A DNA stretch of 64,000 nucleotides. It comes from an uncultured Gemmatimonadaceae bacterium. GTDB taxonomy: Bacteria; Gemmatimonadota; Gemmatimonadetes; Gemmatimonadales; Gemmatimonadaceae. The DNA lies in contig CAVVTZ010000007.1 of the NCBI GenBank assembly GCA_963751275.1, forward strand, positions 416,001-480,000, read 5' to 3'. Of this stretch, positions 1 through 64,000 are shown one piece after another. The position numbers and the translations under genes were made by a program. Below the pieces are notes generated by a model that was not told where the DNA came from, did not search any database, and worked only from the letters and a program-made list of their open reading frames with translations. Position 1 is the stretch's first letter, and each line of letters starts with the position of its first letter.

Positions 1-748
1 ACTGCGGATTCGCCAATGCCGAGGTGCTCGCCCAGAGCGCGAGCATCGCATCGAACTTCGCCTCGGGGGCGGCGATGTAGCGCACCCCCGCATTGCAGCT
101 GGCGTGCCAGACGCGCTGGCCGTACAAAGTCGTCCCCCATTGCCTGTTGCAGTTCACCTCCGTGCGCAGGCGGCCGCGCATCTTGTACGAGCCGTTGGTG
201 AACTTCACATCGGCGACCGCCATGTCATGGAAGTTGTCGGGAGGCGTCATTCCTGCCGCGCGGTACTTGTTCGCCCAGAACTCGTCCGCCTGTTCGCGCG
301 ACCGCCGGAATTCCTTCATGACGGAGTCGGGGATCCCAACGTCGCCCACGTAGTCGAGCTTCATCTCCGCCGAGAGCGCCTTCAGGAAATCCTGTGCGCT
401 CATGCCGTCATCGAGCGGGAGACAGCCGGGCTTCACACGGCCTGCGTCGCGTCCGCCCCATGCCCACGCGAGCGGCGGCAACCTCTCAATGAAGCTGAGC
501 CCGTCCGGGCTCACGACGCGCCACACCGCGCTCGCGACGGGGAAGCAGAGATTCCCCTGGTGCACCGCGCCGCGGAAGTGCCAGTCCTTCGGGAACTGGA
601 CCGCGTAGGCGGTCATGCCCATGTAGGGATCGGTGAGGGACGCCACCTGAAAGCCCGCCGCCGGCGGCGGGGGCCAGCCCGCGGGCGGCGACTGGGCGTG
701 AGCGGCGCTGACAACGGCGGCGAGCGCGACGGCAGCGATGCGGCGCAT
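1..748 (-). CDS. Hypothetical secreted protein, runs off the window edge
   Basis: Manual translation from ATG 748 (MRRIAAVALAAVVSAAHAQSPP...) stays open to position 1. Signal peptide with AHA/Q cleavage site. Confidence 0.7.
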   Translation of the reverse strand, partial: MRRIAAVALAAVVSAAHAQSPPAGWPPPPAAGFQVASLTDPYMGMTAYAVQFPKDWHFRGAVHQGNLCFPVASAVWRVVSPDGLSFIERLPPLAWAWGGRDAGRVKPGCLPLDDGMSAQDFLKALSAEMKLDYVGDVGIPDSVMKEFRRSREQADEFWANKYRAAGMTPPDNFHDMAVADVKFTNGSYKMRGRLRTEVNCNRQWGTTLYGQRVWHASCNAGVRYIAAPEAKFDAMLALWASTSALANPQ

Positions 749-828
749 TGGGATGGGAGGTGAGGGTGGTTCTTACGCTGCCTCGGATGGGGAGCGAGCG
801 CAACGGGCGGTGCGCCCCTCCTCGCGCG

Positions 829-2719
829 CTATGGAACGACGGCCGTGGCCGAGACGGTCAGCGGTGAGCCGGTCGCGCCCGCGACGGTCACGCTCAAAGT
901 CTGTGTTCCCGACGCCGGACCGAGCGTCCAGCTCGTGCTCGCCTGACCCGACGCATCGGTCAGCGCGACGACCGGTGACACGGATCCGCCGCCCGTGGCC
1001 ACGTTGAAATTCACCAGGTATCCGGCCAGCGGCCCGCCCGCGGGACTGAGCACCTTCACGACGATCGGCTGAGGGAGCGGACTATCGACCGCTCCGCTCT
1101 GCCCGTCGCCCGACACGAGCGCAAGCGTCGCACTGGATGGGACGACGACCAGCACCTCGATGCCCAAGGCGTAATGCAGCGACGCCGCGATGATGGGTAT
1201 GGTGCCGGGGCTTTCACCCGTGACGGTGACGTTGAGCGAGGTTTTCCCGGCCGGGATCGTGTCTATCATCGTGCCGACCGGCGGGTTGGTGCCCGGGCCC
1301 GGTATGAACTTGAATACGGCCGTGTCCCCACTGATCAACAGCACGGGCAGGCCGCCGGCGGGAGCCGGCGTGGAGATCGCGACGCCCACGGTGGCGGTCC
1401 CACCGACGTGCACCGAGTCGTACGTGAGCGTCACGAAGTTCGGCGTGGCGGTGTCCATCGTCGTGCCGGCGGTGTAGCCCGGCGCGGTGGCGTGCAACAC
1501 CGACACGCCCGGCGCCACGCCCGACGGGAGCAGCGTCGCCAGCGAGGAGCCCTGGGGGAAGGTGATCGTGCCGGGGCCCGGAATGGTGACGTACTGGGTG
1601 CTGTCGCTCGTCACCGTCACGGTGAGGCCGCCCGCCGGCGCCGCGGCGACAGGGTCACGACCGCCTGTGCCTGCTGCGCCGACGCCGATCCCGACGAGGG
1701 CGCCCGGCACGGCGATCGTGATCACGCCGGTAACGGACCGTTCCCGTCGCCGTGAAGGTGACCGGCGTCAGACCGGCCGACAGTCGCCGTCAGCGTGTTC
1801 GCGCGCCGCCGTTGCGACCCAGCGTCCAGCTCCCGACGCACGCGAGTCCCGACGCGTTCGTGGTCGCGCTGCCGCCCGTGACTGCTCCCGCCGCCGCTCG
1901 CCACCGCGAACGTGACGCCACGCCCCGCAACGGGGTGTTGAACGCGTCGGTGACCATCACCTTCGGCGCGACCGCGACCGCGGTCCCCACCGCCGCGCTC
2001 TGTGCGTCGCCCGCCACCTTGGTGACCTTCGCCGGCACGCCGGGCGATCCGGTTCCCACGGTGAGCTGCGTCGAGTCGAATACTCCCGTGGGCGTACTCG
2101 CGTACACCCACACGGTGCCGGTCGTCGCGCCGGCCCGGAACAGTCCCGCGGCGTTGATGGTGTTGCTCTCGCTGCTGGTGGCCCAGTGCACGTAGAACTG
2201 CGCGACCGGCGCGCCGGACGAATCGTAGGCGGCAACGCGGAAGGGCAGCTGCCCGCCGGGCGCGACGACCGAGTCGCGCGGCGCGATGCGCACGGAGTCA
2301 ATGTTCATGCCGGGACCGACGTAGTGCAGCGGGACCCGCACCGGCGCCGCGGTCTGTCCCGCGGTCACCAGGATCGGCGCCTGCCCGGTGAACATCAGCG
2401 TGCCGCTCGCGAGGAGATCGACGGTCACGGTGTACGTGGCGGTGTCGGTCACGGGCAGCGACATCGCGGTCGTGATCTCGGTGGAGTCGGGCGAGAAGGG
2501 ATAGGTCTGCGTCACCGATTCCGCGCCGCGGACCGCGATCAATTCGACCTTGTCGATCGTGAGGCCGCCGAAGGAACCGTACGCGACGGTGAGCTGGGGC
2601 CTGATCGCCAGCGACGCCGTGTGCTCCACGATGCCGCTGGGACTGTCGCACGCGATGGCCGCGCCCACCGCCGCCAGGGCAGAGAGCAGAATGCGACGGC
2701 GGTCGCGGGCGCGAAACAT
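829..2719 (-). CDS. Lipoprotein with bacterial Ig-like domains (frameshifted around 1740-1920)
   Basis: Lipobox AIAC. Repeated Ig-like motifs (VAGDAQSAAVG, VTFAVASGGG, WTLG, SGDGQSGAV) are spread over ORFs 1790..2719, 1722..2111 and 829..1725. Confidence 0.7.
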
Positions 2720-2720
2720 C

Positions 2721-3287
2721 TTACAGCTCCTCCCCCGCCCGCGCCGTCGGGATCGGCTCCTGCGGCGATGAACGCAGCATCACGTTCAGCAGGATGCCGT
2801 ACAGGATCAGGCACGCGATCGCGCCCAGCACGCCGCCCGCGAGCGCGATGTCGCCCACGTCCGACCGCTCGGCCAGCTCGGGCGCGACCGCACCGCAGAT
2901 GATCGAGAAGGTGATCACCACGCCAGTGGCGCGCAGCGACATCCAGAACGACCGCCGCAGGGCGTGATCGTGATCCAGCTCCCAGGTGAGCGCCGAGTAG
3001 TGCAGCAGCATGCTGGAGTTCGTCTCGCTGCTGTTGGTCGAGAGCAGCGCGCCGTACGCGCGCGCGAGTTCATGATAGCTGCGCCGCGTGAGCAGATGGC
3101 TCAGGTACAACTCACTCATGGACTGCTGCGGCACCTCGGTCAGCTTCTCAGCCGCGCGCTCGATGCTCCGTGCGGTCGCCTGCAGCGCGAAGAGCACGAT
3201 GGCGCCGAGCAGCCCCATCGCACCGGCGAGCGTCTCGGCGATCGTGCTCATCGAGTTGAGCAGTGCGAGTTCCAGATGCGCGTTCAT
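2721..3287 (-). CDS. Hypothetical membrane protein
   Basis: C-terminal part of ORF 2721..4400 from MNAHLEL. Three hydrophobic segments. CATAAT lies 7 nt before the ATG. Confidence 0.6.
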   Translation of the reverse strand: MNAHLELALLNSMSTIAETLAGAMGLLGAIVLFALQATARSIERAAEKLTEVPQQSMSELYLSHLLTRRSYHELARAYGALLSTNSSETNSSMLLHYSALTWELDHDHALRRSFWMSLRATGVVITFSIICGAVAPELAERSDVGDIALAGGVLGAIACLILYGILLNVMLRSSPQEPIPTARAGEEL

Positions 3288-3391
3288 GGGAAGGATTATG
3301 GGCGCAGCGGGCGGAGCCGTCCAGTGAGCGCCGGCCGGTCGCGGCTGGCGCGCGCGACCCGTCACGCGACACCATCTACGGCCGCTCGCGC

Positions 3392-5035
3392 TCAGAACCG
3401 GTAGCTGAGACTCGCGTACAGCTGGTCGTTGCTCTCGAGGCCACCGGTCGTGCGCATTGCGGAGATCAGCAGGTACCACGACCGCGTGAGCCCCACGTCC
3501 GCGTCGAGGCCGAACCACCGCACCATGGTCTGCGGCACGGTCGTGGAGTCGGTGGCCACGATGCGCGGATCGTGCTCCTGCCGCAGGCCGCCGTTGAGCT
3601 CCAGCCGCAGCCGCCACACGGGGCTGAATCCCACGTTGCCCGCATAGAGCCACCCATCGATGGTCTGGCTCGTGTACTTCGTGGTGCGCAGTCGCACGGT
3701 GCCCTGCATCGCGAAGTTCGTCGCGATCCAGCCCGTGTACGACGACGCGGCGCCGTACGCCCCGCCCAGACTCTGCCGCGCATCGCCGCCGATGTGCAGC
3801 GCGCGCATCGGTGCGATCGAGATCCCGCCCCACATCCCCTCGCGGAAGCTGTCGTCGAACGACGTCTCGGGGCTCACGTAGTCGCGGTACAGGATCACGT
3901 TGCGCCGGTTGTCGAAGCCGCCGTACAGACTCACGAAGTCGGTCACCTGCAGCTGCGCAGTGGCGAAGGTGCTCGTGGGCGCGAGCGTGGGCAGTCCCAT
4001 CGCGGCCTTCCATCCGCGATTGTAGTCCACCTCCTGCGTGGCATACAGAGTGAACCGGCGGTCGGAGAAGAACGCCTGCGCGAAGAGGAACTCGCGATTG
4101 AGCGCGCTGCCGTCGTACGAGCCAATGCCGCCCACGGTGAAGGCCCATTGCGCCGCGCCGCCATTCGCGCTGAGCGGCGAAACGGGCGCCTGGTGGATCT
4201 GCACGTAGCCGCCGTACTGTCGTATCTGGCTCGAATAGCCCATGGTGAGCGGATCGGGTTGGGATCCGCCGAAGGCACCGAAGCTCCAGTGCTGCTTCAC
4301 CAGCTCCGCCGTCGCACCGTCGAACAGGCTCACGCTCGAGAGCGCCGACACGTATTGACGCCCCACGGTCATGTGGGCGCCGGACGCCGCGTCCACCCAC
4401 GTCACCGCCGCCTGGTAGACGCGCAGCGCGTCGTCGCTGGTCGTCGTGCCGTCGGGGAGCACGGTGTACGTGCGCCGGCTGCGCGTGTCCAGCGCGAAGA
4501 AGATCGGTGAGCCATTCACCGCCGCGCCGAACAGACTCAGCTCCAATCCCGGCTGTGAGATCCGTCCCGTCGCCGAGTCGCGGCCGGCCACCAGTTGGTA
4601 CGTGACGCCGATCCGCCCGCGGATCCCGAGATCCTTCAGCCGGCTGGGCGGCGGCGCGCCCGACGCCCGCGCCTGCGCCACCTTCACGCTGTCCGCCGGG
4701 AGCTTCGAGAAGCGCACGCTGTCATAGACATTCACCGCCGAGGCGCCGCTCGCGACCTCGCACGCCGCCGAATGCGACGAGAGATACTGCACCTTGAGTT
4801 CCGCGATCACGGCGCCGGCGCGCAGCACCACTACGCGGCTCCCATGCCACACGCCGTCGCGGCTGCCGGCCGAGATGTACACCGACTGCCCGGAGACGTA
4901 CGACACCATCGTCGCGCCGGAGAGCGAGTCGGGGAGCGGCGCCGGCGCGGCGCCGCTGTTCACCGCCTGCGCCGCCACGGCGGGCGCGACGAGCGCCGCC
5001 GCGAACGCGAGCTGCCGCACGACGCGCGCGCTCAT
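3392..5035 (-). CDS. Outer-membrane beta-barrel protein, putative porin of a porin-cytochrome complex
   Basis: Signal peptide, amphipathic beta-strands, C-terminal YASLSYRF (BamA-type signal). Start overlaps the stop of the upstream multiheme cytochrome gene. Confidence 0.75.
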   Translation of the reverse strand: MSARVVRQLAFAAALVAPAVAAQAVNSGAAPAPLPDSLSGATMVSYVSGQSVYISAGSRDGVWHGSRVVVLRAGAVIAELKVQYLSSHSAACEVASGASAVNVYDSVRFSKLPADSVKVAQARASGAPPPSRLKDLGIRGRIGVTYQLVAGRDSATGRISQPGLELSLFGAAVNGSPIFFALDTRSRRTYTVLPDGTTTSDDALRVYQAAVTWVDAASGAHMTVGRQYVSALSSVSLFDGATAELVKQHWSFGAFGGSQPDPLTMGYSSQIRQYGGYVQIHQAPVSPLSANGGAAQWAFTVGGIGSYDGSALNREFLFAQAFFSDRRFTLYATQEVDYNRGWKAAMGLPTLAPTSTFATAQLQVTDFVSLYGGFDNRRNVILYRDYVSPETSFDDSFREGMWGGISIAPMRALHIGGDARQSLGGAYGAASSYTGWIATNFAMQGTVRLRTTKYTSQTIDGWLYAGNVGFSPVWRLRLELNGGLRQEHDPRIVATDSTTVPQTMVRWFGLDADVGLTRSWYLLISAMRTTGGLESNDQLYASLSYRF

Positions 5036-6513
5036 CCGGCCCGTCCGCGCGGATGGCAGCTGTAGCACGCCTGGCTGTCATAGCGGTAGCCCGACACTCC
5101 GTGATGATTGTTGTTCGTGCTGGTCTGTGAGTGACAGCCGTTGATGCACGAGAAGACGACGTAGTTCGCCGGGTTCGTGTGGCAGGTGGCGCAGCTGCTC
5201 CACCGGCCGTTGTGCGCGCCGGAATAGATCGGGAAGAAGCTCGCGTCGTGATTGAAGGTGGCGCCGAGCCAGGTGGACGTCGTGTGGCAGTTCTGACACG
5301 CCGTGGGGAATCCCGCCGCCGCGTGCGCCGGATTGTTCGTGCCGTTGTAATCGGTGAGGTGGCAGGACACGCACGTCGTCGGCTTGCCGGCGTATACGCC
5401 GTCGCTGTGACAGGCGGTGCAGGCCAGCGGGATGTGCGCGCCGGTGAGCGGGAAGAGCGTCTTCGAATGGTCGAACACCGCGCCCGTCCACGTCGTGGTG
5501 GAGTGGCACGTCTCGCACGTCGTACCGAAGCCGGACGCGCTGTGGCTGGGCGTCGCGGTGTTGTAATCGTTGAGATGGCACGACACGCACGTCGTCGGCT
5601 TCCCCTTGTAGACGTTGTCCGAGTGGCACGCCGAGCAGATGAGCGCGAGGTGCGCGCCGGTCAGCGGGAAGAGCGTCTTCTGGTGGTCGAAGGCCGCGTC
5701 GGTCCAGCGCACCGTACTGTGGCAATCGAGGCACTCGGTGGGGAAGCCGGCCGGCGCGTGGGCGGGCGACGCCGTGCCATTGTAATCGGTGAGGTGGCAG
5801 GAGACGCAGGTCGTCGGCTTCCCCTTGTACACGCCGTCGCCGTGGCACGCGCTGCATTGCACGGCCAGATGCGCGCCGGTGAGCGGAAAGAGCGTGGCCG
5901 AATGATTGAACGTCGAGCGGTCCCACGTCACGGTCGTGTGGCAGGCTTCGCATACCGTGGGGAATCCGGCCGCCTGGTGCGGAGGGTTCACGGTGGCGAC
6001 GTACGCGGGCATGTGGCAGGCCATGCATTCCACCGGCCGTCCGACGAACGTCATGTGCCCCTGCTGCACGGGCGGGTGGCACGACATGCAATCCGCCATC
6101 ACGTGCGCGCCGGTGAGCGGGAAGCGCGTGGTCTGGTGCCGCTGGTTCATGACCGACCGGTCGAGGAAGTTCCTCGGCGAGTGGCACAGCGCGCAGTTCG
6201 ATCCGAGCTCGCCGCGGTGGATGTCCTGGTGGCAGTCCGCGCACTTGGTGCTCGTGCCCTTGAACGTGAGCGACGTGTGGCACGCGCGGCAGTTCGTCTG
6301 CGCGTGGGCCCCCTCCAGCGGGAATTGCTTGGGCGCGTGCTTGAAGCCGGCGCTGATCTTCGCCGGCTTCCAGGCGTCGGGACTGTGGCACGACGCGCAC
6401 GGCTCCTTGAGCTCGCCGTGCGGGTTCGTGACGGTCTGCTGCGCGGGCGCGGACGGCGCCGCGCCGAGCACGCACGCGGTGGCGGCGAGCGCCAGGATGA
6501 TCGCACGGGTCAT
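5032..6513 (-). CDS. Multiheme c-type cytochrome (18 CxxCH + 1 CxxxCH)
   Basis: Signal peptide MTRAIILALAATAC...; motifs counted by hand. Repeating FPLTGAH triheme units. Confidence 0.92.
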   Translation of the reverse strand: MTRAIILALAATACVLGAAPSAPAQQTVTNPHGELKEPCASCHSPDAWKPAKISAGFKHAPKQFPLEGAHAQTNCRACHTSLTFKGTSTKCADCHQDIHRGELGSNCALCHSPRNFLDRSVMNQRHQTTRFPLTGAHVMADCMSCHPPVQQGHMTFVGRPVECMACHMPAYVATVNPPHQAAGFPTVCEACHTTVTWDRSTFNHSATLFPLTGAHLAVQCSACHGDGVYKGKPTTCVSCHLTDYNGTASPAHAPAGFPTECLDCHSTVRWTDAAFDHQKTLFPLTGAHLALICSACHSDNVYKGKPTTCVSCHLNDYNTATPSHSASGFGTTCETCHSTTTWTGAVFDHSKTLFPLTGAHIPLACTACHSDGVYAGKPTTCVSCHLTDYNGTNNPAHAAAGFPTACQNCHTTSTWLGATFNHDASFFPIYSGAHNGRWSSCATCHTNPANYVVFSCINGCHSQTSTNNNHHGVSGYRYDSQACYSCHPRGRAG

Positions 6514-8519
6514 GGGCGGACCGGTTGAGTGTGGCAGCTCTCGCACTTCGGCGAGAGGCCGCGGTAATCGATCGACGCGCGCGGTGCGCCGGGCGGCGGT
6601 TTGTGGCAGCCGGCGCACGGGACCTTCGCGTGCGCTCCGGTGAGCGCGAACGACGCGTCGCGGTCGTGATCGAAGCGCACGGCGGGCACGAACGCATCGA
6701 GCCCGTGACAGCTCTCGCATCCGCCGGCCGCGCGGCGCTTCGCGAACTGATCGCCGTGCGGGTCAGTGTGGCACGCGACGCACCCGTCGTGCCGCGCCGC
6801 GAACGTGATCGTGGCCGGCGCCTTCGCAAGGATGAGCGTGGACTTGAACGGCGCGGCCTTCATGTCGGTGTGGCAACTCACGCACGGCACCGCGAGATGC
6901 GCCCCCGCGAGCGGGAACGCCGACTTCGCGTGCGCGGCGGCGTCGAACGTCGAGGGCCGGAAGTGCTTCGTGTCATGGCACGCCGCGCAGGTCGCGTACA
7001 GCTTCGCCTCGTCCGCGCGCGTGAAACGCCCGCCGTGCGCATCCAGGTGGCATGCGGCACACGACGTCTCCGGCACCTTGAACGCGACTCTCGCCTTGCC
7101 GAGCCGCTCGGGCGCCGCGAGCGGCGGCAGCCCTGCGCGTCCCACCGAGTGGCACGCCCCGCACGGGATCTCGGCGTGCCGGCCGTCGAGCGCGAGCTTG
7201 AGCGAGGCGTGCGCCTTCGTGGTGTACGTCGTCGGCGTCCAGCCGGCGACCTTGTGGCACGCTTCGCACGCGCCCTTGTCGGAGCGTAATGCGAGCTGGC
7301 CCGCATGATCGTCGGCGTGACAATCGCGGCACACGGCGCGCGCGGGCCGCATTTCGATCTGCTTCCGCGATGCGCCCGCCACCGTCACCGTGCGCGTCGC
7401 GTGGCACGCACCGCACTTCACGGCGGCGTGCTTCCCCTCCAGCGGATACGCGCTCTTCGCGTGCTGCGCCACGGTGTACGTACTCGGGCGGTAACCCTCC
7501 ACGGTGTGGCAGGCGTCGCAGTCCACCGTTCGGCCGGCGAGCGTCGCCTTGCCGGCGTGCACATTGGCGTGGCATCCGTTGCAGCTGCCGAATGCGGGAT
7601 GCATCCCCTGGCTCGGGAATCCGATGTGACAGCTCGCGCACGCGACCGTGGCGTGCCGGCCGCGGAGCGGATAGCGCGTCGCATCGTGATCGAAGGTCTT
7701 CCGGTTGATCGTCTGGAAGCTCGACGTCACGTGACACTTGTCGCACGCCCCGGCGAGGCGCCCCTTGTGCGGGTCCGCGTGACAGTCGGCGCAGTCCGCA
7801 TGGCTCACCGGCTTGAACACCGGGATCAGCGCGCCCTGGTCGTTCGTGCGCGGCGCGAGGCGCGCGGCCGTGTGGCACTTGGCGCACGGCACGTCCGCAT
7901 GCTTGCCCGTGAGCGGATACGCCGAGCTGTCGTGATCGAATCCGCTCGCCGGTTTCCATCCCGTCATCACGTGGCAGGTGAGACACTTGGCGCCGAGCGC
8001 CTTGCGGTGCGGGTCCTCATGGCACGAGAGGCAATCGGTCTCGAGGCCCACCCAGCCGGCGCCGTGCGTGCGCGGCGACAGCGCGGCCACGGGCGATGTG
8101 CGGAATGCCGTCTTGTGGCACGACGCGCATTTCAGATCCGCGTGCTTGCCCTCGAGCGGCCAGCCCGCTTGCCGGTGGTCGAACCGCTCAGCGGAGCCGT
8201 CGGGCCACTTGATGAGGGAGAAGTCCGTGCCGGCGTGATCCGGATGGCAGCTCGCGCACGCCGCCTTCGCGTTGCGCGCGTGCAGTCCGCGTCCGCTCTC
8301 CACGAGCGCGGGGATCTCCTTGTGACAGCTCACGCACGCCTGGTTCATCGCGCCGCTCCTCGTGCCGTGACACTTCGTGCAGTTCAGCGAGCCTTCGAGT
8401 TCCGCATGCGGCTTCGCCAGCGGACCGGGCGAGATCTGCGCCCGGAGCGCGAACGGCACCGCCACCATCGCGAGCAGCACGCAGGCCGCCCGCACCGCGC
8501 TACCCGGCTTGAGCGACAT
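6510..8519 (-). CDS. Multiheme c-type cytochrome (23 CxxCH)
   Basis: Signal peptide followed by QISPGPLAKPH. 23 CxxCH motifs counted, with FDH/PLxGxH distal-His motifs. Confidence 0.92.
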   Translation of the reverse strand: MSLKPGSAVRAACVLLAMVAVPFALRAQISPGPLAKPHAELEGSLNCTKCHGTRSGAMNQACVSCHKEIPALVESGRGLHARNAKAACASCHPDHAGTDFSLIKWPDGSAERFDHRQAGWPLEGKHADLKCASCHKTAFRTSPVAALSPRTHGAGWVGLETDCLSCHEDPHRKALGAKCLTCHVMTGWKPASGFDHDSSAYPLTGKHADVPCAKCHTAARLAPRTNDQGALIPVFKPVSHADCADCHADPHKGRLAGACDKCHVTSSFQTINRKTFDHDATRYPLRGRHATVACASCHIGFPSQGMHPAFGSCNGCHANVHAGKATLAGRTVDCDACHTVEGYRPSTYTVAQHAKSAYPLEGKHAAVKCGACHATRTVTVAGASRKQIEMRPARAVCRDCHADDHAGQLALRSDKGACEACHKVAGWTPTTYTTKAHASLKLALDGRHAEIPCGACHSVGRAGLPPLAAPERLGKARVAFKVPETSCAACHLDAHGGRFTRADEAKLYATCAACHDTKHFRPSTFDAAAHAKSAFPLAGAHLAVPCVSCHTDMKAAPFKSTLILAKAPATITFAARHDGCVACHTDPHGDQFAKRRAAGGCESCHGLDAFVPAVRFDHDRDASFALTGAHAKVPCAGCHKPPPGAPRASIDYRGLSPKCESCHTQPVRP

Positions 8520-9936
8520 CCGGCTCGAGCGGGATCTCCTTCTGCACCATGCGCACGCCCATCCGCTCGAGGAACGCGGAAGGGGGATCGCCGCCGATGC
8601 GGATGATCACGTCGTCATTCGGGAGGATCAGCGCTTCGCCCGCGGCGTCGAGCACCACCACATCGCCGCGGATCTCGCGCACGGTGCTGTTCAACACCAC
8701 GTGCACGGTGCCGAGTTCGACCGCGCGGTCGAGCTTCTGCCGCAGCCGATCCTTGAGGCGCGCGAAGCGGTCTCCTCGATAGCTGAGCGTGACCGTCGTG
8801 CCCGCCTGGTTCGCGAGGCCGAGCACGGTCTCCACCGCCGTGTCGCCGCCGCCCACGACCAGCACATGCCGCTTCGCGAAATCCTCCATCTCCGCCACGT
8901 CGTAGAAGACCTTCCCCAGCTCCTCGCCGGGCACGCCGAGGCGGCGCGCCGTTCCGCGCCGCCCCATCGCGAGCACCACATGCCGCGCGCGGTACTCGTG
9001 CTCGCCCGCGCGCAGACGGAAGAGCCAGCCCTGCCGCGTGATGTCCTCCACGCGGCGCTCGGTCTCCACGCGAAGACCGGTGGTCGCGACGATCTCCTCC
9101 CACGCCTGGAGCAGCGCTTCTTTCGATCCGTCGGCGACATAGAGGTCGCCGTACATCGGGATGTTCAGCGGCTCCGCGAAGAGGAGTTTGTGCCGCGGAT
9201 ACTTCCGCACGCTGTCGGCGAGCGACCCCTGCTCGAGCACCACATAGGTCAGCCCCGAGCGCAGCGCCTCGAGACCGGCGCTGAGTCCCGCGGGTCCCGA
9301 GCCCACGATCGCGACATCGACGGTCGCGTCCGTCGCGACCGGCATCGCGCCGGCGCTCACGGCGCGGCGCACGTGCTCCATCGCGACCTTCCCCTCGTTG
9401 ATCGCGTTCTTGATCAGACCGCGGCCGCCCAGCTCACCCACGATGTACAAGCCGGGAATGTTCGTCTCGAAATTCCCATCGACTTGCGGCACGACCACGC
9501 GGTTCACGGCGGCGCCCGCGGACATCGCGATCGCGCCCACCGGGCACGCGGTCGCGCACTCGCCGTGCCCCACGCAGTGCGCGGCGTCCACGACGGCGAG
9601 CTTGCCTCGCATCGTGATCGCGTTGGGCTCCGGGCAGGCATGCACGCACGTCCCGCATCCGACGCACATGTCCGAGCGCACGTGCGCGCGCATCGCGCCG
9701 CCGGCGTCGTCCGCCGCGTCGGGCGCGACCGCCGCGGCCACGACGTCGAACAGCTGCAACGGTACCCGGCAGCCAGGGCACACCACCGCACCCGCCGGCA
9801 CCGCGGCCCGGCATCGCGGGCACGCGGCGATGCGCGGCCGTGCCGGACGCGCCGCCGCGGAGCCGGCCGGCTTCCGCAGGTGGAAGTAGACCGACAGCGA
9901 GGTGATCACCAGGAACCCGAGCGTGGTCCAGAGCAT
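8500..9936 (-). CDS. Membrane-anchored zinc-ribbon / 2x[4Fe-4S] / FAD-NAD(P)H oxidoreductase (thioredoxin-reductase/YpdA-like)
   Basis: N-terminal TM helix; CPRC..CPGC; CVGCGTCVHACP and CVGHGECATACP; GSGPAG (FAD); GGGDTA (NAD(P)H). Confidence 0.85.
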   Translation of the reverse strand: MLWTTLGFLVITSLSVYFHLRKPAGSAAARPARPRIAACPRCRAAVPAGAVVCPGCRVPLQLFDVVAAAVAPDAADDAGGAMRAHVRSDMCVGCGTCVHACPEPNAITMRGKLAVVDAAHCVGHGECATACPVGAIAMSAGAAVNRVVVPQVDGNFETNIPGLYIVGELGGRGLIKNAINEGKVAMEHVRRAVSAGAMPVATDATVDVAIVGSGPAGLSAGLEALRSGLTYVVLEQGSLADSVRKYPRHKLLFAEPLNIPMYGDLYVADGSKEALLQAWEEIVATTGLRVETERRVEDITRQGWLFRLRAGEHEYRARHVVLAMGRRGTARRLGVPGEELGKVFYDVAEMEDFAKRHVLVVGGGDTAVETVLGLANQAGTTVTLSYRGDRFARLKDRLRQKLDRAVELGTVHVVLNSTVREIRGDVVVLDAAGEALILPNDDVIIRIGGDPPSAFLERMGVRMVQKEIPLEPDVAQAG

Positions 9937-9941
9937 GCGCG

Positions 9942-10976
9942 CTACCGGAACCAGGTGGCGCCCAGCCACACCACCACCGCCACGTGGATCACCACCGCCA
10001 CCAGCGCGGTGATCGCGAAGGGCCGGTGCGCCACGTGCCAGAAGCGGAACACCTTGTGCGTCGCGTCGAGCATGCGCGCCTGCTGCTCGAGCGCCATCTC
10101 CCGGCTCGCCAGCGCCACCACCTGCTTCAGCGCGGCGCGCTCGGCGGCGCGGTTCTTGTGACGCTGCACCTTGAAGGAGAAGGAGCCTTCGTCCATCAGC
10201 TTGGTCCAGCGCCGGCGCAACTCGCGCGTCATCCGCCAGCGCGCGAAGTCGTTCGTGAGGAGTTGCGCGAAGGCGCGGCCGGCGCCGGTGGACGACGGCA
10301 GCGTCGCGCCGATCGCGAGCGTGCGCTCCACGGTCGGCACATCGACGCCGAGCGCTTCGGCGATCTCCTCGACGATCGCGCGGCGGCGGCCGGCCACTTC
10401 GTCGCGCGTCAGCTCCACGCCGGTCTTGCTGCGCGGGATCCGCACGTACAGGTAGCGCCCGACGATGCCGCTCGCGACCACCACCATCATGGAGAGGAAG
10501 CCGAGACCGATGAGTCCCTCGAAGCGCCACGCGGCGTGGATCGCGAGCAGCAGGGGCAGGCCGAGCGCGACCAGGATGTGCACGTCGAGCCACTTCGCCA
10601 CGGTGCCGGTCCACGCGAGCGACTTGTACTTCTTGCGCAGGGGGTAGAGCCAGAGGAAGAGAAAGATCGCGAGCGCGAGAATGCCGGCCGACTGGCCGAT
10701 GTACCCCGACGGGCGGAGCCATACGTGGAGCGGCGAACGCACGCGCTCCGCGGGCGACAGCGAGTAATAGCGCCAACCCGCGATGTTCGCGGCGGCGAGC
10801 ACGCCGAGGATGATGGCGAGCCACGGCCCGCCGCCGGCGCGTGCCTCGGCGCGCTCGCGCGGCGGTCTCGCCGGTCGCGGCGACGCCGATGGGTTCGCGG
10901 TGGTTCCCGGCGCGGCGGGGATGCGCAGGTCTCGCGGAGGGATGTTGGCCCTCGCGAGATTGGAGCGTTCAGTCAT
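9942..10976 (-). CDS. Ferric-reductase-like transmembrane (di-heme b) protein
   Basis: About five TM helices with two H-x13-H pairs (H-ILVALGLPLLLAI-H and H-RPFAITALVAVVI-H). Confidence 0.75.
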   Translation of the reverse strand: MTERSNLARANIPPRDLRIPAAPGTTANPSASPRPARPPRERAEARAGGGPWLAIILGVLAAANIAGWRYYSLSPAERVRSPLHVWLRPSGYIGQSAGILALAIFLFLWLYPLRKKYKSLAWTGTVAKWLDVHILVALGLPLLLAIHAAWRFEGLIGLGFLSMMVVVASGIVGRYLYVRIPRSKTGVELTRDEVAGRRRAIVEEIAEALGVDVPTVERTLAIGATLPSSTGAGRAFAQLLTNDFARWRMTRELRRRWTKLMDEGSFSFKVQRHKNRAAERAALKQVVALASREMALEQQARMLDATHKVFRFWHVAHRPFAITALVAVVIHVAVVVWLGATWFR

Positions 10977-11038
10977 CGCCTTCGTGGCTCGGGAAGTGCG
11001 CGACGCCGCGGATCGGCGTGGCTTCGATCCCCTTTCAT

Positions 11039-11054
11039 TGCAATGGGTGGGCCT
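11039..11054 (-). promoter_or_regulatory. Candidate sigma54 -24/-12 promoter for the cytochrome operon
   Basis: Minus strand reads AGGCCCACCCATTGCA, i.e. GG-N10-GC with TTGCA, about 60 nt before ATG 10976. Confidence 0.5.
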
Positions 11055-11160
11055 CGGCGATCCGCTCTATACCGAGCTGTCAAATCATTGTGGCGCAACG
11101 CTTTGAATAAGCACGGCCGCGTGATCATGCTCTACGCGGTAAGACGCGGCGTTGCAGGGC

Positions 11161-11177
11161 TGTACCGAAACGGTACA
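11161..11177. promoter_or_regulatory. 17-bp palindromic operator/enhancer
   Basis: TGTACCG-AAA-CGGTACA in the divergent intergenic region. Confidence 0.5.
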
Positions 11178-11335
11178 ACACCAATTGTGCGGTGGATTTG
11201 CGGGTTAAAAGTGACGCGATATTGTCGCGAAACTGCCAAGCCCCTCGTCGCACCGATCTGGAGGCCTCTGTCGCCTAGCCGAATGTCATTGCCGGCGCCC
11301 ATACTTGGCGCCGTCGATTCACTCCGAGGCCGCTG

Positions 11336-12529
11336 ATGCCGTTCGTCCGCACCCGTCTTTCCGCGATGATGTTCCTCCAGTATTTCGTCTGGGGAGCGTG
11401 GTTCGTCACGATGGGCACCTACCTCGGCACGACGCTGAAGTTCAGCGGCGCCGAGATCGGGCTCGCGTACGGCGCGACCGCGATCGCCGCGATGATCTCG
11501 CCCTTCTTCGTGGGCATGTTCGCGGACCGGTTCTTCGCGAGCGAGAAGCTGCTCGCGGTGCTGCATCTCCTGGGCGGCGCGCTCCTCTGGCTCGCATCGC
11601 GCGCGGGCACCTTCAGCACGTTCTATCCGCTGATCATCGCGTACGCGCTGTGCTACATGCCGACGCTCGCGCTTTCGAACTCGATCTCCTTCGACCACAT
11701 CGGCGACCCGCAGCGCGATTTCCCGCGCATCCGCGTGCTGGGGACGATCGGGTGGATCGCTGCGGGTCTTGCGGTGGGCCGGCTCGGCCTCGAAGCGACC
11801 GCCGTGCCGATGCAGCTCGCCGCGGGCGCCTCGGTGCTGCTCGGCGTCTTCTCGCTCGCGCTGCCGCACACGCCGCCGCATGCTGCCGGCAAATCGCTCG
11901 CCGTGCGCGATGTCCTCGGCCTCGACGCGCTCTCACTCATGAAGGATCGCTCCTTCGCGACGTTCGTGATCGGCTCGCTGCTGCTCTGCATCCCGCTGCA
12001 GTTCTACTACGCGTTCACGAATCTCTTTCTCAACGAGATCCATCTCGCGGAGCCCGCGACGAAGATGACGCTTGGTCAGGCTTCGGAGATCGGCTTCATG
12101 CTGCTCTTGCCGTGGTTCCTCACGCGCATGGGCGTGAAGCGCATCCTGTTGCTGGGCATGGCCGCCTGGGCGCTGCGGTATTTCTTCTTCGCGCAGGGCA
12201 ACGCGGGCTCGCTGGTGTGGATGCTCTACGCCGGCATCCTGTTGCATGGCGTGTGCTACGATTTCTTCTTCGTGACCGGACAGATATACGTGGACCAGCG
12301 CGCCGGTCTCGCGGTGCGCGCGGCGGCGCAGGGATTCCTCGCGTTCATCACGCAGGGCGTGGGACTGTTCATAGGCGCGTGGGCGTCGGGTGCCGTGGTG
12401 GATGCATATCGCACGGCGGATGGGGGGCACGATTGGCACGCGATATGGCTCGTACCGTCGGCGGGGGCGCTGACCATCCTGCTGGTGTTCGCGTTCCTCT
12501 TCCGGCCGCAGCCGCGCGTTGCGGCTTAG
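11336..12529 (+). CDS. MFS nucleoside:H+ symporter family permease (NupG/YegT-like)
   Basis: [51 protein letters not shown]. Confidence 0.9.
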
Positions 12530-12540
12530 GCATCTGGAAC

Positions 12541-12672
12541 GAGCAACAAACTGCTTTGACAGGATGACAGGATGAACAGGACAAGGACGGGATGACGGCC
12601 TGATCGCGATCAGGCCGTCATCCCGTCCTTGTCCTGTTCATCCTGTCATCCTGTCAAAGCAGTTTGTTGCTC
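12541..12672. repeat. 132-bp perfect palindrome (GACAGGAT family)
   Basis: Two 66-bp arms are exact reverse complements with no loop. Lies between convergent genes. Confidence 0.95.
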
Positions 12673-12674
12673 CT

Positions 12675-13910
12675 TCACGGTCTCCATTTTCCTTGGGCCA
12701 CCGCGGGGATGAAGGAATCCAGCCCCCTCGGCGGAAAAGTGACCGTCTTCCCCTGCTCCGCGCTCATGTATCCCGCCATGAGCATGCGCACGACATCCAG
12801 CCCATCGTCGAAAGTGAGGCGCGGAGTCTCGAGTCCGAGGAACGCGCGCACGAAGTGACGATCCTCCGCCTCGTAGCCGTACGCGACCGCTTCGTTCGCC
12901 ACCACCGGCATCTGCCCGGTCTCGGCGTTCTGCTTCTCGACGAGATCCTCGCCGCTCTTCGCGTTCACTTCGCGGCTGAAGAACAGCTTCAGCCCGCTGT
13001 CGAGGGTGTTCCACGTCATCGAGTACTCGGGCCCGAGCAGCTCGGCGGACAATCGCAGCCCCGGACCCACGAAACTCCACGACGTGGTCGCTTCGCCGAT
13101 CACGGTGTGACCGTCGGCGGTCTCGAACTCGATCATCATGCTCGCGAAATCCTCGGCCGGCGTCTTCGTGTAGTCGACCTCCTTGCCCATGCTCGCGCGC
13201 AGGCGCTTCGCGTATTCGGGTCGCGACCATTTCAGGCTCGCGATGTGCGCGGTGATCTTCACCGGCTTCACGCTCGACAGCGGCTTCCCCGGCGCGGTGA
13301 GCAGATGCCGCACCATGAGCGCCGAGTGGCACATCATGTCGTTGAGCACGCCGCCGCCCTGCAGTTCGCCGCGCCAGAACCACGGCATGTGCGGGCCGCT
13401 GTGCTCCTCGGCGGCGCGCGCGAGGTACGGCCGTCCGGTCGCGGCGGCGCCGCGCTTCCAGAGCAGCGAGTGCCCGGTCTCGACCTGCGGCGCGAAGATC
13501 TGATTCTCGAGATACGCGGTGGCGAGGCCGGCCTTCGCCGCGAGATCGCGCACCTTGGTCGCCTCGGCCACGTTGCGCGCGAGCGGCTTCTCGCAGGCGA
13601 GTCCTTTGAGTTCGCCGCGTCCCTTCTCGAGCGCGTGCACGATCTCTTCCACGTTCTCGATGCGCGCCTGGTTCGGGCCCGTGAGCCAGATCGCATCGAT
13701 CGCCGGATCGGCGACCATCTCCGCGATCGAGCGGTACGGCTTCGCATCGCCCACATCCAGCTCGCGCGCGTACGCGGCCGCCGACGCGGCGTTCTTCGCG
13801 TTGGGACTCCATACGCCACGCACGTCCCCCTCGCGTACGCCGCGCCAGCCGAGCATGTGGAAGCGCGCGTTGAATCCACTGCCAATGAAACCGACGCCGA
13901 GCCGTTTCAC
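12675..13910 (-). CDS. Gfo/Idh/MocA family oxidoreductase
   Basis: GTG start overlaps the upstream stop. GFIGSGF, CEKPLA, GGGVLNDMMCH. Confidence 0.88.
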   Translation of the reverse strand: MKRLGVGFIGSGFNARFHMLGWRGVREGDVRGVWSPNAKNAASAAAYARELDVGDAKPYRSIAEMVADPAIDAIWLTGPNQARIENVEEIVHALEKGRGELKGLACEKPLARNVAEATKVRDLAAKAGLATAYLENQIFAPQVETGHSLLWKRGAAATGRPYLARAAEEHSGPHMPWFWRGELQGGGVLNDMMCHSALMVRHLLTAPGKPLSSVKPVKITAHIASLKWSRPEYAKRLRASMGKEVDYTKTPAEDFASMMIEFETADGHTVIGEATTSWSFVGPGLRLSAELLGPEYSMTWNTLDSGLKLFFSREVNAKSGEDLVEKQNAETGQMPVVANEAVAYGYEAEDRHFVRAFLGLETPRLTFDDGLDVVRMLMAGYMSAEQGKTVTFPPRGLDSFIPAVAQGKWRP

Positions 13911-14543
13911 TTTCGCGTGGGTCTCGCGTCCATCATCGCATCGTTCACGCCAAGTTTTTCGAGCGCGGCGGGCGGGCAGCCGTTCCACTCGGCCACCGCC
14001 TTGTTCCCGAGGTACTGCACATCCTTCCATCCCATCGCGCTCGAGAAGAAGCCCGGACGCGGTCATGTCGCGGAAGCGCGAGAAGAACGCCGCGCCCTGG
14101 CTGTACTCCGGCTTCGCCTTCTTGGGCCACGCGATGTCATCGAGCAGCTGTCGGCGTTCGGCATCGGTGCACGCGGTGAACGGCTTGCCAAAGCGATCCT
14201 CGCAGGCGAGATCGAGCCATGCGAGCCCGCCGCGCATCGCGGTGCGCGTCATGTCCGACGTGTTCGCGTCCGCGAGTATCCAGTCCATGAACTCGGGGAC
14301 CTTCGCGTCGGTGGCGCTGCCCGAGCGCTCGTCGCGCGGGATCACATAGTCCACGAGCACCACCACCGTGGCCCACTCGTGGCGATTGAAGAACTTCGGC
14401 GCGTACGGCGCCGCGCTGGTCTCCGCCAGGCTCTTGAGATGCTCGGCCGCGCGCGCTGTTTGCGCGGAGCTCCACTCGATCGCGCCGATCGCTGGCGCGG
14501 CGGCGAGCCACTTCATCATCGCGCGGCGCGAGATGCGGCTCAT
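13907..14543 (-). CDS. Gluconate 2-dehydrogenase subunit 3 family protein (Tat), +1 frameshift near 14052
   Basis: SRRAMMK Tat motif; IPRDERSGSATDAKVPEFMD. Removing one G restores ...SGFFSSAMGWKDVQYLGN. Confidence 0.82.
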
Positions 14544-16228
14544 AGCGCCCCCGCCGCGCGCTGCTGCGCGATGTACTCGCTCGTGCGCATCGAGAGGGCG
14601 AGGATCGTCCACGTGGGATTCTTGTCGGCTTGCGACACGAACGGGCCGCCGTCGGCGACGAAGAGGTTCTTGCAGTCGTGCGCCTGGCAATGCGCGTTGA
14701 GCGCGCTCGTCTGCGGATCGTTCCCCATGATGACGCAGCCGAGCTCGTGGATGATCCGGCCGCCGGGCGCGATGCCGTAGCCCTGTTCCTTCGTGGGCAT
14801 CGGATCGAAGACCGTGCCGCCCATGTCGGCGATGAGCGCGCGGAACGTCTCCTGCATGTGCTTCACCTGATTCAACTCGTGATCGCTCCATTTCCAGTGG
14901 AAGCGGAGCACCGGAATGCCGTAGCGGTCCACGACGTTCGGATCGAGTTCGCAGTAGCTGTCGGCATTGGGGATCATCTCGCCGCGGCCGGAGAAGCCGA
15001 CCGTCGCGCCGTAGTAGCGGCGATAATCATCCTTCAACTGCTTCCCGTAGCCGCCGCCCGGCGGGTATTCCTGAATGCCGCCCATGAATCCGTAGCCGGG
15101 CGAATCGAGGCCGCCGCCCATCTCAATGTGATATCCGCGCGGGAAGTCGAGCTTGGCGTTGTCGAGCCACCAGGGCGAATAGATGTGTGCGCCGCCCACG
15201 CCGTCCTCGTTGTGCGGCACGTGGTCCATCATCTTCGGGATGAATCCGCTCACGCCCGCGCCGGTGGTGTCGGTGAGGTACTTGCCCACCACGCCGCTCG
15301 AGTTCGCGAGCCCCTGCGGAAAGAGCGACGACTTCGAATTCAGCAGGATGCGCGCGGATTCGCACGCGCTTGCCGCGAGCACGACCACGCGCGCGCTCGC
15401 GTGGCGTTCGGTGTTCGTGGTCTTGTCGATGTACGCGACGCCCTGCGCGAGCCCGTCCGCGCCGACCGTCACCTCGCGCGCCATCGCATTGCACACGAGC
15501 GTGAGCTTCCGCGTCTTGAGCGCCGGCGCGATGAGCACATCGGGGCTCGAGAAGTTCGACGCCGTGCCGCAGCCGCGCCCGCATTGCCCGCAGTAGTGAC
15601 ATGCCGCGCGGCCGTGGATGGATTTCGTGATGATCGAGAGCCGCGACGGGATGCACGTGACGCCGAGGCGGTCGCACGCCTGCTTGATCATCAGCTCGTA
15701 GCAGCGCGGCTTGGGCGGCGGGAGGAATTTCCCGTCGGGGTGATTCGGCAGCCCCTCGATGCTGCCGAACACGCCGATGAGTTCGTCGACCTGATCGTAG
15801 TAGGGCGCGAGATCGTCATAGCCGATCGGCCAGTCGTCGCCGAGTCCGTCGCGGCTCTTCCCGCGGAAATCCTCGGGACCGAAGCGCAGCGAGATCCGCC
15901 CCCAGTGGCTGGTGCGTCCGCCGAGCATGCGGGCGCGCCACCAGTCGAAATTCGTGCCGGGCGCGCGCGTGTACGGCTCGCCCTCGATCTCCCAGCCGCC
16001 AATGCAGCCGTCGAACTCGCCGAAGGGTTTCGTCTTGGTGGAGCCGCCGCGCCGTGGCGAGGAATATTCCGGCACGAGCATCTTGGAGTCCTTCGTGGCG
16101 TACCACTCGGGCCCGGCCTCGAGCAGGAGCACGTTCGCACCCGCTTTCGTGAGGACGTACGCCGCCATGCCGCCGCCGGCGCCCGAGCCGACGATGCACA
16201 CATCGTATGTCGTGTCGGCCTTCCGCAT
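14540..16228 (-). CDS. GMC family oxidoreductase (glycoside 3-dehydrogenase-like)
   Basis: GSGAGGG, RMLGGRTSHWGR, CHYCGQCGRGC, HELG, KNPTWTI. Confidence 0.9.
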   Translation of the reverse strand: MRKADTTYDVCIVGSGAGGGMAAYVLTKAGANVLLLEAGPEWYATKDSKMLVPEYSSPRRGGSTKTKPFGEFDGCIGGWEIEGEPYTRAPGTNFDWWRARMLGGRTSHWGRISLRFGPEDFRGKSRDGLGDDWPIGYDDLAPYYDQVDELIGVFGSIEGLPNHPDGKFLPPPKPRCYELMIKQACDRLGVTCIPSRLSIITKSIHGRAACHYCGQCGRGCGTASNFSSPDVLIAPALKTRKLTLVCNAMAREVTVGADGLAQGVAYIDKTTNTERHASARVVVLAASACESARILLNSKSSLFPQGLANSSGVVGKYLTDTTGAGVSGFIPKMMDHVPHNEDGVGGAHIYSPWWLDNAKLDFPRGYHIEMGGGLDSPGYGFMGGIQEYPPGGGYGKQLKDDYRRYYGATVGFSGRGEMIPNADSYCELDPNVVDRYGIPVLRFHWKWSDHELNQVKHMQETFRALIADMGGTVFDPMPTKEQGYGIAPGGRIIHELGCVIMGNDPQTSALNAHCQAHDCKNLFVADGGPFVSQADKNPTWTILALSMRTSEYIAQQRAAGAL

Positions 16229-16233
16229 CGCGC

Positions 16234-17026
16234 TCAATTCCCCGCGTCGGGCAGCTGGCGCACCCAGAATGTTCCGGTAGCGCACCGGATAGCTGTGGTC
16301 CTGCAACAGGATCGGCAGCTTATCGGGCATGGGCGCATACGGCGGCCGGCGCTTGTACGCGGTGGGACCGGTGAGCACCGCATCGCTCTGCACGAGCACG
16401 CCGTTTTGCACCACCGTCACCCGCGCGGCGCACTGGAGCGTGCCGTCGAGATTGAACCGCGGGCAATGGAAGATGATGTCGTACGTCTGCCACTCGCCGG
16501 GCGGCCGGCTCGCGTTCACCATCGGCGGATACTGGCCGAACACCGATCCCGCGGCGCCATCGGCATACGTGGGATTCTCGTACGAATCGAGCACCTGCAC
16601 CTCGAAGGCCGACATGAGGTACACGCCGCTATTGCCGCGCTCCTGGCCCTCGCCCGTCGCGGGCGTGGGCGTGCGCCACTCCACGTGGAGCTGCACGTCG
16701 CCAAAGCTCTGCTTGGTCTGGATGTCGCCGGTCTTGGCGACGACCTCCATGTAGCCGTGCTCCACCTTCCATTTCGCCGGCGCTCCCGCGCTGTCGCCGC
16801 TCGCCCACTGTGACAGATCCTTTCCGTCGAAGAGCACGATCGCATCACTCGGCGGCGCGACCGGCTGCCCGCCGGGCGCGGGCTTCACCACCGGCGGCTG
16901 CGGGCGGTCCATCGAATGCTGCGGATACGCCGTGACGACCGGCGAGGGCAGGGTCGGGCATTGGGCGCGGATCTGCGCAGCAAGGATCGGCGAGAGAGCA
17001 AGGATCGCGAGGCGTGGATGCATCAT
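16234..17026 (-). CDS. DUF1080 / 3-keto-disaccharide hydrolase domain protein (artefactually fused to the GMC gene)
   Basis: LFDGKDLSQW, GNSGVY, GEWQTYDI, LQDH. Removing one T near 16268 gives YRNIWVRQLPDAGN*. Confidence 0.85.
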
Positions 17027-17086
17027 CGGCGTCCGCAAAGGAAGGAAGGCAATTATGCACTCGTGCTTGGCCGGCTACAAGCGCGC

Positions 17087-17243
17087 GTAGGGCCTAGTAC
17101 CGCTGTAACGGCGCGTCTGGGAGGCAGCGTGTAGTACGGCGCGGCGTGAGTGGCGCGACTCACTACTCCCGCCCCGTCACTCACGCATTGCCGTACTACA
17201 CGCTGCCTCCCAGACGCGCCGTTACAGCGGTACTAGGCCCTAC
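17087..17243. repeat. Long inverted repeat, 54-bp perfect arms starting GTAG
   Basis: 17087-17140 is the exact reverse complement of 17190-17243, with an extra inner stem GCGTGAGTG/CACTCACGC. Confidence 0.92.
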
Positions 17244-17324
17244 ACGCGCCCCTCAGGGTGGCCCGGTCCTCGCGCCGCGCCTATCTTCCCGCCTGAAGCC
17301 GACTTCCAGAGGAGTCCCCCCGCG

Positions 17325-19670
17325 TTGACTTCGCCGCTCCAGGATCAGCTTCAACGCACGCTCGGCGACGGCTACGCCATCGAACGCGAACTCGGCGGCG
17401 GCGGCATGTCGCGCGTCTTCGTCGCGACCGAGAAGGCGCTCGGCCGCCGCGTCGTGATCAAAGTGCTCCCGCCCGATCTCTCGGCCGCCGTGAGCACCGA
17501 GCGCTTCCGGCGCGAGATCCTGCTCGCGGCGGGACTGCAGCACGCCCACATCGTGCCCGTGCTCACCGCCGGCACCTCCGATGGCCTGCCGTACTTCACG
17601 ATGCCCTACGTGGACGGCGAGTCGCTGCGCGCCCGCCTCGAGCGCGACGGCACCGTGCCCGTTCGGGATTGCATCGCCGTGCTCCGTGACGTGTCGCAGG
17701 CGCTCGCCTATGCCCACGAGCGCGGCGTGATCCATCGTGACATCAAGCCGGACAACATCCTCCTCAGCGGCGGCGTCGCGATGGTCACCGACTTCGGCGT
17801 GGCCAAGGCGATCAGCGCCGCCGGCGGCGACAGCACGCTGACGTCGGTGGGTCTCGCGCTCGGCACCCCGGCGTACATGGCGCCGGAGCAGGGCACGGGC
17901 GATCCCACCAGCGACCGGCGCGCGGACATCTACGCGCTCGGTGCGGTCGGCTACGAGATGCTGTGCGGCCGCACGCTGTTCCCGGGCCGGTCGCCGCAGC
18001 AGACGCTGATGGCGCACGCGGTGGAGGCGCCGAAGCCCGTCGGCGAGTGCCGCCCCGACACGCCGCCGGCGCTCGCCGCGCTCATCATGCAGTGCCTCGA
18101 GAAGGATCCGGCCAAGCGGCCCGCCTCCGCCGCGGCGCTGCTGCAGTCCATCGACTCCGTGATGAGCGGCGGCACCGCGATCCGCGCCGCCATGCCGCGG
18201 CGGCGTCGCACCGCCGTGGCCGGGCTCATCGCGCTCGCCGCCGTGATCGCGCTCGCCGGCTACTTCGCCGCGACGCGCCGCGCGCCCCCGCTCCCGAGCG
18301 AGCGGTCGATCGCCGTGCTGCCGTTCGATCCCCTGGGCGGCAAGCCGGAGGACGAATACTTCGGCGACGGCATGGCGGAAGAGCTGATCACCGCGCTGAG
18401 CAAGGTGCCCGGATTGCGGGTCGCCGCGCGCAGCTCGGCGTTCGCGTTCAAGGGGAAGAACGAGGATGCGCGCAGCATCGGCCGCCAATTGAACGTGAGC
18501 GCGGTGCTCGGCGGCACCGTCCGCCGCGAGGGGAAGCATCTGCGCGTCACCGCCCGCCTCGAGTCCGCGGACAGCGCGCGCGAGATCTGGTCGGAGACCT
18601 ACGACCGCAACGAGACCGACGTGTTCGCGGTGCAGGACGAGCTCACGCGCGCGATCGTCGGCGCCTTGCAGCTGCGCCTCACGCCCAGCAGCGGCGCCGC
18701 GATCGCGAAGCGCGGCACCGCGAACATCGAGGCCTACAATCTCTACCTGCACGGTCGCTTCTTCTACGAGAAACGGAGCGAAGACGGCCTCGTGAAGGCG
18801 GCCGACAACTTCTCGCAGGCCATCGCGCTCGATTCGAATTATGCGGCCGCATACGCCGGCCTCGCCGATTCGTACAGCCTGCTCGCGACCTTCGGCTTCC
18901 GCGCGCCGCGCGCGATGTATCCGAAGGCCAAGCTGGCCGCGCTCCGGGCGCTCGCGCTCGACAGCATGCTCGCCGAGGCGCATACATCGCTCGGCTTCAT
19001 CCAGCTGTTCTACGATTTCGATTACGAGAGCGGCTCCCGCGAGCTCACACGGGCGATTGAGCTCGACCCGCACTACGCGCCGGCGCGGCTTTTCCGCTCG
19101 TGGTATTATGTGGCCGCCGGCCAGCTCGATTCCGCGGTGCGCAATGTGCAGCGGGCCAAGGCCGACGACCCCCTTTCGCTGATCATCAATACGCGCCTCG
19201 GCACGATGCTCTTCTGGACGCGGCAGTACGATTCCTCCGCCGCGCAGCTGCTCCACACGCTCGAACTCGACTCCACGTACGCCCTGGCGCACAGCCAGCT
19301 GTCGCGCGCGTACCTCATGCTGCACCGCTGCAAGGATGCGATCCGCGAAGCGCAAAAGTACAGTGCGGTGGTGGGCAACTACGAGAGCGCCAATCTGGGC
19401 TATTCGGCCGCCGTGTGCGGCGACACCGCGCTCGCGCGGCACGAATTGCAGTCGCGCCTCGACGAGCTGAAACGGCGCTACGTCTCGGCCGATGTGATCG
19501 CCCGCCTGTATGCCGGCCTCGGCCAGAAGACCGAGGCACTCGACTGGCTCGAGAAGGCCTACGACGAGCGCACCTGGTCGCTCTTCCTGCTCAAGGTCGA
19601 ACCGATGTATGACAACCTTCGGGGCGAACCGAGGTTCCAAGCGTTAGTCACCAAGATGCGCTTGCAGTGA
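17325..19670 (+). CDS. Ser/Thr protein kinase with TM, TolB-like and TPR regions
   Basis: GGGGMSRV, HRDIKPDN, DFG, YMAPE; SIAVLPF TolB-like motif; TPR repeats. Confidence 0.92.
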   Translation: MTSPLQDQLQRTLGDGYAIERELGGGGMSRVFVATEKALGRRVVIKVLPPDLSAAVSTERFRREILLAAGLQHAHIVPVLTAGTSDGLPYFTMPYVDGESLRARLERDGTVPVRDCIAVLRDVSQALAYAHERGVIHRDIKPDNILLSGGVAMVTDFGVAKAISAAGGDSTLTSVGLALGTPAYMAPEQGTGDPTSDRRADIYALGAVGYEMLCGRTLFPGRSPQQTLMAHAVEAPKPVGECRPDTPPALAALIMQCLEKDPAKRPASAAALLQSIDSVMSGGTAIRAAMPRRRRTAVAGLIALAAVIALAGYFAATRRAPPLPSERSIAVLPFDPLGGKPEDEYFGDGMAEELITALSKVPGLRVAARSSAFAFKGKNEDARSIGRQLNVSAVLGGTVRREGKHLRVTARLESADSAREIWSETYDRNETDVFAVQDELTRAIVGALQLRLTPSSGAAIAKRGTANIEAYNLYLHGRFFYEKRSEDGLVKAADNFSQAIALDSNYAAAYAGLADSYSLLATFGFRAPRAMYPKAKLAALRALALDSMLAEAHTSLGFIQLFYDFDYESGSRELTRAIELDPHYAPARLFRSWYYVAAGQLDSAVRNVQRAKADDPLSLIINTRLGTMLFWTRQYDSSAAQLLHTLELDSTYALAHSQLSRAYLMLHRCKDAIREAQKYSAVVGNYESANLGYSAAVCGDTALARHELQSRLDELKRRYVSADVIARLYAGLGQKTEALDWLEKAYDERTWSLFLLKVEPMYDNLRGEPRFQALVTKMRLQ

Positions 19671-19755
19671 GCCGCGACACCGCGCGGCGCACCGCCTCGT
19701 AGTGCGATGGAGCAGGCAGTAGCTTCCCGGGTATACCGGCGGAAAGGGGTCGTGC

Positions 19756-22899
<3,144 letters not shown>

Positions 22900-23064
22900 T
22901 CCGCGCGCGAAGGCGCACGGATCCTGTCCGGTCGTCGTTTCCCGGACACCGGCCGCGCGTTGCGCTCTTGTGTCGGTCCGCCTTCCGCCGTACCATCACG
23001 CACCGGGTGACGCCGCCCGTGCCGCGCCCTCAAATCCCGCCCTCACCATAGCTGGAGGACATTC

Positions 23065-23520
23065 ATGCAAGCGCACAAGGTCATCCTCGGATCCGCCCTC
23101 GCGATCGCGATCGCTGCGTGCAGCAGCGGAGGCTCGTCCACCACGAACGCGCCAGCGCCTGCGGCCGCGGCTCCGGCGGCCGGAGCCAGCGCCGGCGCGG
23201 TCGCCAGCAGCGCGGGCGATACCACGGTCGCGACGGAGATCCTGGTGAACGTGATCAACAGCCATATCCCGCCCGCCGTGGTCACCGTGTGGGTCACGGG
23301 CCCGTCGGTCGGCCGCATCCTGCTGGGCGATGTCGCGATCAATCAGACGAAGGCCTTCACCTTCAAGGCCGGCAATCTGAACGGCAGCTACCGGCTCATC
23401 GCGCGGGCGGCGGGCGGCGCGGAACTGCCCTCGCAGCCCTTCAACCTCACGCCGACACTGCGGTTCGTGCAGTGGTCGCTCGACGTGAACTCCATCGTCC
23501 AGTACCAGACGCCGAAGTAG
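23065..23520 (+). CDS. Hypothetical lipoprotein
   Basis: GGAGG RBS; lipobox IAAC. Confidence 0.7.
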   Translation: MQAHKVILGSALAIAIAACSSGGSSTTNAPAPAAAAPAAGASAGAVASSAGDTTVATEILVNVINSHIPPAVVTVWVTGPSVGRILLGDVAINQTKAFTFKAGNLNGSYRLIARAAGGAELPSQPFNLTPTLRFVQWSLDVNSIVQYQTPK

Positions 23521-23521
23521 G

Positions 23522-24454
23522 TTGACGGCGGTCGTTCGCGGATCGATCTCGCTCGCCGCACTCGCGCTCCTGGGCGCGGGTGCGGCGGCGCAGGCGGCGC
23601 CGGCGTCGCCCGCGCCTCCGGCGCCCGTCATTCTGCTGCAGTCGGATTTCGGACTCCAGGACGGCGCGATCGCCGAGCTCAAGGGCGTCGCCTATACGGT
23701 GAGCCCCTCGATCCGGGTGGTGGACCTCACCCAGCTTATCCCCCCGTTCGACATTCTCGACGCCGCGTACCGTCTGCGCCAGGTGGCGCCGTTCTGGCCC
23801 GCCGGCACGGTCTTCGCGTCGATCGTCGATCCCGGCGTCGGCACGAAACGTCTTTCCGTGGTGATGCGCACGAAGACGGGCCAGTACTTCGTCACCCCCG
23901 ACAACGGGACGCTGACCTTCGTCGCCGAACTGCTCGGCGTCGATGAAGTGCGCGAGATCGACGAGAGCGTGAACCGCCGGCCCGGCTCCGAGTGGTCCGC
24001 CACCTTCCATGGACGAGACGTGTACATGTACACCGCCGCGCGCCTCGCCGCGGGCGTGATCAGTTTCGAGCAGGTGGGCCCATCGCGCGGCGTGTCCTAC
24101 GTCGCGCTGCCGGTCCCCGCGCCGCAACTCTCCTCGCACTCGGTGACGGGCACGGTCATCGCGCTCGACCAGCCGTACGGGAATCTGTGGACCAACATCG
24201 ATACGATGGCGGTGCACACGCTGGGCATGAAAGCCGGCGACCGCGTGCGCGTGCGGATCATGAAGGGCGCCACCGCCGTCTGGTCCGACGTGGTGCCCTT
24301 CGTGCGCACCTTCGGCGACGTCCCCGTGTCGAAGCCGCTGCTGTACGTGAACAGCCTCGACCGCCTCGCCCTCGCGCTGAACGAAGGCAACTTCTCGAAG
24401 CGCTATTCGATCGGATCGGGCACCGAGTGGACTCTCGAGATCGTGAAGCCCTAG
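23522..24454 (+). CDS. SAM hydroxide adenosyltransferase / chlorinase-fluorinase family (DUF62) with signal peptide
   Basis: SDFGLQDG, VDPGVGT, PDNGTL, TFHGRDVY, YGNLWTNI. Confidence 0.88.
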   Translation: MTAVVRGSISLAALALLGAGAAAQAAPASPAPPAPVILLQSDFGLQDGAIAELKGVAYTVSPSIRVVDLTQLIPPFDILDAAYRLRQVAPFWPAGTVFASIVDPGVGTKRLSVVMRTKTGQYFVTPDNGTLTFVAELLGVDEVREIDESVNRRPGSEWSATFHGRDVYMYTAARLAAGVISFEQVGPSRGVSYVALPVPAPQLSSHSVTGTVIALDQPYGNLWTNIDTMAVHTLGMKAGDRVRVRIMKGATAVWSDVVPFVRTFGDVPVSKPLLYVNSLDRLALALNEGNFSKRYSIGSGTEWTLEIVKP

Positions 24455-24493
24455 CGCCTTCGGCTGAATCGCGCGGGGCGGGATCTTCAACGA

Positions 24494-24558
24494 CAACCGC
24501 TTGCGCGCGGATCACACGGAAACGCGCGGAAGGCGCGTGATCCGCGTACAAGCAGTTG
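24494..24558. repeat. Imperfect hairpin with CAACYGC ends (possible terminator)
   Basis: CAACCGCTTGCGCGCGGATCAC ... GTGATCCGCGTACAAGCAGTTG. Confidence 0.6.
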
Positions 24559-24711
24559 CGGTGATCTCGACTCGCGACCGATGCCCGGTCGAACGCCCCG
24601 GAACTTGCCCCTCTCGCCGGTGTCCAAACGGTACGCATTGAACGTCCAGTTTATGGACAGATTTCCCGTCCGGAAAAACCCCAAGTCCTTGCTCGGAAGT
24701 AACTTGACCAA

Positions 24712-24727
24712 CGGCATGCAAGTCGCA
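24712..24727 (+). promoter_or_regulatory. Candidate sigma54 promoter
   Basis: CGGCATGCAAGTCGCA is GG-N10-GC. A GTCC-N7-GGAC palindrome lies upstream at 24643-24659. Confidence 0.45.
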
Positions 24728-24788
24728 TACGTACATAGGGTGAGGGCGGCATCCGCCGCTCGAACGTTGGTGTGAATCCGGAGGGTAT

Positions 24789-26324
24789 ATGATGCACACC
24801 GTCCTGCTCAGCCTGGTCGCCGCAGTCGCTCTCCCGAACAGCGCAGCTCCCGCCGCGCCGGCCGCTCCCGTTGTGGCCAGCGCCGAGCATCGCATGCGCT
24901 CCGGGGATCCCGTCATCAAGGTCTGGACCGACTGGGATCAGTACTCGCGCGGCGATAACGCCGACGTCCACGTCCGGACGCGCGAAGACGGCTACCTCAT
25001 CGTGATGCAGGCGGATGTCGACGGACGCGTGCGGGTGCTCTTCCCGCTCGATCCGACCGACGACGATTACGTGCGCGGCGGCAAGGACGTGAAGCTCCCC
25101 GGCCGGAACGGCAAGGGCACGTTCTACGTGGATGGCCCCGGCGGCATGGGCATGGTGTACGCCGCGATCTCCAGCGTGCCGTTCCGCTTCAACGATTTCG
25201 CGCAGAACGATCACTGGGACTACGGCGCGCTGTACGACAAGACGCTGGACAGCGACTTCGAGAACGGCTTCACCGTGCTGGTGAACAAGATGAGCACGGG
25301 CCACTTCGATTATGACGTCTATCGCTACGAGGTGCTCGCCCAGAGCTCGTACGCGGAGGCGCCGATCGCCTACGCCGGCCCCGCGGTCTACGGACCGTCG
25401 CCGTGCTGGGGCATCTACAACCCGTGGTGCTACGGTGGCCCGCTGCTCTATGGCGCGGGTCCCTACGCCTACGGCTATGGCGCGCCGTACTTCGGCTTCA
25501 GCTACGGGGTCGGCTATGGCTTCTCGATCGGGTTCGGCTTCGGCTGGGGCGGCTACGGCTACGGCGGCTGCTGCTATTACGGCGGCTATCCGGGCTATGG
25601 CTACGGCTATCCGGGCTACGGCTATGGTTACGGCTACCCGTACTATGGCTATCCGTACAATGGCTATGGCTACGCGTATCGACCGCCGTACACGTTCAAG
25701 CCTGGCAATCCCGCGGGCACCGGTGGCCCGGGCATTGGCTATCGTCCGCCGCTCACCGGCACGCCCGGCTCGATCGGGCACTTCACCGGCGGCACCGGCA
25801 CGCCATTCCGTCCGACCACCGGCACGCCCGGTGGATTCCTCGGTCCGGCGGTCGGTCCGCGCGGGCACGTGCCCGCCATTCACACCGGCTACACGCTTGG
25901 CGGCCGCGCGCCGGCGTTGCACACGCCGGGCTCCGAACCGCGGCACACGACCACCGAGTTGCCGACGATCATCGGACACCGGACGCCCACCGGACCTAGC
26001 GGCACGCAGGGGGCCGCGCGTCCGCAGCATTACCAGGGTCCGCCGCGCTATGTGCCGGGACGCAATGCTCCGGCGCCGCGTGGTGGTCAGCCGGCAGCCG
26101 CGCCGCGTGGCGCGCCGTCCGGTCCGAGCGGAGCGCCGCGTTCGGGCGGCGCACCGCCCGCGCACTACAGCGCGCCGCGCGGCGGCGGGTACAGCGCACC
26201 GGCTCCGCGTCCGAGCGGCGGCTCGGCTCCGCACCCGAGCGGCGGCGGATCGGCTCCGCACCCGAGTGGCGGCGGATCGGCTCCGCATCCCAGCGGCGGC
26301 GGGTTCGCGCACCGCGTCCATTAA
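24789..26324 (+). CDS. Secreted DUF4384-like protein with Gly/Tyr-rich and Pro/Gly-rich low-complexity tail
   Basis: Signal peptide; DGYLIVMQADVDGRVRVLFP; GYGYG repeats; PSGGGSAPH tandem repeats. Confidence 0.75.
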   Translation: MMHTVLLSLVAAVALPNSAAPAAPAAPVVASAEHRMRSGDPVIKVWTDWDQYSRGDNADVHVRTREDGYLIVMQADVDGRVRVLFPLDPTDDDYVRGGKDVKLPGRNGKGTFYVDGPGGMGMVYAAISSVPFRFNDFAQNDHWDYGALYDKTLDSDFENGFTVLVNKMSTGHFDYDVYRYEVLAQSSYAEAPIAYAGPAVYGPSPCWGIYNPWCYGGPLLYGAGPYAYGYGAPYFGFSYGVGYGFSIGFGFGWGGYGYGGCCYYGGYPGYGYGYPGYGYGYGYPYYGYPYNGYGYAYRPPYTFKPGNPAGTGGPGIGYRPPLTGTPGSIGHFTGGTGTPFRPTTGTPGGFLGPAVGPRGHVPAIHTGYTLGGRAPALHTPGSEPRHTTTELPTIIGHRTPTGPSGTQGAARPQHYQGPPRYVPGRNAPAPRGGQPAAAPRGAPSGPSGAPRSGGAPPAHYSAPRGGGYSAPAPRPSGGSAPHPSGGGSAPHPSGGGSAPHPSGGGFAHRVH

Positions 26325-26330
26325 CGGACG

Positions 26331-27044
26331 TTGGCCGGATTCGCCGGATTCCGTCCGGCCGCTCTGAGATTCTTCCGCTCGCTCAAGCGGCACAATGAGC
26401 GAGCGTGGTTCGAGGAGCATCGCGCCACATGGGAGCAGGAAGTGCTCGGCCCCATGCGCGACTTCGTCGAGGAGATGGATGACCGGCTGGCGCGCATCGC
26501 CCCTGAGATCTGCGGCGATGCGCGCCGGTCGATCTTCCGCATCTACCGCGACGTCCGCTTCTCCCACGACAAGCGTCCATACAAGACGCACGCCGCCTGC
26601 TGGTTCTACCACCGCGATTCCGACGCGAAGGTGGGTCACGATGGCGGCGGCGCCGGATTCTATTTCCATCTCGAGCCGGGCGGCGGCGAGATCGGCGGCG
26701 GACTCTGGCGTCCCGGCCCGCCGGTGCTCAGGAAGCTCCGCGACGCGATCGCGGCCGATCCCAAAGGCTTCGCGCGCGCCGCCGATTCGCCGTCGATGCG
26801 GCGGCGCTACGGCGGGATCTCCACGAACTACGTGCTCACCCGCCTGCCGCGCGGCTTCGACGCGTCGCATCCCGCCGCGAAGTGGCTGCGCTACCAGTCG
26901 TTCACCGCGGGGCGCACGATGACGGATTCCGAGATGATCCGCCCCGACCTCGCGAAGCGGGTGGCGCTCGAGTACGCCGCGGTGCTCCCGCTCGTGCGGT
27001 GGCTCAACGCCGCGGTGGGCCTGCCGCCCGCGACGCGCCGCTGA
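26331..27044 (+). CDS. DUF2461 (TIGR02453) family protein
   Basis: HNERAWFEEHR, IFRIYRDVRFSHDKRPYKT, GFYFHLEPG. Confidence 0.88.
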   Translation: MAGFAGFRPAALRFFRSLKRHNERAWFEEHRATWEQEVLGPMRDFVEEMDDRLARIAPEICGDARRSIFRIYRDVRFSHDKRPYKTHAACWFYHRDSDAKVGHDGGGAGFYFHLEPGGGEIGGGLWRPGPPVLRKLRDAIAADPKGFARAADSPSMRRRYGGISTNYVLTRLPRGFDASHPAAKWLRYQSFTAGRTMTDSEMIRPDLAKRVALEYAAVLPLVRWLNAAVGLPPATRR

Positions 27045-27047
27045 CGA

Positions 27048-27827
27048 TCAGCGCTCCCCGCGCCGCGCCTCGATGATCTCGCCGGGATCGTTGCTGATGA
27101 TCCCGGTCACGCCGAGCTCCCACAACGCGATCGCATCGGCGGGCCGGTCCACGGTCCAGATGTGCACCGGCACGCCGCGCCGCTTCGCATAGCGCGCGAT
27201 GGCGCGCAGCGGCAGCGGAATGCGGTGCCAGCTCGGCGGGATCGACAACACCTCGTATCGCTCTTTGCCGGCCGGCACGCCGAGCAGCACATGCGCGAGC
27301 AGCCGCTGTACCTCGGCTTGCGAAGCGGTGACGTGCCAGAGCGGCGTGCGGAACGGCTCGAGCGCCGCGCGGTCGAACGATCCGATGACGCAGCGGTCCT
27401 CCGCGTGGTGCGCGGCGAGCAGACGCCGCAGCTCGGCGCTCGCGCCGGCGGTCTTCAGTTCGATGAGCAGCGGCGTGGAGGGGAATCGCGCGAGCACCTC
27501 CTCGATCACGGGCACGCGAATGCCCTGGCCGCGGTAGGGGAACGTGCGGCCGTCGGGGGTGAAGCGCGCGCCCGCATCGGCCGCCTGGATCTCGGCGAGC
27601 GTGAGCGCCGCGACCGCGCCCTGCCGGTCGGTCGTGCGATCGATCAGCGGATCGTGGATCACCACGACGCGGCCGTCCGCCGAGCGGTGGACGTCGAGTT
27701 CGAGCGCATCGACGCCGGCGGCGACGGCGAGTTCGAACGAAGGGAGCGTGTTCTCCGGCGCGCGGAGGGCGGCGCCGCGATGACCGATCACGATCCGGGC
27801 GCCGGTCGCGAGCAGCGCCGGGGTCAT
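27048..27827 (-). CDS. Glycerophosphodiester phosphodiesterase
   Basis: GHRGA, PENTL, ELDV, IHD, IELK, WTVD. Confidence 0.9.
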   Translation of the reverse strand: MTPALLATGARIVIGHRGAALRAPENTLPSFELAVAAGVDALELDVHRSADGRVVVIHDPLIDRTTDRQGAVAALTLAEIQAADAGARFTPDGRTFPYRGQGIRVPVIEEVLARFPSTPLLIELKTAGASAELRRLLAAHHAEDRCVIGSFDRAALEPFRTPLWHVTASQAEVQRLLAHVLLGVPAGKERYEVLSIPPSWHRIPLPLRAIARYAKRRGVPVHIWTVDRPADAIALWELGVTGIISNDPGEIIEARRGER

Positions 27828-27831
27828 GGCC

Positions 27832-29008
27832 TCACGGCGTGGCGGACGGCGGCTTCGCGGCGGGAGTGGTCACGTCTTCCGGCGGCTTGACCACGGTCGC
27901 GCTGAGCAGCGAGCCGCCGTCTTCGTGGTAGTACGCGACGTGATGCCCGCCCGTGATGTAGCGCGCGTCGCCCATGCCGGCGGAATTCAGATTGCCGGAG
28001 GACATGATGGGCATCCGTACCGACCACTTGCGCACCACCCAGACGCCGCCGGGGAGCAGCTCGAAATCCATGCGCCCGCCGTAGCGGCGCGGCGAGACCT
28101 CCGCGAACAGATTCGTGTGACGGAATTCCATGTACCGGAGCGCGGCGGTCGCGGAGTCGAGCCACAGCGTGCCGGTCACATCCGGCGCGCTGCGCTTGAG
28201 CGCGGGCTCGAACGTGAGACCGACGAGCCCGGGGTGATCCGTGTCGAGCGAGTCGTGCCGCACCCGAAAGCAGTGCGTGCGAGCGAAGGCATCGGAGAGC
28301 AGGACGTTCGCGTCGGGCACCGCGAACACCGTGTCGCCGGACTCGAAGAATCCGGGCACCGGCTCGCCGGTGTACACCACGCGATAGCCTGAATTTCGCG
28401 AGATCCTCCGGCGACACCCCGGTCTGCCAGGGGTGCTCCAGCAGCACGGAATCGACGAGCACCTTCTCCTGGCGGACGATGAGGCTCGTGCCGTCGAGGA
28501 ACCGCGTGTAGCGCTGCCGCACCGCGAACACGAGCCGGCCCTCGAGCGCCACCTGCGTCGCGTCCAGCACCTTGCGCGCCTCTTCCCAGAGGATTGCGGT
28601 CTGCGCGCCCTCGGTGGGGCGGATGACGCAGCGCGACGACGAGCTCACGAACACGGTGGGAAGGACCACCGCCACCGATGTCGCGGTGAGGTGCGCGACG
28701 ACCGACGCGCCCGGTGCGACGGCGATCGTGTCGAATCCGTTCGCCGCGAAGCCGATGCGCTCGGCGCGCAGCCGGTACGCCCCGGCGGCGCTCAGCCTTA
28801 TCGCGAAGCGGCCGGAATCGTCACTGATCGCGCCGGCCACGCGCGTACCCGATGTGTCGAGCACAACGATGATCGCACCGAAGATCGGCGCGTGCGACGC
28901 GGCATCCGTCACGTCGCCGCGAACCACCTGCGACAATGCCGGGGACGCGACGGCGGCCGCCGCGACCACGGCGCCGGCGATCGTCGATCGAACGAGATGA
29001 TGTCGCAT
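27832..29008 (-). CDS. Carboxypeptidase regulatory-like domain protein (+1 frameshift near 28394)
   Basis: VRGDVTDAASHAPI..GRFAI..YRLRAERIGF; continues in ORF 27832..28380 (PDANVLLSDAFARTHCF). Confidence 0.72.
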
Positions 29009-29173
29009 GCACCCCGGTCCTGAAGAGCGTCTCCTTGGTACTATACCCCGGAGACCGCGGTTCGCCAGTTGGACGCCGGACATCGGGCCTGTCCGCCGCG
29101 CCCCGTGCATCGTAGAATGGACGCGGCGCAGCCCCTTCCGCGCGCCCATCTCTTTGACACGCCGGAGGCGCAA

Positions 29174-29734
29174 ATGGTCAACATGTACCAGTTGTGGATG
29201 CCGATCGTGCTGTCGTCGATCCTCGTGTTCATCATGAGTTCGCTGATCTGGATGGCGCTCAAGTATCACAAGAACGACATCGCCGGCCTGCCGGACGAGC
29301 CTTCAGTCCTCGACGCGATCCGGAAGCAGAAGCTCGCGCCGGGCCAGTACGCCTTTCCGTGGCACGCGGACATGGCGGCGATGAAATCGCCCGAATTCCA
29401 GAAGAAGATGACGGAGGGCCCGGTGGGAATGGTCACGATCCGGGCGCCGGGCAACGCCGGCATGGGCCCGATGCTCGGCAAGTGGTTCGTGTACCTGCTC
29501 GTGATCTCGAGCGTGGTCGCGTACGTCACCGGGCGCACGCTCACGGCGGGCGTCTCATACCTCGTGGTGTTCCGCGTGGCCGGCACGGTGGCGTTCCTCG
29601 GCTACGGCGGTGCGCACGCGATGTACGCCATCTTCTGGGGGCGCCCGTGGAGCGTCGTCTGGCGGGATATCTTCGATTCGTTCGTGTACGGCTGTCTGAC
29701 GGCCGGCGCGTTCGGCTGGCTCTGGCCGCGCTGA
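29174..29734 (+). CDS. Hypothetical membrane protein
   Basis: GGAGG RBS; four TM helices; ends FGWLWPR. Confidence 0.75.
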   Translation: MVNMYQLWMPIVLSSILVFIMSSLIWMALKYHKNDIAGLPDEPSVLDAIRKQKLAPGQYAFPWHADMAAMKSPEFQKKMTEGPVGMVTIRAPGNAGMGPMLGKWFVYLLVISSVVAYVTGRTLTAGVSYLVVFRVAGTVAFLGYGGAHAMYAIFWGRPWSVVWRDIFDSFVYGCLTAGAFGWLWPR

Positions 29735-29738
29735 TCCG

Positions 29739-30401
29739 ATGAAGGAGCTGCGCCCGTCGCATCGCGAACGGGATATCCATGAGACCCGGGCGATCGCGAC
29801 GGGCGCGGCCATCGCGGTGTTGATGGTGCCGCTGCTCGCCTTTGAAGGACCGCACATGTGGGGGATCACGGGATGGTCGCTGCTGTTCTTCGTGCTGTTC
29901 GGCGCCGGCGGCACCGGCGCGCTGGCGACGGTCGCGATCATCACCGGGCTCCGCCAGACTGTCCGCGCCGCGAACGTGCTGTACAACCCGTCCGGATCCA
30001 CCACGCCGTACGAGCGCGTCTACTCGTATCAGCACGCGCTGGAGATGCGCGGCGACATCGCCGGCGCGATGGAGAGCTGGGAGGCGCTCATCAAGGAATC
30101 GCCGGGCGACGCCGCGGTGCGGTTCGCTGCCGCCGCGCTCTTCGCCGGCCGCGGCAAGAACCCCGCGCGCGCCGCTGAACTCTACCGCGAGATACGGCAG
30201 CTGCCGGGCGCGACCGTGCAGCACGAGTTCGGCGCGACGAACGCGCTGATCGATCTGTATCGTGGACCGCTGAAGGACGAGGGGCGTGAGCGCAGCGAGC
30301 TGCGCCGGTTCGCCGAGCGATTCCGCGGCACGCCGCAGGGGGAACTGGCCCGCCGCGCGCTCGAGGAATCGCGGGCCACGGCGGACGGCGCGTCCACGTG
30401 A
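29739..30401 (+). CDS. Hypothetical membrane protein with TPR-like helical region
   Basis: Two TM helices then helical repeats; operonic spacing. Confidence 0.6.
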   Translation: MKELRPSHRERDIHETRAIATGAAIAVLMVPLLAFEGPHMWGITGWSLLFFVLFGAGGTGALATVAIITGLRQTVRAANVLYNPSGSTTPYERVYSYQHALEMRGDIAGAMESWEALIKESPGDAAVRFAAAALFAGRGKNPARAAELYREIRQLPGATVQHEFGATNALIDLYRGPLKDEGRERSELRRFAERFRGTPQGELARRALEESRATADGAST

Positions 30402-31474
30402 GGCGCGCGGCGGCGCTCGCGGCCGTGGCCGTGCTCGTGGGCGCGGCGGCATCCCGCGCGCAGGAGTGGCAGGATTCGGCCACCGTGGTGCGCGTCTGCG
30501 CCGGCGGCGATGTGACGCTCGGCGTGAATGGCGACACCACCATCAAGAACGGCAAGCGCATTCCGCCGCGCGTGTGGCCGGCGCCGCCGGCGCTGGTCGC
30601 GCCCCTCGCGCCGTTGTTCGCCGACGCCGACATCGTGTTGCTGAACGCCGAAGGCGCGATCGGCGACAGCGCCGCCACCAAGTGCGTGACGGGCTCGAAG
30701 AACTGCTTCGCCATGCGGATGCCCGCGAGCGCGGCGCCGGCGCTGCGCGCGGTGAACGAACGGGCCGTGGTGGTCGCGAACGTCGCGAACAATCACGCAC
30801 ACGACGCGGGGGACGATGGCTTCGCGCACACACTGCGGCTCCTCGATTCCGCCGGCGTGCGCGTGACCGGCGCCGACAGCGAACCGACGATCGTCGTGAC
30901 GCGGCAGGGCGACAGCGTCGCGATCCTCGGCTTCGCGGCCTCGCCGCCGATGGATGTGCGCGATCTCGATCTCGTGCGCCGCCTGGTCGCGCGCGCCGCC
31001 GCGATCACGCCGCGCGTGGTGGTGACGATGCACCTGGGCGCGGAGGGGCCGAAGGCGCAGCGCACGAGCGACCAGAACGAGAAGTTCGTGGGCGAGGAGC
31101 GCGGCGACCCCGTGGCGTTCGCGCGCGCGGCGGTGGAGAGCGGGGCGCTGCTCGTGATCGGCCACGGCCCGCATGTGGTGCGCGGGATGCAGCGGATGGG
31201 CGCGGGGTCGCTGGTGTTCTACTCGCTGGGGAATCTCGTGAACGCCGGGCCCTTCTCGATGAAGCCTCCCAACGACCGCGGCGTCATCGTGTGCGCGGAT
31301 GTCGCTCCGCGCGCAGTACTCGGCGCGACACTTCGGCCTACGCGCCAACGCGAGCAGGGGATCGTGTCGCCCGACTTATCGGGGCGCACGATCGCCTTGA
31401 TGGATTCCCTGAGCCACTTGGATTTTCGGGATTCGACGCTGAAGCTCCGTGTCGAGGCGGTTTGGGTGCCGTAG
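30398..31474 (+). CDS. CapA family metallophosphoesterase-like protein
   Basis: GGDVTLG, LNAEG, ANNHAHD, MHLGAE, GHGPHV, YSLGN. Confidence 0.88.
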   Translation: MRRAAALAAVAVLVGAAASRAQEWQDSATVVRVCAGGDVTLGVNGDTTIKNGKRIPPRVWPAPPALVAPLAPLFADADIVLLNAEGAIGDSAATKCVTGSKNCFAMRMPASAAPALRAVNERAVVVANVANNHAHDAGDDGFAHTLRLLDSAGVRVTGADSEPTIVVTRQGDSVAILGFAASPPMDVRDLDLVRRLVARAAAITPRVVVTMHLGAEGPKAQRTSDQNEKFVGEERGDPVAFARAAVESGALLVIGHGPHVVRGMQRMGAGSLVFYSLGNLVNAGPFSMKPPNDRGVIVCADVAPRAVLGATLRPTRQREQGIVSPDLSGRTIALMDSLSHLDFRDSTLKLRVEAVWVP

Positions 31475-31610
31475 AGCAACTGCTTTGACAGGATTACAGG
31501 ATGAACAGGATCACTGCTGATAACAGCCTGAGGCGCGACCGCCTCAGGCTGTTATCAGCAGTGATCCTGTTCATCCTGTAATCCTGTCAAAGCCGTTGCT
31601 GTTGCTCTAC
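31471..31610. repeat. Long hairpin (GACAGGAT family)
   Basis: 54-bp perfect arms (31482-31535 / 31540-31593) with a 4-nt loop, plus outer GTAGAGCAAC/GTTGCTCTAC. Confidence 0.93.
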
Positions 31611-31649
31611 CCGAAACGCGCGCCGTCGCCCCGAGCGGCATCGGTACCG

Positions 31650-32255
31650 CTATTCGATCGTCGTGGTGCCCGACGGCTGTATGGGGAGCGAGAGCGACAG
31701 CGCGGCCGAGTCCGCGGGAACGAGTCGCCGCACACCCTGCCACGGCCGGATCCCCGGCGCCGGCGCGCGGAGCAAGTTGGTCTCGACGACCTTCCGCGCC
31801 TTCGAACTCGCTTGTATGAACCGGCCGTTCCCGATGTAGATCCCGATGTGCGTCACCTTCTTGCCCTTGCCGAAGGTGAGCAGATCGCCGGGGAGCAGCT
31901 GCGCGGTGTCCTTGGGGACCTCGGTGCCCACCTTCGCTTGCTCGGCGGCGGTGCGGGGGACGGTCAGGTTCAGTCCGGTGAGGACATACGCCACGAGACC
32001 CGAGCAATCGAAGCCCTTCTTGGGCGTTTCGCCGCCGCGGCGGTATCGCTTGCCGAGTTGGGCGCGTGCGTGCGCGACCAGGGAATCGCGGAGGTCCAGC
32101 GCCGATGCGCTGAGTGCGGCGAGAGGCGCCTGGGGCACGAAGGCGGCCGCCTCCTGAGTCTCCTGTTGGGCGCGCGCGACCCTTGGCACCATCGCGACAG
32201 CGACGGTGACAAGCGCCAGGAGCAGCGCAAGGGATCGGATTCGGGCGGCCGTCAT
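31650..32255 (-). CDS. NlpC/P60 (C40) peptidase
   Basis: Signal peptide; GFDCSGL, PGDLLTF, HIGIYIG. Confidence 0.9.
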   Translation of the reverse strand: MTAARIRSLALLLALVTVAVAMVPRVARAQQETQEAAAFVPQAPLAALSASALDLRDSLVAHARAQLGKRYRRGGETPKKGFDCSGLVAYVLTGLNLTVPRTAAEQAKVGTEVPKDTAQLLPGDLLTFGKGKKVTHIGIYIGNGRFIQASSKARKVVETNLLRAPAPGIRPWQGVRRLVPADSAALSLSLPIQPSGTTTIE

Positions 32256-32394
32256 ATCTGGATTAGAAAATAGGCCCGGGGGCACACCCAGTCAATCAAA
32301 ATCATTGCCCGAATCATCAATTTAACACCATGATTTCATTGACTTTAAGTCACGACAGAACGGCAGGCCGCGAAAAGCGTTATCTTTCAGCCAT

Positions 32395-32658
32395 ATGTTG
32401 GCCATCCTAGCTGAGGGCGGGTTGTTCGTCGCGGCGATCGCGGCGTTCGCCGCCCTCTTTTTCATCGCACTCAAGCGGTATACGCCCCTCGGGCTCCGGC
32501 TCCAGCAACGGGAGAACCGGAAACGCATCGAGCGGGAGGCTGAAAGCGTTTGTGCCATTCACGGCCGGCACGAAGAACACGAGCTCGTCCGCCTCGCAAG
32601 CGGCGAACGGATCTGTCCCGACTGCTTCAGGGAAGCGGTGCGGGACACGCTCGGGTAG
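32395..32658 (+). CDS. Small membrane protein with CxxH/CxxC motif
   Basis: N-terminal TM helix; CAIH...CPDC. Confidence 0.6.
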   Translation: MLAILAEGGLFVAAIAAFAALFFIALKRYTPLGLRLQQRENRKRIEREAESVCAIHGRHEEHELVRLASGERICPDCFREAVRDTLG

Positions 32659-32682
32659 CGAACGAACCGGAGGATCGACCAC

Positions 32683-33579
32683 ATGGAATCGGAACGCGGC
32701 GCGTACGGCGCGGGGCGGATGAAGCTGATCGCGGTGGGAGTCGGGGTGCTGGCCCTTTTCATCCTGCTGAAGACGATGATCGTGTACATCAGCCCGGGGC
32801 ACGTGGGCATCGTGATCAACCGGACCGCCGGCGGGGTCAACCCGGTGGCGCTCAATCCCGGGCTGCACCTGCGCAATCCGCTGACGACGGGGATCATGGA
32901 GTACCCGACGTTCATGCAGACGCTCGTGCTGACCAGGACGACCAACGAGGGCGCGGCCTACAACGAGGAGATCAACGTGAACAGCGTGGAGGGCCAGCCG
33001 CTCTCGCTGGACATCTCCATGTCGTTCAAGCTCGATCCGCTGAAAGTGCCGTTCCTCTACACGACGTTCCGCACCGACGTGGTGGCGATCGAGCACAGCT
33101 ACGTGAAGCAGGCCGTCCGGCAGGCGTTGCAGGAAGTCGTGGGCAACGAGCCGATCGCGGACGTGATCGGACCGAAGAAGGCGGAGGCGACGTCGCGGGT
33201 GTTCGCGCTGCTCGAGAAGCGGCTGCAGGACTACGGCATCCTGGTGGAGCAGTTCACGATCAATGAACTGCGCGCGCCGCCGGCGGTGATCGAGGCCATC
33301 AACCAAAAGAACGTGATGCAACAGCAGGCGCTGACGGCGGAGAACGAGCTGCAGAAGAACAAGTTCCAGGCGCAGGGCGACTCGATCAAGGCGATGGGCC
33401 GCGCGAAGGCCATCATCGCGGAAGCCGAGGCGCAGGCGCGCGCGAACCGGCTGCTGGCGGAGAGCATCACGCCCACGCTGGTGCAGTACGAGCTCGCGAT
33501 GAAGTGGAACGGGCAGATGCCCCAGGTATCGGGGGGCGCAATGCCGCTGATCCAGCTGCCGATGGGTGCTAAACCCTAA
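32683..33579 (+). CDS. SPFH/prohibitin family protein
   Basis: PGHVGIV, coiled-coil AEAEAQARAN, KWNGQMPQV. Confidence 0.88.
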   Translation: MESERGAYGAGRMKLIAVGVGVLALFILLKTMIVYISPGHVGIVINRTAGGVNPVALNPGLHLRNPLTTGIMEYPTFMQTLVLTRTTNEGAAYNEEINVNSVEGQPLSLDISMSFKLDPLKVPFLYTTFRTDVVAIEHSYVKQAVRQALQEVVGNEPIADVIGPKKAEATSRVFALLEKRLQDYGILVEQFTINELRAPPAVIEAINQKNVMQQQALTAENELQKNKFQAQGDSIKAMGRAKAIIAEAEAQARANRLLAESITPTLVQYELAMKWNGQMPQVSGGAMPLIQLPMGAKP

Positions 33580-33586
33580 CAACGTT

Positions 33587-33767
33587 ATTCGAACCTCGAA
33601 CCGCGTCATTGGTCCCCGAACTCCGTGAGGAGCGAGTGGTTCGTGGTACTACGAACCACTCGTCATTGACGGAGTTCGGGGGACCAATGACGGGGTTCGG
33701 GTCGCCAGTTCCGTGGTCAGTGGTTCTGAGGAGCCGGCTGCTGTCGTGCAAGGCATGGGATAATCCC
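33587..33767. repeat. Direct repeat copy 1: long hairpin plus relic of the aguA 3' end
   Basis: Aligns with 34404-34576. Confidence 0.8.
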
Positions 33768-33875
33768 TGACGGGTTCTCTCCGACTGCGCGCGCCGTGCG
33801 GGCTGTTATGCTCGTACCGCGCGCGTTCGTTTGCCCGAGTGGCCGGATGCGCATCCCCGTATCGCAGGTGCCATC

Positions 33876-34454
33876 ATGAACTGGCCCTATCTCCACCTCC
33901 TTACGAATCACTTCCCGATCATGGTCACCGCCTTCGGGATCATGGTCCTCCTGCTCGCCGTCGTCACCCGCCGGCGCGCCGTGTGGATGTACGCACTGGC
34001 AACGCTGGCGGTGGCTGGTCTCAGCGCCGGCCCGGTCTACCTTGCGGGCAGTCAGGCCGAGGAGGCCGTGGAGGACATGAAGACGGTGCAACCGGCGCGG
34101 CTGGACGCACACGAGGAGAATGCCGAACTCGCCATCTGGTTCCTGCTCGGCATGGGCGCGATCTCGGGGTACGGTCTGTGGCGCATGCGGCGGGCGCCGT
34201 CGGATGAGCAGCCTCGCGCCTGGCTCCGCGGCGTGGTGGCCGCAACGGCACTGGCCAGCATGGCGACCATCACCGTGACGGCGCGGAGCGGCGGCAAGAT
34301 CGTCCACGGAGACAACACGCTCATGGGGAAACCGTCCCTCGTCGCGCAGCCGCCGGGACCGGGGACATACGACGGGAGAATGAGGAGGGCGGGAGGCGCT
34401 GAGATTCAACCTCGAAACGCGTTCTTGGTCCCCGAACTCCGTCATTCGCAGTAG
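33876..34454 (+). CDS. DUF2231-like membrane protein
   Basis: HLLTNHFPI, AHEENA, GGKIVHG; four TM helices. The C-terminal read-through into the hairpin may be an indel artefact (TGA at about 34381 in another frame). Confidence 0.7.
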   Translation: MNWPYLHLLTNHFPIMVTAFGIMVLLLAVVTRRRAVWMYALATLAVAGLSAGPVYLAGSQAEEAVEDMKTVQPARLDAHEENAELAIWFLLGMGAISGYGLWRMRRAPSDEQPRAWLRGVVAATALASMATITVTARSGGKIVHGDNTLMGKPSLVAQPPGPGTYDGRMRRAGGAEIQPRNAFLVPELRHSQ

Positions 34455-34576
34455 TTCGTTACGAACCACTTCGACTGGCGGAGTTCGGGGGACCAAGTAC
34501 GGCGTTCGGGTTGCCAGTTCCTCAGTTACATGCTCTTCGGAGCCGGCTGCTGCTGCGTGAGGCAGTGGATCGTGCC
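34404..34576. repeat. Direct repeat copy 2: long hairpin plus the current aguA 3' end
   Basis: TTGGTCCCCGAACTCCGT...CGGAGTTCGGGGGACCAA, as in copy 1. Confidence 0.8.
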
Positions 34577-35566
34577 GAGTCCCCAGACTAGATCCACCGC
34601 GTGGATGCCGACCACTTCCCGCCCCGGGAATAGTTGCGCGATGATGTTCAGCGCCGCCCGGTCGTTCGGGTCGTTGAACGTCGGGACGAGCACCACGCCG
34701 TTCGCGATGTAGAAGTTCGCGTAGCTCGCGGGCAGGCGCTGGCCGTCCATGATCACGGCGCGCGGATACGGCAGCTTCACCACGCGCAGGCCGCCGGCCA
34801 GTTCCAGCCGGCGCAGGTTGTCCTTCGAGCGCGCGTGATTCTCGTCGCGCGGGTCGGGCTCGTATGCGAGCGCCACGGTGTGCGCGTCGGTGAAGCGCGC
34901 GATGTCGTCCACGTGGCCGTGCGTGTCGTCGCCCACGCAGCCTTGCCCAAGCCAGACCGTGCGGCGGATGCCGAGCCACTGCGCGAACGCGCGCTCGTAG
35001 GCGGCGCGGTCCATGCCGGGATTGCGCACCTGCACCTTCGACAGCAGCCACTCCTCGGTCACGAGCATGGTGCCGGCGCCGTCGGTCTCGATGCCGCCGC
35101 CCTCGAGCACGAGCGGCTTGCCGTTATCCTCACGCACGGCGGTGGTGAACGGCGCGCCGCTGAACTTCGCGATCGCGGCGCCGACCTTCACGTCGCGCTT
35201 GAAGTTCGCGTACTTCGCCCAGCCGTTGAAGCGCCAGCCGATCCAGCGCAGCGCGCCGTGCGGGTCGAGCACGCCCGTGGGGCCGGAATCGCGCGTCCAG
35301 ACGCGGTCGCTCGCGGTGATGCGCCGCCCCACGCGCGCGAGATCCACGCCGTGCGCCCTCAGCGCCGACTCGGCGCTCTTCTTCACCGCGGCGTCATGAC
35401 ACAGGATCTCGACGCGCTCGTGCCCATGCAGCGCGCGCACGATCTCGGCGTACACCCACGGGATGGGGGCGAACTTCCCCGGCCAGTCGGGCTTGTGGTG
35501 CGGCCAGCTGATCCAGGTCGCCGTGTGCGGTTCCCACTCCGCGGGCCAGCGGACCCCCAGCGTCAT
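34526..35566 (-). CDS. aguA: Agmatine deiminase
   Basis: PAEWEPH, WTRDSGP, LEGGGIE, DTHGHVD, ASYANFY, GTIHCLTQQQP. Confidence 0.92.
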   Translation of the reverse strand: MTLGVRWPAEWEPHTATWISWPHHKPDWPGKFAPIPWVYAEIVRALHGHERVEILCHDAAVKKSAESALRAHGVDLARVGRRITASDRVWTRDSGPTGVLDPHGALRWIGWRFNGWAKYANFKRDVKVGAAIAKFSGAPFTTAVREDNGKPLVLEGGGIETDGAGTMLVTEEWLLSKVQVRNPGMDRAAYERAFAQWLGIRRTVWLGQGCVGDDTHGHVDDIARFTDAHTVALAYEPDPRDENHARSKDNLRRLELAGGLRVVKLPYPRAVIMDGQRLPASYANFYIANGVVLVPTFNDPNDRAALNIIAQLFPGREVVGIHAVDLVWGLGTIHCLTQQQPAPKSM

Positions 35567-36465
35567 CCGATCCACCGGTTCAGGATCGGCCCGTACGCGT
35601 CGATCCGGCGGTCGCGGAAGAAGGGCCAGTTCCGGCGCGTGTATTCGATGAGCGCGGGATCGAGCGATGCGATGACGATGGCGGGATCGGTTCCGGCTTC
35701 GGCGACGAGGCGGCCGAAGGGGTCCGCGATGAATGAGTGGCCGAAGAACTCGAGCCCGTCGGTGCCCGGCTCGGCTTCGAAGCCCACGCGGTTCGCGGCG
35801 GCGATGAAGACGCCGTTGGCGATCGCGTGCGCGCGCTGCGCGGTGCGCCACGCGTCGGCCTGCGCCGCGCCCCACTCCGCTTTCTCCTTCGGGTGCCAGC
35901 CGATGGCGGTGGGATAGAAGATCACTTGCGCGCCCATGAGCGCCGTGATGCGCGCGGCTTCGGGGTACCACTGGTCCCAGCAGATGAGCACGCCGATCGT
36001 CGCGAACTTCGTCTTGAACACGCGGAATCCCGCGGCCGGGCGGGTCTCGTCGTGCTGGTAGATCTCGCCGGGCGTGAAGTAATACTTCTCGTGGTACAGC
36101 GGATCGTCGGGGATGTGCATCTTGCGGTAGACGCCAAGCAGCGCGCCATCGGCGTCGACGACGGCGGCGGAGTTGTGATACACGCCCGCGCCGCGCCGTT
36201 CGAAGATCGGCACGATGATCACGACGCCCAATTCCTTCGCGAGCACCTGCATGCGTTCGACCGTGGGCCCGGGGATCGGCTCGGCAAGGTCGAAGCGTTC
36301 CGCGTCGGTCACTTTGCAGAAGTACGGCGCGTTGAACAATTCCTGCAGACAGATGATGTTCGCGCCGCGCGCGGCGGCCTCGCGGATCTTGGCCGCAGCC
36401 GCTTCGACCGCCGCCTTCGCGTCGGTGGGCACGGCCTGCTGGATGAGCGCGACGGAGAAGGGCAC
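35563..36465 (-). CDS. aguB: N-carbamoylputrescine amidase (carbon-nitrogen hydrolase)
   Basis: LQELF, YRKMHIPDDP, ICWDQWYPE, YPTAIGW; adjacent to aguA. Confidence 0.88.
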   Translation of the reverse strand: MPFSVALIQQAVPTDAKAAVEAAAAKIREAAARGANIICLQELFNAPYFCKVTDAERFDLAEPIPGPTVERMQVLAKELGVVIIVPIFERRGAGVYHNSAAVVDADGALLGVYRKMHIPDDPLYHEKYYFTPGEIYQHDETRPAAGFRVFKTKFATIGVLICWDQWYPEAARITALMGAQVIFYPTAIGWHPKEKAEWGAAQADAWRTAQRAHAIANGVFIAAANRVGFEAEPGTDGLEFFGHSFIADPFGRLVAEAGTDPAIVIASLDPALIEYTRRNWPFFRDRRIDAYGPILNRWIG

Positions 36466-36517
36466 GTGAACTCGCGGCGGAAGAGCGGGTGCGGCGGCGG
36501 GGCCGCCGGGCGAAAAA

Positions 36518-37972
36518 CTACTGCGTGATCCGCCGAAAGCTACCCGAGATCCGGGCGAGCGCACCGGGGGTCTTCTTCTCCATCATCTCCGCGGTGGGCG
36601 GGCCGCACACACCGATCACGACATCCATGACGTTCGTGGAGGTGAGGTCGGTGCGGAGAAGGGCGCCGGCCGCGTCGAGCGCGGGATAGGCATCGTGGCC
36701 GGCGAGATCCTTTTCCGGGTCGCGGCCGGCGCGCGCGATGTCGTTCCACGTCTCGCGATTCACTACGGCGCCCGCGGCGTCGGTGGCGCCGTCGCGGCCG
36801 TCGGTGCCGCAGGCGAGGATCGTCGAACCGCGCGCGCTCTTCACGAGCGCGAGCTCCTTCGCGGCCGAGAGGGCGAGCTCCTGGCAGCGGCCGCCGGATC
36901 CGTGCGGGCCCTCGCGCAGCGACACCGTGGTCTCGCCGCCCCAGATGAGGCACGCGCGGCCGGCGCGCTCCGCGATCGTGGGTGTCGCGGAACCGCAGGT
37001 GCTGGCGAGCGACGCGGCCACGCGCTTCCCCGCTGACATCGCATCGCCCGAGAGCGTGGTGCTCATGATGCGCGGATCGTAGCCGAGTTCTTTCGCGCGC
37101 GTGGCGATCGCATCGAGCGCGGTGCGGTTGCTCGCGATGATGCGGCGCTCGACGTTCTCGAACACCGGGTCGCCCGCTTTGGGCGTTTCGAGCCCGGGGT
37201 CACGCTCCACGGCGTGCAGGTAGCGGCGCAGCGTGATCGGCACGAGGTCCCAGAGCTTGTAGGCAACGAGGATGGAACGCACCTGGCTGGCGGTGCTCGG
37301 GTCGGGGACGCAGGGGCCGGAGCCGATCGCGGCGAGGTCGTCGCCGATCACATCGGAGATGATGAAGTTCCGCACCTTGTGCGCCTTCAGCGCGGCGGCG
37401 AGGCGGCCCGCGCCCCAACGCGTGAAGCGTTTGCGGATGAGGTTCATGGTGGCGATGTCGAGCCCCGAGCCGTGCAGCAGCTCGAAGAGCTGCACCATCT
37501 CCTCGGGCTTGAGCGCCGCATCGGGCGCGGCGATGAGACTCGTCGAACCGCCGGAGAGGAGCACCCACGCGTCGTCGTCGGGGCGGACCTTCGCGGCGGT
37601 CATCTCGATCACGCGGGCGGCGGTGAGAGACCGCACGCCCGGCGCCGGATGGTCGCCGACGAGCATCTCGAGGTTCGGATGCGGGCTCGGCACTTGGCGC
37701 GGCGCGACGATCGCGCCGCCCGCCGGCTCCATGCCGTGCTCGCGCAGCCACTCGACCGCGGCGATCGCCATCGGGTTCGCCGCTTTGCCGATCGCGAAGA
37801 TCCAGATGCGCCGGCGCTCCTTCTCCGGCGGGATCTTGTCGAGCGCCGCGCGCAGCGCGGGCGCCGGCGAGACGGCGCGAATCGCGGCCCAGTACAGCTG
37901 AATGAGCGTGGCCCGCGCGTCCATCGGCGCATCGGGCGCGACGGCCCACATCGGCTGACTGGGAGTCTTCAT
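36518..37972 (-). CDS. Glycerate kinase, type 2 (DUF4147/MOFRL)
   Basis: IGKAA, LLSGGSTSL, SDVIGDD..IGSGP, GGETTV, GGRCQE, GTDGRDG, TNVMD. Confidence 0.88.
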   Translation of the reverse strand: MKTPSQPMWAVAPDAPMDARATLIQLYWAAIRAVSPAPALRAALDKIPPEKERRRIWIFAIGKAANPMAIAAVEWLREHGMEPAGGAIVAPRQVPSPHPNLEMLVGDHPAPGVRSLTAARVIEMTAAKVRPDDDAWVLLSGGSTSLIAAPDAALKPEEMVQLFELLHGSGLDIATMNLIRKRFTRWGAGRLAAALKAHKVRNFIISDVIGDDLAAIGSGPCVPDPSTASQVRSILVAYKLWDLVPITLRRYLHAVERDPGLETPKAGDPVFENVERRIIASNRTALDAIATRAKELGYDPRIMSTTLSGDAMSAGKRVAASLASTCGSATPTIAERAGRACLIWGGETTVSLREGPHGSGGRCQELALSAAKELALVKSARGSTILACGTDGRDGATDAAGAVVNRETWNDIARAGRDPEKDLAGHDAYPALDAAGALLRTDLTSTNVMDVVIGVCGPPTAEMMEKKTPGALARISGSFRRITQ

Positions 37973-38041
37973 GAGCGGAAACTTATGGCATGCCGCGGGA
38001 AGCGCGAGAGAAAGTTATTTCTCACGGTCGAGCCGGTGGCG

Positions 38042-38132
38042 CATCGCGCATCGTGCGTCGGCCATCGGTCGCCGGATTCGGGCATCGCGACCGCACGAAG
38101 CGGTCACGATGGCCGACGCACGATGCACGATG
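38042..38132. repeat. Hairpin with heptamer (GCATCGY) repeats
   Basis: 26-bp arms with one mismatch, just after the peroxiredoxin stop. Confidence 0.75.
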
Positions 38133-38134
38133 AA

Positions 38135-38695
38135 CTATTTCGCTCCCGCCTTCTTCACCTCGTTCCCGAGCGTGGTATACGCGTCGGCCGACATCACGTT
38201 GAACGGTGCGCGGTACGTGATCTTCCCGTTGGGTGCGATCACGAACACGACGCGCGTGTCCATCGCGTACTTCTCGTTGTACACGCCGTACGCGGAGCCG
38301 ATCGCGTGGCCGGTGTCGCTCACGAACGTCATGGGGAACTTGGCATCGTGCGCCCAGCTCGCGAGCGTGGTGTCCGCATCGACGGAGATGCCGAGGACGA
38401 CGACGCCGTTGCCGTTGTTGAAGAGCGTGGCGTACTGATCACGGTACGCCTCCATTTGGATCGTTCAGCCCTTGGTCCGCGCCTTGAAGAAGAAGGCTAG
38501 CACGACGGTCTTCCCCTTGTACGTTGCGAGGCTCACCGAGGGGATGAGGCCGGACATGTTCGCGCCGGGCGCCGTGAAGTTCGGGGCGACGGATCCGGTG
38601 TCGACTATGGATGCCGTGGGCGCGGCCTGCGCGATGGCCGATGATATCGGAGCAGTGACGAGTACCGCTGCCGCGATGAGCCGGACGATTCTCAT
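38135..38695 (-). CDS. Secreted peroxiredoxin (BCP/AhpC-TSA type) selenoprotein, UGA read as Sec
   Basis: ORFs 38465..38695 and 38135..38455 are in frame. The TGA falls at the peroxidatic Cys position (FFKARTKG-U-T). GISVD and RVVFVI motifs follow. Confidence 0.85.
38429..38450 (-). promoter_or_regulatory. Candidate bacterial SECIS element
   Basis: GGCGUAC-CGUGAUCA-GUACGCC stem-loop starting 14 nt after the UGA, with GU near the start of the loop. Confidence 0.65.
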
Positions 38696-38770
38696 GGGAC
38701 CTCCACTAGGGGTAACGCCCTAAGGTACGCGCTAACGCCGTATAGCGGAACCGTTCGCGGGGTCCGGGTC

Positions 38771-38891
38771 TGAAACGAACTGCTTTTGACAGGATGAACA
38801 GGATAACTGCTGATGAACGACATGAGGCGGCCCCGCCTCATGTCGTTCATCAGCAGTTATCCTGTTCATCCTGTCAAAGCAGTTCGCTTCA
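38771..38891. repeat. Long hairpin (GACAGGAT family)
   Basis: About 54-bp arms, 2-nt loop, one extra T. The outer end includes the stop codon of the dehydrogenase gene. Confidence 0.92.
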
Positions 38892-40106
38892 ATACTTGAA
38901 CGCCACCTTGATGCTGCCTTCCCCGCGTTTATCCATCGCGGTCGCGAGGGCCGCCCGATATTCGCCGAGCGGGAAGGTATGCGTCAGCAACGGGCGGACG
39001 TTGGCCTTCCCTGTGGAGATCAGCATCGCCGCTTCGTGGAAATCATCCGGATCCGCGGCACCATGCCCGTGTGACCCGTGGAACACCGAGCCGCGCACCG
39101 ACAGCTCCTTCACCCAGAGCGGCGTCCAGTCGAGTCCCTTCATCGTGCTCGAGTTGCCGAGCAGAACGATCGTGCCGCCGGCGGTGGTGAAGCGCATGGC
39201 GTCGTCCATGCCGCGGGCGCCGCTCACGCAGACGAACGTCAGGTCGAAGCCGCCGATGCCGATCGGTTTGCCGAGGATCGGCTGCAACAGTTTGGTGCCC
39301 GCGACGTCGGCGAGGGTCTTGAGATAATTCCCCTTCGCCTTCACGACGTTCGCGGCGCCGAAGCGCGTCGCGTGCTCGCCCTGGAAGTCGTAGCGCGCGA
39401 GCACGGTCACGCGCGCGGCGGGCGCGAGGGCGCGAATGGCCGCAGTCGCGAGCAGTCCGATGGAACCCGCGCCGATCACCAGCACGCGCGCGCCGGGCGC
39501 GGGAAGGTTCGAGCGCACCGCGCGCACCGAGCACGAGAAGGGCTCGATGAGCACGGCCAGCTCGTCGGGCATGCCGTCGGCCAGCTTCAGCAGGTGCGAC
39601 TCGTGCGCGACGAACTGCTCGCCCCACCCGCCGCCGAGACCGCGCGTGGTGCCGATGAGCACGCCGGCCGGCAGCGGGCCGGTCGTGAAATTCACGCAGC
39701 GCCCGTGCTGTCCGTCCGCGCACGCCGCGCACACCGGCGCGATGCCGCGCGACTCGCAGCAGAGCAGGGGGTTCGCGGCCACGCGGTCGCCGGCCTTCAC
39801 CGCGGTCACCGCGGCTCCGCACTCGATCACCTCGCCCACCAGCTCGTGGCCGAGCACGAAGGGGAAGCTCGAGAACGGTGAGTTCGAAGGGCTCGCGCCG
39901 AGCGTGACGACGTTGATGTCGCTGCCGCAGATGCCGCCCATCCGCGTGCGCAGGCGCACCCACTTGTCGGTCGGCAGCGCCGGCGCCTCGACGTCGCCGT
40001 ACGTCGTGCAGGCGTGCGGCCCCACGTAGAAGCGATCGCTCAGCTTGCCCGCGGCGAGCGTGGCGAGATAGGTCGGGATCGGCGCCGCGAACGAGATCGC
40101 TTTCAC
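38889..40106 (-). CDS. Zinc-binding medium-chain dehydrogenase/reductase
   Basis: GICGSD, LGHELVG, C-x8-CxxC-x7-C structural zinc site, GAGSIG. Confidence 0.88.
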   Translation of the reverse strand: MKAISFAAPIPTYLATLAAGKLSDRFYVGPHACTTYGDVEAPALPTDKWVRLRTRMGGICGSDINVVTLGASPSNSPFSSFPFVLGHELVGEVIECGAAVTAVKAGDRVAANPLLCCESRGIAPVCAACADGQHGRCVNFTTGPLPAGVLIGTTRGLGGGWGEQFVAHESHLLKLADGMPDELAVLIEPFSCSVRAVRSNLPAPGARVLVIGAGSIGLLATAAIRALAPAARVTVLARYDFQGEHATRFGAANVVKAKGNYLKTLADVAGTKLLQPILGKPIGIGGFDLTFVCVSGARGMDDAMRFTTAGGTIVLLGNSSTMKGLDWTPLWVKELSVRGSVFHGSHGHGAADPDDFHEAAMLISTGKANVRPLLTHTFPLGEYRAALATAMDKRGEGSIKVAFKY

Positions 40107-41014
40107 GCCGGCGCGCTCCCCTTGGGCGGCACCACGAGGCGCAGCGCCCGCGGCACGGTCGTGATCTCGAGCACCGCACTCTTCGCGCGGTTGTACTCGC
40201 CGTCGGTCTCGTACGCGGGCGGTTCCGTGAAGCGCAGCGTGAAGGACGCCGACTGTTCGGCGTCCACGCTCGCGTGCGTCATGTGCGTGCCCTTGCCCAC
40301 CGCGCCGAAGAGATTCGCGCGCTGGATGGGCGACGCGTCGTGGATCGCGATCAGGTCGAGCTTGCCGTCGGCGAGATCCGCTTTGGGTGCGATCACGAAC
40401 GTGCCGCCGAAATACTTCGCGTTCGCGACGATCACCATGAGATGCTGCTTCATGCCGCGCGGCTTGGCTGGGCTCGCGATATCCACCATGAGCCCTTTGT
40501 AGCTCAGCAGCTGCTTGAGCGCCGAGTACTTGTAGAGGAGATAGCCGCGCAGCCACCAGATGCTCTCGATGTCCTCGAGCACGGCGATATCGAAGCCGAA
40601 GCCGGTGATGTTCAGGAAATACTTGTCCTCGATCCGGCCGACGTCGATCAGCGTGTCGGGGCCGTGCACCGCCAACCGCGCCATCTGTTCGATGTCGGCG
40701 GCCGGGATGTCCAGCGATTTCGCGAAGTCGTTGCCGGTGCCCGCCGCCACGATCGCGAGGCGGCAGGTGCTCTTCGCCGCGACGAGCGCGTTGGCGATGT
40801 TGCTCCACGTGCCGTCGCCGCCGCAGCCGACGATCGTCGTGGCGCCCTCGCGCAGGGCCTGGGCCGCGAGTTCGCGTTCCTGGCCCGGCGAGGTGGTGAA
40901 TCGGATGTCGGTGACGCCGACGTCGGCGAACGCGCGGTGTATGTGCTCCGCCGTCTTCGCACCCCGCCCCCTTCCGGAGGCGGGGTTGACGATGACGGTG
41001 ACCTTCTCACTCAT
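40103..41014 (-). CDS. Diacylglycerol/sphingosine/ceramide kinase family protein
   Basis: IVNPASGRG, GGDGT, GTGNDFA, GFGFD, DGKLD, DGE. Confidence 0.9.
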   Translation of the reverse strand: MSEKVTVIVNPASGRGRGAKTAEHIHRAFADVGVTDIRFTTSPGQERELAAQALREGATTIVGCGGDGTWSNIANALVAAKSTCRLAIVAAGTGNDFAKSLDIPAADIEQMARLAVHGPDTLIDVGRIEDKYFLNITGFGFDIAVLEDIESIWWLRGYLLYKYSALKQLLSYKGLMVDIASPAKPRGMKQHLMVIVANAKYFGGTFVIAPKADLADGKLDLIAIHDASPIQRANLFGAVGKGTHMTHASVDAEQSASFTLRFTEPPAYETDGEYNRAKSAVLEITTVPRALRLVVPPKGSAPA

Positions 41015-41706
41015 CGCTTCGCGTAGCTCGCGAGCGTCTGGAGCGGGTGGAAGGTCTGGAGGCCGTTCTTCATCCACAACTCACGGAAGGGCTTGAAGTC
41101 CACGTCCCAATCCGCGAGCAGGTCGGTCATCGCCTGCGAATGGATCGTGATGCCGCCGCGCTCCTCTTCGTTCTCGCTGAACTGGCTCGCCATGATGATC
41201 GTGGAGGTGTACGCGCCCTCCTCGTCGTTCATGAACGCCTGGTAGCGGTGCTCCACGTTCGACCACTCGTGCTCGGTGATCGTCATGTCGACGATCGGCT
41301 GGCCGCGGTCGGTGGCGTGGATCGTGATGTGCCCGTCGCCGCGCACCCACGTGATGCCGATGTCCTGCATGTAGTGCGGCAGGTGCCAGCGCTCGATCGC
41401 GTGCTCACGCGATTCGCGCGTGGTGGTGCCGAGGCGGAACGGATAGAACGCGCTGCGCGGCATCGGCTGCCCCGGCTCGATGCGCGGGGCGACGAGGATC
41501 GACAGGATCAGCTCGCCGTAATCGCCGACCGGGCTGTTGGTGAAATCGAACGCCATGACCGACAGCACGCTGGAGCCGTGGTGCGGCTCGATCGGCTGCA
41601 GCTCGGGCGGCAGGATCGCCTTCGCGTTCTCCGTGGGGAACTCGAAGAAGCCGCCGATGGCATCACGGTAATGGTACTGGACGTAACCCTCTTTGCTCGT
41701 GCTCAT
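41011..41706 (-). CDS. Acetoacetate decarboxylase-like fold protein
   Basis: ILPPELQP, FTNSPVGDYGELI, AIERWHLP pattern; operonic overlaps on both sides. Confidence 0.55.
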   Translation of the reverse strand: MSTSKEGYVQYHYRDAIGGFFEFPTENAKAILPPELQPIEPHHGSSVLSVMAFDFTNSPVGDYGELILSILVAPRIEPGQPMPRSAFYPFRLGTTTRESREHAIERWHLPHYMQDIGITWVRGDGHITIHATDRGQPIVDMTITEHEWSNVEHRYQAFMNDEEGAYTSTIIMASQFSENEEERGGITIHSQAMTDLLADWDVDFKPFRELWMKNGLQTFHPLQTLASYAKR

Positions 41707-42983
41707 ACGAGAATGCCCTCTTCGCGGAGAACCTTGACGAGGATCGCGACGCCCTCGTCGAGCTGGTCGGTGGTGTGCGAGGCCGAGATGGACACCCGGA
41801 AACGCGACCGGTGCTTTGCCACTGCGGGATAGATGATCGGCTGCAGGTACAGGCCGGCGCGGAGGAGCTTGTGTCCCAGCTCGAACACGCGGCGGTCGTT
41901 CTTGACCATGATGGGGATGACCTGCGACGTGGAGTCGCCGATGTCCACGCCGGCCTCTTCGAGGCGGGCGCGGATGTGCGCCACGTTCTTCCAGAGCTGC
42001 GCGCGGAGCTGCGGCTCGGCCTGCGCGATCTCGAGGCTCTTCAGCACGCCCGCCGCGACCACCGGCGACAGCGCGCACGAGAAGACGCGCGACCGCGCGA
42101 ACCCTTTGAGATAGTTGTAGAGGTTCTTCGAACCGGCGACGTAGCCGCCCTGCCCGCCGAGCGCCTTCGAGAAGGTGCCCACGTGCATGTCGACCTCATC
42201 CTCCAATCCGAACTGCTCGGCGACGCCGCGGCCGTGCTCGCCGTACACGAACGCCGAGTGCGCTTCGTCGAGCAGGATGCGCGCGCCGTACTTCTTGGCG
42301 ACCGCCACGAGCTCGGGGAGCGGACAGACATCGCCGTCCATGGAGTACACGCCCTCGATGGCGACGAGGATCTTCTTCCCCTTCACCTTCTGGAGCTTCT
42401 TCTCCAGGTCCACCGGATTGTTGTGGCGGAAGAAGCGCACATCCGCCTTGGAGAGGATGGCGCCGTCCACGATGCTCGCGTGCGAGTTCTGGTCGGCGAT
42501 CACCCAATCACCGGGGCGCATGAGACCGGAGATCAATCCAATGTTCGTGCTGTAGCCCGTGGGGAAGACCATGACGGCTTCCTTGCCCTTGAACTTCGCG
42601 AGCGCCGCCTCGAGCTGCATGTGCACGTCCATCGTGCCGCTGAGGATGGGCGAGCCGGCGGCGCCGAGTCCGTACTGGTCGAGCGCGGCCTTCGCGGCGG
42701 CGATCACCTCGGGACGCGACGACAGTCCCAGATAGTTGTACGAGCTGAGATTCAGCAGCTCGAGCTTCTTCCCATCGCGCATCTCGGTGAGCATCACGTG
42801 CCCGCCCGGCGGCGTGGAGATCGGCTGGCCGAAGAGGTAGTAGCCCTCCGGCACGGCCCGGTTGTACCATTCGTTATACGGCTCAAGGATCGCGAACGGG
42901 TCGTCGCTCGACGAATAGAAGAAACTGCTATAGTCGTAGTCGAGCGGGTTCATCGCCGTTTGCGGTTCCATGCGGATCGCCAT
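41703..42983 (-). CDS. Alpha-oxoamine synthase family PLP enzyme, serine palmitoyltransferase-like
   Basis: SYNYLGL, FPTGYSTN, SHASI, YSMDGD, DEAHS, GTFSKALG. Confidence 0.8.
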   Translation of the reverse strand: MAIRMEPQTAMNPLDYDYSSFFYSSSDDPFAILEPYNEWYNRAVPEGYYLFGQPISTPPGGHVMLTEMRDGKKLELLNLSSYNYLGLSSRPEVIAAAKAALDQYGLGAAGSPILSGTMDVHMQLEAALAKFKGKEAVMVFPTGYSTNIGLISGLMRPGDWVIADQNSHASIVDGAILSKADVRFFRHNNPVDLEKKLQKVKGKKILVAIEGVYSMDGDVCPLPELVAVAKKYGARILLDEAHSAFVYGEHGRGVAEQFGLEDEVDMHVGTFSKALGGQGGYVAGSKNLYNYLKGFARSRVFSCALSPVVAAGVLKSLEIAQAEPQLRAQLWKNVAHIRARLEEAGVDIGDSTSQVIPIMVKNDRRVFELGHKLLRAGLYLQPIIYPAVAKHRSRFRVSISASHTTDQLDEGVAILVKVLREEGILV

Positions 42984-43011
42984 GTTGTGACCTCCAATTA
43001 TTCACTGCGGC

Positions 43012-43842
43012 ATGACTTCAGTACCGATCTCAGTACCCCGGGCGAAGAACCGCCTGGAGCGGGCGATCCGCGCGTTCCGCGGCTCGCTCTTCTTCATCAT
43101 CTGGCTGCCCTTCCTGAGCATCCCTGCGGCCATCGTCCAGCGCTTGATCGTGTGGCCCATGCTCACGCTGGCTCCCTCGCCGGCCCGCCGCGCCCAGCTC
43201 TATGGCAGCTGGCTGCGCCTGCATTGCCGGTTCGTGCTCTTCCTCGCGCGTGTCACCGCCGGCGTCCGCGTCACCGTCGAAGGATCGATCCCCGACGAGC
43301 CCATCGTCGCCGTGATGAATCACCAATCCGTACTCGACATCCCGGTCGCGGTGAGACTGTTCCACGGCGCATCGCCGCTCTTTCCTACCCGCGACCGCTA
43401 CAAATGGAAGATCCCGTTCCTCTCGCCGACGCTGCGCATGGGGCGCTTCCCCTTCATCACGCAACGGCCCGCGACGGTGCAGCAGGATCTGGATTCACTC
43501 GCTGAAGCCGCCTCTCGCGTCGCGCGCGGAGACAACTCCCTGCTCATCTACGCCGAGGGCCATCGCACGCGCGACGGCCAGATCGGCCGTTTCATGCGGC
43601 AAGGTCCCCGCCTCATCCTGACACAAGCCCAGCGTCCTGTCTACCTCATTGTAGCCGACGGCATGTGGGGCGCCCGAACATTCACCGATGCGCTGGTGGC
43701 GCTGGCCAACTCCCGCATCCATGTCGTCATCGACGGTCCCTATGATCCGCCGCATGCCGAGCATGCCGACGCCTTTCTCGACACGCTCCGCGACCGGATG
43801 ATCCACATGCTCGAGCGCATACGCGAGACGACTCCCGCGTGA
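43012..43842 (+). CDS. PlsC-like lysophospholipid acyltransferase
   Basis: NHQSVLD (HX4D), YAEGHRT. Confidence 0.85.
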   Translation: MTSVPISVPRAKNRLERAIRAFRGSLFFIIWLPFLSIPAAIVQRLIVWPMLTLAPSPARRAQLYGSWLRLHCRFVLFLARVTAGVRVTVEGSIPDEPIVAVMNHQSVLDIPVAVRLFHGASPLFPTRDRYKWKIPFLSPTLRMGRFPFITQRPATVQQDLDSLAEAASRVARGDNSLLIYAEGHRTRDGQIGRFMRQGPRLILTQAQRPVYLIVADGMWGARTFTDALVALANSRIHVVIDGPYDPPHAEHADAFLDTLRDRMIHMLERIRETTPA

Positions 43843-44846
43843 CGCTCGCCGACTCCCTCCTCGCCGAACCGGGCGCGACGGCCTCGTTCACCGCCGACGT
43901 GCTCGAGACACCCGACCCTGCCGCGGCGCAACTCTCGCGAGCGCTCGCCGCATCGTTCGGTCCCGCGTGTGCCGCCATCATCCACTACGGCTCGCACGCC
44001 CAGCGATCGGGCGCGAAAGCGGAAAGCGCGTTCGACTTCTTCGTCATCGTGTCCGACTACGACGCGGCGTACACGGCACTCGCCGCCTCGCGCGGGACGA
44101 AGCTCCGCCCGCGCACCGCCGCCCGTCTGAATCGCCTGCTGGCGCCCAACGTCATCGCGATCCGCTTTCCCGAGCTCACGCCGCCGGCTCTCGCCAAGTG
44201 CGCCGTGCTGTCCCAGGACGATCTCACCCTCGCCACCTCGGCGCAGGCGCCGGACCACTTCACCCAAGGCCGCCTCTTCCAGCACGTGCAGCTCGCCTGG
44301 ACCGGCACGCCAGCCCAACGGCATTCCGTGCTCGGCGCGCTGGCCGCGTGCCGTGCCCGAACGTGCGAATGGGGTCTGCCGTTCCTGCCCGCCGGCTTCG
44401 ATGAAGCCGGCTACATCCGGGCGTTGCTCGCGCGTTCTTTCGAGGCGGAGATCAGGCCAGAGACCGCAGACCGGATCGATACGCTGACCGGCGCTCAACG
44501 GGACTCGCTGGCGCCGGTCTATGACGAACTGCTGCAACGTCTTGAGCATCGAAAGATAATAGAAAACCGCGGCGATGTCTACCGTCTCGTGGCGGCCGTT
44601 CCCGCGCGGGAGCGCCGCCACTGGGAGCGATATTTCCGGCGCAGCAAGCGGCGGGCAACGATGCGCTGGGGGAAATACGTACTCCTCTATGACGACTGGC
44701 TCGACTATGTCGTCCAGAAGGTGGCGCGCCGGTCTGGCACGACGGTGGAACTCACATCGCGCGAGCGCCGCTGGCCCCTCATATTCCTCTGGCCGCGCGT
44801 GTTCCGCTATCTTCGCACCCGACCCCAACGCCGTCGCTCGACATGA
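43839..44846 (+). CDS. Tam41/Mmp37-like lipid-phosphate cytidylyltransferase
   Basis: IHYGS..FDFFVIV nucleotidyltransferase motif; KCAVLSQDDL; QGRLFQHV resembles the Tam41 AGRLQKPV motif. Confidence 0.65.
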   Translation: MTLADSLLAEPGATASFTADVLETPDPAAAQLSRALAASFGPACAAIIHYGSHAQRSGAKAESAFDFFVIVSDYDAAYTALAASRGTKLRPRTAARLNRLLAPNVIAIRFPELTPPALAKCAVLSQDDLTLATSAQAPDHFTQGRLFQHVQLAWTGTPAQRHSVLGALAACRARTCEWGLPFLPAGFDEAGYIRALLARSFEAEIRPETADRIDTLTGAQRDSLAPVYDELLQRLEHRKIIENRGDVYRLVAAVPARERRHWERYFRRSKRRATMRWGKYVLLYDDWLDYVVQKVARRSGTTVELTSRERRWPLIFLWPRVFRYLRTRPQRRRST

Positions 44847-45601
44847 CGCCGACCACCTACATCGCCGTATCACTCGCGTTCGCCTTCCTGCTCACGATGC
44901 CGGTGTACGCCGTCGTCGCGCGCGGGCGTCCGGTGGATGCCGAGGTGGCACGGCGGCCCACCACGCTGCTGCTGGGCGTGTGGGTGCGGGACTGGCTCAT
45001 GTGGGTGATCACGCCGGTGGAGCGCGCGCTGGTGCGCGTGAACGTGTCGCCGGACCTGCTGAACTATGGCGGCGGCGCGCTCGGACTCGCCGCCGGCGTG
45101 TCCTATTCGCAGGGCGCGATCGCGCTCGGCGGTACATTCGTGCTGCTCGGAGGGATCGCGGACGTGCTCGACGGGCGCGTGGCGCGCGCTCGCGGAGTCG
45201 GCAGCGCGTACGGCGAATTCCTCGACTCGATCATCGACCGCTTCTCGGAGATGTTCGTGTTCGTGGGCCTTGCGCTCTACTTCGAGCCGTCGCGTTGGGC
45301 GATGTTGAGTACGGTGGTCGCGCTCGGCGGCGCCATGATGGTGAGCTACTCGCGCGCGAAGGGCGCGGCGGTGGGCGTCGATTGCCGCGGCGGCGTGATG
45401 CAGCGCGCCGAGCGGCTAGTGCTCCTCGCGATCGCTTCGATGCTCGACAATCCGGTCTGCGACTACTTCGGCTGGCCCGAATCGTCGCTGCTCATCGCGG
45501 CCGTGACCCTGATCGGAGCGGCCAGCGTGGGCACCGCGGTGTGGCGGAGCTGGTCGATCGCGGCTGAACTGAAAGCGAGGAATGGCGGGGCTAAGAACTG
45601 A
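44843..45601 (+). CDS. CDP-alcohol phosphatidyltransferase
   Basis: DVLDGRVAR..GEFLDSIIDR, SYSRAK, GVMQRAER. Confidence 0.9.
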   Translation: MTPTTYIAVSLAFAFLLTMPVYAVVARGRPVDAEVARRPTTLLLGVWVRDWLMWVITPVERALVRVNVSPDLLNYGGGALGLAAGVSYSQGAIALGGTFVLLGGIADVLDGRVARARGVGSAYGEFLDSIIDRFSEMFVFVGLALYFEPSRWAMLSTVVALGGAMMVSYSRAKGAAVGVDCRGGVMQRAERLVLLAIASMLDNPVCDYFGWPESSLLIAAVTLIGAASVGTAVWRSWSIAAELKARNGGAKN

Positions 45602-45683
45602 ACGGCAAGAGGGGAAACGGGAAACGGGAAACGGGACGACCTACTTGCCCCCGTTTCCCGTTTCCCGTTTCCCCTCTTGCCGT

Positions 45684-45692
<9 letters not shown>
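45593..45692. repeat. Hairpin with (GGGAAAC)3 repeats that includes both flanking stop codons
   Basis: 43-bp perfect arms (45593-45635 / 45650-45692), 14-nt loop. Confidence 0.93.
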
Positions 45693-48357
<2,665 letters not shown>

Positions 48358-48390
48358 GGGATGTCCGATTGAGGTACTTCTGAAATCTAA

Positions 48391-48587
48391 CGACTGACGG
48401 CGAGCGTGACACCGCGGACGGCGCGTGTGACGACGCTGACGGCGCGTGTGATCGTTGACGTGTGGCCACTACTCGCGCCGCGGCCGTTGCCACACGTCGA
48501 CGACCACAGGCGCTGTCAGCGGTGTTACCGTCGCCGTCAGCGGTGTCAGTCTCGCCGTCAGCGTCGTCACCCTCGCCGTCTCAGTCG
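48391..48587. repeat. Inverted array of 21-bp tandem repeats
   Basis: Three CTGACGGCGNNNGTGACRMCG-like units on + and four on -, around an inner stem GACGTGTGGC/GCCACACGTC. Confidence 0.75.
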
Positions 48588-49696
48588 CTCGGGCTCGCGG
48601 CCATCGGTTGGCTGATCGGCTTCGTCGTCCGCCGCGTTCCGTCGAGCGAATGCACCGATATCGCCTCGAACGGGCATTGCTGCACGAAGTCGCCGTCGGC
48701 GGGACTCCATTCCATGACCGGGTGCTCGATCACCGCCTTGTTCGCGAGATCGAGCACGATGCGGTCGGGGGCCAGCGAGACGCAGATGCCGCAGCCGGTG
48801 CACTTGTTGCGGTCCACGAGGACGTTCACGCGGCGGCGCGGGTAGATCACGCCGGGCTTGAGCTCGTGGTCCGCCACCTGGTCGAGCGCGGCGAGGGTCG
48901 CGGTGTATCCCGCCTCGATCAACTCTTCCGTGTGCACGAAGCTGAACATGTCGCGGTGCGCGACGTCGGGGCGGATGAGCAGCATCGGCGGGCCGGACCA
49001 TGCGGCGAGCGGCTGCAGCTGCAGCGCGTGCATCATGATCGACGCCGCGCGCATGTAGATGGCGGCGAAGCCCTGGCGCCGGATCAAGCGCGCGTGACCG
49101 AGACTCGTGGTCCCGACATCGACGGCGATCACCATCTCCGCGCCGAGTCCGGCGATCGCGGCGGGCAGGTTGTCGATGGTGCCGCCATCGATGCATGGGC
49201 GCTCGCGCACGATGCCCGGCGGGAAGAACCCCGGCAGCGCGCACGACGCGTAGATCGCGTCCACCACCTTCACATCGCGCAGTCCCGGCAGTCCCCACAC
49301 GACGCGCGTGCCGCGCTCCACGTCCACGGTGTTCACGAGCAGCGGCACCCGCAGGTCCTCGAAGGTGCCCTCCGGCGCGTTGAGCCGGCACAATTCGCGC
49401 AGCGGCTCCTCGTGATAGAGCGAGGGGCTCTTCATGCGCTCGAGCAGCATCGCGAGATGGTTGATGCGGAAGAGGTCCTGCTTCTGGAGCGCGCGCGCCC
49501 GCGCGTCCATCTCGTCCAGGCTGATCCCGGCGGCGCGGGCGGCGGCGATGAGCGCGCCGATGCTCGTACCGGCGTAGAGCGCCGGGCGGATGCCGCGCTC
49601 CTTCAGGGCGCGCAGCACGCCGATGTGCGCGAATCCCTTGAGCCCGCCGCCGCCGAGCACGACGGCGACGCGTGAGGGAAATCCTGACGAGGCCAT
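48581..49696 (-). CDS. Patatin-like phospholipase with C-terminal ferredoxin-like domain
   Basis: GGGGLKG, GTSIG, DGG; C-terminal CTGCGIC...QQCP. Confidence 0.85.
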   Translation of the reverse strand: MASSGFPSRVAVVLGGGGLKGFAHIGVLRALKERGIRPALYAGTSIGALIAAARAAGISLDEMDARARALQKQDLFRINHLAMLLERMKSPSLYHEEPLRELCRLNAPEGTFEDLRVPLLVNTVDVERGTRVVWGLPGLRDVKVVDAIYASCALPGFFPPGIVRERPCIDGGTIDNLPAAIAGLGAEMVIAVDVGTTSLGHARLIRRQGFAAIYMRAASIMMHALQLQPLAAWSGPPMLLIRPDVAHRDMFSFVHTEELIEAGYTATLAALDQVADHELKPGVIYPRRRVNVLVDRNKCTGCGICVSLAPDRIVLDLANKAVIEHPVMEWSPADGDFVQQCPFEAISVHSLDGTRRTTKPISQPMAASPSD

Positions 49697-49822
49697 GATC
49701 CCCGTGTGAGTATCTTCCGCGCGGCCCGAATGCCGCGTGCGAGTAAGTTACGCGCCGCGCCCGCCGATGCGAGCGCGGCGCGCTCCGTTGCGGCGGCTTG
49801 GGCTCACCTGTCCTTCATCCGA

Positions 49823-51604
49823 ATGCCACAGCGACTCGTTCCGCAGCTCGTCACCGCGCTCAAGGGCTACACGCGGCACGACCTCCTCAGGGATCTGCTC
49901 GCCGGCGTGATCGTCGGCATCGTCGCGCTCCCGCTCGCCATCGCGTTCGGCATCGCGAGCGGCGTGTCGCCGGCGCAGGGTCTCTACACCGCGATCATCG
50001 GCGGATTCATCATCTCCGCGCTCAGCGGCAGCCGCGTGCAGATCGGCGGTCCGACGGGCGCGTTCGTCGTCATCGTGTACGGCATCGTGCAGGTGTACGG
50101 CTTCGATGGACTGGCCGTCGCCACGCTGATGGCCGGCGTCATTCTGGTCGGCATGGGACTCGCCCGGCTCGGCGCGGCCATCAAGTTCATCCCATACCCC
50201 GTGACGCTCGGGTTCACCGCCGGCATCGCGCTGATCATCGCGATGCAGCAGGTGAAGGATGTGCTCGGGCTCACGATGGGCGCGGTGCCCGCGCCGTTCG
50301 TCGAGAAGATCGAGGCCTTCGCGGCGCACATTGGCACGGCGAACTGGGAGGCGGTCGCGCTCTCGGCGATGGTCGTCGCGGTGATCGCGCTCTGGCCGCG
50401 CGCGTGGTCGCGCGTGCCGAGCCCGTTCGTGGCGCTCCTCGTGGGCACGGTGGGCGCGTACGCGCTCGGGTTGCACGTCGAGACGGTGGGCTCGCGCTTC
50501 GGCACGCTCTCTTTCGCGTTCCCGCACCCGCACTGGCCGAGCGTCACGTTCGCCGACATGCGGCGGCTGGTGAGCCCGGCGATCACGATCGCGCTGCTCG
50601 CGGCGATCGAGAGCCTGCTCTCGGCCGTGGTGGCCGACGGCATGACGGGCGAGCGCCACCGCTCGAACATGGAGCTGGTGGCGCAGGGGGCCGCGAACAT
50701 CGCGTCGCCGCTGTTCGGCGGCATTCCGGTGACGGGCGCGATCGCGCGGACGGCGACCAACATCCGGAACGGCGGCCGCTCGCCGGTGGCGGGGATCGTG
50801 CACGCGGCGACGCTGCTGATGATCGCGCTCTTCCTCGGGAAGTGGGCGGCGTTCATCCCAATGGCGGTGCTCGGCGCGATCCTGCTGGTGGTGGCGTACA
50901 ACATGAGCGAATGGCGCGCCGTGGTGAACATGATGCGCGCGCCGAAGAGCGACATCGCGGTGCTCGCGACCACCTTCCTGCTCACCGTGGTGATCGATCT
51001 CACCGTGGCGATCGAGGTGGGCATCGTGCTCGCCGCGTTCCTCTTCATGCGGCGCATGGCGGAGGTGACGAACGTGAGCGTCATCGCGCGCGAGTTCGCG
51101 GAGAACGTGGACGAGAACGACCCCAATTCCGTGAAGGCGCGGCGCGTGCCGCACGGCGTGGTGGTGTACGAGATCAACGGGCCGTTCTTCTTCGGCGCGG
51201 CGGAGATGTTCAAGGACACGCTGGGGCGCACGATGGGACGCCCGCGCATCCTGATCCTGCGGCTGCGCAACGTGCCGGCGATCGACGCGACGGGGATGAA
51301 CGCGCTGCGCGACGTGGTGCACCGCACGCGCAAGGATGGCACGGTGGTGTTCCTGAGCGACGTGCACGCGCAGCCGATGATGGCGATGGGCCGCTCGGGG
51401 CTGCTCGATGAAGTGGGCGACGATCAGGTCTTCGGCAACATCGACGACGCGCTGAGCCGCGCGCGGAGCGACCTCGGCCTCCCGCCGGTGGCGGCGCCGG
51501 AGATCGCGTTCCCCGGCATGGAGCACGTGACTGGCGAGACGCCGAGCGCGGGGCATCCGGCGATCAACCCGGAATTGCTGGCGCGGAAGCAGCGCGACAG
51601 CTAG
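49823..51604 (+). CDS. SulP family anion permease with STAS domain
   Basis: DLLAGVIVGIVALPLAIAF, GGPTGA, ARTATNI, GPFFFG, DATG. Confidence 0.92.
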   Translation: MPQRLVPQLVTALKGYTRHDLLRDLLAGVIVGIVALPLAIAFGIASGVSPAQGLYTAIIGGFIISALSGSRVQIGGPTGAFVVIVYGIVQVYGFDGLAVATLMAGVILVGMGLARLGAAIKFIPYPVTLGFTAGIALIIAMQQVKDVLGLTMGAVPAPFVEKIEAFAAHIGTANWEAVALSAMVVAVIALWPRAWSRVPSPFVALLVGTVGAYALGLHVETVGSRFGTLSFAFPHPHWPSVTFADMRRLVSPAITIALLAAIESLLSAVVADGMTGERHRSNMELVAQGAANIASPLFGGIPVTGAIARTATNIRNGGRSPVAGIVHAATLLMIALFLGKWAAFIPMAVLGAILLVVAYNMSEWRAVVNMMRAPKSDIAVLATTFLLTVVIDLTVAIEVGIVLAAFLFMRRMAEVTNVSVIAREFAENVDENDPNSVKARRVPHGVVVYEINGPFFFGAAEMFKDTLGRTMGRPRILILRLRNVPAIDATGMNALRDVVHRTRKDGTVVFLSDVHAQPMMAMGRSGLLDEVGDDQVFGNIDDALSRARSDLGLPPVAAPEIAFPGMEHVTGETPSAGHPAINPELLARKQRDS

Positions 51605-51752
51605 GCGGCCGGGCTCCTTGTAGGGGTTTTCCCTCCGGGCGGCGCGTGGATTCCCCGATGTTTCCATCCGCGCGCGGCATGGAGATTGGCACAACCTGCC
51701 CCGCTCCCCTACACGGAGCGCGGGCAGATGCCTTTCTCAGGAGTGTGCGACG

Positions 51753-52304
51753 ATGGACGGCACGCCTCCCGAACCACCGGCGCCGGCAAGCACCGAACCG
51801 CTCGGCCGGCGCCGATTCCTCCGGATCGCCAGCGTGCTTGGCGGCGCGATCTCCGCGCTCCTCGTCGGCGTTCCCGCCGCGGCCGCCTTCCTCTCGCCGG
51901 GATTCAAGAAGCCCGCCAAGAAGGACTGGGTGAAGGTCGCGGATGACGTGGCGACGCTGGATGTCGGCACGCCCATCAAGGTGGACTTCGTCGAAGCCTC
52001 ACGCGACGCGTGGGTGGAGAGCCGGACGCTGCGCACGGTGTGGCTCTATACCGAGGACGGCGAGACCTTCACGGCGTACAGCGGCACCTGCACGCACCTG
52101 GGCTGCAGCTTCGGATACGACAAGGACCGGAACATCTTCGCGTGCCCGTGCCACCGCGGCATGTTCGACGTGAAGACCGGGAAGGTGCTCGGCGGCCCGC
52201 CGCCGCGGCCGCTCGATACGCTGCCGGTGAAGGTGGAGAACGGCGAGGTGCACGTGATGTTCGAGACCTTCCGCACCGGCATCGAAGAGAAGGTGGCGGT
52301 GTGA
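51753..52304 (+). CDS. Rieske [2Fe-2S] subunit of a cytochrome bc complex
   Basis: Tat RRRFL plus TM helix; CTHLGC, CPCH, GPPPRPL. Confidence 0.92.
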   Translation: MDGTPPEPPAPASTEPLGRRRFLRIASVLGGAISALLVGVPAAAAFLSPGFKKPAKKDWVKVADDVATLDVGTPIKVDFVEASRDAWVESRTLRTVWLYTEDGETFTAYSGTCTHLGCSFGYDKDRNIFACPCHRGMFDVKTGKVLGGPPPRPLDTLPVKVENGEVHVMFETFRTGIEEKVAV

Positions 52305-53835
52305 GCGGCAACCCCGGGGGTGGCTGGCTCGACCGCCGGCTCGATCTCTCGAGCATCCGCCGCGCGCTGCTCGACCGCGAAGTGCCCGACCGCCTCACGT
52401 GGTGGCACACGCTGGGCAGCGCCGCGCTCACCGCGTTCCTCGTGCAGGTCGTGACGGGCATCGTGCTCGCGACGTACTACGCGGCGGCGCCGGATCACGC
52501 GTACGAGAGCATCCGCTTCCTCCAGACCAGCGTGACGATGGGCGGCCTGCTGCGCGCGATCCATCACTGGGGATCGAGCGCGATGGTGGTGCTCGTCCTG
52601 GCGCATCTGGTGCGCGTCTTCTCGATGGGCGCGTACAAGTATCCGCGCGAGCCGAACTGGGTGCTGGGCGTGGTGCTCTTCCTCATCGTCATGGGATTCG
52701 GCTTCACGGGCTATCTGCTGCCGTGGGACCAGCGCGCGTACTGGGCGACGCAGGTGGGCACGAGCATCGCCGGGCACCGTGCCCGTGGTGGGCGGCGCGA
52801 TGACGCAGCTGTTGCGCGGCGGCTCGCAGCTCGGCGCGGCGACGCTGACGCGCTTCTACGCGTTCCACGTACTCTGGCTGCCGTTGGCGCTCGGGGGGTT
52901 CGTGCTGATCCACCTCGCCATGGTGATCCGGCAGGGGATCGCGCCGCGCACGGATGCGTTGGAAACAGGCGCGCCCGAGCGCACCAGCGATCCGGCGTAC
53001 CCGGCATACTACGAGAAGGCGTACGCGGCCACGAAGAAAGGCGGCGTCCGCTTCTATCCCGACATCATCGGCAAGGATGCGATCGCATCGCTCGTGGTGG
53101 TGGTGTCGCTGGTGCTGCTGGCGCTCGCCTTCGGCGCGCCGCTCGATGCGCCGGCGGATCCGACCGATTCGAGCTACGTGCCGCGGCCGGAGTGGTATTT
53201 CCTGCCGTTCTTCCAGTTGCTGAAGCTCTTCCCCGGTTCGATGGAGAGCGCCATCGCCGTGGGCGTACCGGGGCTGCTGGTGCTCACGCTGCTCGCGCTG
53301 CCGTTCTTCGACCGGCGGAGCACGCGCAGCATCCGCAACCGGCCGATGGCGCTGGTCGCGATCGTCGTGCTGCTCGGCGGGTCGGCGCTGCTGCTGGGCG
53401 GCGCGCTGCGCGACATTCCAGCCCACCGTCGCCCCGGAGTCGGGACGGCTCCTCTCGAGCACCGAGCGGGCGGGGCGCGCGCTCTTCCAGCGTCAGTGCT
53501 CGAGCTGCCACGTGGTCGGCAAGAACAAGGGCGGCGATGACGGGCCCGATCTCACCGACATCGGCCTGAAGCATTCGACGGGGTGGCTCCACAGCTACAT
53601 CGAGGATCCATCGCGCTTCCACCCGGACTCGAAGATGTCGGCATTCGGTCCTCCGGTGCTCACGCACCAGGAGATCGAAGAGGTGGCGCGCTATCTCGGC
53701 ACGCTGCAGGGAGCGCCCGGCACGAACCTGCCGCCCGAAGTGAACGACACCTTCCCCGAGCCGGCCAAGCACAGCGACGGGAAGAGTGCGAAGGATTCCG
53801 CGCAGAAGTCGCAGGCCAAACCCACGAAGGACTGA
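52301..53835 (+). CDS. Cytochrome b + subunit IV + monoheme cytochrome c fusion (frameshifts near 52773 and 53417)
   Basis: IHHWGSSAM..HLVR, GYLLPWDQRAYW, FYAFH..IH, PEWY; CSSCH at about 53497 and a distal Met (SKMS). Confidence 0.85.
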
Positions 53836-53849
53836 CCGGAGGGACGACG

Positions 53850-55050
53850 ATGATGACCCTGCATGGTTTGCGAACCAGCTGGCGTTCGTCGGTGCTCGGC
53901 GCCGCGCTCTTGCTCGCCGCGATGCCGAACGCCGCGCACGCGATCCCCGCCTGGGCGCGGAAGTACAACATGAATTGCACGGGCTGTCACTATCCCGTTC
54001 CCCCGGTGCTCAACGCGGACGGGCTCGCGTTCAAGTGGGCGGGATACCGGATGCCCGACCAGATCGGGAAGAACGAGGAGGTGACGAAGATCGGCGATTA
54101 TTTCGCGGCGCGCGGCGTGTTCCAGTACGCGTACACGAAGACCCAGGGTGAGCCCGCGGACAACAATTCGCTCACCGTGCCGAGCGCGAGCATCTTCGCG
54201 GCGGGCGCGCTCGGGAAATGGTTCGGCGGATTCCTCGAGCTGGAGGCGTCGCCCGATGGCATTGGCACGGCGGCGCAGGCATTCGGGCACGTGGGGGTCC
54301 GAGGATTCATACGGCGGCGTGCGCATCGTGCAGGGACATCTGATGTCCGAAGGTGCCGTGGCCGGACTCGATCGCGCGATCGGACCGCTGACGCCGCTGG
54401 CCATCGATGGGCCGATCACCACCGCCGTGCCGTTCGGGTTCGGCGATCACAACGGCGTCGATTTCGCGTGGGTGTTCTCGAAGAAGGACCGCCTCGCCAT
54501 CGGCTACTCGAGCAGCCTGGCTCCGGTGCTCGGCGGATCGACCCTCGGGAGCGGGGACTTCTTCATCTCGAACCAATTCATCTGGGACGTGCACGGCGGC
54601 GGACTCAGCGTCATCGGCTACTACGGGAGCGCGACGGGACTCGATTCGATCAATCTCGACCAGGCGTCGCATTACTATCGCGTGGGCGCGACGGCGAATC
54701 ACTACTTCGGCACCTTCGAGGCGAACGGCGGGTACGTCTATGGGAAGGACATGGACCTCCCGACCGGCAACCTGTTCGCGACGAGCACGATCACGGGTCA
54801 GTCGTACTGGCTGGGCGCGGGCTACACGTTCCCGAGCACGTATCTGACGTTCTATGGGCGATGGGAGGTCGTGGATCCCGACAAGACCGACACGGACCTG
54901 AGTACGACGCGCTGGGTGTTCGGTGGCGTGGCGCCGCTGATGACGCCGCAGAACATCAGACTCGGTCTCGAGTACTTCAACGACCAGCTCAAGTTGAGCG
55001 GGTCGCCATCGCGACAGGGAGTCTATCTCGAGCTCCAAGTAGCATATTGA
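53850..55050 (+). CDS. Cyc2-like monoheme cytochrome c-porin fusion (+1 frameshift near 54286)
   Basis: Signal peptide, then AIPAWARKYNMNCTGCH..PVLNADGLAFKWAGY, then beta-strands ending YLELQVAY. Confidence 0.78.
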
Positions 55051-55099
55051 AGTGACCGCCGGCGACCGCCGGCGCGTCGATCCTCAACCGCAGGGAACG

Positions 55100-55468
55100 A
55101 TGCGAGTCTCAGTGAAGTTGTTCGCCGTCGCCGCGATCGCGGCGGCGGCGTGGGCCGGGGCCGGCGCGACCGCGGCCGCCGAGCCGAAGGGGCCGGTGCA
55201 GGGGCCCGACGGGAAGATGGTCTACGTGGAGCATTGCAAGACGTGCCACGGCGCGATCGGCGTGCCCACGAAGAGCGCGGTGTCGAAGTATGACAGCATT
55301 CCGAACTTCAAGACGCCCGGGTTCTTCGACACGCGTTCGCAGGATTCGGTCCTGACGATCCTGAAGAAGGGGAAGGGGAAGGACATGAAGTCGTGGGCGG
55401 AGAAGCTCTCGCCCGCCGAGATGCAGGCGGTGGCGACCTACATCCGGACGTTCGCGGTCGCGAAGTAA
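55100..55468 (+). CDS. Periplasmic monoheme cytochrome c
   Basis: Signal peptide; CKTCHG; distal MKSW. Confidence 0.88.
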   Translation: MRVSVKLFAVAAIAAAAWAGAGATAAAEPKGPVQGPDGKMVYVEHCKTCHGAIGVPTKSAVSKYDSIPNFKTPGFFDTRSQDSVLTILKKGKGKDMKSWAEKLSPAEMQAVATYIRTFAVAK

Positions 55469-55510
55469 GCCCGCTCTGGCGCGCGGCGGCGCCGCGGGGT
55501 AAATGGAGGG

Positions 55511-56840
55511 ATGTCATCAGCCTCCGATACCCCCTCCGCCGCGGGCCTCGAGCGCGTGATGGGCGTGCGCGCCCTCACCGCCTCGTCCGTGAACATGACC
55601 GTCGGCTCGGGGATCTTCCTCCTGCCGGCCGCGGTGTACGCGCTGATCGGCGGCGCGGCGCTGTACGCGTACTTCATTCTGCGCCTTCGCGATGGCGCTC
55701 GTGGTGCTCTGCTTCGCCGAGGCGGGGAGCCGCGTGCACGGCAGCGGCGGCGGCTATGCGTACGCGGCCGCGGCGTTCGGCCCGTACGTGGGCACGCTCA
55801 GCGGCGCGCTGCTCTACGTGGGCGCGGGCGTCCTCGCCGGCGCGGCGGTGATGAACGCGTTCGCGCTCACGCTCGCGGTGATCTTCCCCGCACTCGGCAC
55901 CGCGCCGGCGCGCATCGCGATCATGATCATCTCGTACGCGGTGCTCGCGACGGTGAATATCCGCGGCGCGCGGCCCGGCGTGCGGACGATGGAGCTCTTC
56001 TCGCTCGGGAAGATCCTGCCGCTCGTTGCGCTCGTGGCCCTCGGCATCTTCTTCATGCACCCGGCCAACCTCGTGCCCGGCGCGCTGCCGCCGGCGCGCG
56101 ACATGTCGCGTGCGTGCGTGACGCTCATCTTCGCATTCCTCGGCTTCGAGAATTCGCTGAACCCCAGCGGTGAAGTGAAGGACCCGCATCGCACCGTGCC
56201 GCGCGCCGTGTTGCTCGCGCTCTGTCTCGTGACGCTGCTCTACTTGCTCATCCAGATGGTGGCGGTGGGGGTGCTCGGCGCGCAGCTGGCGAAGGAGACG
56301 GCCGCGCCGCTCGCCGCGGTCGCGAACATCGTGTTCGGGCGCGTGGGGAGCAGCGTGATCCTGCTGGGCACGCTCATTTCGACGTTCGGCTACATGACCG
56401 GCGATGCACTCACCTCGCCGCGCGCGCTCTACGCGCTGGCGGAGGGTGGCCTGCTCCCGCCGGTGATCTCGAGAGTGCACCCGCGGCTCCACACGCCGTA
56501 CATCGCGATCCTCGTGCACGCGGTGCTGGTGGTGACGCTCGCGGCCACCGGGAGCTTCGCGACACTGATCGTGGTGGCGAACGTGGCGGTGCTGCTCATG
56601 TACGGCATCGTCGCGGCGTCGGTGCTCATGCTGCGGAAGAAGGACGTGCGCGGCGAGGGAGCGCCCTTCGTCGTCCCGTTCGGACCGGTGATCCCCATCG
56701 CCGCGATCGCGGTGCTCCTCTGGCTGCTTTCCACCGCCACGAAGCAGGAGTTCATCGCCACCGGCATCACGCTCGCGGTGGCGACGGCGCTGCACTTCTC
56801 GTCGTACCTCTGGCGCGCGAAGGCACCGACCGCGGCATGA
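55511..56840 (+). CDS. APC family amino acid permease (frameshift near 55678)
   Basis: VGSGIFLLP, GGGYAY, FLGFE..GEVKDP.RTVP, SPRALYALA. Confidence 0.85.
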
Positions 56841-58027
56841 TCGACCCGCTCCTCGCGTTCCGCCCGGAGTTCCCGATCCTGGCGCGCTCGAATTATCTCG
56901 TGTCGAATTCCCTGGGTGCGATGCCGCGCGCCGCGGGCGACCGGATGGCCGAGTACGCACGCACGTGGAGCGAACGCGGCGTGCGCGCCTGGGCCGACGG
57001 GTGGTGGAACATGCCGGTGACCGTCGGCGACGAGATCGCGCCGCTCATCGGCGCGGGCGCGGGGGAGATCGCGATGCTCCCGAACGTGAGCCTCGCGCAC
57101 GCGACGGTGCTGTCGGCGCTGGATTTCCCGCCCGAGCGCAATGCGATCGTGATGACGGCGCTCGACTTCCCGAGCGTGCGCTACGCTGTAGAGGGGATGG
57201 CCGCGCGCTTCGGCGCGCGGGTCGTGACCGTGCCGAGCGACGACGGGATCGGGATCGAGCTGGAGCGGCTCCTGGCGGCGATCGATGAGCGCACGCGGCT
57301 GGTGGCGGTGTCGCACGTGCTCTTCCGGTCGGCGTACATCATGGACGCCAACGCCATCGTTCGACGCGCGCACGCGATGGGCGCGCTCGTGATGCTGGAT
57401 GCATTCCACTCGGTGGGCGTGCTGCCGGTGGATGTGCGGCGCAGCGGGACGGACTTCCTGGCCGGCGGCGTGCTGAAGTGGCTGTGCGGGGGCCCGGGGG
57501 GCGCGTTCTTATACTGTGCACCGAGCCTCCGTGATACTCTCATGCCTGCTCTCACGGGATGGCAGGCGCACGCGCGGCCGTTCGCGTTCGAAGCAGAGCA
57601 GGTTCCGGCGCAGGGCGCGTGGCGGTGGCTCAACGGCACGCCGGTGATCCCCGCGCTCTATGCGGCGGCGGAGGGGCCGAAGCTGCTGCGGCGCGCGGGG
57701 ATCGAGCGCGTGCGCGCGAAGAGCATGCGGCAGACGGCGCGGCTGATCGCGCTGGCCGGCGAGCGCGGCTACGAGGTGCACGCGCCGCGGGACGCCGAGC
57801 GCCGCGGCGGCACGGTGGCGTTCCGCGTGCCGCATGCGTACGAGGTGAGCCAGGCGCTGCTCGCGCGCGACATCATCGTGGACTACCGGCCCGACGCCGG
57901 GATCCGCGTCGCGCCGCATTTCTACACGCACGATGACGAGATCGAGGCGGCGGTGCGGGCGATCGACGAGATCCTCGCGACCGGCGACTGGAAGCGGTTC
58001 GAGGGCGCCCGCGGCGTGGTGACGTGA
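56837..58027 (+). CDS. Kynureninase-like class V PLP enzyme
   Basis: SNSLGAMP, DFPS, DAFHSVG, LKWLCGGPG, GTP, RRGGTV. Confidence 0.8.
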   Translation: MIDPLLAFRPEFPILARSNYLVSNSLGAMPRAAGDRMAEYARTWSERGVRAWADGWWNMPVTVGDEIAPLIGAGAGEIAMLPNVSLAHATVLSALDFPPERNAIVMTALDFPSVRYAVEGMAARFGARVVTVPSDDGIGIELERLLAAIDERTRLVAVSHVLFRSAYIMDANAIVRRAHAMGALVMLDAFHSVGVLPVDVRRSGTDFLAGGVLKWLCGGPGGAFLYCAPSLRDTLMPALTGWQAHARPFAFEAEQVPAQGAWRWLNGTPVIPALYAAAEGPKLLRRAGIERVRAKSMRQTARLIALAGERGYEVHAPRDAERRGGTVAFRVPHAYEVSQALLARDIIVDYRPDAGIRVAPHFYTHDDEIEAAVRAIDEILATGDWKRFEGARGVVT

Positions 58028-58085
58028 ACGCCTTGTAGCGCCCGCGCGCGCGCCGTAACTTCGGGGGACCTTCATCCCCAGGGCT

Positions 58086-58313
58086 ATGCCGACTCCTCCG
58101 AAAAAGCTTCGCAAGAAGTACGAGAACACCAAGTATCCGGCCGTGGTCCTGCGGTTCGAGGACGGGCACGAGATCGAGATCCGGAAGGGGCAGGGAAAGG
58201 TCTTCGACTGCTATTCCGGCGAGCACATCAAGGTGCTGGCAATGTACGATCCGACGTCGAAGGAGCGCGAGCTCGTCGAGACGCGGAACGCGGGGACGTT
58301 CACGGACGCGTAG
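58086..58313 (+). CDS. Small hypothetical protein
   Basis: 75 aa with typical codon usage. Confidence 0.6.
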   Translation: MPTPPKKLRKKYENTKYPAVVLRFEDGHEIEIRKGQGKVFDCYSGEHIKVLAMYDPTSKERELVETRNAGTFTDA

Positions 58314-58317
58314 ATAC

Positions 58318-59249
58318 GTGACGGCGGCTTTCGGCTGGCGGCTGTCGGCTGTCGGTCTCGGGGGGATAGTCCTCGCGGCGGGCGGGATCGCTCGGAGCGC
58401 AGAAGGCCGACACCGCGAAACTCCATCGCACGCTCGACTCCCTGGCGGCGGCGCACCATGGCGTAGTCGGGTATGCGGTGCGCGATCTCGATGCCGGATG
58501 GCGGCTCTCGCTGCGCGGCGATTCGACCTTTCCCACCGCGAGCCTGATCAAGGTGGGCGTGCTCGTGACGCTGTACGATCTCGTGGAGCACGGGCAGATG
58601 TCGCTGAACGATCCGCTCGTGCTGCTCGCGATCGACAAGGCGGGCGGCAGCGGGGTGCTGCAGAACCTGCAGACACCGCTCACGATCACCGTGCGCGATG
58701 CGGCGCAGCTGATCGATCGAGACGAGCGACAACACCGCCACGAACCTCCTGCTCCAGAAGATCACGATCGCGCGCGTCAACGCGCGGCTCGATTCGCTGC
58801 GCCTCGCCAATACGCGCGTCCATCACCTCGTGATGGAGCGCGCGATCACGAGCATCGCGCGCGACAGCTCCGAGAAGTACGGGCTCGGCAAGACGACGCC
58901 CAACGAGATGGCGCAGCTCTTCACGCTGCTTGCGCAGGGGAAGGCGGTGAGCCCCAGGGCCGACTCGGCGATGCTCGCGATGCTCGAGACGAACGAGGAG
59001 ACCGAACTGATCACGCGCCAGTTCACCGGCGTGCGGGCGGCGCACAAGTCCGGCAAGGATGACGACGTGCGCACCGAGTGCGGGTTGTACTACCTGCGCA
59101 CGCGCGTCGTGATCTGCGTGCTCACCCGCGCCAACGCGGACCAGCGCTGGATCATCGACAACGAGCCCGAGCGGCTCATGGGCCGCATGGGCGCCGAGAT
59201 CGCGCGAGCGGTCGGTCTGCCGCCAAAGGCGACCGTCGAACAGAATTAG
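58318..59249 (+). CDS. Class A beta-lactamase-like serine hydrolase (two +1 frameshifts)
   Basis: TASLIK (SxxK), SDNTATN and HKSG are spread over three frames. Confidence 0.75.
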
Positions 59250-59407
59250 TGGGTGCGCACCGCGTGGAGCACGAAGTACGCGAGCAGGGCCGCCAGCACG
59301 ATGAGCAGAATGCCGTATGTGACCGCGGTGCGCTCCGGCGCCGCGGGGGATGTGTCGATCACGTCGGCTTCCGGGGCCGGCGCTTCCGGTGCGGGGGTGT
59401 CGGTCAT
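59246..59407 (-). CDS. Small membrane protein
   Basis: One C-terminal TM helix; TAACTT lies 7 nt before the ATG. Confidence 0.55.
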   Translation of the reverse strand: MTDTPAPEAPAPEADVIDTSPAAPERTAVTYGILLIVLAALLAYFVLHAVRTH

Positions 59408-59454
59408 GCGTGCGAAGTTAGCGTCGCGAATAGTGTATGGCAAAGCGCAGATCA

Positions 59455-59542
59455 ATCATGTTCATCATGTTGATCCTGTCTAATGCGGTGGCGGTAAGCC
59501 CCAACAACGAAGCGTTGACAGGATTGACATGATGAACATGAT
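59455..59542. repeat. GACAGGAT-family inverted repeat with swapped arm orientation
   Basis: 26-bp arms (59455-59480 / 59517-59542) with two mismatches that form G-U pairs on the + strand. Confidence 0.75.
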
Positions 59543-59600
59543 GGCTACTACGGCAGCACGTCCCCGTCATACCTCCATTCACTTCACTTTGGCCAATTCA

Positions 59601-61253
59601 ATGAAACGCATCCTGTCATTCCTATTGGCGGTCCTCGCGCCGGCGCTGCTGTCCGCGCAGAGCGCCACGCCGTGCACCTGCGCGGCGAAGATCACCACGA
59701 CTGAATTCGACGCCGACCTCAAGTTCCTCTCGAGCGACCTGCTCGAGGGGCGCGCCCCCGCGACGCGCGGTGGCCAGCTCGCCACCGCATACATCGCCGC
59801 GCAGCTGCAGATCGCGGGCGTGCTGCCCGGCGTGAACGGGTCGTACTTCCAGCAGGTTCCGATCGACGTCGTTCGCGCGATCCCGTCCACGATCCGCGTG
59901 ACCGCCAGCGGGAGTGCGACGGCGACGCTCAAGTATCCCGACAATGTCGTCGTCGCACCCGGCAGCGCGACGGACTCCAGCGCCGCCCGCGGCGAGCTGG
60001 TGTTCGTCGGCTACGGCGCCGTGGCGCCCGAGTACAAATGGGACGACTACAAGGGCGAGAGCATGAAGGGGAAGGTGCTGCTCGTGCTCGTGAACGATCC
60101 GCCGGCGTCGGCGAGCGAGCCGGGATTGTTCGGCGGCAAGGCGATGACGTACTACGGCCGTTGGACCTACAAGTACGAAGAGGCCGAGCGCCTCGGCGCC
60201 GCCGGCGTGCTGATCGTGCACACCACCGAAGCGGCGAGCTACCCGTGGCACACGGTGGTCGGGTCGTGGGCGACGGAACTCCGCATGCTGCCGCGCGATC
60301 CCAGCGGTCCGGCGCCCACCGGCGTGAACGGATGGATCACCGACAGCGCGGCGACCGCGCTCCTCGCGCAGGCCGGGCTCCGCATGGCCGACCTGCGCAC
60401 GCTGGCGGCGACGCGCGCGTTCAAGCCGGTGCACACCGGCATCATGATGGACATGTCGATGAAGAACCACCTGGCGCACATGCAGAGCGAGAACGTGGTG
60501 GGCGTGGTGCACGGCAACGGGTCCGGATACAAGGACCAGTACGTGGTGTACAGCGCGCACTGGGACCATCTGGGCATCGGGCCGGCGGTGAACGGCGACT
60601 CGATCTACAACGGCGCCGCCGACAACGCCTCGGGCACGGCAGCCGTGCTCGCCATCGCGCGCGCCGCGGCCAAGCTCGCGCCCACGCGCCGTACGCAGCT
60701 GTTCGTGTTCGTCACCGCCGAGGAGTCGGGGCTGCTCGGCTCCGCGTGGTATGCGACGCACCCCACCGTGCCGGCGAAGCAGATCGTCGCGGACCTGAAC
60801 CTCGACGTCGTCCCGCTCGAGGGGAAGATGAAGGACTATGTCGTGCTCGGCTCCGACAAGAGCTCGCTCGGCTCGATGTTCTCGCACTTCCTGCAGACCA
60901 AGGGGATGTCGCTCAGCGCCGATCCGCATCCGGAGGCGGGCCACTTCTACCGCAGCGACCACTTCTCCTTCGCGAAGGCCGGCGTGCCGGCGGTCTCGAT
61001 CGGCGCGGGCACGGACTACGTCGGGCGGCCCAAGGGATGGGGCGAGCAGCAGCAGGCGGACTATACCGCGCACCGCTATCACCAGCCGTCGGATGAATAC
61101 AAGCCGGACTTCGACCTGAGCGGCGCCACGCAGCTGGCCGACATCGTGCTGAGCTTCGGGCGTGCGCTCGCGAATTCGCCCGAGGTGCCAGTGTGGAGCG
61201 CGAGCGCGGAGTTCAAGGCGGTGCGCGACTCGACGGGCGGCCCGGCGAAATGA
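59601..61253 (+). CDS. M28 family peptidase with PA domain
   Basis: SAHWDHLG, GAADNASG, TAEESGLLGS, RSDH, YHQPSD. Confidence 0.9.
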   Translation: MKRILSFLLAVLAPALLSAQSATPCTCAAKITTTEFDADLKFLSSDLLEGRAPATRGGQLATAYIAAQLQIAGVLPGVNGSYFQQVPIDVVRAIPSTIRVTASGSATATLKYPDNVVVAPGSATDSSAARGELVFVGYGAVAPEYKWDDYKGESMKGKVLLVLVNDPPASASEPGLFGGKAMTYYGRWTYKYEEAERLGAAGVLIVHTTEAASYPWHTVVGSWATELRMLPRDPSGPAPTGVNGWITDSAATALLAQAGLRMADLRTLAATRAFKPVHTGIMMDMSMKNHLAHMQSENVVGVVHGNGSGYKDQYVVYSAHWDHLGIGPAVNGDSIYNGAADNASGTAAVLAIARAAAKLAPTRRTQLFVFVTAEESGLLGSAWYATHPTVPAKQIVADLNLDVVPLEGKMKDYVVLGSDKSSLGSMFSHFLQTKGMSLSADPHPEAGHFYRSDHFSFAKAGVPAVSIGAGTDYVGRPKGWGEQQQADYTAHRYHQPSDEYKPDFDLSGATQLADIVLSFGRALANSPEVPVWSASAEFKAVRDSTGGPAK

Positions 61254-61278
61254 CGAAGCGGCGCCGCGGCGTGATGGC

Positions 61279-62190
61279 GTGAACGCTCCCGTGCCGGTGC
61301 GCGTGCTGCCGGAGGTCGCGGCCGCGTTGCGGTCGCGCGCGCCTGTCGTCGCCCTGGAAAGCAGTGTGTTCGCGCAGGGATTGCCGGAGCCCGCGAACCG
61401 CGAAGCGGCGGAGCGGATGCTCGCGGCGGTGCGCGCCGCCGGCGCGGTGCCGGCGATCACCGCCGTGGTGCGCGGCGTCGCGGCGGTGGGACTCGAACGG
61501 GCTGAGCTTGAGCGGTTCCTCGGGCGCGACGGGATACGGAAAGTGTCGGCGCGCGACATTCCGCTCGCGATGGCGCAGGGCGCGGATGGCGCAACGACCG
61601 TGGCCGGTACCGTGATGCTGGCGGCCGCGGTGGGGATCGAGGTGTTCGCCACCGGCGGGATCGGTGGCGTGCACAAGAGCCCCAAGTTCGACGAGAGCGC
61701 GGATCTGATGGAGTTCTCGCGTTCGCCGGTGCTGGTCGTCTGCGCGGGGGCGAAGTCGATCCTGGATCTCGCGGCGACGAGTGAAAGGTTGGAGTCGCTG
61801 GGAGTTGCGGTGATAGGGTATGGTACGGGAGAAATGCCCGCGTTCTATTCGCGGTCGAGCGGGATCCCGCTCGCGGCGCGGGCGGATTCGCCGAAGGAGG
61901 TCGCGAGCGCGTGGCGGCTGCACCGGGCCCTCGCGCGGCGCGAGGGGATGGTGGTGATGCAGCCGGTCGCGGCGGAGCACGCGCTCAGCGCCGCCGTCGT
62001 GGCGAAGGCGGTGCAAGGGGCGCAGCGGGCGGCGTCCAGTAAGAAGGTGACGGGCGCGGCGCTCACGCCGTTCCTGCTGGCGGAGGTGGACAAGGCGACG
62101 AAGGGCCGCGCGCGCGCGGCGAATCTCGCCCTGCTGGAAGCGAACGCCGCGCTGGCTGCGGCGATCGCGCGGAGTTTGAGCGCGATGTAG
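61279..62190 (+). CDS. psuG: Pseudouridine-5'-phosphate glycosidase
   Basis: VALESS, GATTVAGT, FATGGIGGVH, DESADL, AGAKSILD, LTPFLL. Confidence 0.88.
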   Translation: MNAPVPVRVLPEVAAALRSRAPVVALESSVFAQGLPEPANREAAERMLAAVRAAGAVPAITAVVRGVAAVGLERAELERFLGRDGIRKVSARDIPLAMAQGADGATTVAGTVMLAAAVGIEVFATGGIGGVHKSPKFDESADLMEFSRSPVLVVCAGAKSILDLAATSERLESLGVAVIGYGTGEMPAFYSRSSGIPLAARADSPKEVASAWRLHRALARREGMVVMQPVAAEHALSAAVVAKAVQGAQRAASSKKVTGAALTPFLLAEVDKATKGRARAANLALLEANAALAAAIARSLSAM

Positions 62191-62267
62191 GCGCGGCAGG
62201 CGGTTGAACTTCGCGGTCACCGCGTGCTACGTTAAGATGACCCTCAGTGCCGGAGGCGCCGGAGCCG

Positions 62268-63386
62268 ATGTCGAACCCATTCCTGAGTTCCGAAGAGTAC
62301 GACGAACGCGCCCACCAACTCTACAACGAAGGACAGTACGAGGAGGCGCTCGAAGTGCTGCGAGAAGGTCTCGCGCTCTATCCGGGCTCGGTGGAACTGC
62401 ACGTGGGCGTCGGATACGCGCGGCTCGCGCGCGAGGAATACGCGTGGGCGCGCCAGAGCTTCGAGATGGGGCTCGTGCTCGACGGCAATCATGAAGACGG
62501 CCTCGCCGGACTCGGCGAGACGCTGCTGAAGCTCGGCCAGCGCGACGCCGCGCTCGCAAGCTTCCGCCGCATCCTCGAGCTCGGCTACGAGGACGATCTC
62601 GATCTCGTGCTGCAGGTGGGGCGCGCGCTCTTCCGCGAGGAGATGCTCGAGGAGTCGCGCGAGTTCTTCGAGACCGCGGTGCGCGAGAGCCCCGAGCTCG
62701 CGGAGGCGCAGGCGTGCCTCGGCTACGCGCAGCACCGCCTGGGCAAGGACGAGGAGGCGATCGCGCATCTCGAGCGCGCGCTCGAGCTGGACGACGAGCA
62801 CACCGAGGCGCGCATCTACCTCGCGAACATCCTCTACGACCGCGGCGAGTACGAGCGGTCGCTGCGGCACCTGGAGCGCACGTCGGCCGAGGATCATTGG
62901 GACGAGCTGGGCATCTGGCGCTACATCGATCTCACCAAGAAGCTGAAGCGCGCGGGCGACGCCGATCCCGAGTTCGTGGAATGGCGCAACCGGTTGGGCG
63001 AGCTCGCGGGCGAGAGCGACCCGATCGACGACATGCTGTCGGAGATCGAGACGCGCGCCGCGGAGGAAGCGGAGTCGCGCGATCGCGCGCAGCTGGAGCT
63101 CTTCTCGACGCTGCTCGCCGATCTCGCCGAGCGCCGCCGCGACGAGGAGAGCGCGGAGCACAGCGTGCTCGCCGACGACGGCACGGAGTTCCGCGGCTCG
63201 TGGGACCGGATCGTGCGCGCCATGAAGGAAGCGAACACGATGATGACCGGCCGTTCGGTGCAGGAGTTCATGGCCACCGAGGCGCGCCGCGGCTATTCCC
63301 TCACGGGCGTGAAGATCCCGACGCATGACGCGGAGAGTTTCATCCGCGGCAGCGCCGACGCGGGACTGCTGCGCATCGTGCAGTGA
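62268..63386 (+). CDS. Tetratricopeptide repeat protein
   Basis: Multiple TPR-like repeats. Confidence 0.8.
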   Translation: MSNPFLSSEEYDERAHQLYNEGQYEEALEVLREGLALYPGSVELHVGVGYARLAREEYAWARQSFEMGLVLDGNHEDGLAGLGETLLKLGQRDAALASFRRILELGYEDDLDLVLQVGRALFREEMLEESREFFETAVRESPELAEAQACLGYAQHRLGKDEEAIAHLERALELDDEHTEARIYLANILYDRGEYERSLRHLERTSAEDHWDELGIWRYIDLTKKLKRAGDADPEFVEWRNRLGELAGESDPIDDMLSEIETRAAEEAESRDRAQLELFSTLLADLAERRRDEESAEHSVLADDGTEFRGSWDRIVRAMKEANTMMTGRSVQEFMATEARRGYSLTGVKIPTHDAESFIRGSADAGLLRIVQ

Positions 63387-64000
63387 GCGGCGGCGGCGCT
63401 TCGCCGCTCATCCCCGTCGATTCCGTCCGGCGCCTTCGGCTCCAGAACGGCCTCACCGTGCTGATCCGGCGGGGATGCGAGCGCGCCGGTCGTCGCGATC
63501 GTCACCCACGTGAAGGCCGGCTACTTCGATGAGACGGACGACGTGGCCGGCATCTCGCACGTGCTCGAGCACATGTTCTTCAAGGGCACCCCCACGCGCG
63601 GCGTGGGTGAGATCCCGCGCGAGACCAAGGCCGCCGGCGGCTACCTGAACGCCGGCACGATCTACGACCAGACCAGCTACTACACCGTGCTCCCCTCGGC
63701 CGCCTTCGTGCGCGGACTCGAGATCCAGTGCGACGCGTACGCGCACTCGCTCATCGACGCGGGGGAATTGCGGCGCGAACTCGAGGTCATCATCCAGGAG
63801 GCCAAGCGGAAGGAGGACAACCCGCAGGCCGTGGCCGTCGAATCGCTGTACGCGCTGCTGCACGACCGCCACCGGATGCGCCGCTGGCGCATCGGCCGCG
63901 AGGAGGGACTGCGGAAGCTCACGCGCGACGCCGTGCTGCGCTTCTACCGCAATTTCTACCGGCCCGGCAACACGATCCTCTCCATCGTCGGCGACATCGA
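63383..64000 (+). CDS. M16 (pitrilysin) family peptidase, partial; +1 frameshift near 63472
   Basis: LQNGLTVL; GISHVLEHMFFKGT (HxxEH); LNAGT..DQTSY. Confidence 0.85.

Follow-up and report, generated by a model that had tools for sequence, protein, structure and literature searches.

In the 64,000-nucleotide stretch of DNA from an uncultured Gemmatimonadaceae bacterium that was analyzed here (the window), we identified a minus-strand run of five translationally coupled genes, extending from position 10976 to position 3392 in the open reading frames read from the window sequence. Four of the five genes match PCC3, a four-gene system of a porin, two cytochromes, and an inner-membrane protein (IMP), which was described without a flavoprotein (He et al., 2017, PMC5566968); the membrane-anchored Fe-S flavoprotein is the addition. 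We give an even chance to a reading in which the operon specifies a PCC3-type conduit together with its own enzyme for NADPH input from the cytoplasm; the conduit would work outward and probably spend membrane potential. We give slightly less than an even chance to a widespread, NADPH-fed trans-envelope conduit that bypasses quinone, in which electrons would go from a permuted TrxR-fold flavoprotein, through a His-ligated Fe-S cluster and a NOX-like di-heme IMP, to a length-tunable heme wire. PCC3 is a prediction that has remained functionally untested since 2017 (PMC12442390; Hoover et al., 2023, PMC9900912), and the flavoprotein would give it a defined soluble substrate and make it simple to assay. 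The genes are listed in Table 1.

Table 1. Genes of the operon and their positions in the window.
Gene product	Position	Strand	Description
IMP (inner-membrane protein)	9942..10976	-	344 aa, five TM helices predicted by AF2 (pLDDT 87.8); predicted di-heme b
Membrane-anchored Fe-S flavoprotein	8500..9936	-	478 aa; N-terminal TM, ferredoxin domain, permuted YpdA/TrxR-like FAD/NADPH module
23-heme c-type cytochrome	6510..8519	-	c7-like repeats, cleavable signal peptide
19-heme c-type cytochrome	5032..6513	-	∼73-residue three-heme repeats, cleavable signal peptide
Outer-membrane beta-barrel	3392..5035	-	547 aa; N-terminal beta domain 40–109, predicted 22-strand barrel

The IMP and flavoprotein genes are separated by a 5-nt gap, the flavoprotein and 23-heme cytochrome genes overlap by 20 nt, and ATGA overlaps join the 23-heme gene to the 19-heme gene and the 19-heme gene to the barrel gene. 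These junctions bear out an earlier interpretation of the DNA made without database searches (the sequence-only reading), which had described five co-oriented genes that overlap or nearly touch. The start of the flavoprotein gene was placed at the ATG at position 9936. A 774-aa open frame at 8500–10824 was rejected as the oxidoreductase because its N-terminal 296 residues are read out of frame over the IMP gene and homologous proteins have ∼478 aa. The heme-binding motifs, 23 CxxCH in one cytochrome and 18 CxxCH plus one CxxxCH (CINGCH) in the other, amount to 42 c-hemes (41 CxxCH and one CxxxCH), the same total and the same division into 23 and 19 as had been read earlier. A scan for promoters and terminators gave results at chance level.

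The IMP carries the motifs W129-x3-H133-x13-H147 and W313-x3-H317-x13-H331, together with SGIVG on TM4 and a large predicted cytoplasmic helical loop (residues 178–312). The TM protein with two H-x13-H pairs recognized in the sequence-only reading was thus confirmed, and its His pairs are conserved: all four His were invariant in 98 of 98 diverse IMP homologues, and both WX3HX13H motifs were present in all 67 locus IMPs examined. R114/K115, in a predicted cytoplasmic loop after TM2, are near-invariant. The His pairs are predicted to bind two b-hemes. Among the 98 IMP members, there were weak matches to PF01794 (27 members, best E 1.5e-4), DUF4405 (43), and cytochrome b561 (19); the window IMP itself failed the PF01794 cut-off, and the host genome had no PF01794 match at E 0.1. 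The low-rmsd matches of the fold search, among them 5oc0 (Z 7.1) and 7ah0 (Z 7.0), were bundles of four helices, with scores in a range that is common for helical bundles, and CybB (cytochrome b561), which uses quinone, was among these neighbors (Z 7.1, rmsd 3.4, 134 aligned). No NOX, STEAP, or MsrQ chain was among the fold matches listed, which is still compatible with kinship. A PDB sequence search with the IMP profile found nothing (best E 0.67), and hhalign comparisons of the IMP alignment with E. coli MsrQ (probability 0.4%) and with YodB were not significant. No IMP relatives were found in viral contigs, and genome contigs scanned with a single protein query gave one locus.

In the flavoprotein, the N-terminal TM is followed by an optional zinc-ribbon-like segment, the ferredoxin domain, and the FAD/NADPH module, which is circularly permuted. 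The TM anchor was retained in 53 of 55 homologues, and the zinc-ribbon-like segment (CxxC-x10-CxxC) was found in only 16 of 55. The ferredoxin domain carries CxxCxxC and CxxHxxC (C121, H124, C127), with H124 kept in 65 of 66 homologues; one cluster is likely to be all-Cys, and the other His-ligated or 3Fe. The anchor, the Fe-S domain, and the flavin and NADPH motifs of the membrane-anchored 2x[4Fe-4S]+FAD/NAD(P)H enzyme proposed earlier were all recovered, with the refinement that the second cluster, at CxxHxxC, is probably not an all-Cys one. The three Gly and the Ala of the GGG(D/S)xA NADPH fingerprint were present in 66/66 homologues, as was R387, and R393 was present in 62/66; judging from this fingerprint, the enzyme would prefer NADPH. 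The family matches belonged to the Pyr_redox_3/TrxR fold, and the best solved relatives were 7a76 (E 4.7e-32) and 7a7b (E 2.9e-29), the closest being the NADPH-dependent YpdA; TrxR-fold ferredoxin-NADP+ reductases were also among the structural relatives. Two identities were rejected: bacillithiol disulfide reductase (YpdA/Bdr), because TIGR04018 scored 165 bits against a cut-off of 340 and the domain order is permuted, and thioredoxin reductase, because the redox-active CxxC of the flavin part was absent (0/55 homologues). A search of the ESM Atlas returned clusters of hypothetical proteins only.

The relationship between the flavoprotein and the IMP was analyzed by profile searches of 301 genomes of the host's phylum. 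The flavoprotein was present in all 65 genomes with a strong IMP match, and the IMP in 65 of the 69 flavoprotein-carrying genomes, where kin genomes are not independent counts. In the four flavoprotein genomes without an IMP, the gene was at a contig end in three and belonged to another subfamily in one. In 69 of 72 loci, both genes lay within one stretch, in five layouts, with the flavoprotein gene divergent (36), directly after the IMP gene (18), at the operon's downstream end (9), before the IMP gene (3), or convergent (3). In metagenomes, 61 of 80 loci contained the flavoprotein, as did 9/9 of those long enough on both sides. The gene order of the operon recurs in Bacteroidota, beside a ccsA gene, and Emticicia oligotrophica DSM 17448, a cultured member of that phylum, has the full gene set on a plasmid (EMTOL_RS21090-21110). 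The pairwise distances of the IMP correlated better with those of the barrel (rho 0.83) than with those of the flavoprotein (rho 0.60), a point against the NADPH-fed reading. Six of ten loci of distant IMP homologues, which have no porin, adjoin an NAD(P)H flavoprotein of one of three kinds: FNR with 2Fe-2S (L172, L182), TrxR-cNMP-Fer4 (L181), or Pyr_redox_2 (L085, L173, L174). No adjacent flavoprotein was found at three of the ten (L175, L177, L178), and locus L171 was truncated. The genes therefore co-occur in other genomes, and this linkage, together with the motifs, supports the earlier idea of an NAD(P)H input.

The 23-heme cytochrome has a conserved N-terminus (QISPGPL) and 29 aa per heme, and the 19-heme cytochrome has 26 aa per heme. 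Relatives of the former contain 17–23 hemes (23 in 35 of 52 loci), and those of the latter vary in length, with 6–46 hemes per ORF in the 52 loci. The spare His are sufficient for bis-His ligation of all hemes, with 28 for the 23 and 21 for the 19. The 23-heme protein likely spans the periplasm, and the 19-heme protein is likely barrel-associated or extracellular; because neither has a conserved lipobox, surface exposure is only predicted. Neither cytochrome came near the cut-offs for DmsE/MtrA (TIGR03508, 35 and 30 bits against 192) or for MtrC, and a PDB sequence search with the 19-heme protein found nothing. The AlphaFold2 model of the barrel has its 22 strands in residues 138–546 (mean pLDDT 85.4), and a C-terminal Phe was found in 113 of 115 homologues, in agreement with the beta-barrel that had been read at this position. 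No Pfam or NCBIfam match, including the MtrB Pfam, was found for the barrel protein. Its fold neighbors were generic porins, TonB-dependent receptors, and ushers, and MtrB was not among the fold matches listed, which is still compatible with kinship. Elsewhere in the host genome, a separate locus combines ccmC/ccmF with the gene of a 17-heme protein that weakly matches NapC/NirT; this would give the host another electron entry, possibly a quinol-linked one.

In the NADPH-fed outward reading, electrons from NADPH would pass to FAD and then to the two Fe-S clusters of the flavoprotein, of which the His-bearing cluster would directly contact the cytoplasm-side heme (H133/H317) of the IMP. The two predicted b-hemes would pass electrons across the membrane to the 23-heme protein, which may dock at the periplasm-side heme (H147/H331), and the 19-heme protein, passing through or onto the barrel, would lead to the cell surface, where metal oxides, humics, or partner cells could be the acceptors. 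If the direction is outward, electrons would leave while the proton stays inside, and by bioenergetic reasoning this would spend membrane potential, so that the dumping of surplus reductant or the reduction of an outside acceptor is likelier than energy conservation by the route itself.

An unlikely alternative, but one with an appreciable chance, is a quinone-linked PCC3 with a branch, in which the IMP would trade electrons with the pool of quinones, in the inward or the outward direction, and the flavoprotein would be an NAD(P)H:quinone input, an activator, or a redox sensor acting on the IMP. This follows the model proposed for PCC3, whose four-gene clusters occur in iron oxidizers (PMC5566968). 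Because those clusters were described without a flavoprotein, IMP-type proteins may run on quinone. The b561 matches and the CybB neighbor point the same way, the FRD protein MsrQ reportedly takes its electrons from the quinone pool, and there is a form of the flavoprotein with a cNMP domain. The bypass of the quinone pool proposed in the sequence-only reading is thus only one possibility, given CybB among the fold neighbors and the clusters described without a flavoprotein. However, a quinone-linked PCC3 predicts neither the near one-to-one profile of the IMP with an anchored flavoprotein nor the recruitment of three kinds of flavoprotein by IMP homologues, and the invariance of all four His and the near-invariance of R114/K115 in the predicted cytoplasmic loop also count against it.

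There is a small chance that there is no conductive pore and that the cytochromes are periplasmic, serving as an electron store or as a terminal reductase for a soluble compound, with a barrel that admits the substrate or exports or anchors the second cytochrome. The cleavable signal peptides without a lipobox, the extra N-terminal beta domain of the barrel, and its generic fold neighbors would fit this, but the barrel accompanies the cytochromes in most long loci, and the heme numbers of the first and second cytochromes follow the pattern reported for periplasmic and extracellular PCC3 cytochromes, respectively. Furthermore, spare His for every heme are what one expects in a wire and not in a catalytic site. 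We consider it highly unlikely that the chain runs inward, with outside donors (reduced humics, minerals, or partner cells) reducing NADP+ for biosynthesis. Electron uptake has been proposed for PCC3 in iron oxidizers (PMC5566968), and TrxR-fold ferredoxin-NADP+ reductases are relatives of the flavoprotein; nevertheless, we reason that such a flow would be uphill to NADP+ for most donors and against the membrane potential, and no proton-coupling subunit was found in the operon.

If NADPH does enter directly, this would be a new wiring of a conduit, with different energetics and with uses in bioelectrochemistry. About one in five of the genomes sampled from the host's phylum have the system (65/301), so extracellular electron transfer is perhaps under-counted in these groups, and Gemmatimonadota, Bacteroidota, and others in soils and sediments would have an unrecognized capacity for it. 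The IMP family would then be a "split NOX" of modular type, to which several unrelated dehydrogenases have been recruited.

In the description of PCC3, the IMP was defined by a length of ∼300 aa, five TMs, SGXXG on TM4, and WX3HX13H on TM3 and TM5, and it was already likened to the ferric reductase/NOX His pairs, yet proposed to be a quinone-active cytochrome b (PMC5566968). The window IMP matches this description in size, five TMs, SGXXG, and two WX3HX13H motifs. The periplasmic PCC3 cytochrome has ∼21–27 hemes, and the extracellular one is variable in length with a low aa-to-heme ratio (reported range 22–39 aa per heme); the window likewise has a porin and two giant repeat-rich cytochromes within this range, the periplasmic-type member having 23 hemes. 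The porin of the L. cholodnii PCC3 cluster reportedly has 22 strands as well. In plasmid searches, no PCC3 protein of S. lithotrophicus ES-1 or L. cholodnii SP-6 was among the sequences found. In contrast, the window operon adds the TM-anchored Fe-S flavoprotein, and the system occurs in Gemmatimonadota-like, Bacteroidota, and other phyla, whereas the described PCC3 is in Proteobacteria. The flavoprotein is the part that goes beyond PCC3, whose 2017 description already had the four genes and the NOX likeness. In the titles, abstracts, and passages searched, including a 2026 Ferrigenium preprint, no description of a flavoprotein link to PCC3 or the IMP was found, and the earlier statement that there is no characterized example held in these searches. 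In the porin-less clusters of He et al. (2017), too, a similar IMP bearing two HX13H lies next to a multiheme cytochrome and a redox protein; for the latter, unnamed and entered as "other redox protein", their table gives IDs and lengths only (PMC5566968, Supplementary Table 6). Two plasmid loci with sizes matching these clusters encode IMPs homologous to the window IMP (94 and 86 bits) plus NAD(P)H flavoproteins. These loci differ in having 7–10 hemes, no barrel, and an unpermuted TrxR-cNMP-Fer4 or an FNR-2Fe-2S partner.

The ferric reductase superfamily (NOX/FRE, SpNOX, MsrQ, and the MsrQ-like systems of Meheust et al., 2021) shares the four His, spaced by x13 in TM3 and TM5, and a transmembrane heme pair that receives electrons from a cytoplasmic NAD(P)H flavin module. 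According to Zhang et al. (2013), the FRD proteins that have all four His cluster with the dehydrogenase-bearing forms. In contrast to this superfamily, the window IMP is below the PF01794 cut-off and has five TMs with a 135-residue loop, its partner has a TrxR fold with Fe-S instead of FNR, and electrons would go on to a 42-heme wire and a barrel. MsrQ reportedly forms a two-component NOX-like system with Fre. The split NOX-like module of the sequence-only reading would share the His pairs of NOX but not its FNR dehydrogenase; an FNR-type partner was seen only at two distant loci. Like YpdA/Bdr and the TrxR-like ferredoxin-NADP+ reductases, the flavoprotein has no CxxC and has the NADPH fingerprint; it differs from both in being circularly permuted and fused to a ferredoxin domain and a TM anchor. 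To our knowledge, quinols are the electron source of the porin-cytochrome conduits characterized in Gram-negative bacteria. The window system has a barrel and multiheme cytochromes across the envelope in common with MtrCAB/MtoAB, which work with CymA/ImoA, but its entry would be a His-pair TM protein with a flavoprotein, not a tetraheme quinol oxidase.

The five genes of the operon, described in the sequence-only reading as co-oriented and overlapping or nearly touching, are all coupled on one strand, and the earlier count of 42 c-hemes was reproduced as 23 CxxCH motifs in the first cytochrome plus 18 CxxCH motifs and one CxxxCH in the second. The named near homologues belonged to Gemmatimonadaceae/Gemmatimonadota, which makes that phylum the most likely one for the host.

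Features of the operon, its neighbors in the window and related loci elsewhere
Feature	Position	Strand	Remarks
Inner-membrane protein (IMP) gene	10976-9942	-	then 5-nt gap
Oxidoreductase (flavoprotein) gene	9936-8500	-	20-nt overlap with 23-heme gene
23-heme cytochrome gene	8519-6510	-	ATGA overlap with 19-heme gene
19-heme cytochrome gene	6513-5032	-	ATGA overlap with barrel gene
Barrel gene	5035-3392	-	last of five coupled genes
Two consecutive ORFs	829-2719	-	weak Big_1 Ig-like matches; first has lipoprotein-like signal at start, tail seemingly frameshifted into second
MFS gene and sugar-oxidation cluster	11336-17038		Nucleoside:H+ symporter-family gene facing the cluster; fusion-like ORFs: gluconate 2-DH subunit 3 + Gfo/Idh/MocA, 3-keto-disaccharide hydrolase + GMC oxidoreductase
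Second, separate multiheme locus of the host (L183)	G000:C9, about 593,500-610,500		ccmC, ccmF; 8-, 17-, 16-heme cytochromes; then NiFe hydrogenase with cytochrome b
Another 8-heme protein of the host (L184)	G000:C12, 56888-58915		
Relatives of the flavoprotein (680-695 aa)	L169:6562-8601; L170:7683-9767		no N-terminal ferredoxin; CxxCxxC elsewhere

Both operon cytochromes consist of c7-like repeats, with 29 (23-heme protein) and 26 (19-heme protein) residues per heme and enough spare histidines for bis-His ligation; both carry cleavable signal peptides, and neither has a conserved lipobox. With four irregular loci set aside, 52 loci encode a barrel and two cytochromes; there, the first cytochrome had 17-23 hemes (23 in 35 of the 52) and the second ORF had 6-46, where some of the lowest counts stem from split genes. 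Hoover et al. (2023; PMC9900912) give 21-27 hemes for periplasmic and 10-35 for extracellular cytochromes of PCC3, a porin-cytochrome conduit type. For the product of the last gene, previously read as a beta-barrel, AlphaFold2 (mean pLDDT 85.4) predicts a barrel of 22 strands and, at the N-terminus, a small beta domain. Alternating hydrophobicity was found in 21 of 22 hand-drawn strands and a C-terminal Phe in 113 of 115 homologues, and the fold neighbors were generic outer-membrane barrels. At three loci (L052, L058, L083), one IMP/flavoprotein input is followed by duplicated cytochrome-plus-barrel pairs, and at another (L067), a 58-CxxCH cytochrome and its barrel run opposite to the IMP and 23-heme genes. 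The host genome contains cytochrome maturation genes, and the 17-heme cytochrome of its second multiheme locus has a weak NapC/NirT match. In several relatives (e.g., L028, L048, L049, L057), an 18- plus 16-heme pair adjoins the IMP/flavoprotein module. The two fusion-like ORFs at 11336-17038 are possibly products of frameshift errors.

The IMP contains two W-x3-H-x13-H motifs, with SGIVG on TM4. The check on conservation of its His pairs did not go against the earlier reading: each of the four histidines was present in all 98 diverse homologues, whereas a fifth, H84, was present in 64 of the 98. The AlphaFold2 model (mean pLDDT 87.8) has five TM helices, together with an extended loop that is helical. 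TM2 is followed by a short basic loop (on average 5.0 K+R in 16 residues); under the positive-inside rule, this would place H133 and H317 toward the cytoplasm and H147 and H331 toward the periplasm. He et al. (2017; PMC5566968) give exactly the same two motifs (W-x3-H-x13-H and an SGxxG type) for the IMP of PCC3/PCC4, point out its resemblance to ferric reductase/NOX and propose that it is a cytochrome b active with quinone. In sequence, kinship to the ferric reductase domain (FRD) is weak: PF01794 had no match in the host genome and weak matches in 27 of 98 family members (best E 1.5e-4), and similarly weak cytochrome b561 matches occurred in 19 of 98. Low-rmsd matches in fold searches with the model included CybB, a cytochrome b561, as well as a designed bundle with two hemes; their Z of about 7 is usual among helical bundles.

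The flavoprotein starts with a TM helix, and in 53 of 55 sequences the hydropathy of this segment exceeds 1.5 (15 further ORFs, fragments or lacking the canonical first motif, were excluded). In an alignment of 66 sequences (the query and 65 loci, leaving out four with broken or partial genes), C91, C97, C101, C121, C127 and C131 were invariant, H124 was kept in 65 and C94 in 54. Therefore, one cluster is likely His-ligated or 3Fe, and the other can lose a Cys; the earlier 2x[4Fe-4S] assignment likely becomes one all-Cys cluster and one of this deviating kind. Residues 208-464 align with residues 6-270 of YpdA/Bdr (E 4.7e-32) and residues 149-191 with a stretch at the C-terminus of thioredoxin reductase (residues 296-340 of 7jyp; E 4.7e-4, weaker in a second comparison). 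Because a Sphingobium relative carries both segments in canonical order, the flavoprotein is circularly permuted. None of 55 sequences had a CxxC in the flavin part, and the TIGR04018 score was 165, below the cut-off of 340. The 66-sequence alignment retained GGG(D/S)xA and Arg residues, which are characteristic of NADPH binding. YpdA is described as NADPH-dependent and active without a catalytic Cys (bioRxiv 2020.12.02.408641). Near the two relatives L169 and L170, neither an IMP nor a multiheme gene was detected.

The IMP profile matched 67 of 301 genomes sampled from the phylum, 65 of them strongly, and the flavoprotein profile, with a stricter first look, matched 69. The suggested co-occurrence held, as comparison of the two lists placed the flavoprotein in all 65 strong-IMP genomes; the other four flavoprotein genomes were three contig-end cases and one of another subfamily. 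At 72 IMP loci (71 from genomes, two of which had two each, and one plasmid), the flavoprotein lay within the fetched stretch at 69, in five layouts. Two of the remaining three were at contig ends in genomes carrying it elsewhere, and one was a distant paralogue. In metagenomes, it was found at 61 of 80 loci, including 9 of 9 long ones. On a plasmid of Emticicia oligotrophica DSM 17448, next to ccsA, the genes for IMP, flavoprotein, two cytochromes (23 and 40 hemes) and barrel keep the order seen in the window, and further IMP homologues were labeled Acidobacteriota, Krumholzibacteriia and Verrucomicrobiota. Kin genomes are not independent counts; even so, hitch-hiking can hardly explain a linkage that persists through five rearrangements and two phyla.

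From the wider IMP family, ten distant loci were examined, none of which had a match to the barrel. Six had an adjacent NAD(P)H flavoprotein of three kinds: FNR + 2Fe-2S with a NOX-type fold (L172, L182), unpermuted TrxR-cNMP-Fer4 (L181) and Pyr_redox_2 (L085, L173, L174). These six are porin-less three-gene modules of flavoprotein, IMP homologue and 7-12 heme cytochrome; at three others no flavoprotein was found among the scanned neighbors, and one locus was truncated. The L182 module is carried by a conjugative Sphingomonas plasmid, where metal-response genes surround it. Sizes at the porin-less loci agree with clusters in Table 6 of He et al. (2017) that hold an unnamed "other redox protein." In published work, four-His FRD proteins cluster with dehydrogenase-bearing forms (Zhang et al., 2013; PMC3591440), NAD(P)H input is inferred for MsrQ-like systems (Meheust et al., 2021; PMC8238504), whereas MsrQ proper is said to receive its electrons from quinone (PMC11564096).

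From the observed gene content and motifs and the predicted folds, we infer cofactors, contacts, location and direction as follows. Electrons from NADPH would pass through FAD to the two Fe-S clusters, then to the cytoplasm-side and periplasm-side hemes b of the IMP, along the 23-heme protein, and outward to the 19-heme protein through or onto the barrel, a route that is our best reading, at even odds. By reasoning, exporting electrons while the proton stays inside would spend membrane potential, so we expect the route to serve for disposing of reductant or for reducing acceptors outside the cell rather than for conserving energy.

That this conduit is NADPH-fed and bypasses quinones is the most far-reaching reading, held at slightly under an even chance. 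A quinone-linked PCC3 with the flavoprotein as a branch, in keeping with the quinone-active cytochrome b of He et al. (2017), seems less likely. Across 56 loci, IMP pairwise distances track those of the barrel (rho 0.83) better than those of the flavoprotein (0.60), which counts against a tight IMP-flavoprotein pair. We consider it improbable that the cytochromes form a periplasmic electron store or reductase beside a non-conductive barrel, and quite improbable that electrons flow inward to NADP+.

The operon shows every PCC3 feature open to comparison, a likeness in described features; the counterpart of the extracellular second cytochrome has a cleavable signal peptide and no conserved lipobox. 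Within the literature in reach (subscription papers, bioRxiv supplements and the body of Table 4 in He et al. lay outside it), we found no description of a flavoprotein linked to a PCC3-type IMP, and PCC3 was still called functionally untested in 2025 (PMC12442390), in line with the earlier remark that no characterized example was known. The known part is the PCC3-type set of porin, two cytochromes and IMP, and the new part is the linked flavoprotein.

Follow-up and report, generated by a model that had tools for sequence, protein, structure and literature searches.

A conserved gene cluster in Gemmatimonadota that may serve bCerS- and CerR-independent synthesis of a sphingolipid-type phospholipid

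The window, i.e. the whole stretch of 64,000 nucleotides analysed here from an uncultured Gemmatimonadaceae bacterium, contains two divergent operons whose start codons are 28 bp apart, in agreement with a preliminary description of this DNA. On the minus strand the genes for a PLP-type alpha-oxoamine synthase (AOS; 41703..42983, 426 aa), an acetoacetate decarboxylase (ADC)-fold protein (41011..41706, 231 aa), a YegS/BmrU-type lipid kinase (40103..41014, 303 aa) and a Zn-dependent medium-chain reductase (Zn-MDR; 38889..40106, 405 aa, GTG start) follow one another with successive 4-bp overlaps. The plus strand encodes, with the same succession of 4-bp overlaps, a PlsC-family acyltransferase (43012..43842, 276 aa), a predicted Tam41-fold cytidylyltransferase (43839..44846, 335 aa) and a CDP-alcohol phosphotransferase (44843..45601, 252 aa). 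The gap between the operons (42984..43011) holds a GGAGG ribosome-binding site for AOS, and no sigma-70 consensus site was found in 42700-43300, divergent gap included. All seven ORFs have a GC3 of 0.81-0.93, which is of the coding type, and their identities agree with those first assigned, the Tam41-like protein by its fold and the others by Pfam (ADH_N/ADH_zinc_N, DAGK_cat and YegS_C, ADC with E 4e-7, Aminotran_1_2, Acyltransferase and CDP-OH_P_transf). As had also been noted, bio genes were not seen in the neighbourhood, i.e. among the ORFs listed for 30000-54000 (12 ORFs Pfam-scanned).

AOS, the ADC-fold protein, the YegS-type kinase, PlsC, the Tam41-fold enzyme and the CDP-alcohol phosphotransferase form a conserved core, which was met again in another Gemmatimonadota family and, organized as one operon, in a metagenomic lineage. 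The suggested check of synteny thus gave a clear answer, as the Gemmatimonadota and metagenomic loci share this arrangement much more often than chance would allow. Within the Gemmatimonadota AOS lies directly upstream of the ADC gene in 68/68 loci and the YegS-type kinase is present in 69/69, with the CDP-alcohol phosphotransferase gene in 48 of 54. Three genomes (G244, G031 and G012) retain the Tam41-fold and CDP-transferase genes without a cluster-type AOS, the sole AOS found in the first two being Kbl. The ADC gene had no match among plasmids, and the two AOS loci on viral contigs both fall on the proteobacterial Spt side of the tree. Our literature search, in which subscription journals were thinly covered and supplements excluded, found no paper on the cluster.

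The preliminary description had recognised neither bCerS nor CerR, the ceramide enzymes of the described bacterial route, and searches of the genome carrying the window (83% complete) gave the same result. Neither this genome nor any of 14 cluster-bearing genomes of its family (f1), each at least 90% complete, yielded a bCerS, whereas in the sister family (f2) 124/125 genomes have bCerS and 0/125 the ADC gene. Within f1 the mutual absence of bCerS and cluster is not significant (P 0.09), and these kin are not independent. The CerR search yielded more distant SDRs and no recognisable orthologue; of three Gemmatimonadota CerR queries one gave a best score of 115 bits and the other two of 70-78 bits, with a reference range of 115-182 bits among those CerRs, although phmmer and blastp bits are not strictly comparable. 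One SDR near an acyl-CoA synthetase (contig C9, 663813-664748) was considered as CerR and put aside (28-38% identity, low scores). Other Gemmatimonadota carry the canonical spt-bcerS-cerR operon, seen in four of six opened bCerS regions; it likewise has an AOS for the first step, but this belongs to another clade and is followed by other genes. In one genome (G191) a canonical bCerS-CerR-CpgB-CpgC cluster holds a CDP-alcohol phosphotransferase of the window type (167 bits).

We consider it quite possible, though somewhat short of probable, that the cluster produces a phospholipid of the sphingolipid type with neither bCerS nor CerR, along a route that follows the pattern of glycerophospholipid synthesis. 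Substrates and step order, all inferred from the observed genes, folds, motifs, synteny and distribution, would be as follows. AOS would carry out the condensation of serine and a long-chain acyl thioester. The 3-keto group of the product would be reduced by an NADPH-dependent enzyme, Zn-MDR in this cluster and an SDR in another lineage, after which phosphorylation of C1 by the kinase would lead to a mimic of lysophosphatidic acid. Acylation of its C2 amine by PlsC would yield ceramide-1-phosphate, which the Tam41-fold enzyme would convert to CDP-ceramide. The CDP-alcohol phosphotransferase would finally attach a polyol, perhaps inositol phosphate, as the head group. The gene order of the metagenomic operon, SDR-AOS-ADC-kinase-PlsC-Tam41-CDP-AP, is nearly this reaction order. 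Against the route stand the place of AOS outside canonical Spt, the metagenomic loci that lack PlsC, the f7 genomes with a bCerS match, the three genomes that retain the Tam41-fold and CDP-transferase genes without a cluster-type AOS, the clusters to which no reductase is linked and the incompleteness of the window genome.

The kinase passes the TIGR00147 model (137 bits, cut-off 118.65), on which the Roseomonas kinase at the CpgB position scores 27; its match to the CpgB type (29% over 105 aa, E 9e-4) leaves it outside the CpgB subfamily. PlsC has the HX4D and EGxR motifs, with no variation in NHQSxxD or EGxR over 33 rows, and its sole PDB match is PlsC 5kym (E 5e-21). EGxR is the glycerol-phosphate-binding block of the PlsC family, and its retention fits a phosphorylated acceptor. 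Acylation had originally been placed before the kinase step, yet the intact phosphate-binding motif and the gene order suggest that the kinase acts first. PlsC is a candidate N-acyltransferase; known PlsC-family enzymes are O-acyltransferases, and to our knowledge no N-acyltransferase has been described in the family. Thus, PlsC might O-acylate a phosphosphingolipid instead, e.g. at C3, with the amide coming from an orphan bCerS or another enzyme, or with the amine left free. This would agree with the absence of PlsC from 9/30 metagenomic loci that have both the kinase and the Tam41 gene, with bCerS matches in 13 of the 24 ADC-positive f7 genomes and with a bCerS linked to neither spt nor cerR in G160 and G118. 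However, the other 11 of these f7 genomes (four of them single-contig) lack bCerS, as do the window genome and the 14 f1 genomes, and PlsC is kept in 58/65 Gemmatimonadota loci, so that we regard O-acylation as unlikely, albeit worth keeping in mind.

For the Tam41-like protein neither a Pfam match nor, with its profile, a significant match among PDB sequences was obtained, and a fold comparison was needed. It bears out the label: the model matches 7ecd with Z 21.3 (rmsd 2.8, 243 aligned) and 6ig2 with Z 17.4, the next row having 7.3. G51, S52 and D66 of the GS...D nucleotidyltransferase motif are invariant in 41 rows, ten of which match PF09139 weakly. All ten plasmid matches are in Roseomonas and Pseudomonas, and the two that were opened are spt clusters with the gene beside a kinase. 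The protein matches the products of CpgC-position genes (Roseomonas, E 3e-13; Pseudomonas plasmid copy, 27% identity, E 1e-24) and is thus of the CpgC type, the equation with Caulobacter CpgC being drawn from gene position only. Owing to this homology the back half cannot be called entirely non-canonical, which qualifies the original view of the enzymes, whereas the failure to find bCerS agrees with it. The CDP-alcohol phosphotransferase stays below every cut-off (archaetidylinositol-phosphate synthase 127/180, PIP synthase 109/170, BT1523 105/350 bits) and appears nearest to inositol-phosphate lipid synthases.

The AOS was described at first as SPT-like. Its best PDB matches are indeed bacterial SPTs (3a2b, E 6e-91), and the residues for PLP and the serine site are present (H168, G110-S111, N147, GTFSK273; Arg82 and Asn85 of the SPT reference differ), but it reaches none of the three Spt cut-offs (NF047599, 352.6/500; NF047600, 367.2/640; NF047603, 298.5/670 bits), in contrast to the control Spts of E. 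coli, Roseomonas and Prevotella, and it lies outside the canonical Spt clade. It passes no NCBIfam cut-off at all, BioF (369.5/426) and Kbl (356/460) included. In the tree cluster AOSs form their own clade (support 100/99) on the Spt side, apart from Kbl, BioF and HemA (98/98), and eight Spts form a clade that excludes them (support 96, with small sampling and long branches nearby). The proposed comparison of Spt with BioF and Kbl therefore groups the enzyme with neither BioF nor Kbl, and we predict that it catalyses the committed step from outside canonical Spt. As it lies outside this clade and passes no Spt cut-off, serine as substrate is presumed, and the loop sequence GSPILSG, in place of GSR..NG in sampled Spts, implies together with this placement that the amino acid may differ.

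AOS might thus take another amino acid, the product being a new aminolipid backbone instead of a true sphingoid base. This would suit the separate clade, in which P112 and S115 of the substrate loop are invariant, the scores below all three Spt cut-offs, and the obligate ADC-fold neighbour, which the opened canonical ceramide clusters lack. On the other hand, the serine site of SPT comprises Gly80/Ser81, His138 and the GTFSKS motif (PMC10196870), and its residues are kept here, with H168, D239, H242, K273 and N147 invariant in 22 rows; Tyr82 occupies the Asn52 position as in Sphingomonas SPT 2x8u, and the kinase step needs a hydroxyl, which would come most simply from serine. The cysteate acyltransferases CFAT/SulA of sulfonolipid synthesis share the AOS fold, but lack Asn117 (PMC13692747) and are the weaker match (28eh, E 5e-59 vs 6e-91 for SPT); at the positions of Gly-Ser, N147 and C303 of cluster AOS, CFAT carries Gly-Ala, no Asn and Lys280. 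Another amino acid is therefore improbable in our view.

For the ADC-fold protein, too, the profile found nothing significant among PDB sequences and the fold had to be compared. The predicted model (pLDDT 94) matches 3bh2 with Z 22.4 (rmsd 2.9, 210 aligned) and shares the fold of the acetoacetate decarboxylase-like superfamily (3bh2, MppR 4jm3, Swit_4259 5upb, 4zbo; Z 19.6-22.4) at 10-16% identity, but not the conserved lysine after the helix-Pro motif. The place which we take to be that of the catalytic, Schiff base-forming lysine is occupied, as mapped by motif, by His111, which varies over 33 rows. Without this lysine Schiff-base chemistry is unlikely, and most likely the protein would handle the long-chain keto-amine between AOS and kinase, either by binding it or by a cofactor-free step. 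The predicted complex with the AOS dimer scored 0.02 against a mark of 0.32 and weighs neither way.

All four back-end enzymes are of glycerophospholipid families, and in genus g8 a 550-aa gene, for which no Pfam family and no PDB sequence match were found, stands in place of AOS, ADC and PlsC, with the genes for MDR, kinase, Tam41-fold and CDP enzymes retained, which resembles the exchange of a front module. Both would be expected if AOS, ADC-fold protein and reductase turned a short acyl-CoA into a small amino-alcohol head group, and the remaining enzymes made an ordinary CDP-diacylglycerol to receive it. We doubt this, as CdsA is encoded twice in the window genome, which also has four PlsC-family genes besides that of the cluster, and a further set of its own would imply another backbone; moreover, the ADC fold lacks the catalytic lysine, AOS aligns to SPT from residue 46 on, covering the acyl-site region around Tyr27, and Tam41 homologues sit in ceramide clusters.

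In the long-chain route preferred here, Zn-MDR is a plausible 3-keto reductase, as proposed initially, but a lineage-specific one outside the core: its gene occurs in 49/60 Gemmatimonadota loci vs 0/80 metagenomic loci, where an SDR gene precedes AOS in 31/33. C60/H87/E88 and A237-R238 are invariant in 12 rows, and the Ala-Arg motif is of the NADPH type. The top model of the metagenomic SDR is mycolate reductase (181/380 bits), and a clear orthologue was found in none of five genomes tested (36-43% identity matches only). The distribution is in keeping with a ketoreductase that can be exchanged. No reductase is linked to the f7 clusters or to that of G081; the MDR homologues of 47/49 f7 genomes, present with or without the cluster, belong to a group further removed (E 1e-83 to 1e-104 vs 1e-207 or better), are unlinked in opened regions except for one about 10 kb off in G150, and could act in trans. 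That AOS and Zn-MDR are merely a Kbl/Tdh pair, or AOS a BioF, in an incidental neighbourhood is highly improbable, as the top NCBIfam score for BioF (just above Spt) and the weak match of the MDR to Tdh models (111 of 380 bits) are opposed by the tree separation (98/98 and 97), BioF and Kbl-Tdh separate from the cluster AOS in G081, Kbl- and Tdh-like matches on C9 of the window genome, only 25% identity to Tdh, which has Asp instead of Ala-Arg, and strict linkage to lipid genes.

The cluster shares AOS, a DAGK-fold kinase, a CpgC-type gene and a CDP-alcohol phosphotransferase with the Caulobacter ceramide-phosphoglycerate pathway (spt, bcerS, cerR, cpgB, cpgC, cpgA; PMC11324152, PMC12275187, PMC10331486), a comparison made with Roseomonas, Pseudomonas and E. 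coli clusters rather than Caulobacter sequences. It differs in lacking bCerS, CerR, AcpR and AasR, in having a YegS-type kinase instead of CpgB and a PIP-synthase-type CDP enzyme, and in the addition of PlsC, the ADC-fold protein and an MDR or SDR. With the glycerophospholipid route (PlsC, Tam41/CdsA, PIP synthase; 7ecd, 6ig2) it has enzyme families and folds in common, but here the set is duplicated beside AOS, even though the genome is otherwise equipped with CdsA, PlsC and, beside inositol-phosphate synthase, a PIP-synthase-like gene.

More speculatively, the cluster may represent a third, independently assembled way to ceramide lipids, in which a PlsC-family enzyme N-acylates sphinganine-1-phosphate, so that ceramide-1-phosphate arises with no free ceramide in between, and CDP-ceramide is synthesised by Tam41-fold enzymes of the CpgC type; this we regard as possible but doubtful. 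If true, amide formation would be added to the reactions of the PlsC family, and the ADC-fold protein, lacking its lysine, would represent a novel type of factor that handles long-chain bases. CpgC is needed for the conversion of ceramide-1-phosphate by a mechanism as yet unidentified (PMC12275187), and Tam41-fold CDP-ceramide synthesis would also account for this step in Caulobacter, so that the cluster yields a testable mechanism for CpgC. Surveys call sphingolipid producers by Spt, bCerS and CerR, and Spt-like genes without bCerS/CerR have been noted, with non-homologous replacement raised (PMC11334938); the cluster names candidates for such a replacement of bCerS and CerR in soil bacteria.

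The cluster in the window has two arms, of four genes (minus strand) and three genes (plus strand), with 4-bp gene overlaps in both arms and divergent starts separated by 28 bp, in agreement with the two divergent operons, seven genes in all, of the preliminary description. Relatives place the lineage in Gemmatimonadaceae. Its acetoacetate-decarboxylase-fold (ADC) gene has 282 relatives in species genomes, the best 80 of which are all from Gemmatimonadota. Among those of the best 80 with enough flanking sequence, the alpha-oxoamine synthase (AOS) is present in 68/68 loci, the kinase in 69/69, PlsC in 58/65, the Tam41-like gene in 55/61, the CDP-alcohol phosphotransferase (CDP-AP) in 48/54 and the Zn dehydrogenase (Zn-MDR) in 49/60. 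In a further 300 Gemmatimonadota genomes the ADC gene occurs in 11 of 71 genomes of the window's family (f1) and 24 of 49 of a second family (f7), and in none from the remaining ten families. In 20 regions opened from 12 f7 genomes Zn-MDR is absent throughout, the other six genes form an intact core in 8 genomes and a split one in the remaining 4, and orphan ADC copies lie in 4 regions. A more distant lineage known only from metagenome contigs (best 80 of 283) carries a single operon AOS-ADC-kinase-PlsC-Tam41-CDP-AP; here Zn-MDR is found in 0/80 loci, and an SDR lies immediately upstream of AOS in 31 of the 33 loci with enough flank. Synteny, which was to be checked, is thus conserved, the core recurring in f1, f7 and the metagenomic lineage. 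Because Zn-MDR is missing from the f7 regions and metagenomic loci, with the SDR ahead of AOS in the latter, the core consists of six genes, to which an exchangeable reductase is joined.

Some of these loci have further features. Second or third ADC-fold copies, orphan and without AOS nearby, occur at L113, L115, L119 and L120, in three of which a heavy-metal ATPase-like gene adjoins. A radical-SAM-like gene (CxxxCxxC) that precedes the SDR in the same orientation (L199:6702-7742; also L128, L130-L133, L136 and L179) may belong to the metagenomic operon. In the window, the gene at 38135-38695 (minus strand), presumably AhpC/TSA (peroxiredoxin-like), contains one in-frame TGA at 38465-38467, immediately ahead of TIQM, possibly encoding selenocysteine; homologous ORFs in L019, L089, L113 and L236 likewise start downstream of this point. 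The aconitase (45684-48357) and a cytochrome b-like gene (52010-53569) are each split over two overlapping frames, probably by assembly frameshifts.

The closest PDB matches of the AOS are bacterial SPTs (3a2b, E 6e-91), as compared with Kbl (7v58, 5e-72), a cysteate enzyme (28eh, 5e-59) and E. coli-type AONS (1bs0, 1e-53), but it stays below every NCBIfam cut-off, whereas Spt controls pass theirs. In two small trees the cluster AOSs form a single clade (100/99) apart from Kbl, BioF and HemA (98/98; 28 rows) and fall outside the Spt clade (96; 22 rows, including four Spts of canonical Gemmatimonadota operons). Moreover, BioF and Kbl-Tdh are encoded separately from the cluster AOS in genome G081, and contig C9 of the window's own genome has Kbl- and Tdh-like matches. 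Since the trees set the AOS apart and these genomes carry their own BioF/Kbl-type genes, we reject BioF or Kbl as its identity; the earlier argument against BioF stands, and the enzyme groups apart from the Spts sampled. Of the residues named in PMC10196870, the structure-hit alignment has Gly80-Ser81, His138 and the GTFSK motif retained, and Asn52 replaced by Tyr (as in 2x8u), Arg82 by Pro and Asn85 by Ser. Asn117, which cysteate enzymes lack according to PMC13692747, is also retained, and serine is the likely amino-acid substrate. The AOSs of L215 (Bacteroides conjugative plasmid) and L210 (Persicobacter) pass no NCBIfam cut-off either and fall closest to the cluster clade, a placement that is weakly supported.

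Zn-MDR retains its zinc ligands and shows an invariant Ala-Arg after the Rossmann strand, where Tdh has Asp; Ala-Arg at this strand end suggests NADPH as the cofactor and catalysis in the direction of reduction. For the metagenomic SDR the top model is mycolate reductase, below its cut-off. As two unrelated NADPH-type reductases are joined to the same operon, the gene content supports a keto-reduction step. No linked reductase was found in the f7 regions opened or in G081. The suggestion that Zn-MDR could be the 3-keto reductase is plausible from its motif, with the qualification that the gene is lineage-specific and outside the core. The ADC fold of the cluster protein is certain (Z 22.4); at what we take to be the place of the Schiff-base lysine, this residue is not conserved, and the conserved acidic and polar residues E40, E65, Q156 and E209 may form a site for binding or acid-base chemistry.

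According to model scores and sequence comparison the kinase is of the YegS/BmrU and not the CpgB type, which form separate clades with overlapping activities (PMC10331486). In PlsC the HX4D and EGxR motifs are both complete. The Tam41-like label is confirmed, as the predicted model (pLDDT 91) matches Tam41 structures with Z scores of 21.3 and 17.4, against 7.3 for the hit that follows. This gene has 10 plasmid matches, all from Roseomonas and Pseudomonas; in the two opened, the homologue adjoins a lipid kinase in full spt clusters, i.e. in the cpgC position. Such plasmid-borne proteobacterial sphingolipid clusters are L103 (Pseudomonas pPNP1, NZ_CP073662.1), which adjoins a class 1 integron, and L102 (Roseomonas). 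According to PMC12275187, CpgC converts ceramide-1-phosphate by a mechanism not yet identified, the genetics of the Cpg pathway being covered in PMC11324152; the Tam41 fold predicts CDP-ceramide as product. Model scores place CDP-AP nearest to inositol-lipid synthases, and the window's genome encodes inositol-phosphate synthase and, beyond the cluster, two CdsA and four other PlsC-family genes.

The gene of E. coli YghO, reported to be bCerS (Stankeviciute et al. 2022), adjoins spt, acp and a CerR-type gene. A profile built from YghO and a Roseomonas homologue gave no match in the window's genome (best E 1.2; 3.1 Mb in 14 contigs, 83% complete), in line with the earlier remark that bCerS is not recognisable here. 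It matches 188/301 Gemmatimonadota genomes, i.e. 124/125 in the sister family f2, 10/71 in f1 and 17/49 in f7. Of the six bCerS regions that were opened, four contain a canonical spt-bcerS-cerR operon, and in the other two, from cluster-bearing f7 genomes, bCerS is an orphan. None of 14 f1 genomes carrying a cluster gene has bCerS, which alone is not significant (P 0.09), and of the 24 ADC-positive f7 genomes 13 have a match and 11 have none, four of these being single-contig. Genome G191 holds both the alternative cluster and a canonical one (L243, G191:C94) with bCerS, CerR, CpgB, CpgC and a CDP-transferase of the CDP-AP type.

The simplest reading, based on motifs and on the order of the genes, is that AOS would act first, followed by the reductase, the kinase, PlsC on sphinganine-1-phosphate, the Tam41-fold enzyme on ceramide-1-phosphate and finally CDP-AP. 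In this scheme the PlsC and Tam41 families would need no change of chemistry, only of backbone: their respective substrates would be sphinganine-1-phosphate, which is similar to lysophosphatidic acid, and ceramide-1-phosphate, which is similar to phosphatidic acid. Against this order, 9 of the 30 metagenomic loci that hold both kinase and Tam41 genes have no PlsC, and G031, G244 and G012 lack a cluster-type AOS but retain the Tam41 and CDP genes, which also keeps alive a glycerolipid as the product. In two of these genomes the stretch from the kinase to the Tam41 gene holds, in place of AOS, ADC and PlsC, a 550-aa gene that belongs to no known family (L237:6863-8530 in G244; L020:9463-11115 in G012) and whose C-terminal part has HLH and NHG motifs possibly reminiscent of class II aldolases. 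The AOS-less loci may represent leftovers of the cluster or modules put to another use.

Replacement of bCerS and CerR by non-homologous enzymes has been raised as a possibility (PMC11334938), and our literature search found no paper on the cluster. Taken together, the cluster is a real and conserved lipid pathway, apparently not studied before, which most likely makes phosphosphingolipids by a new version of the bacterial route.
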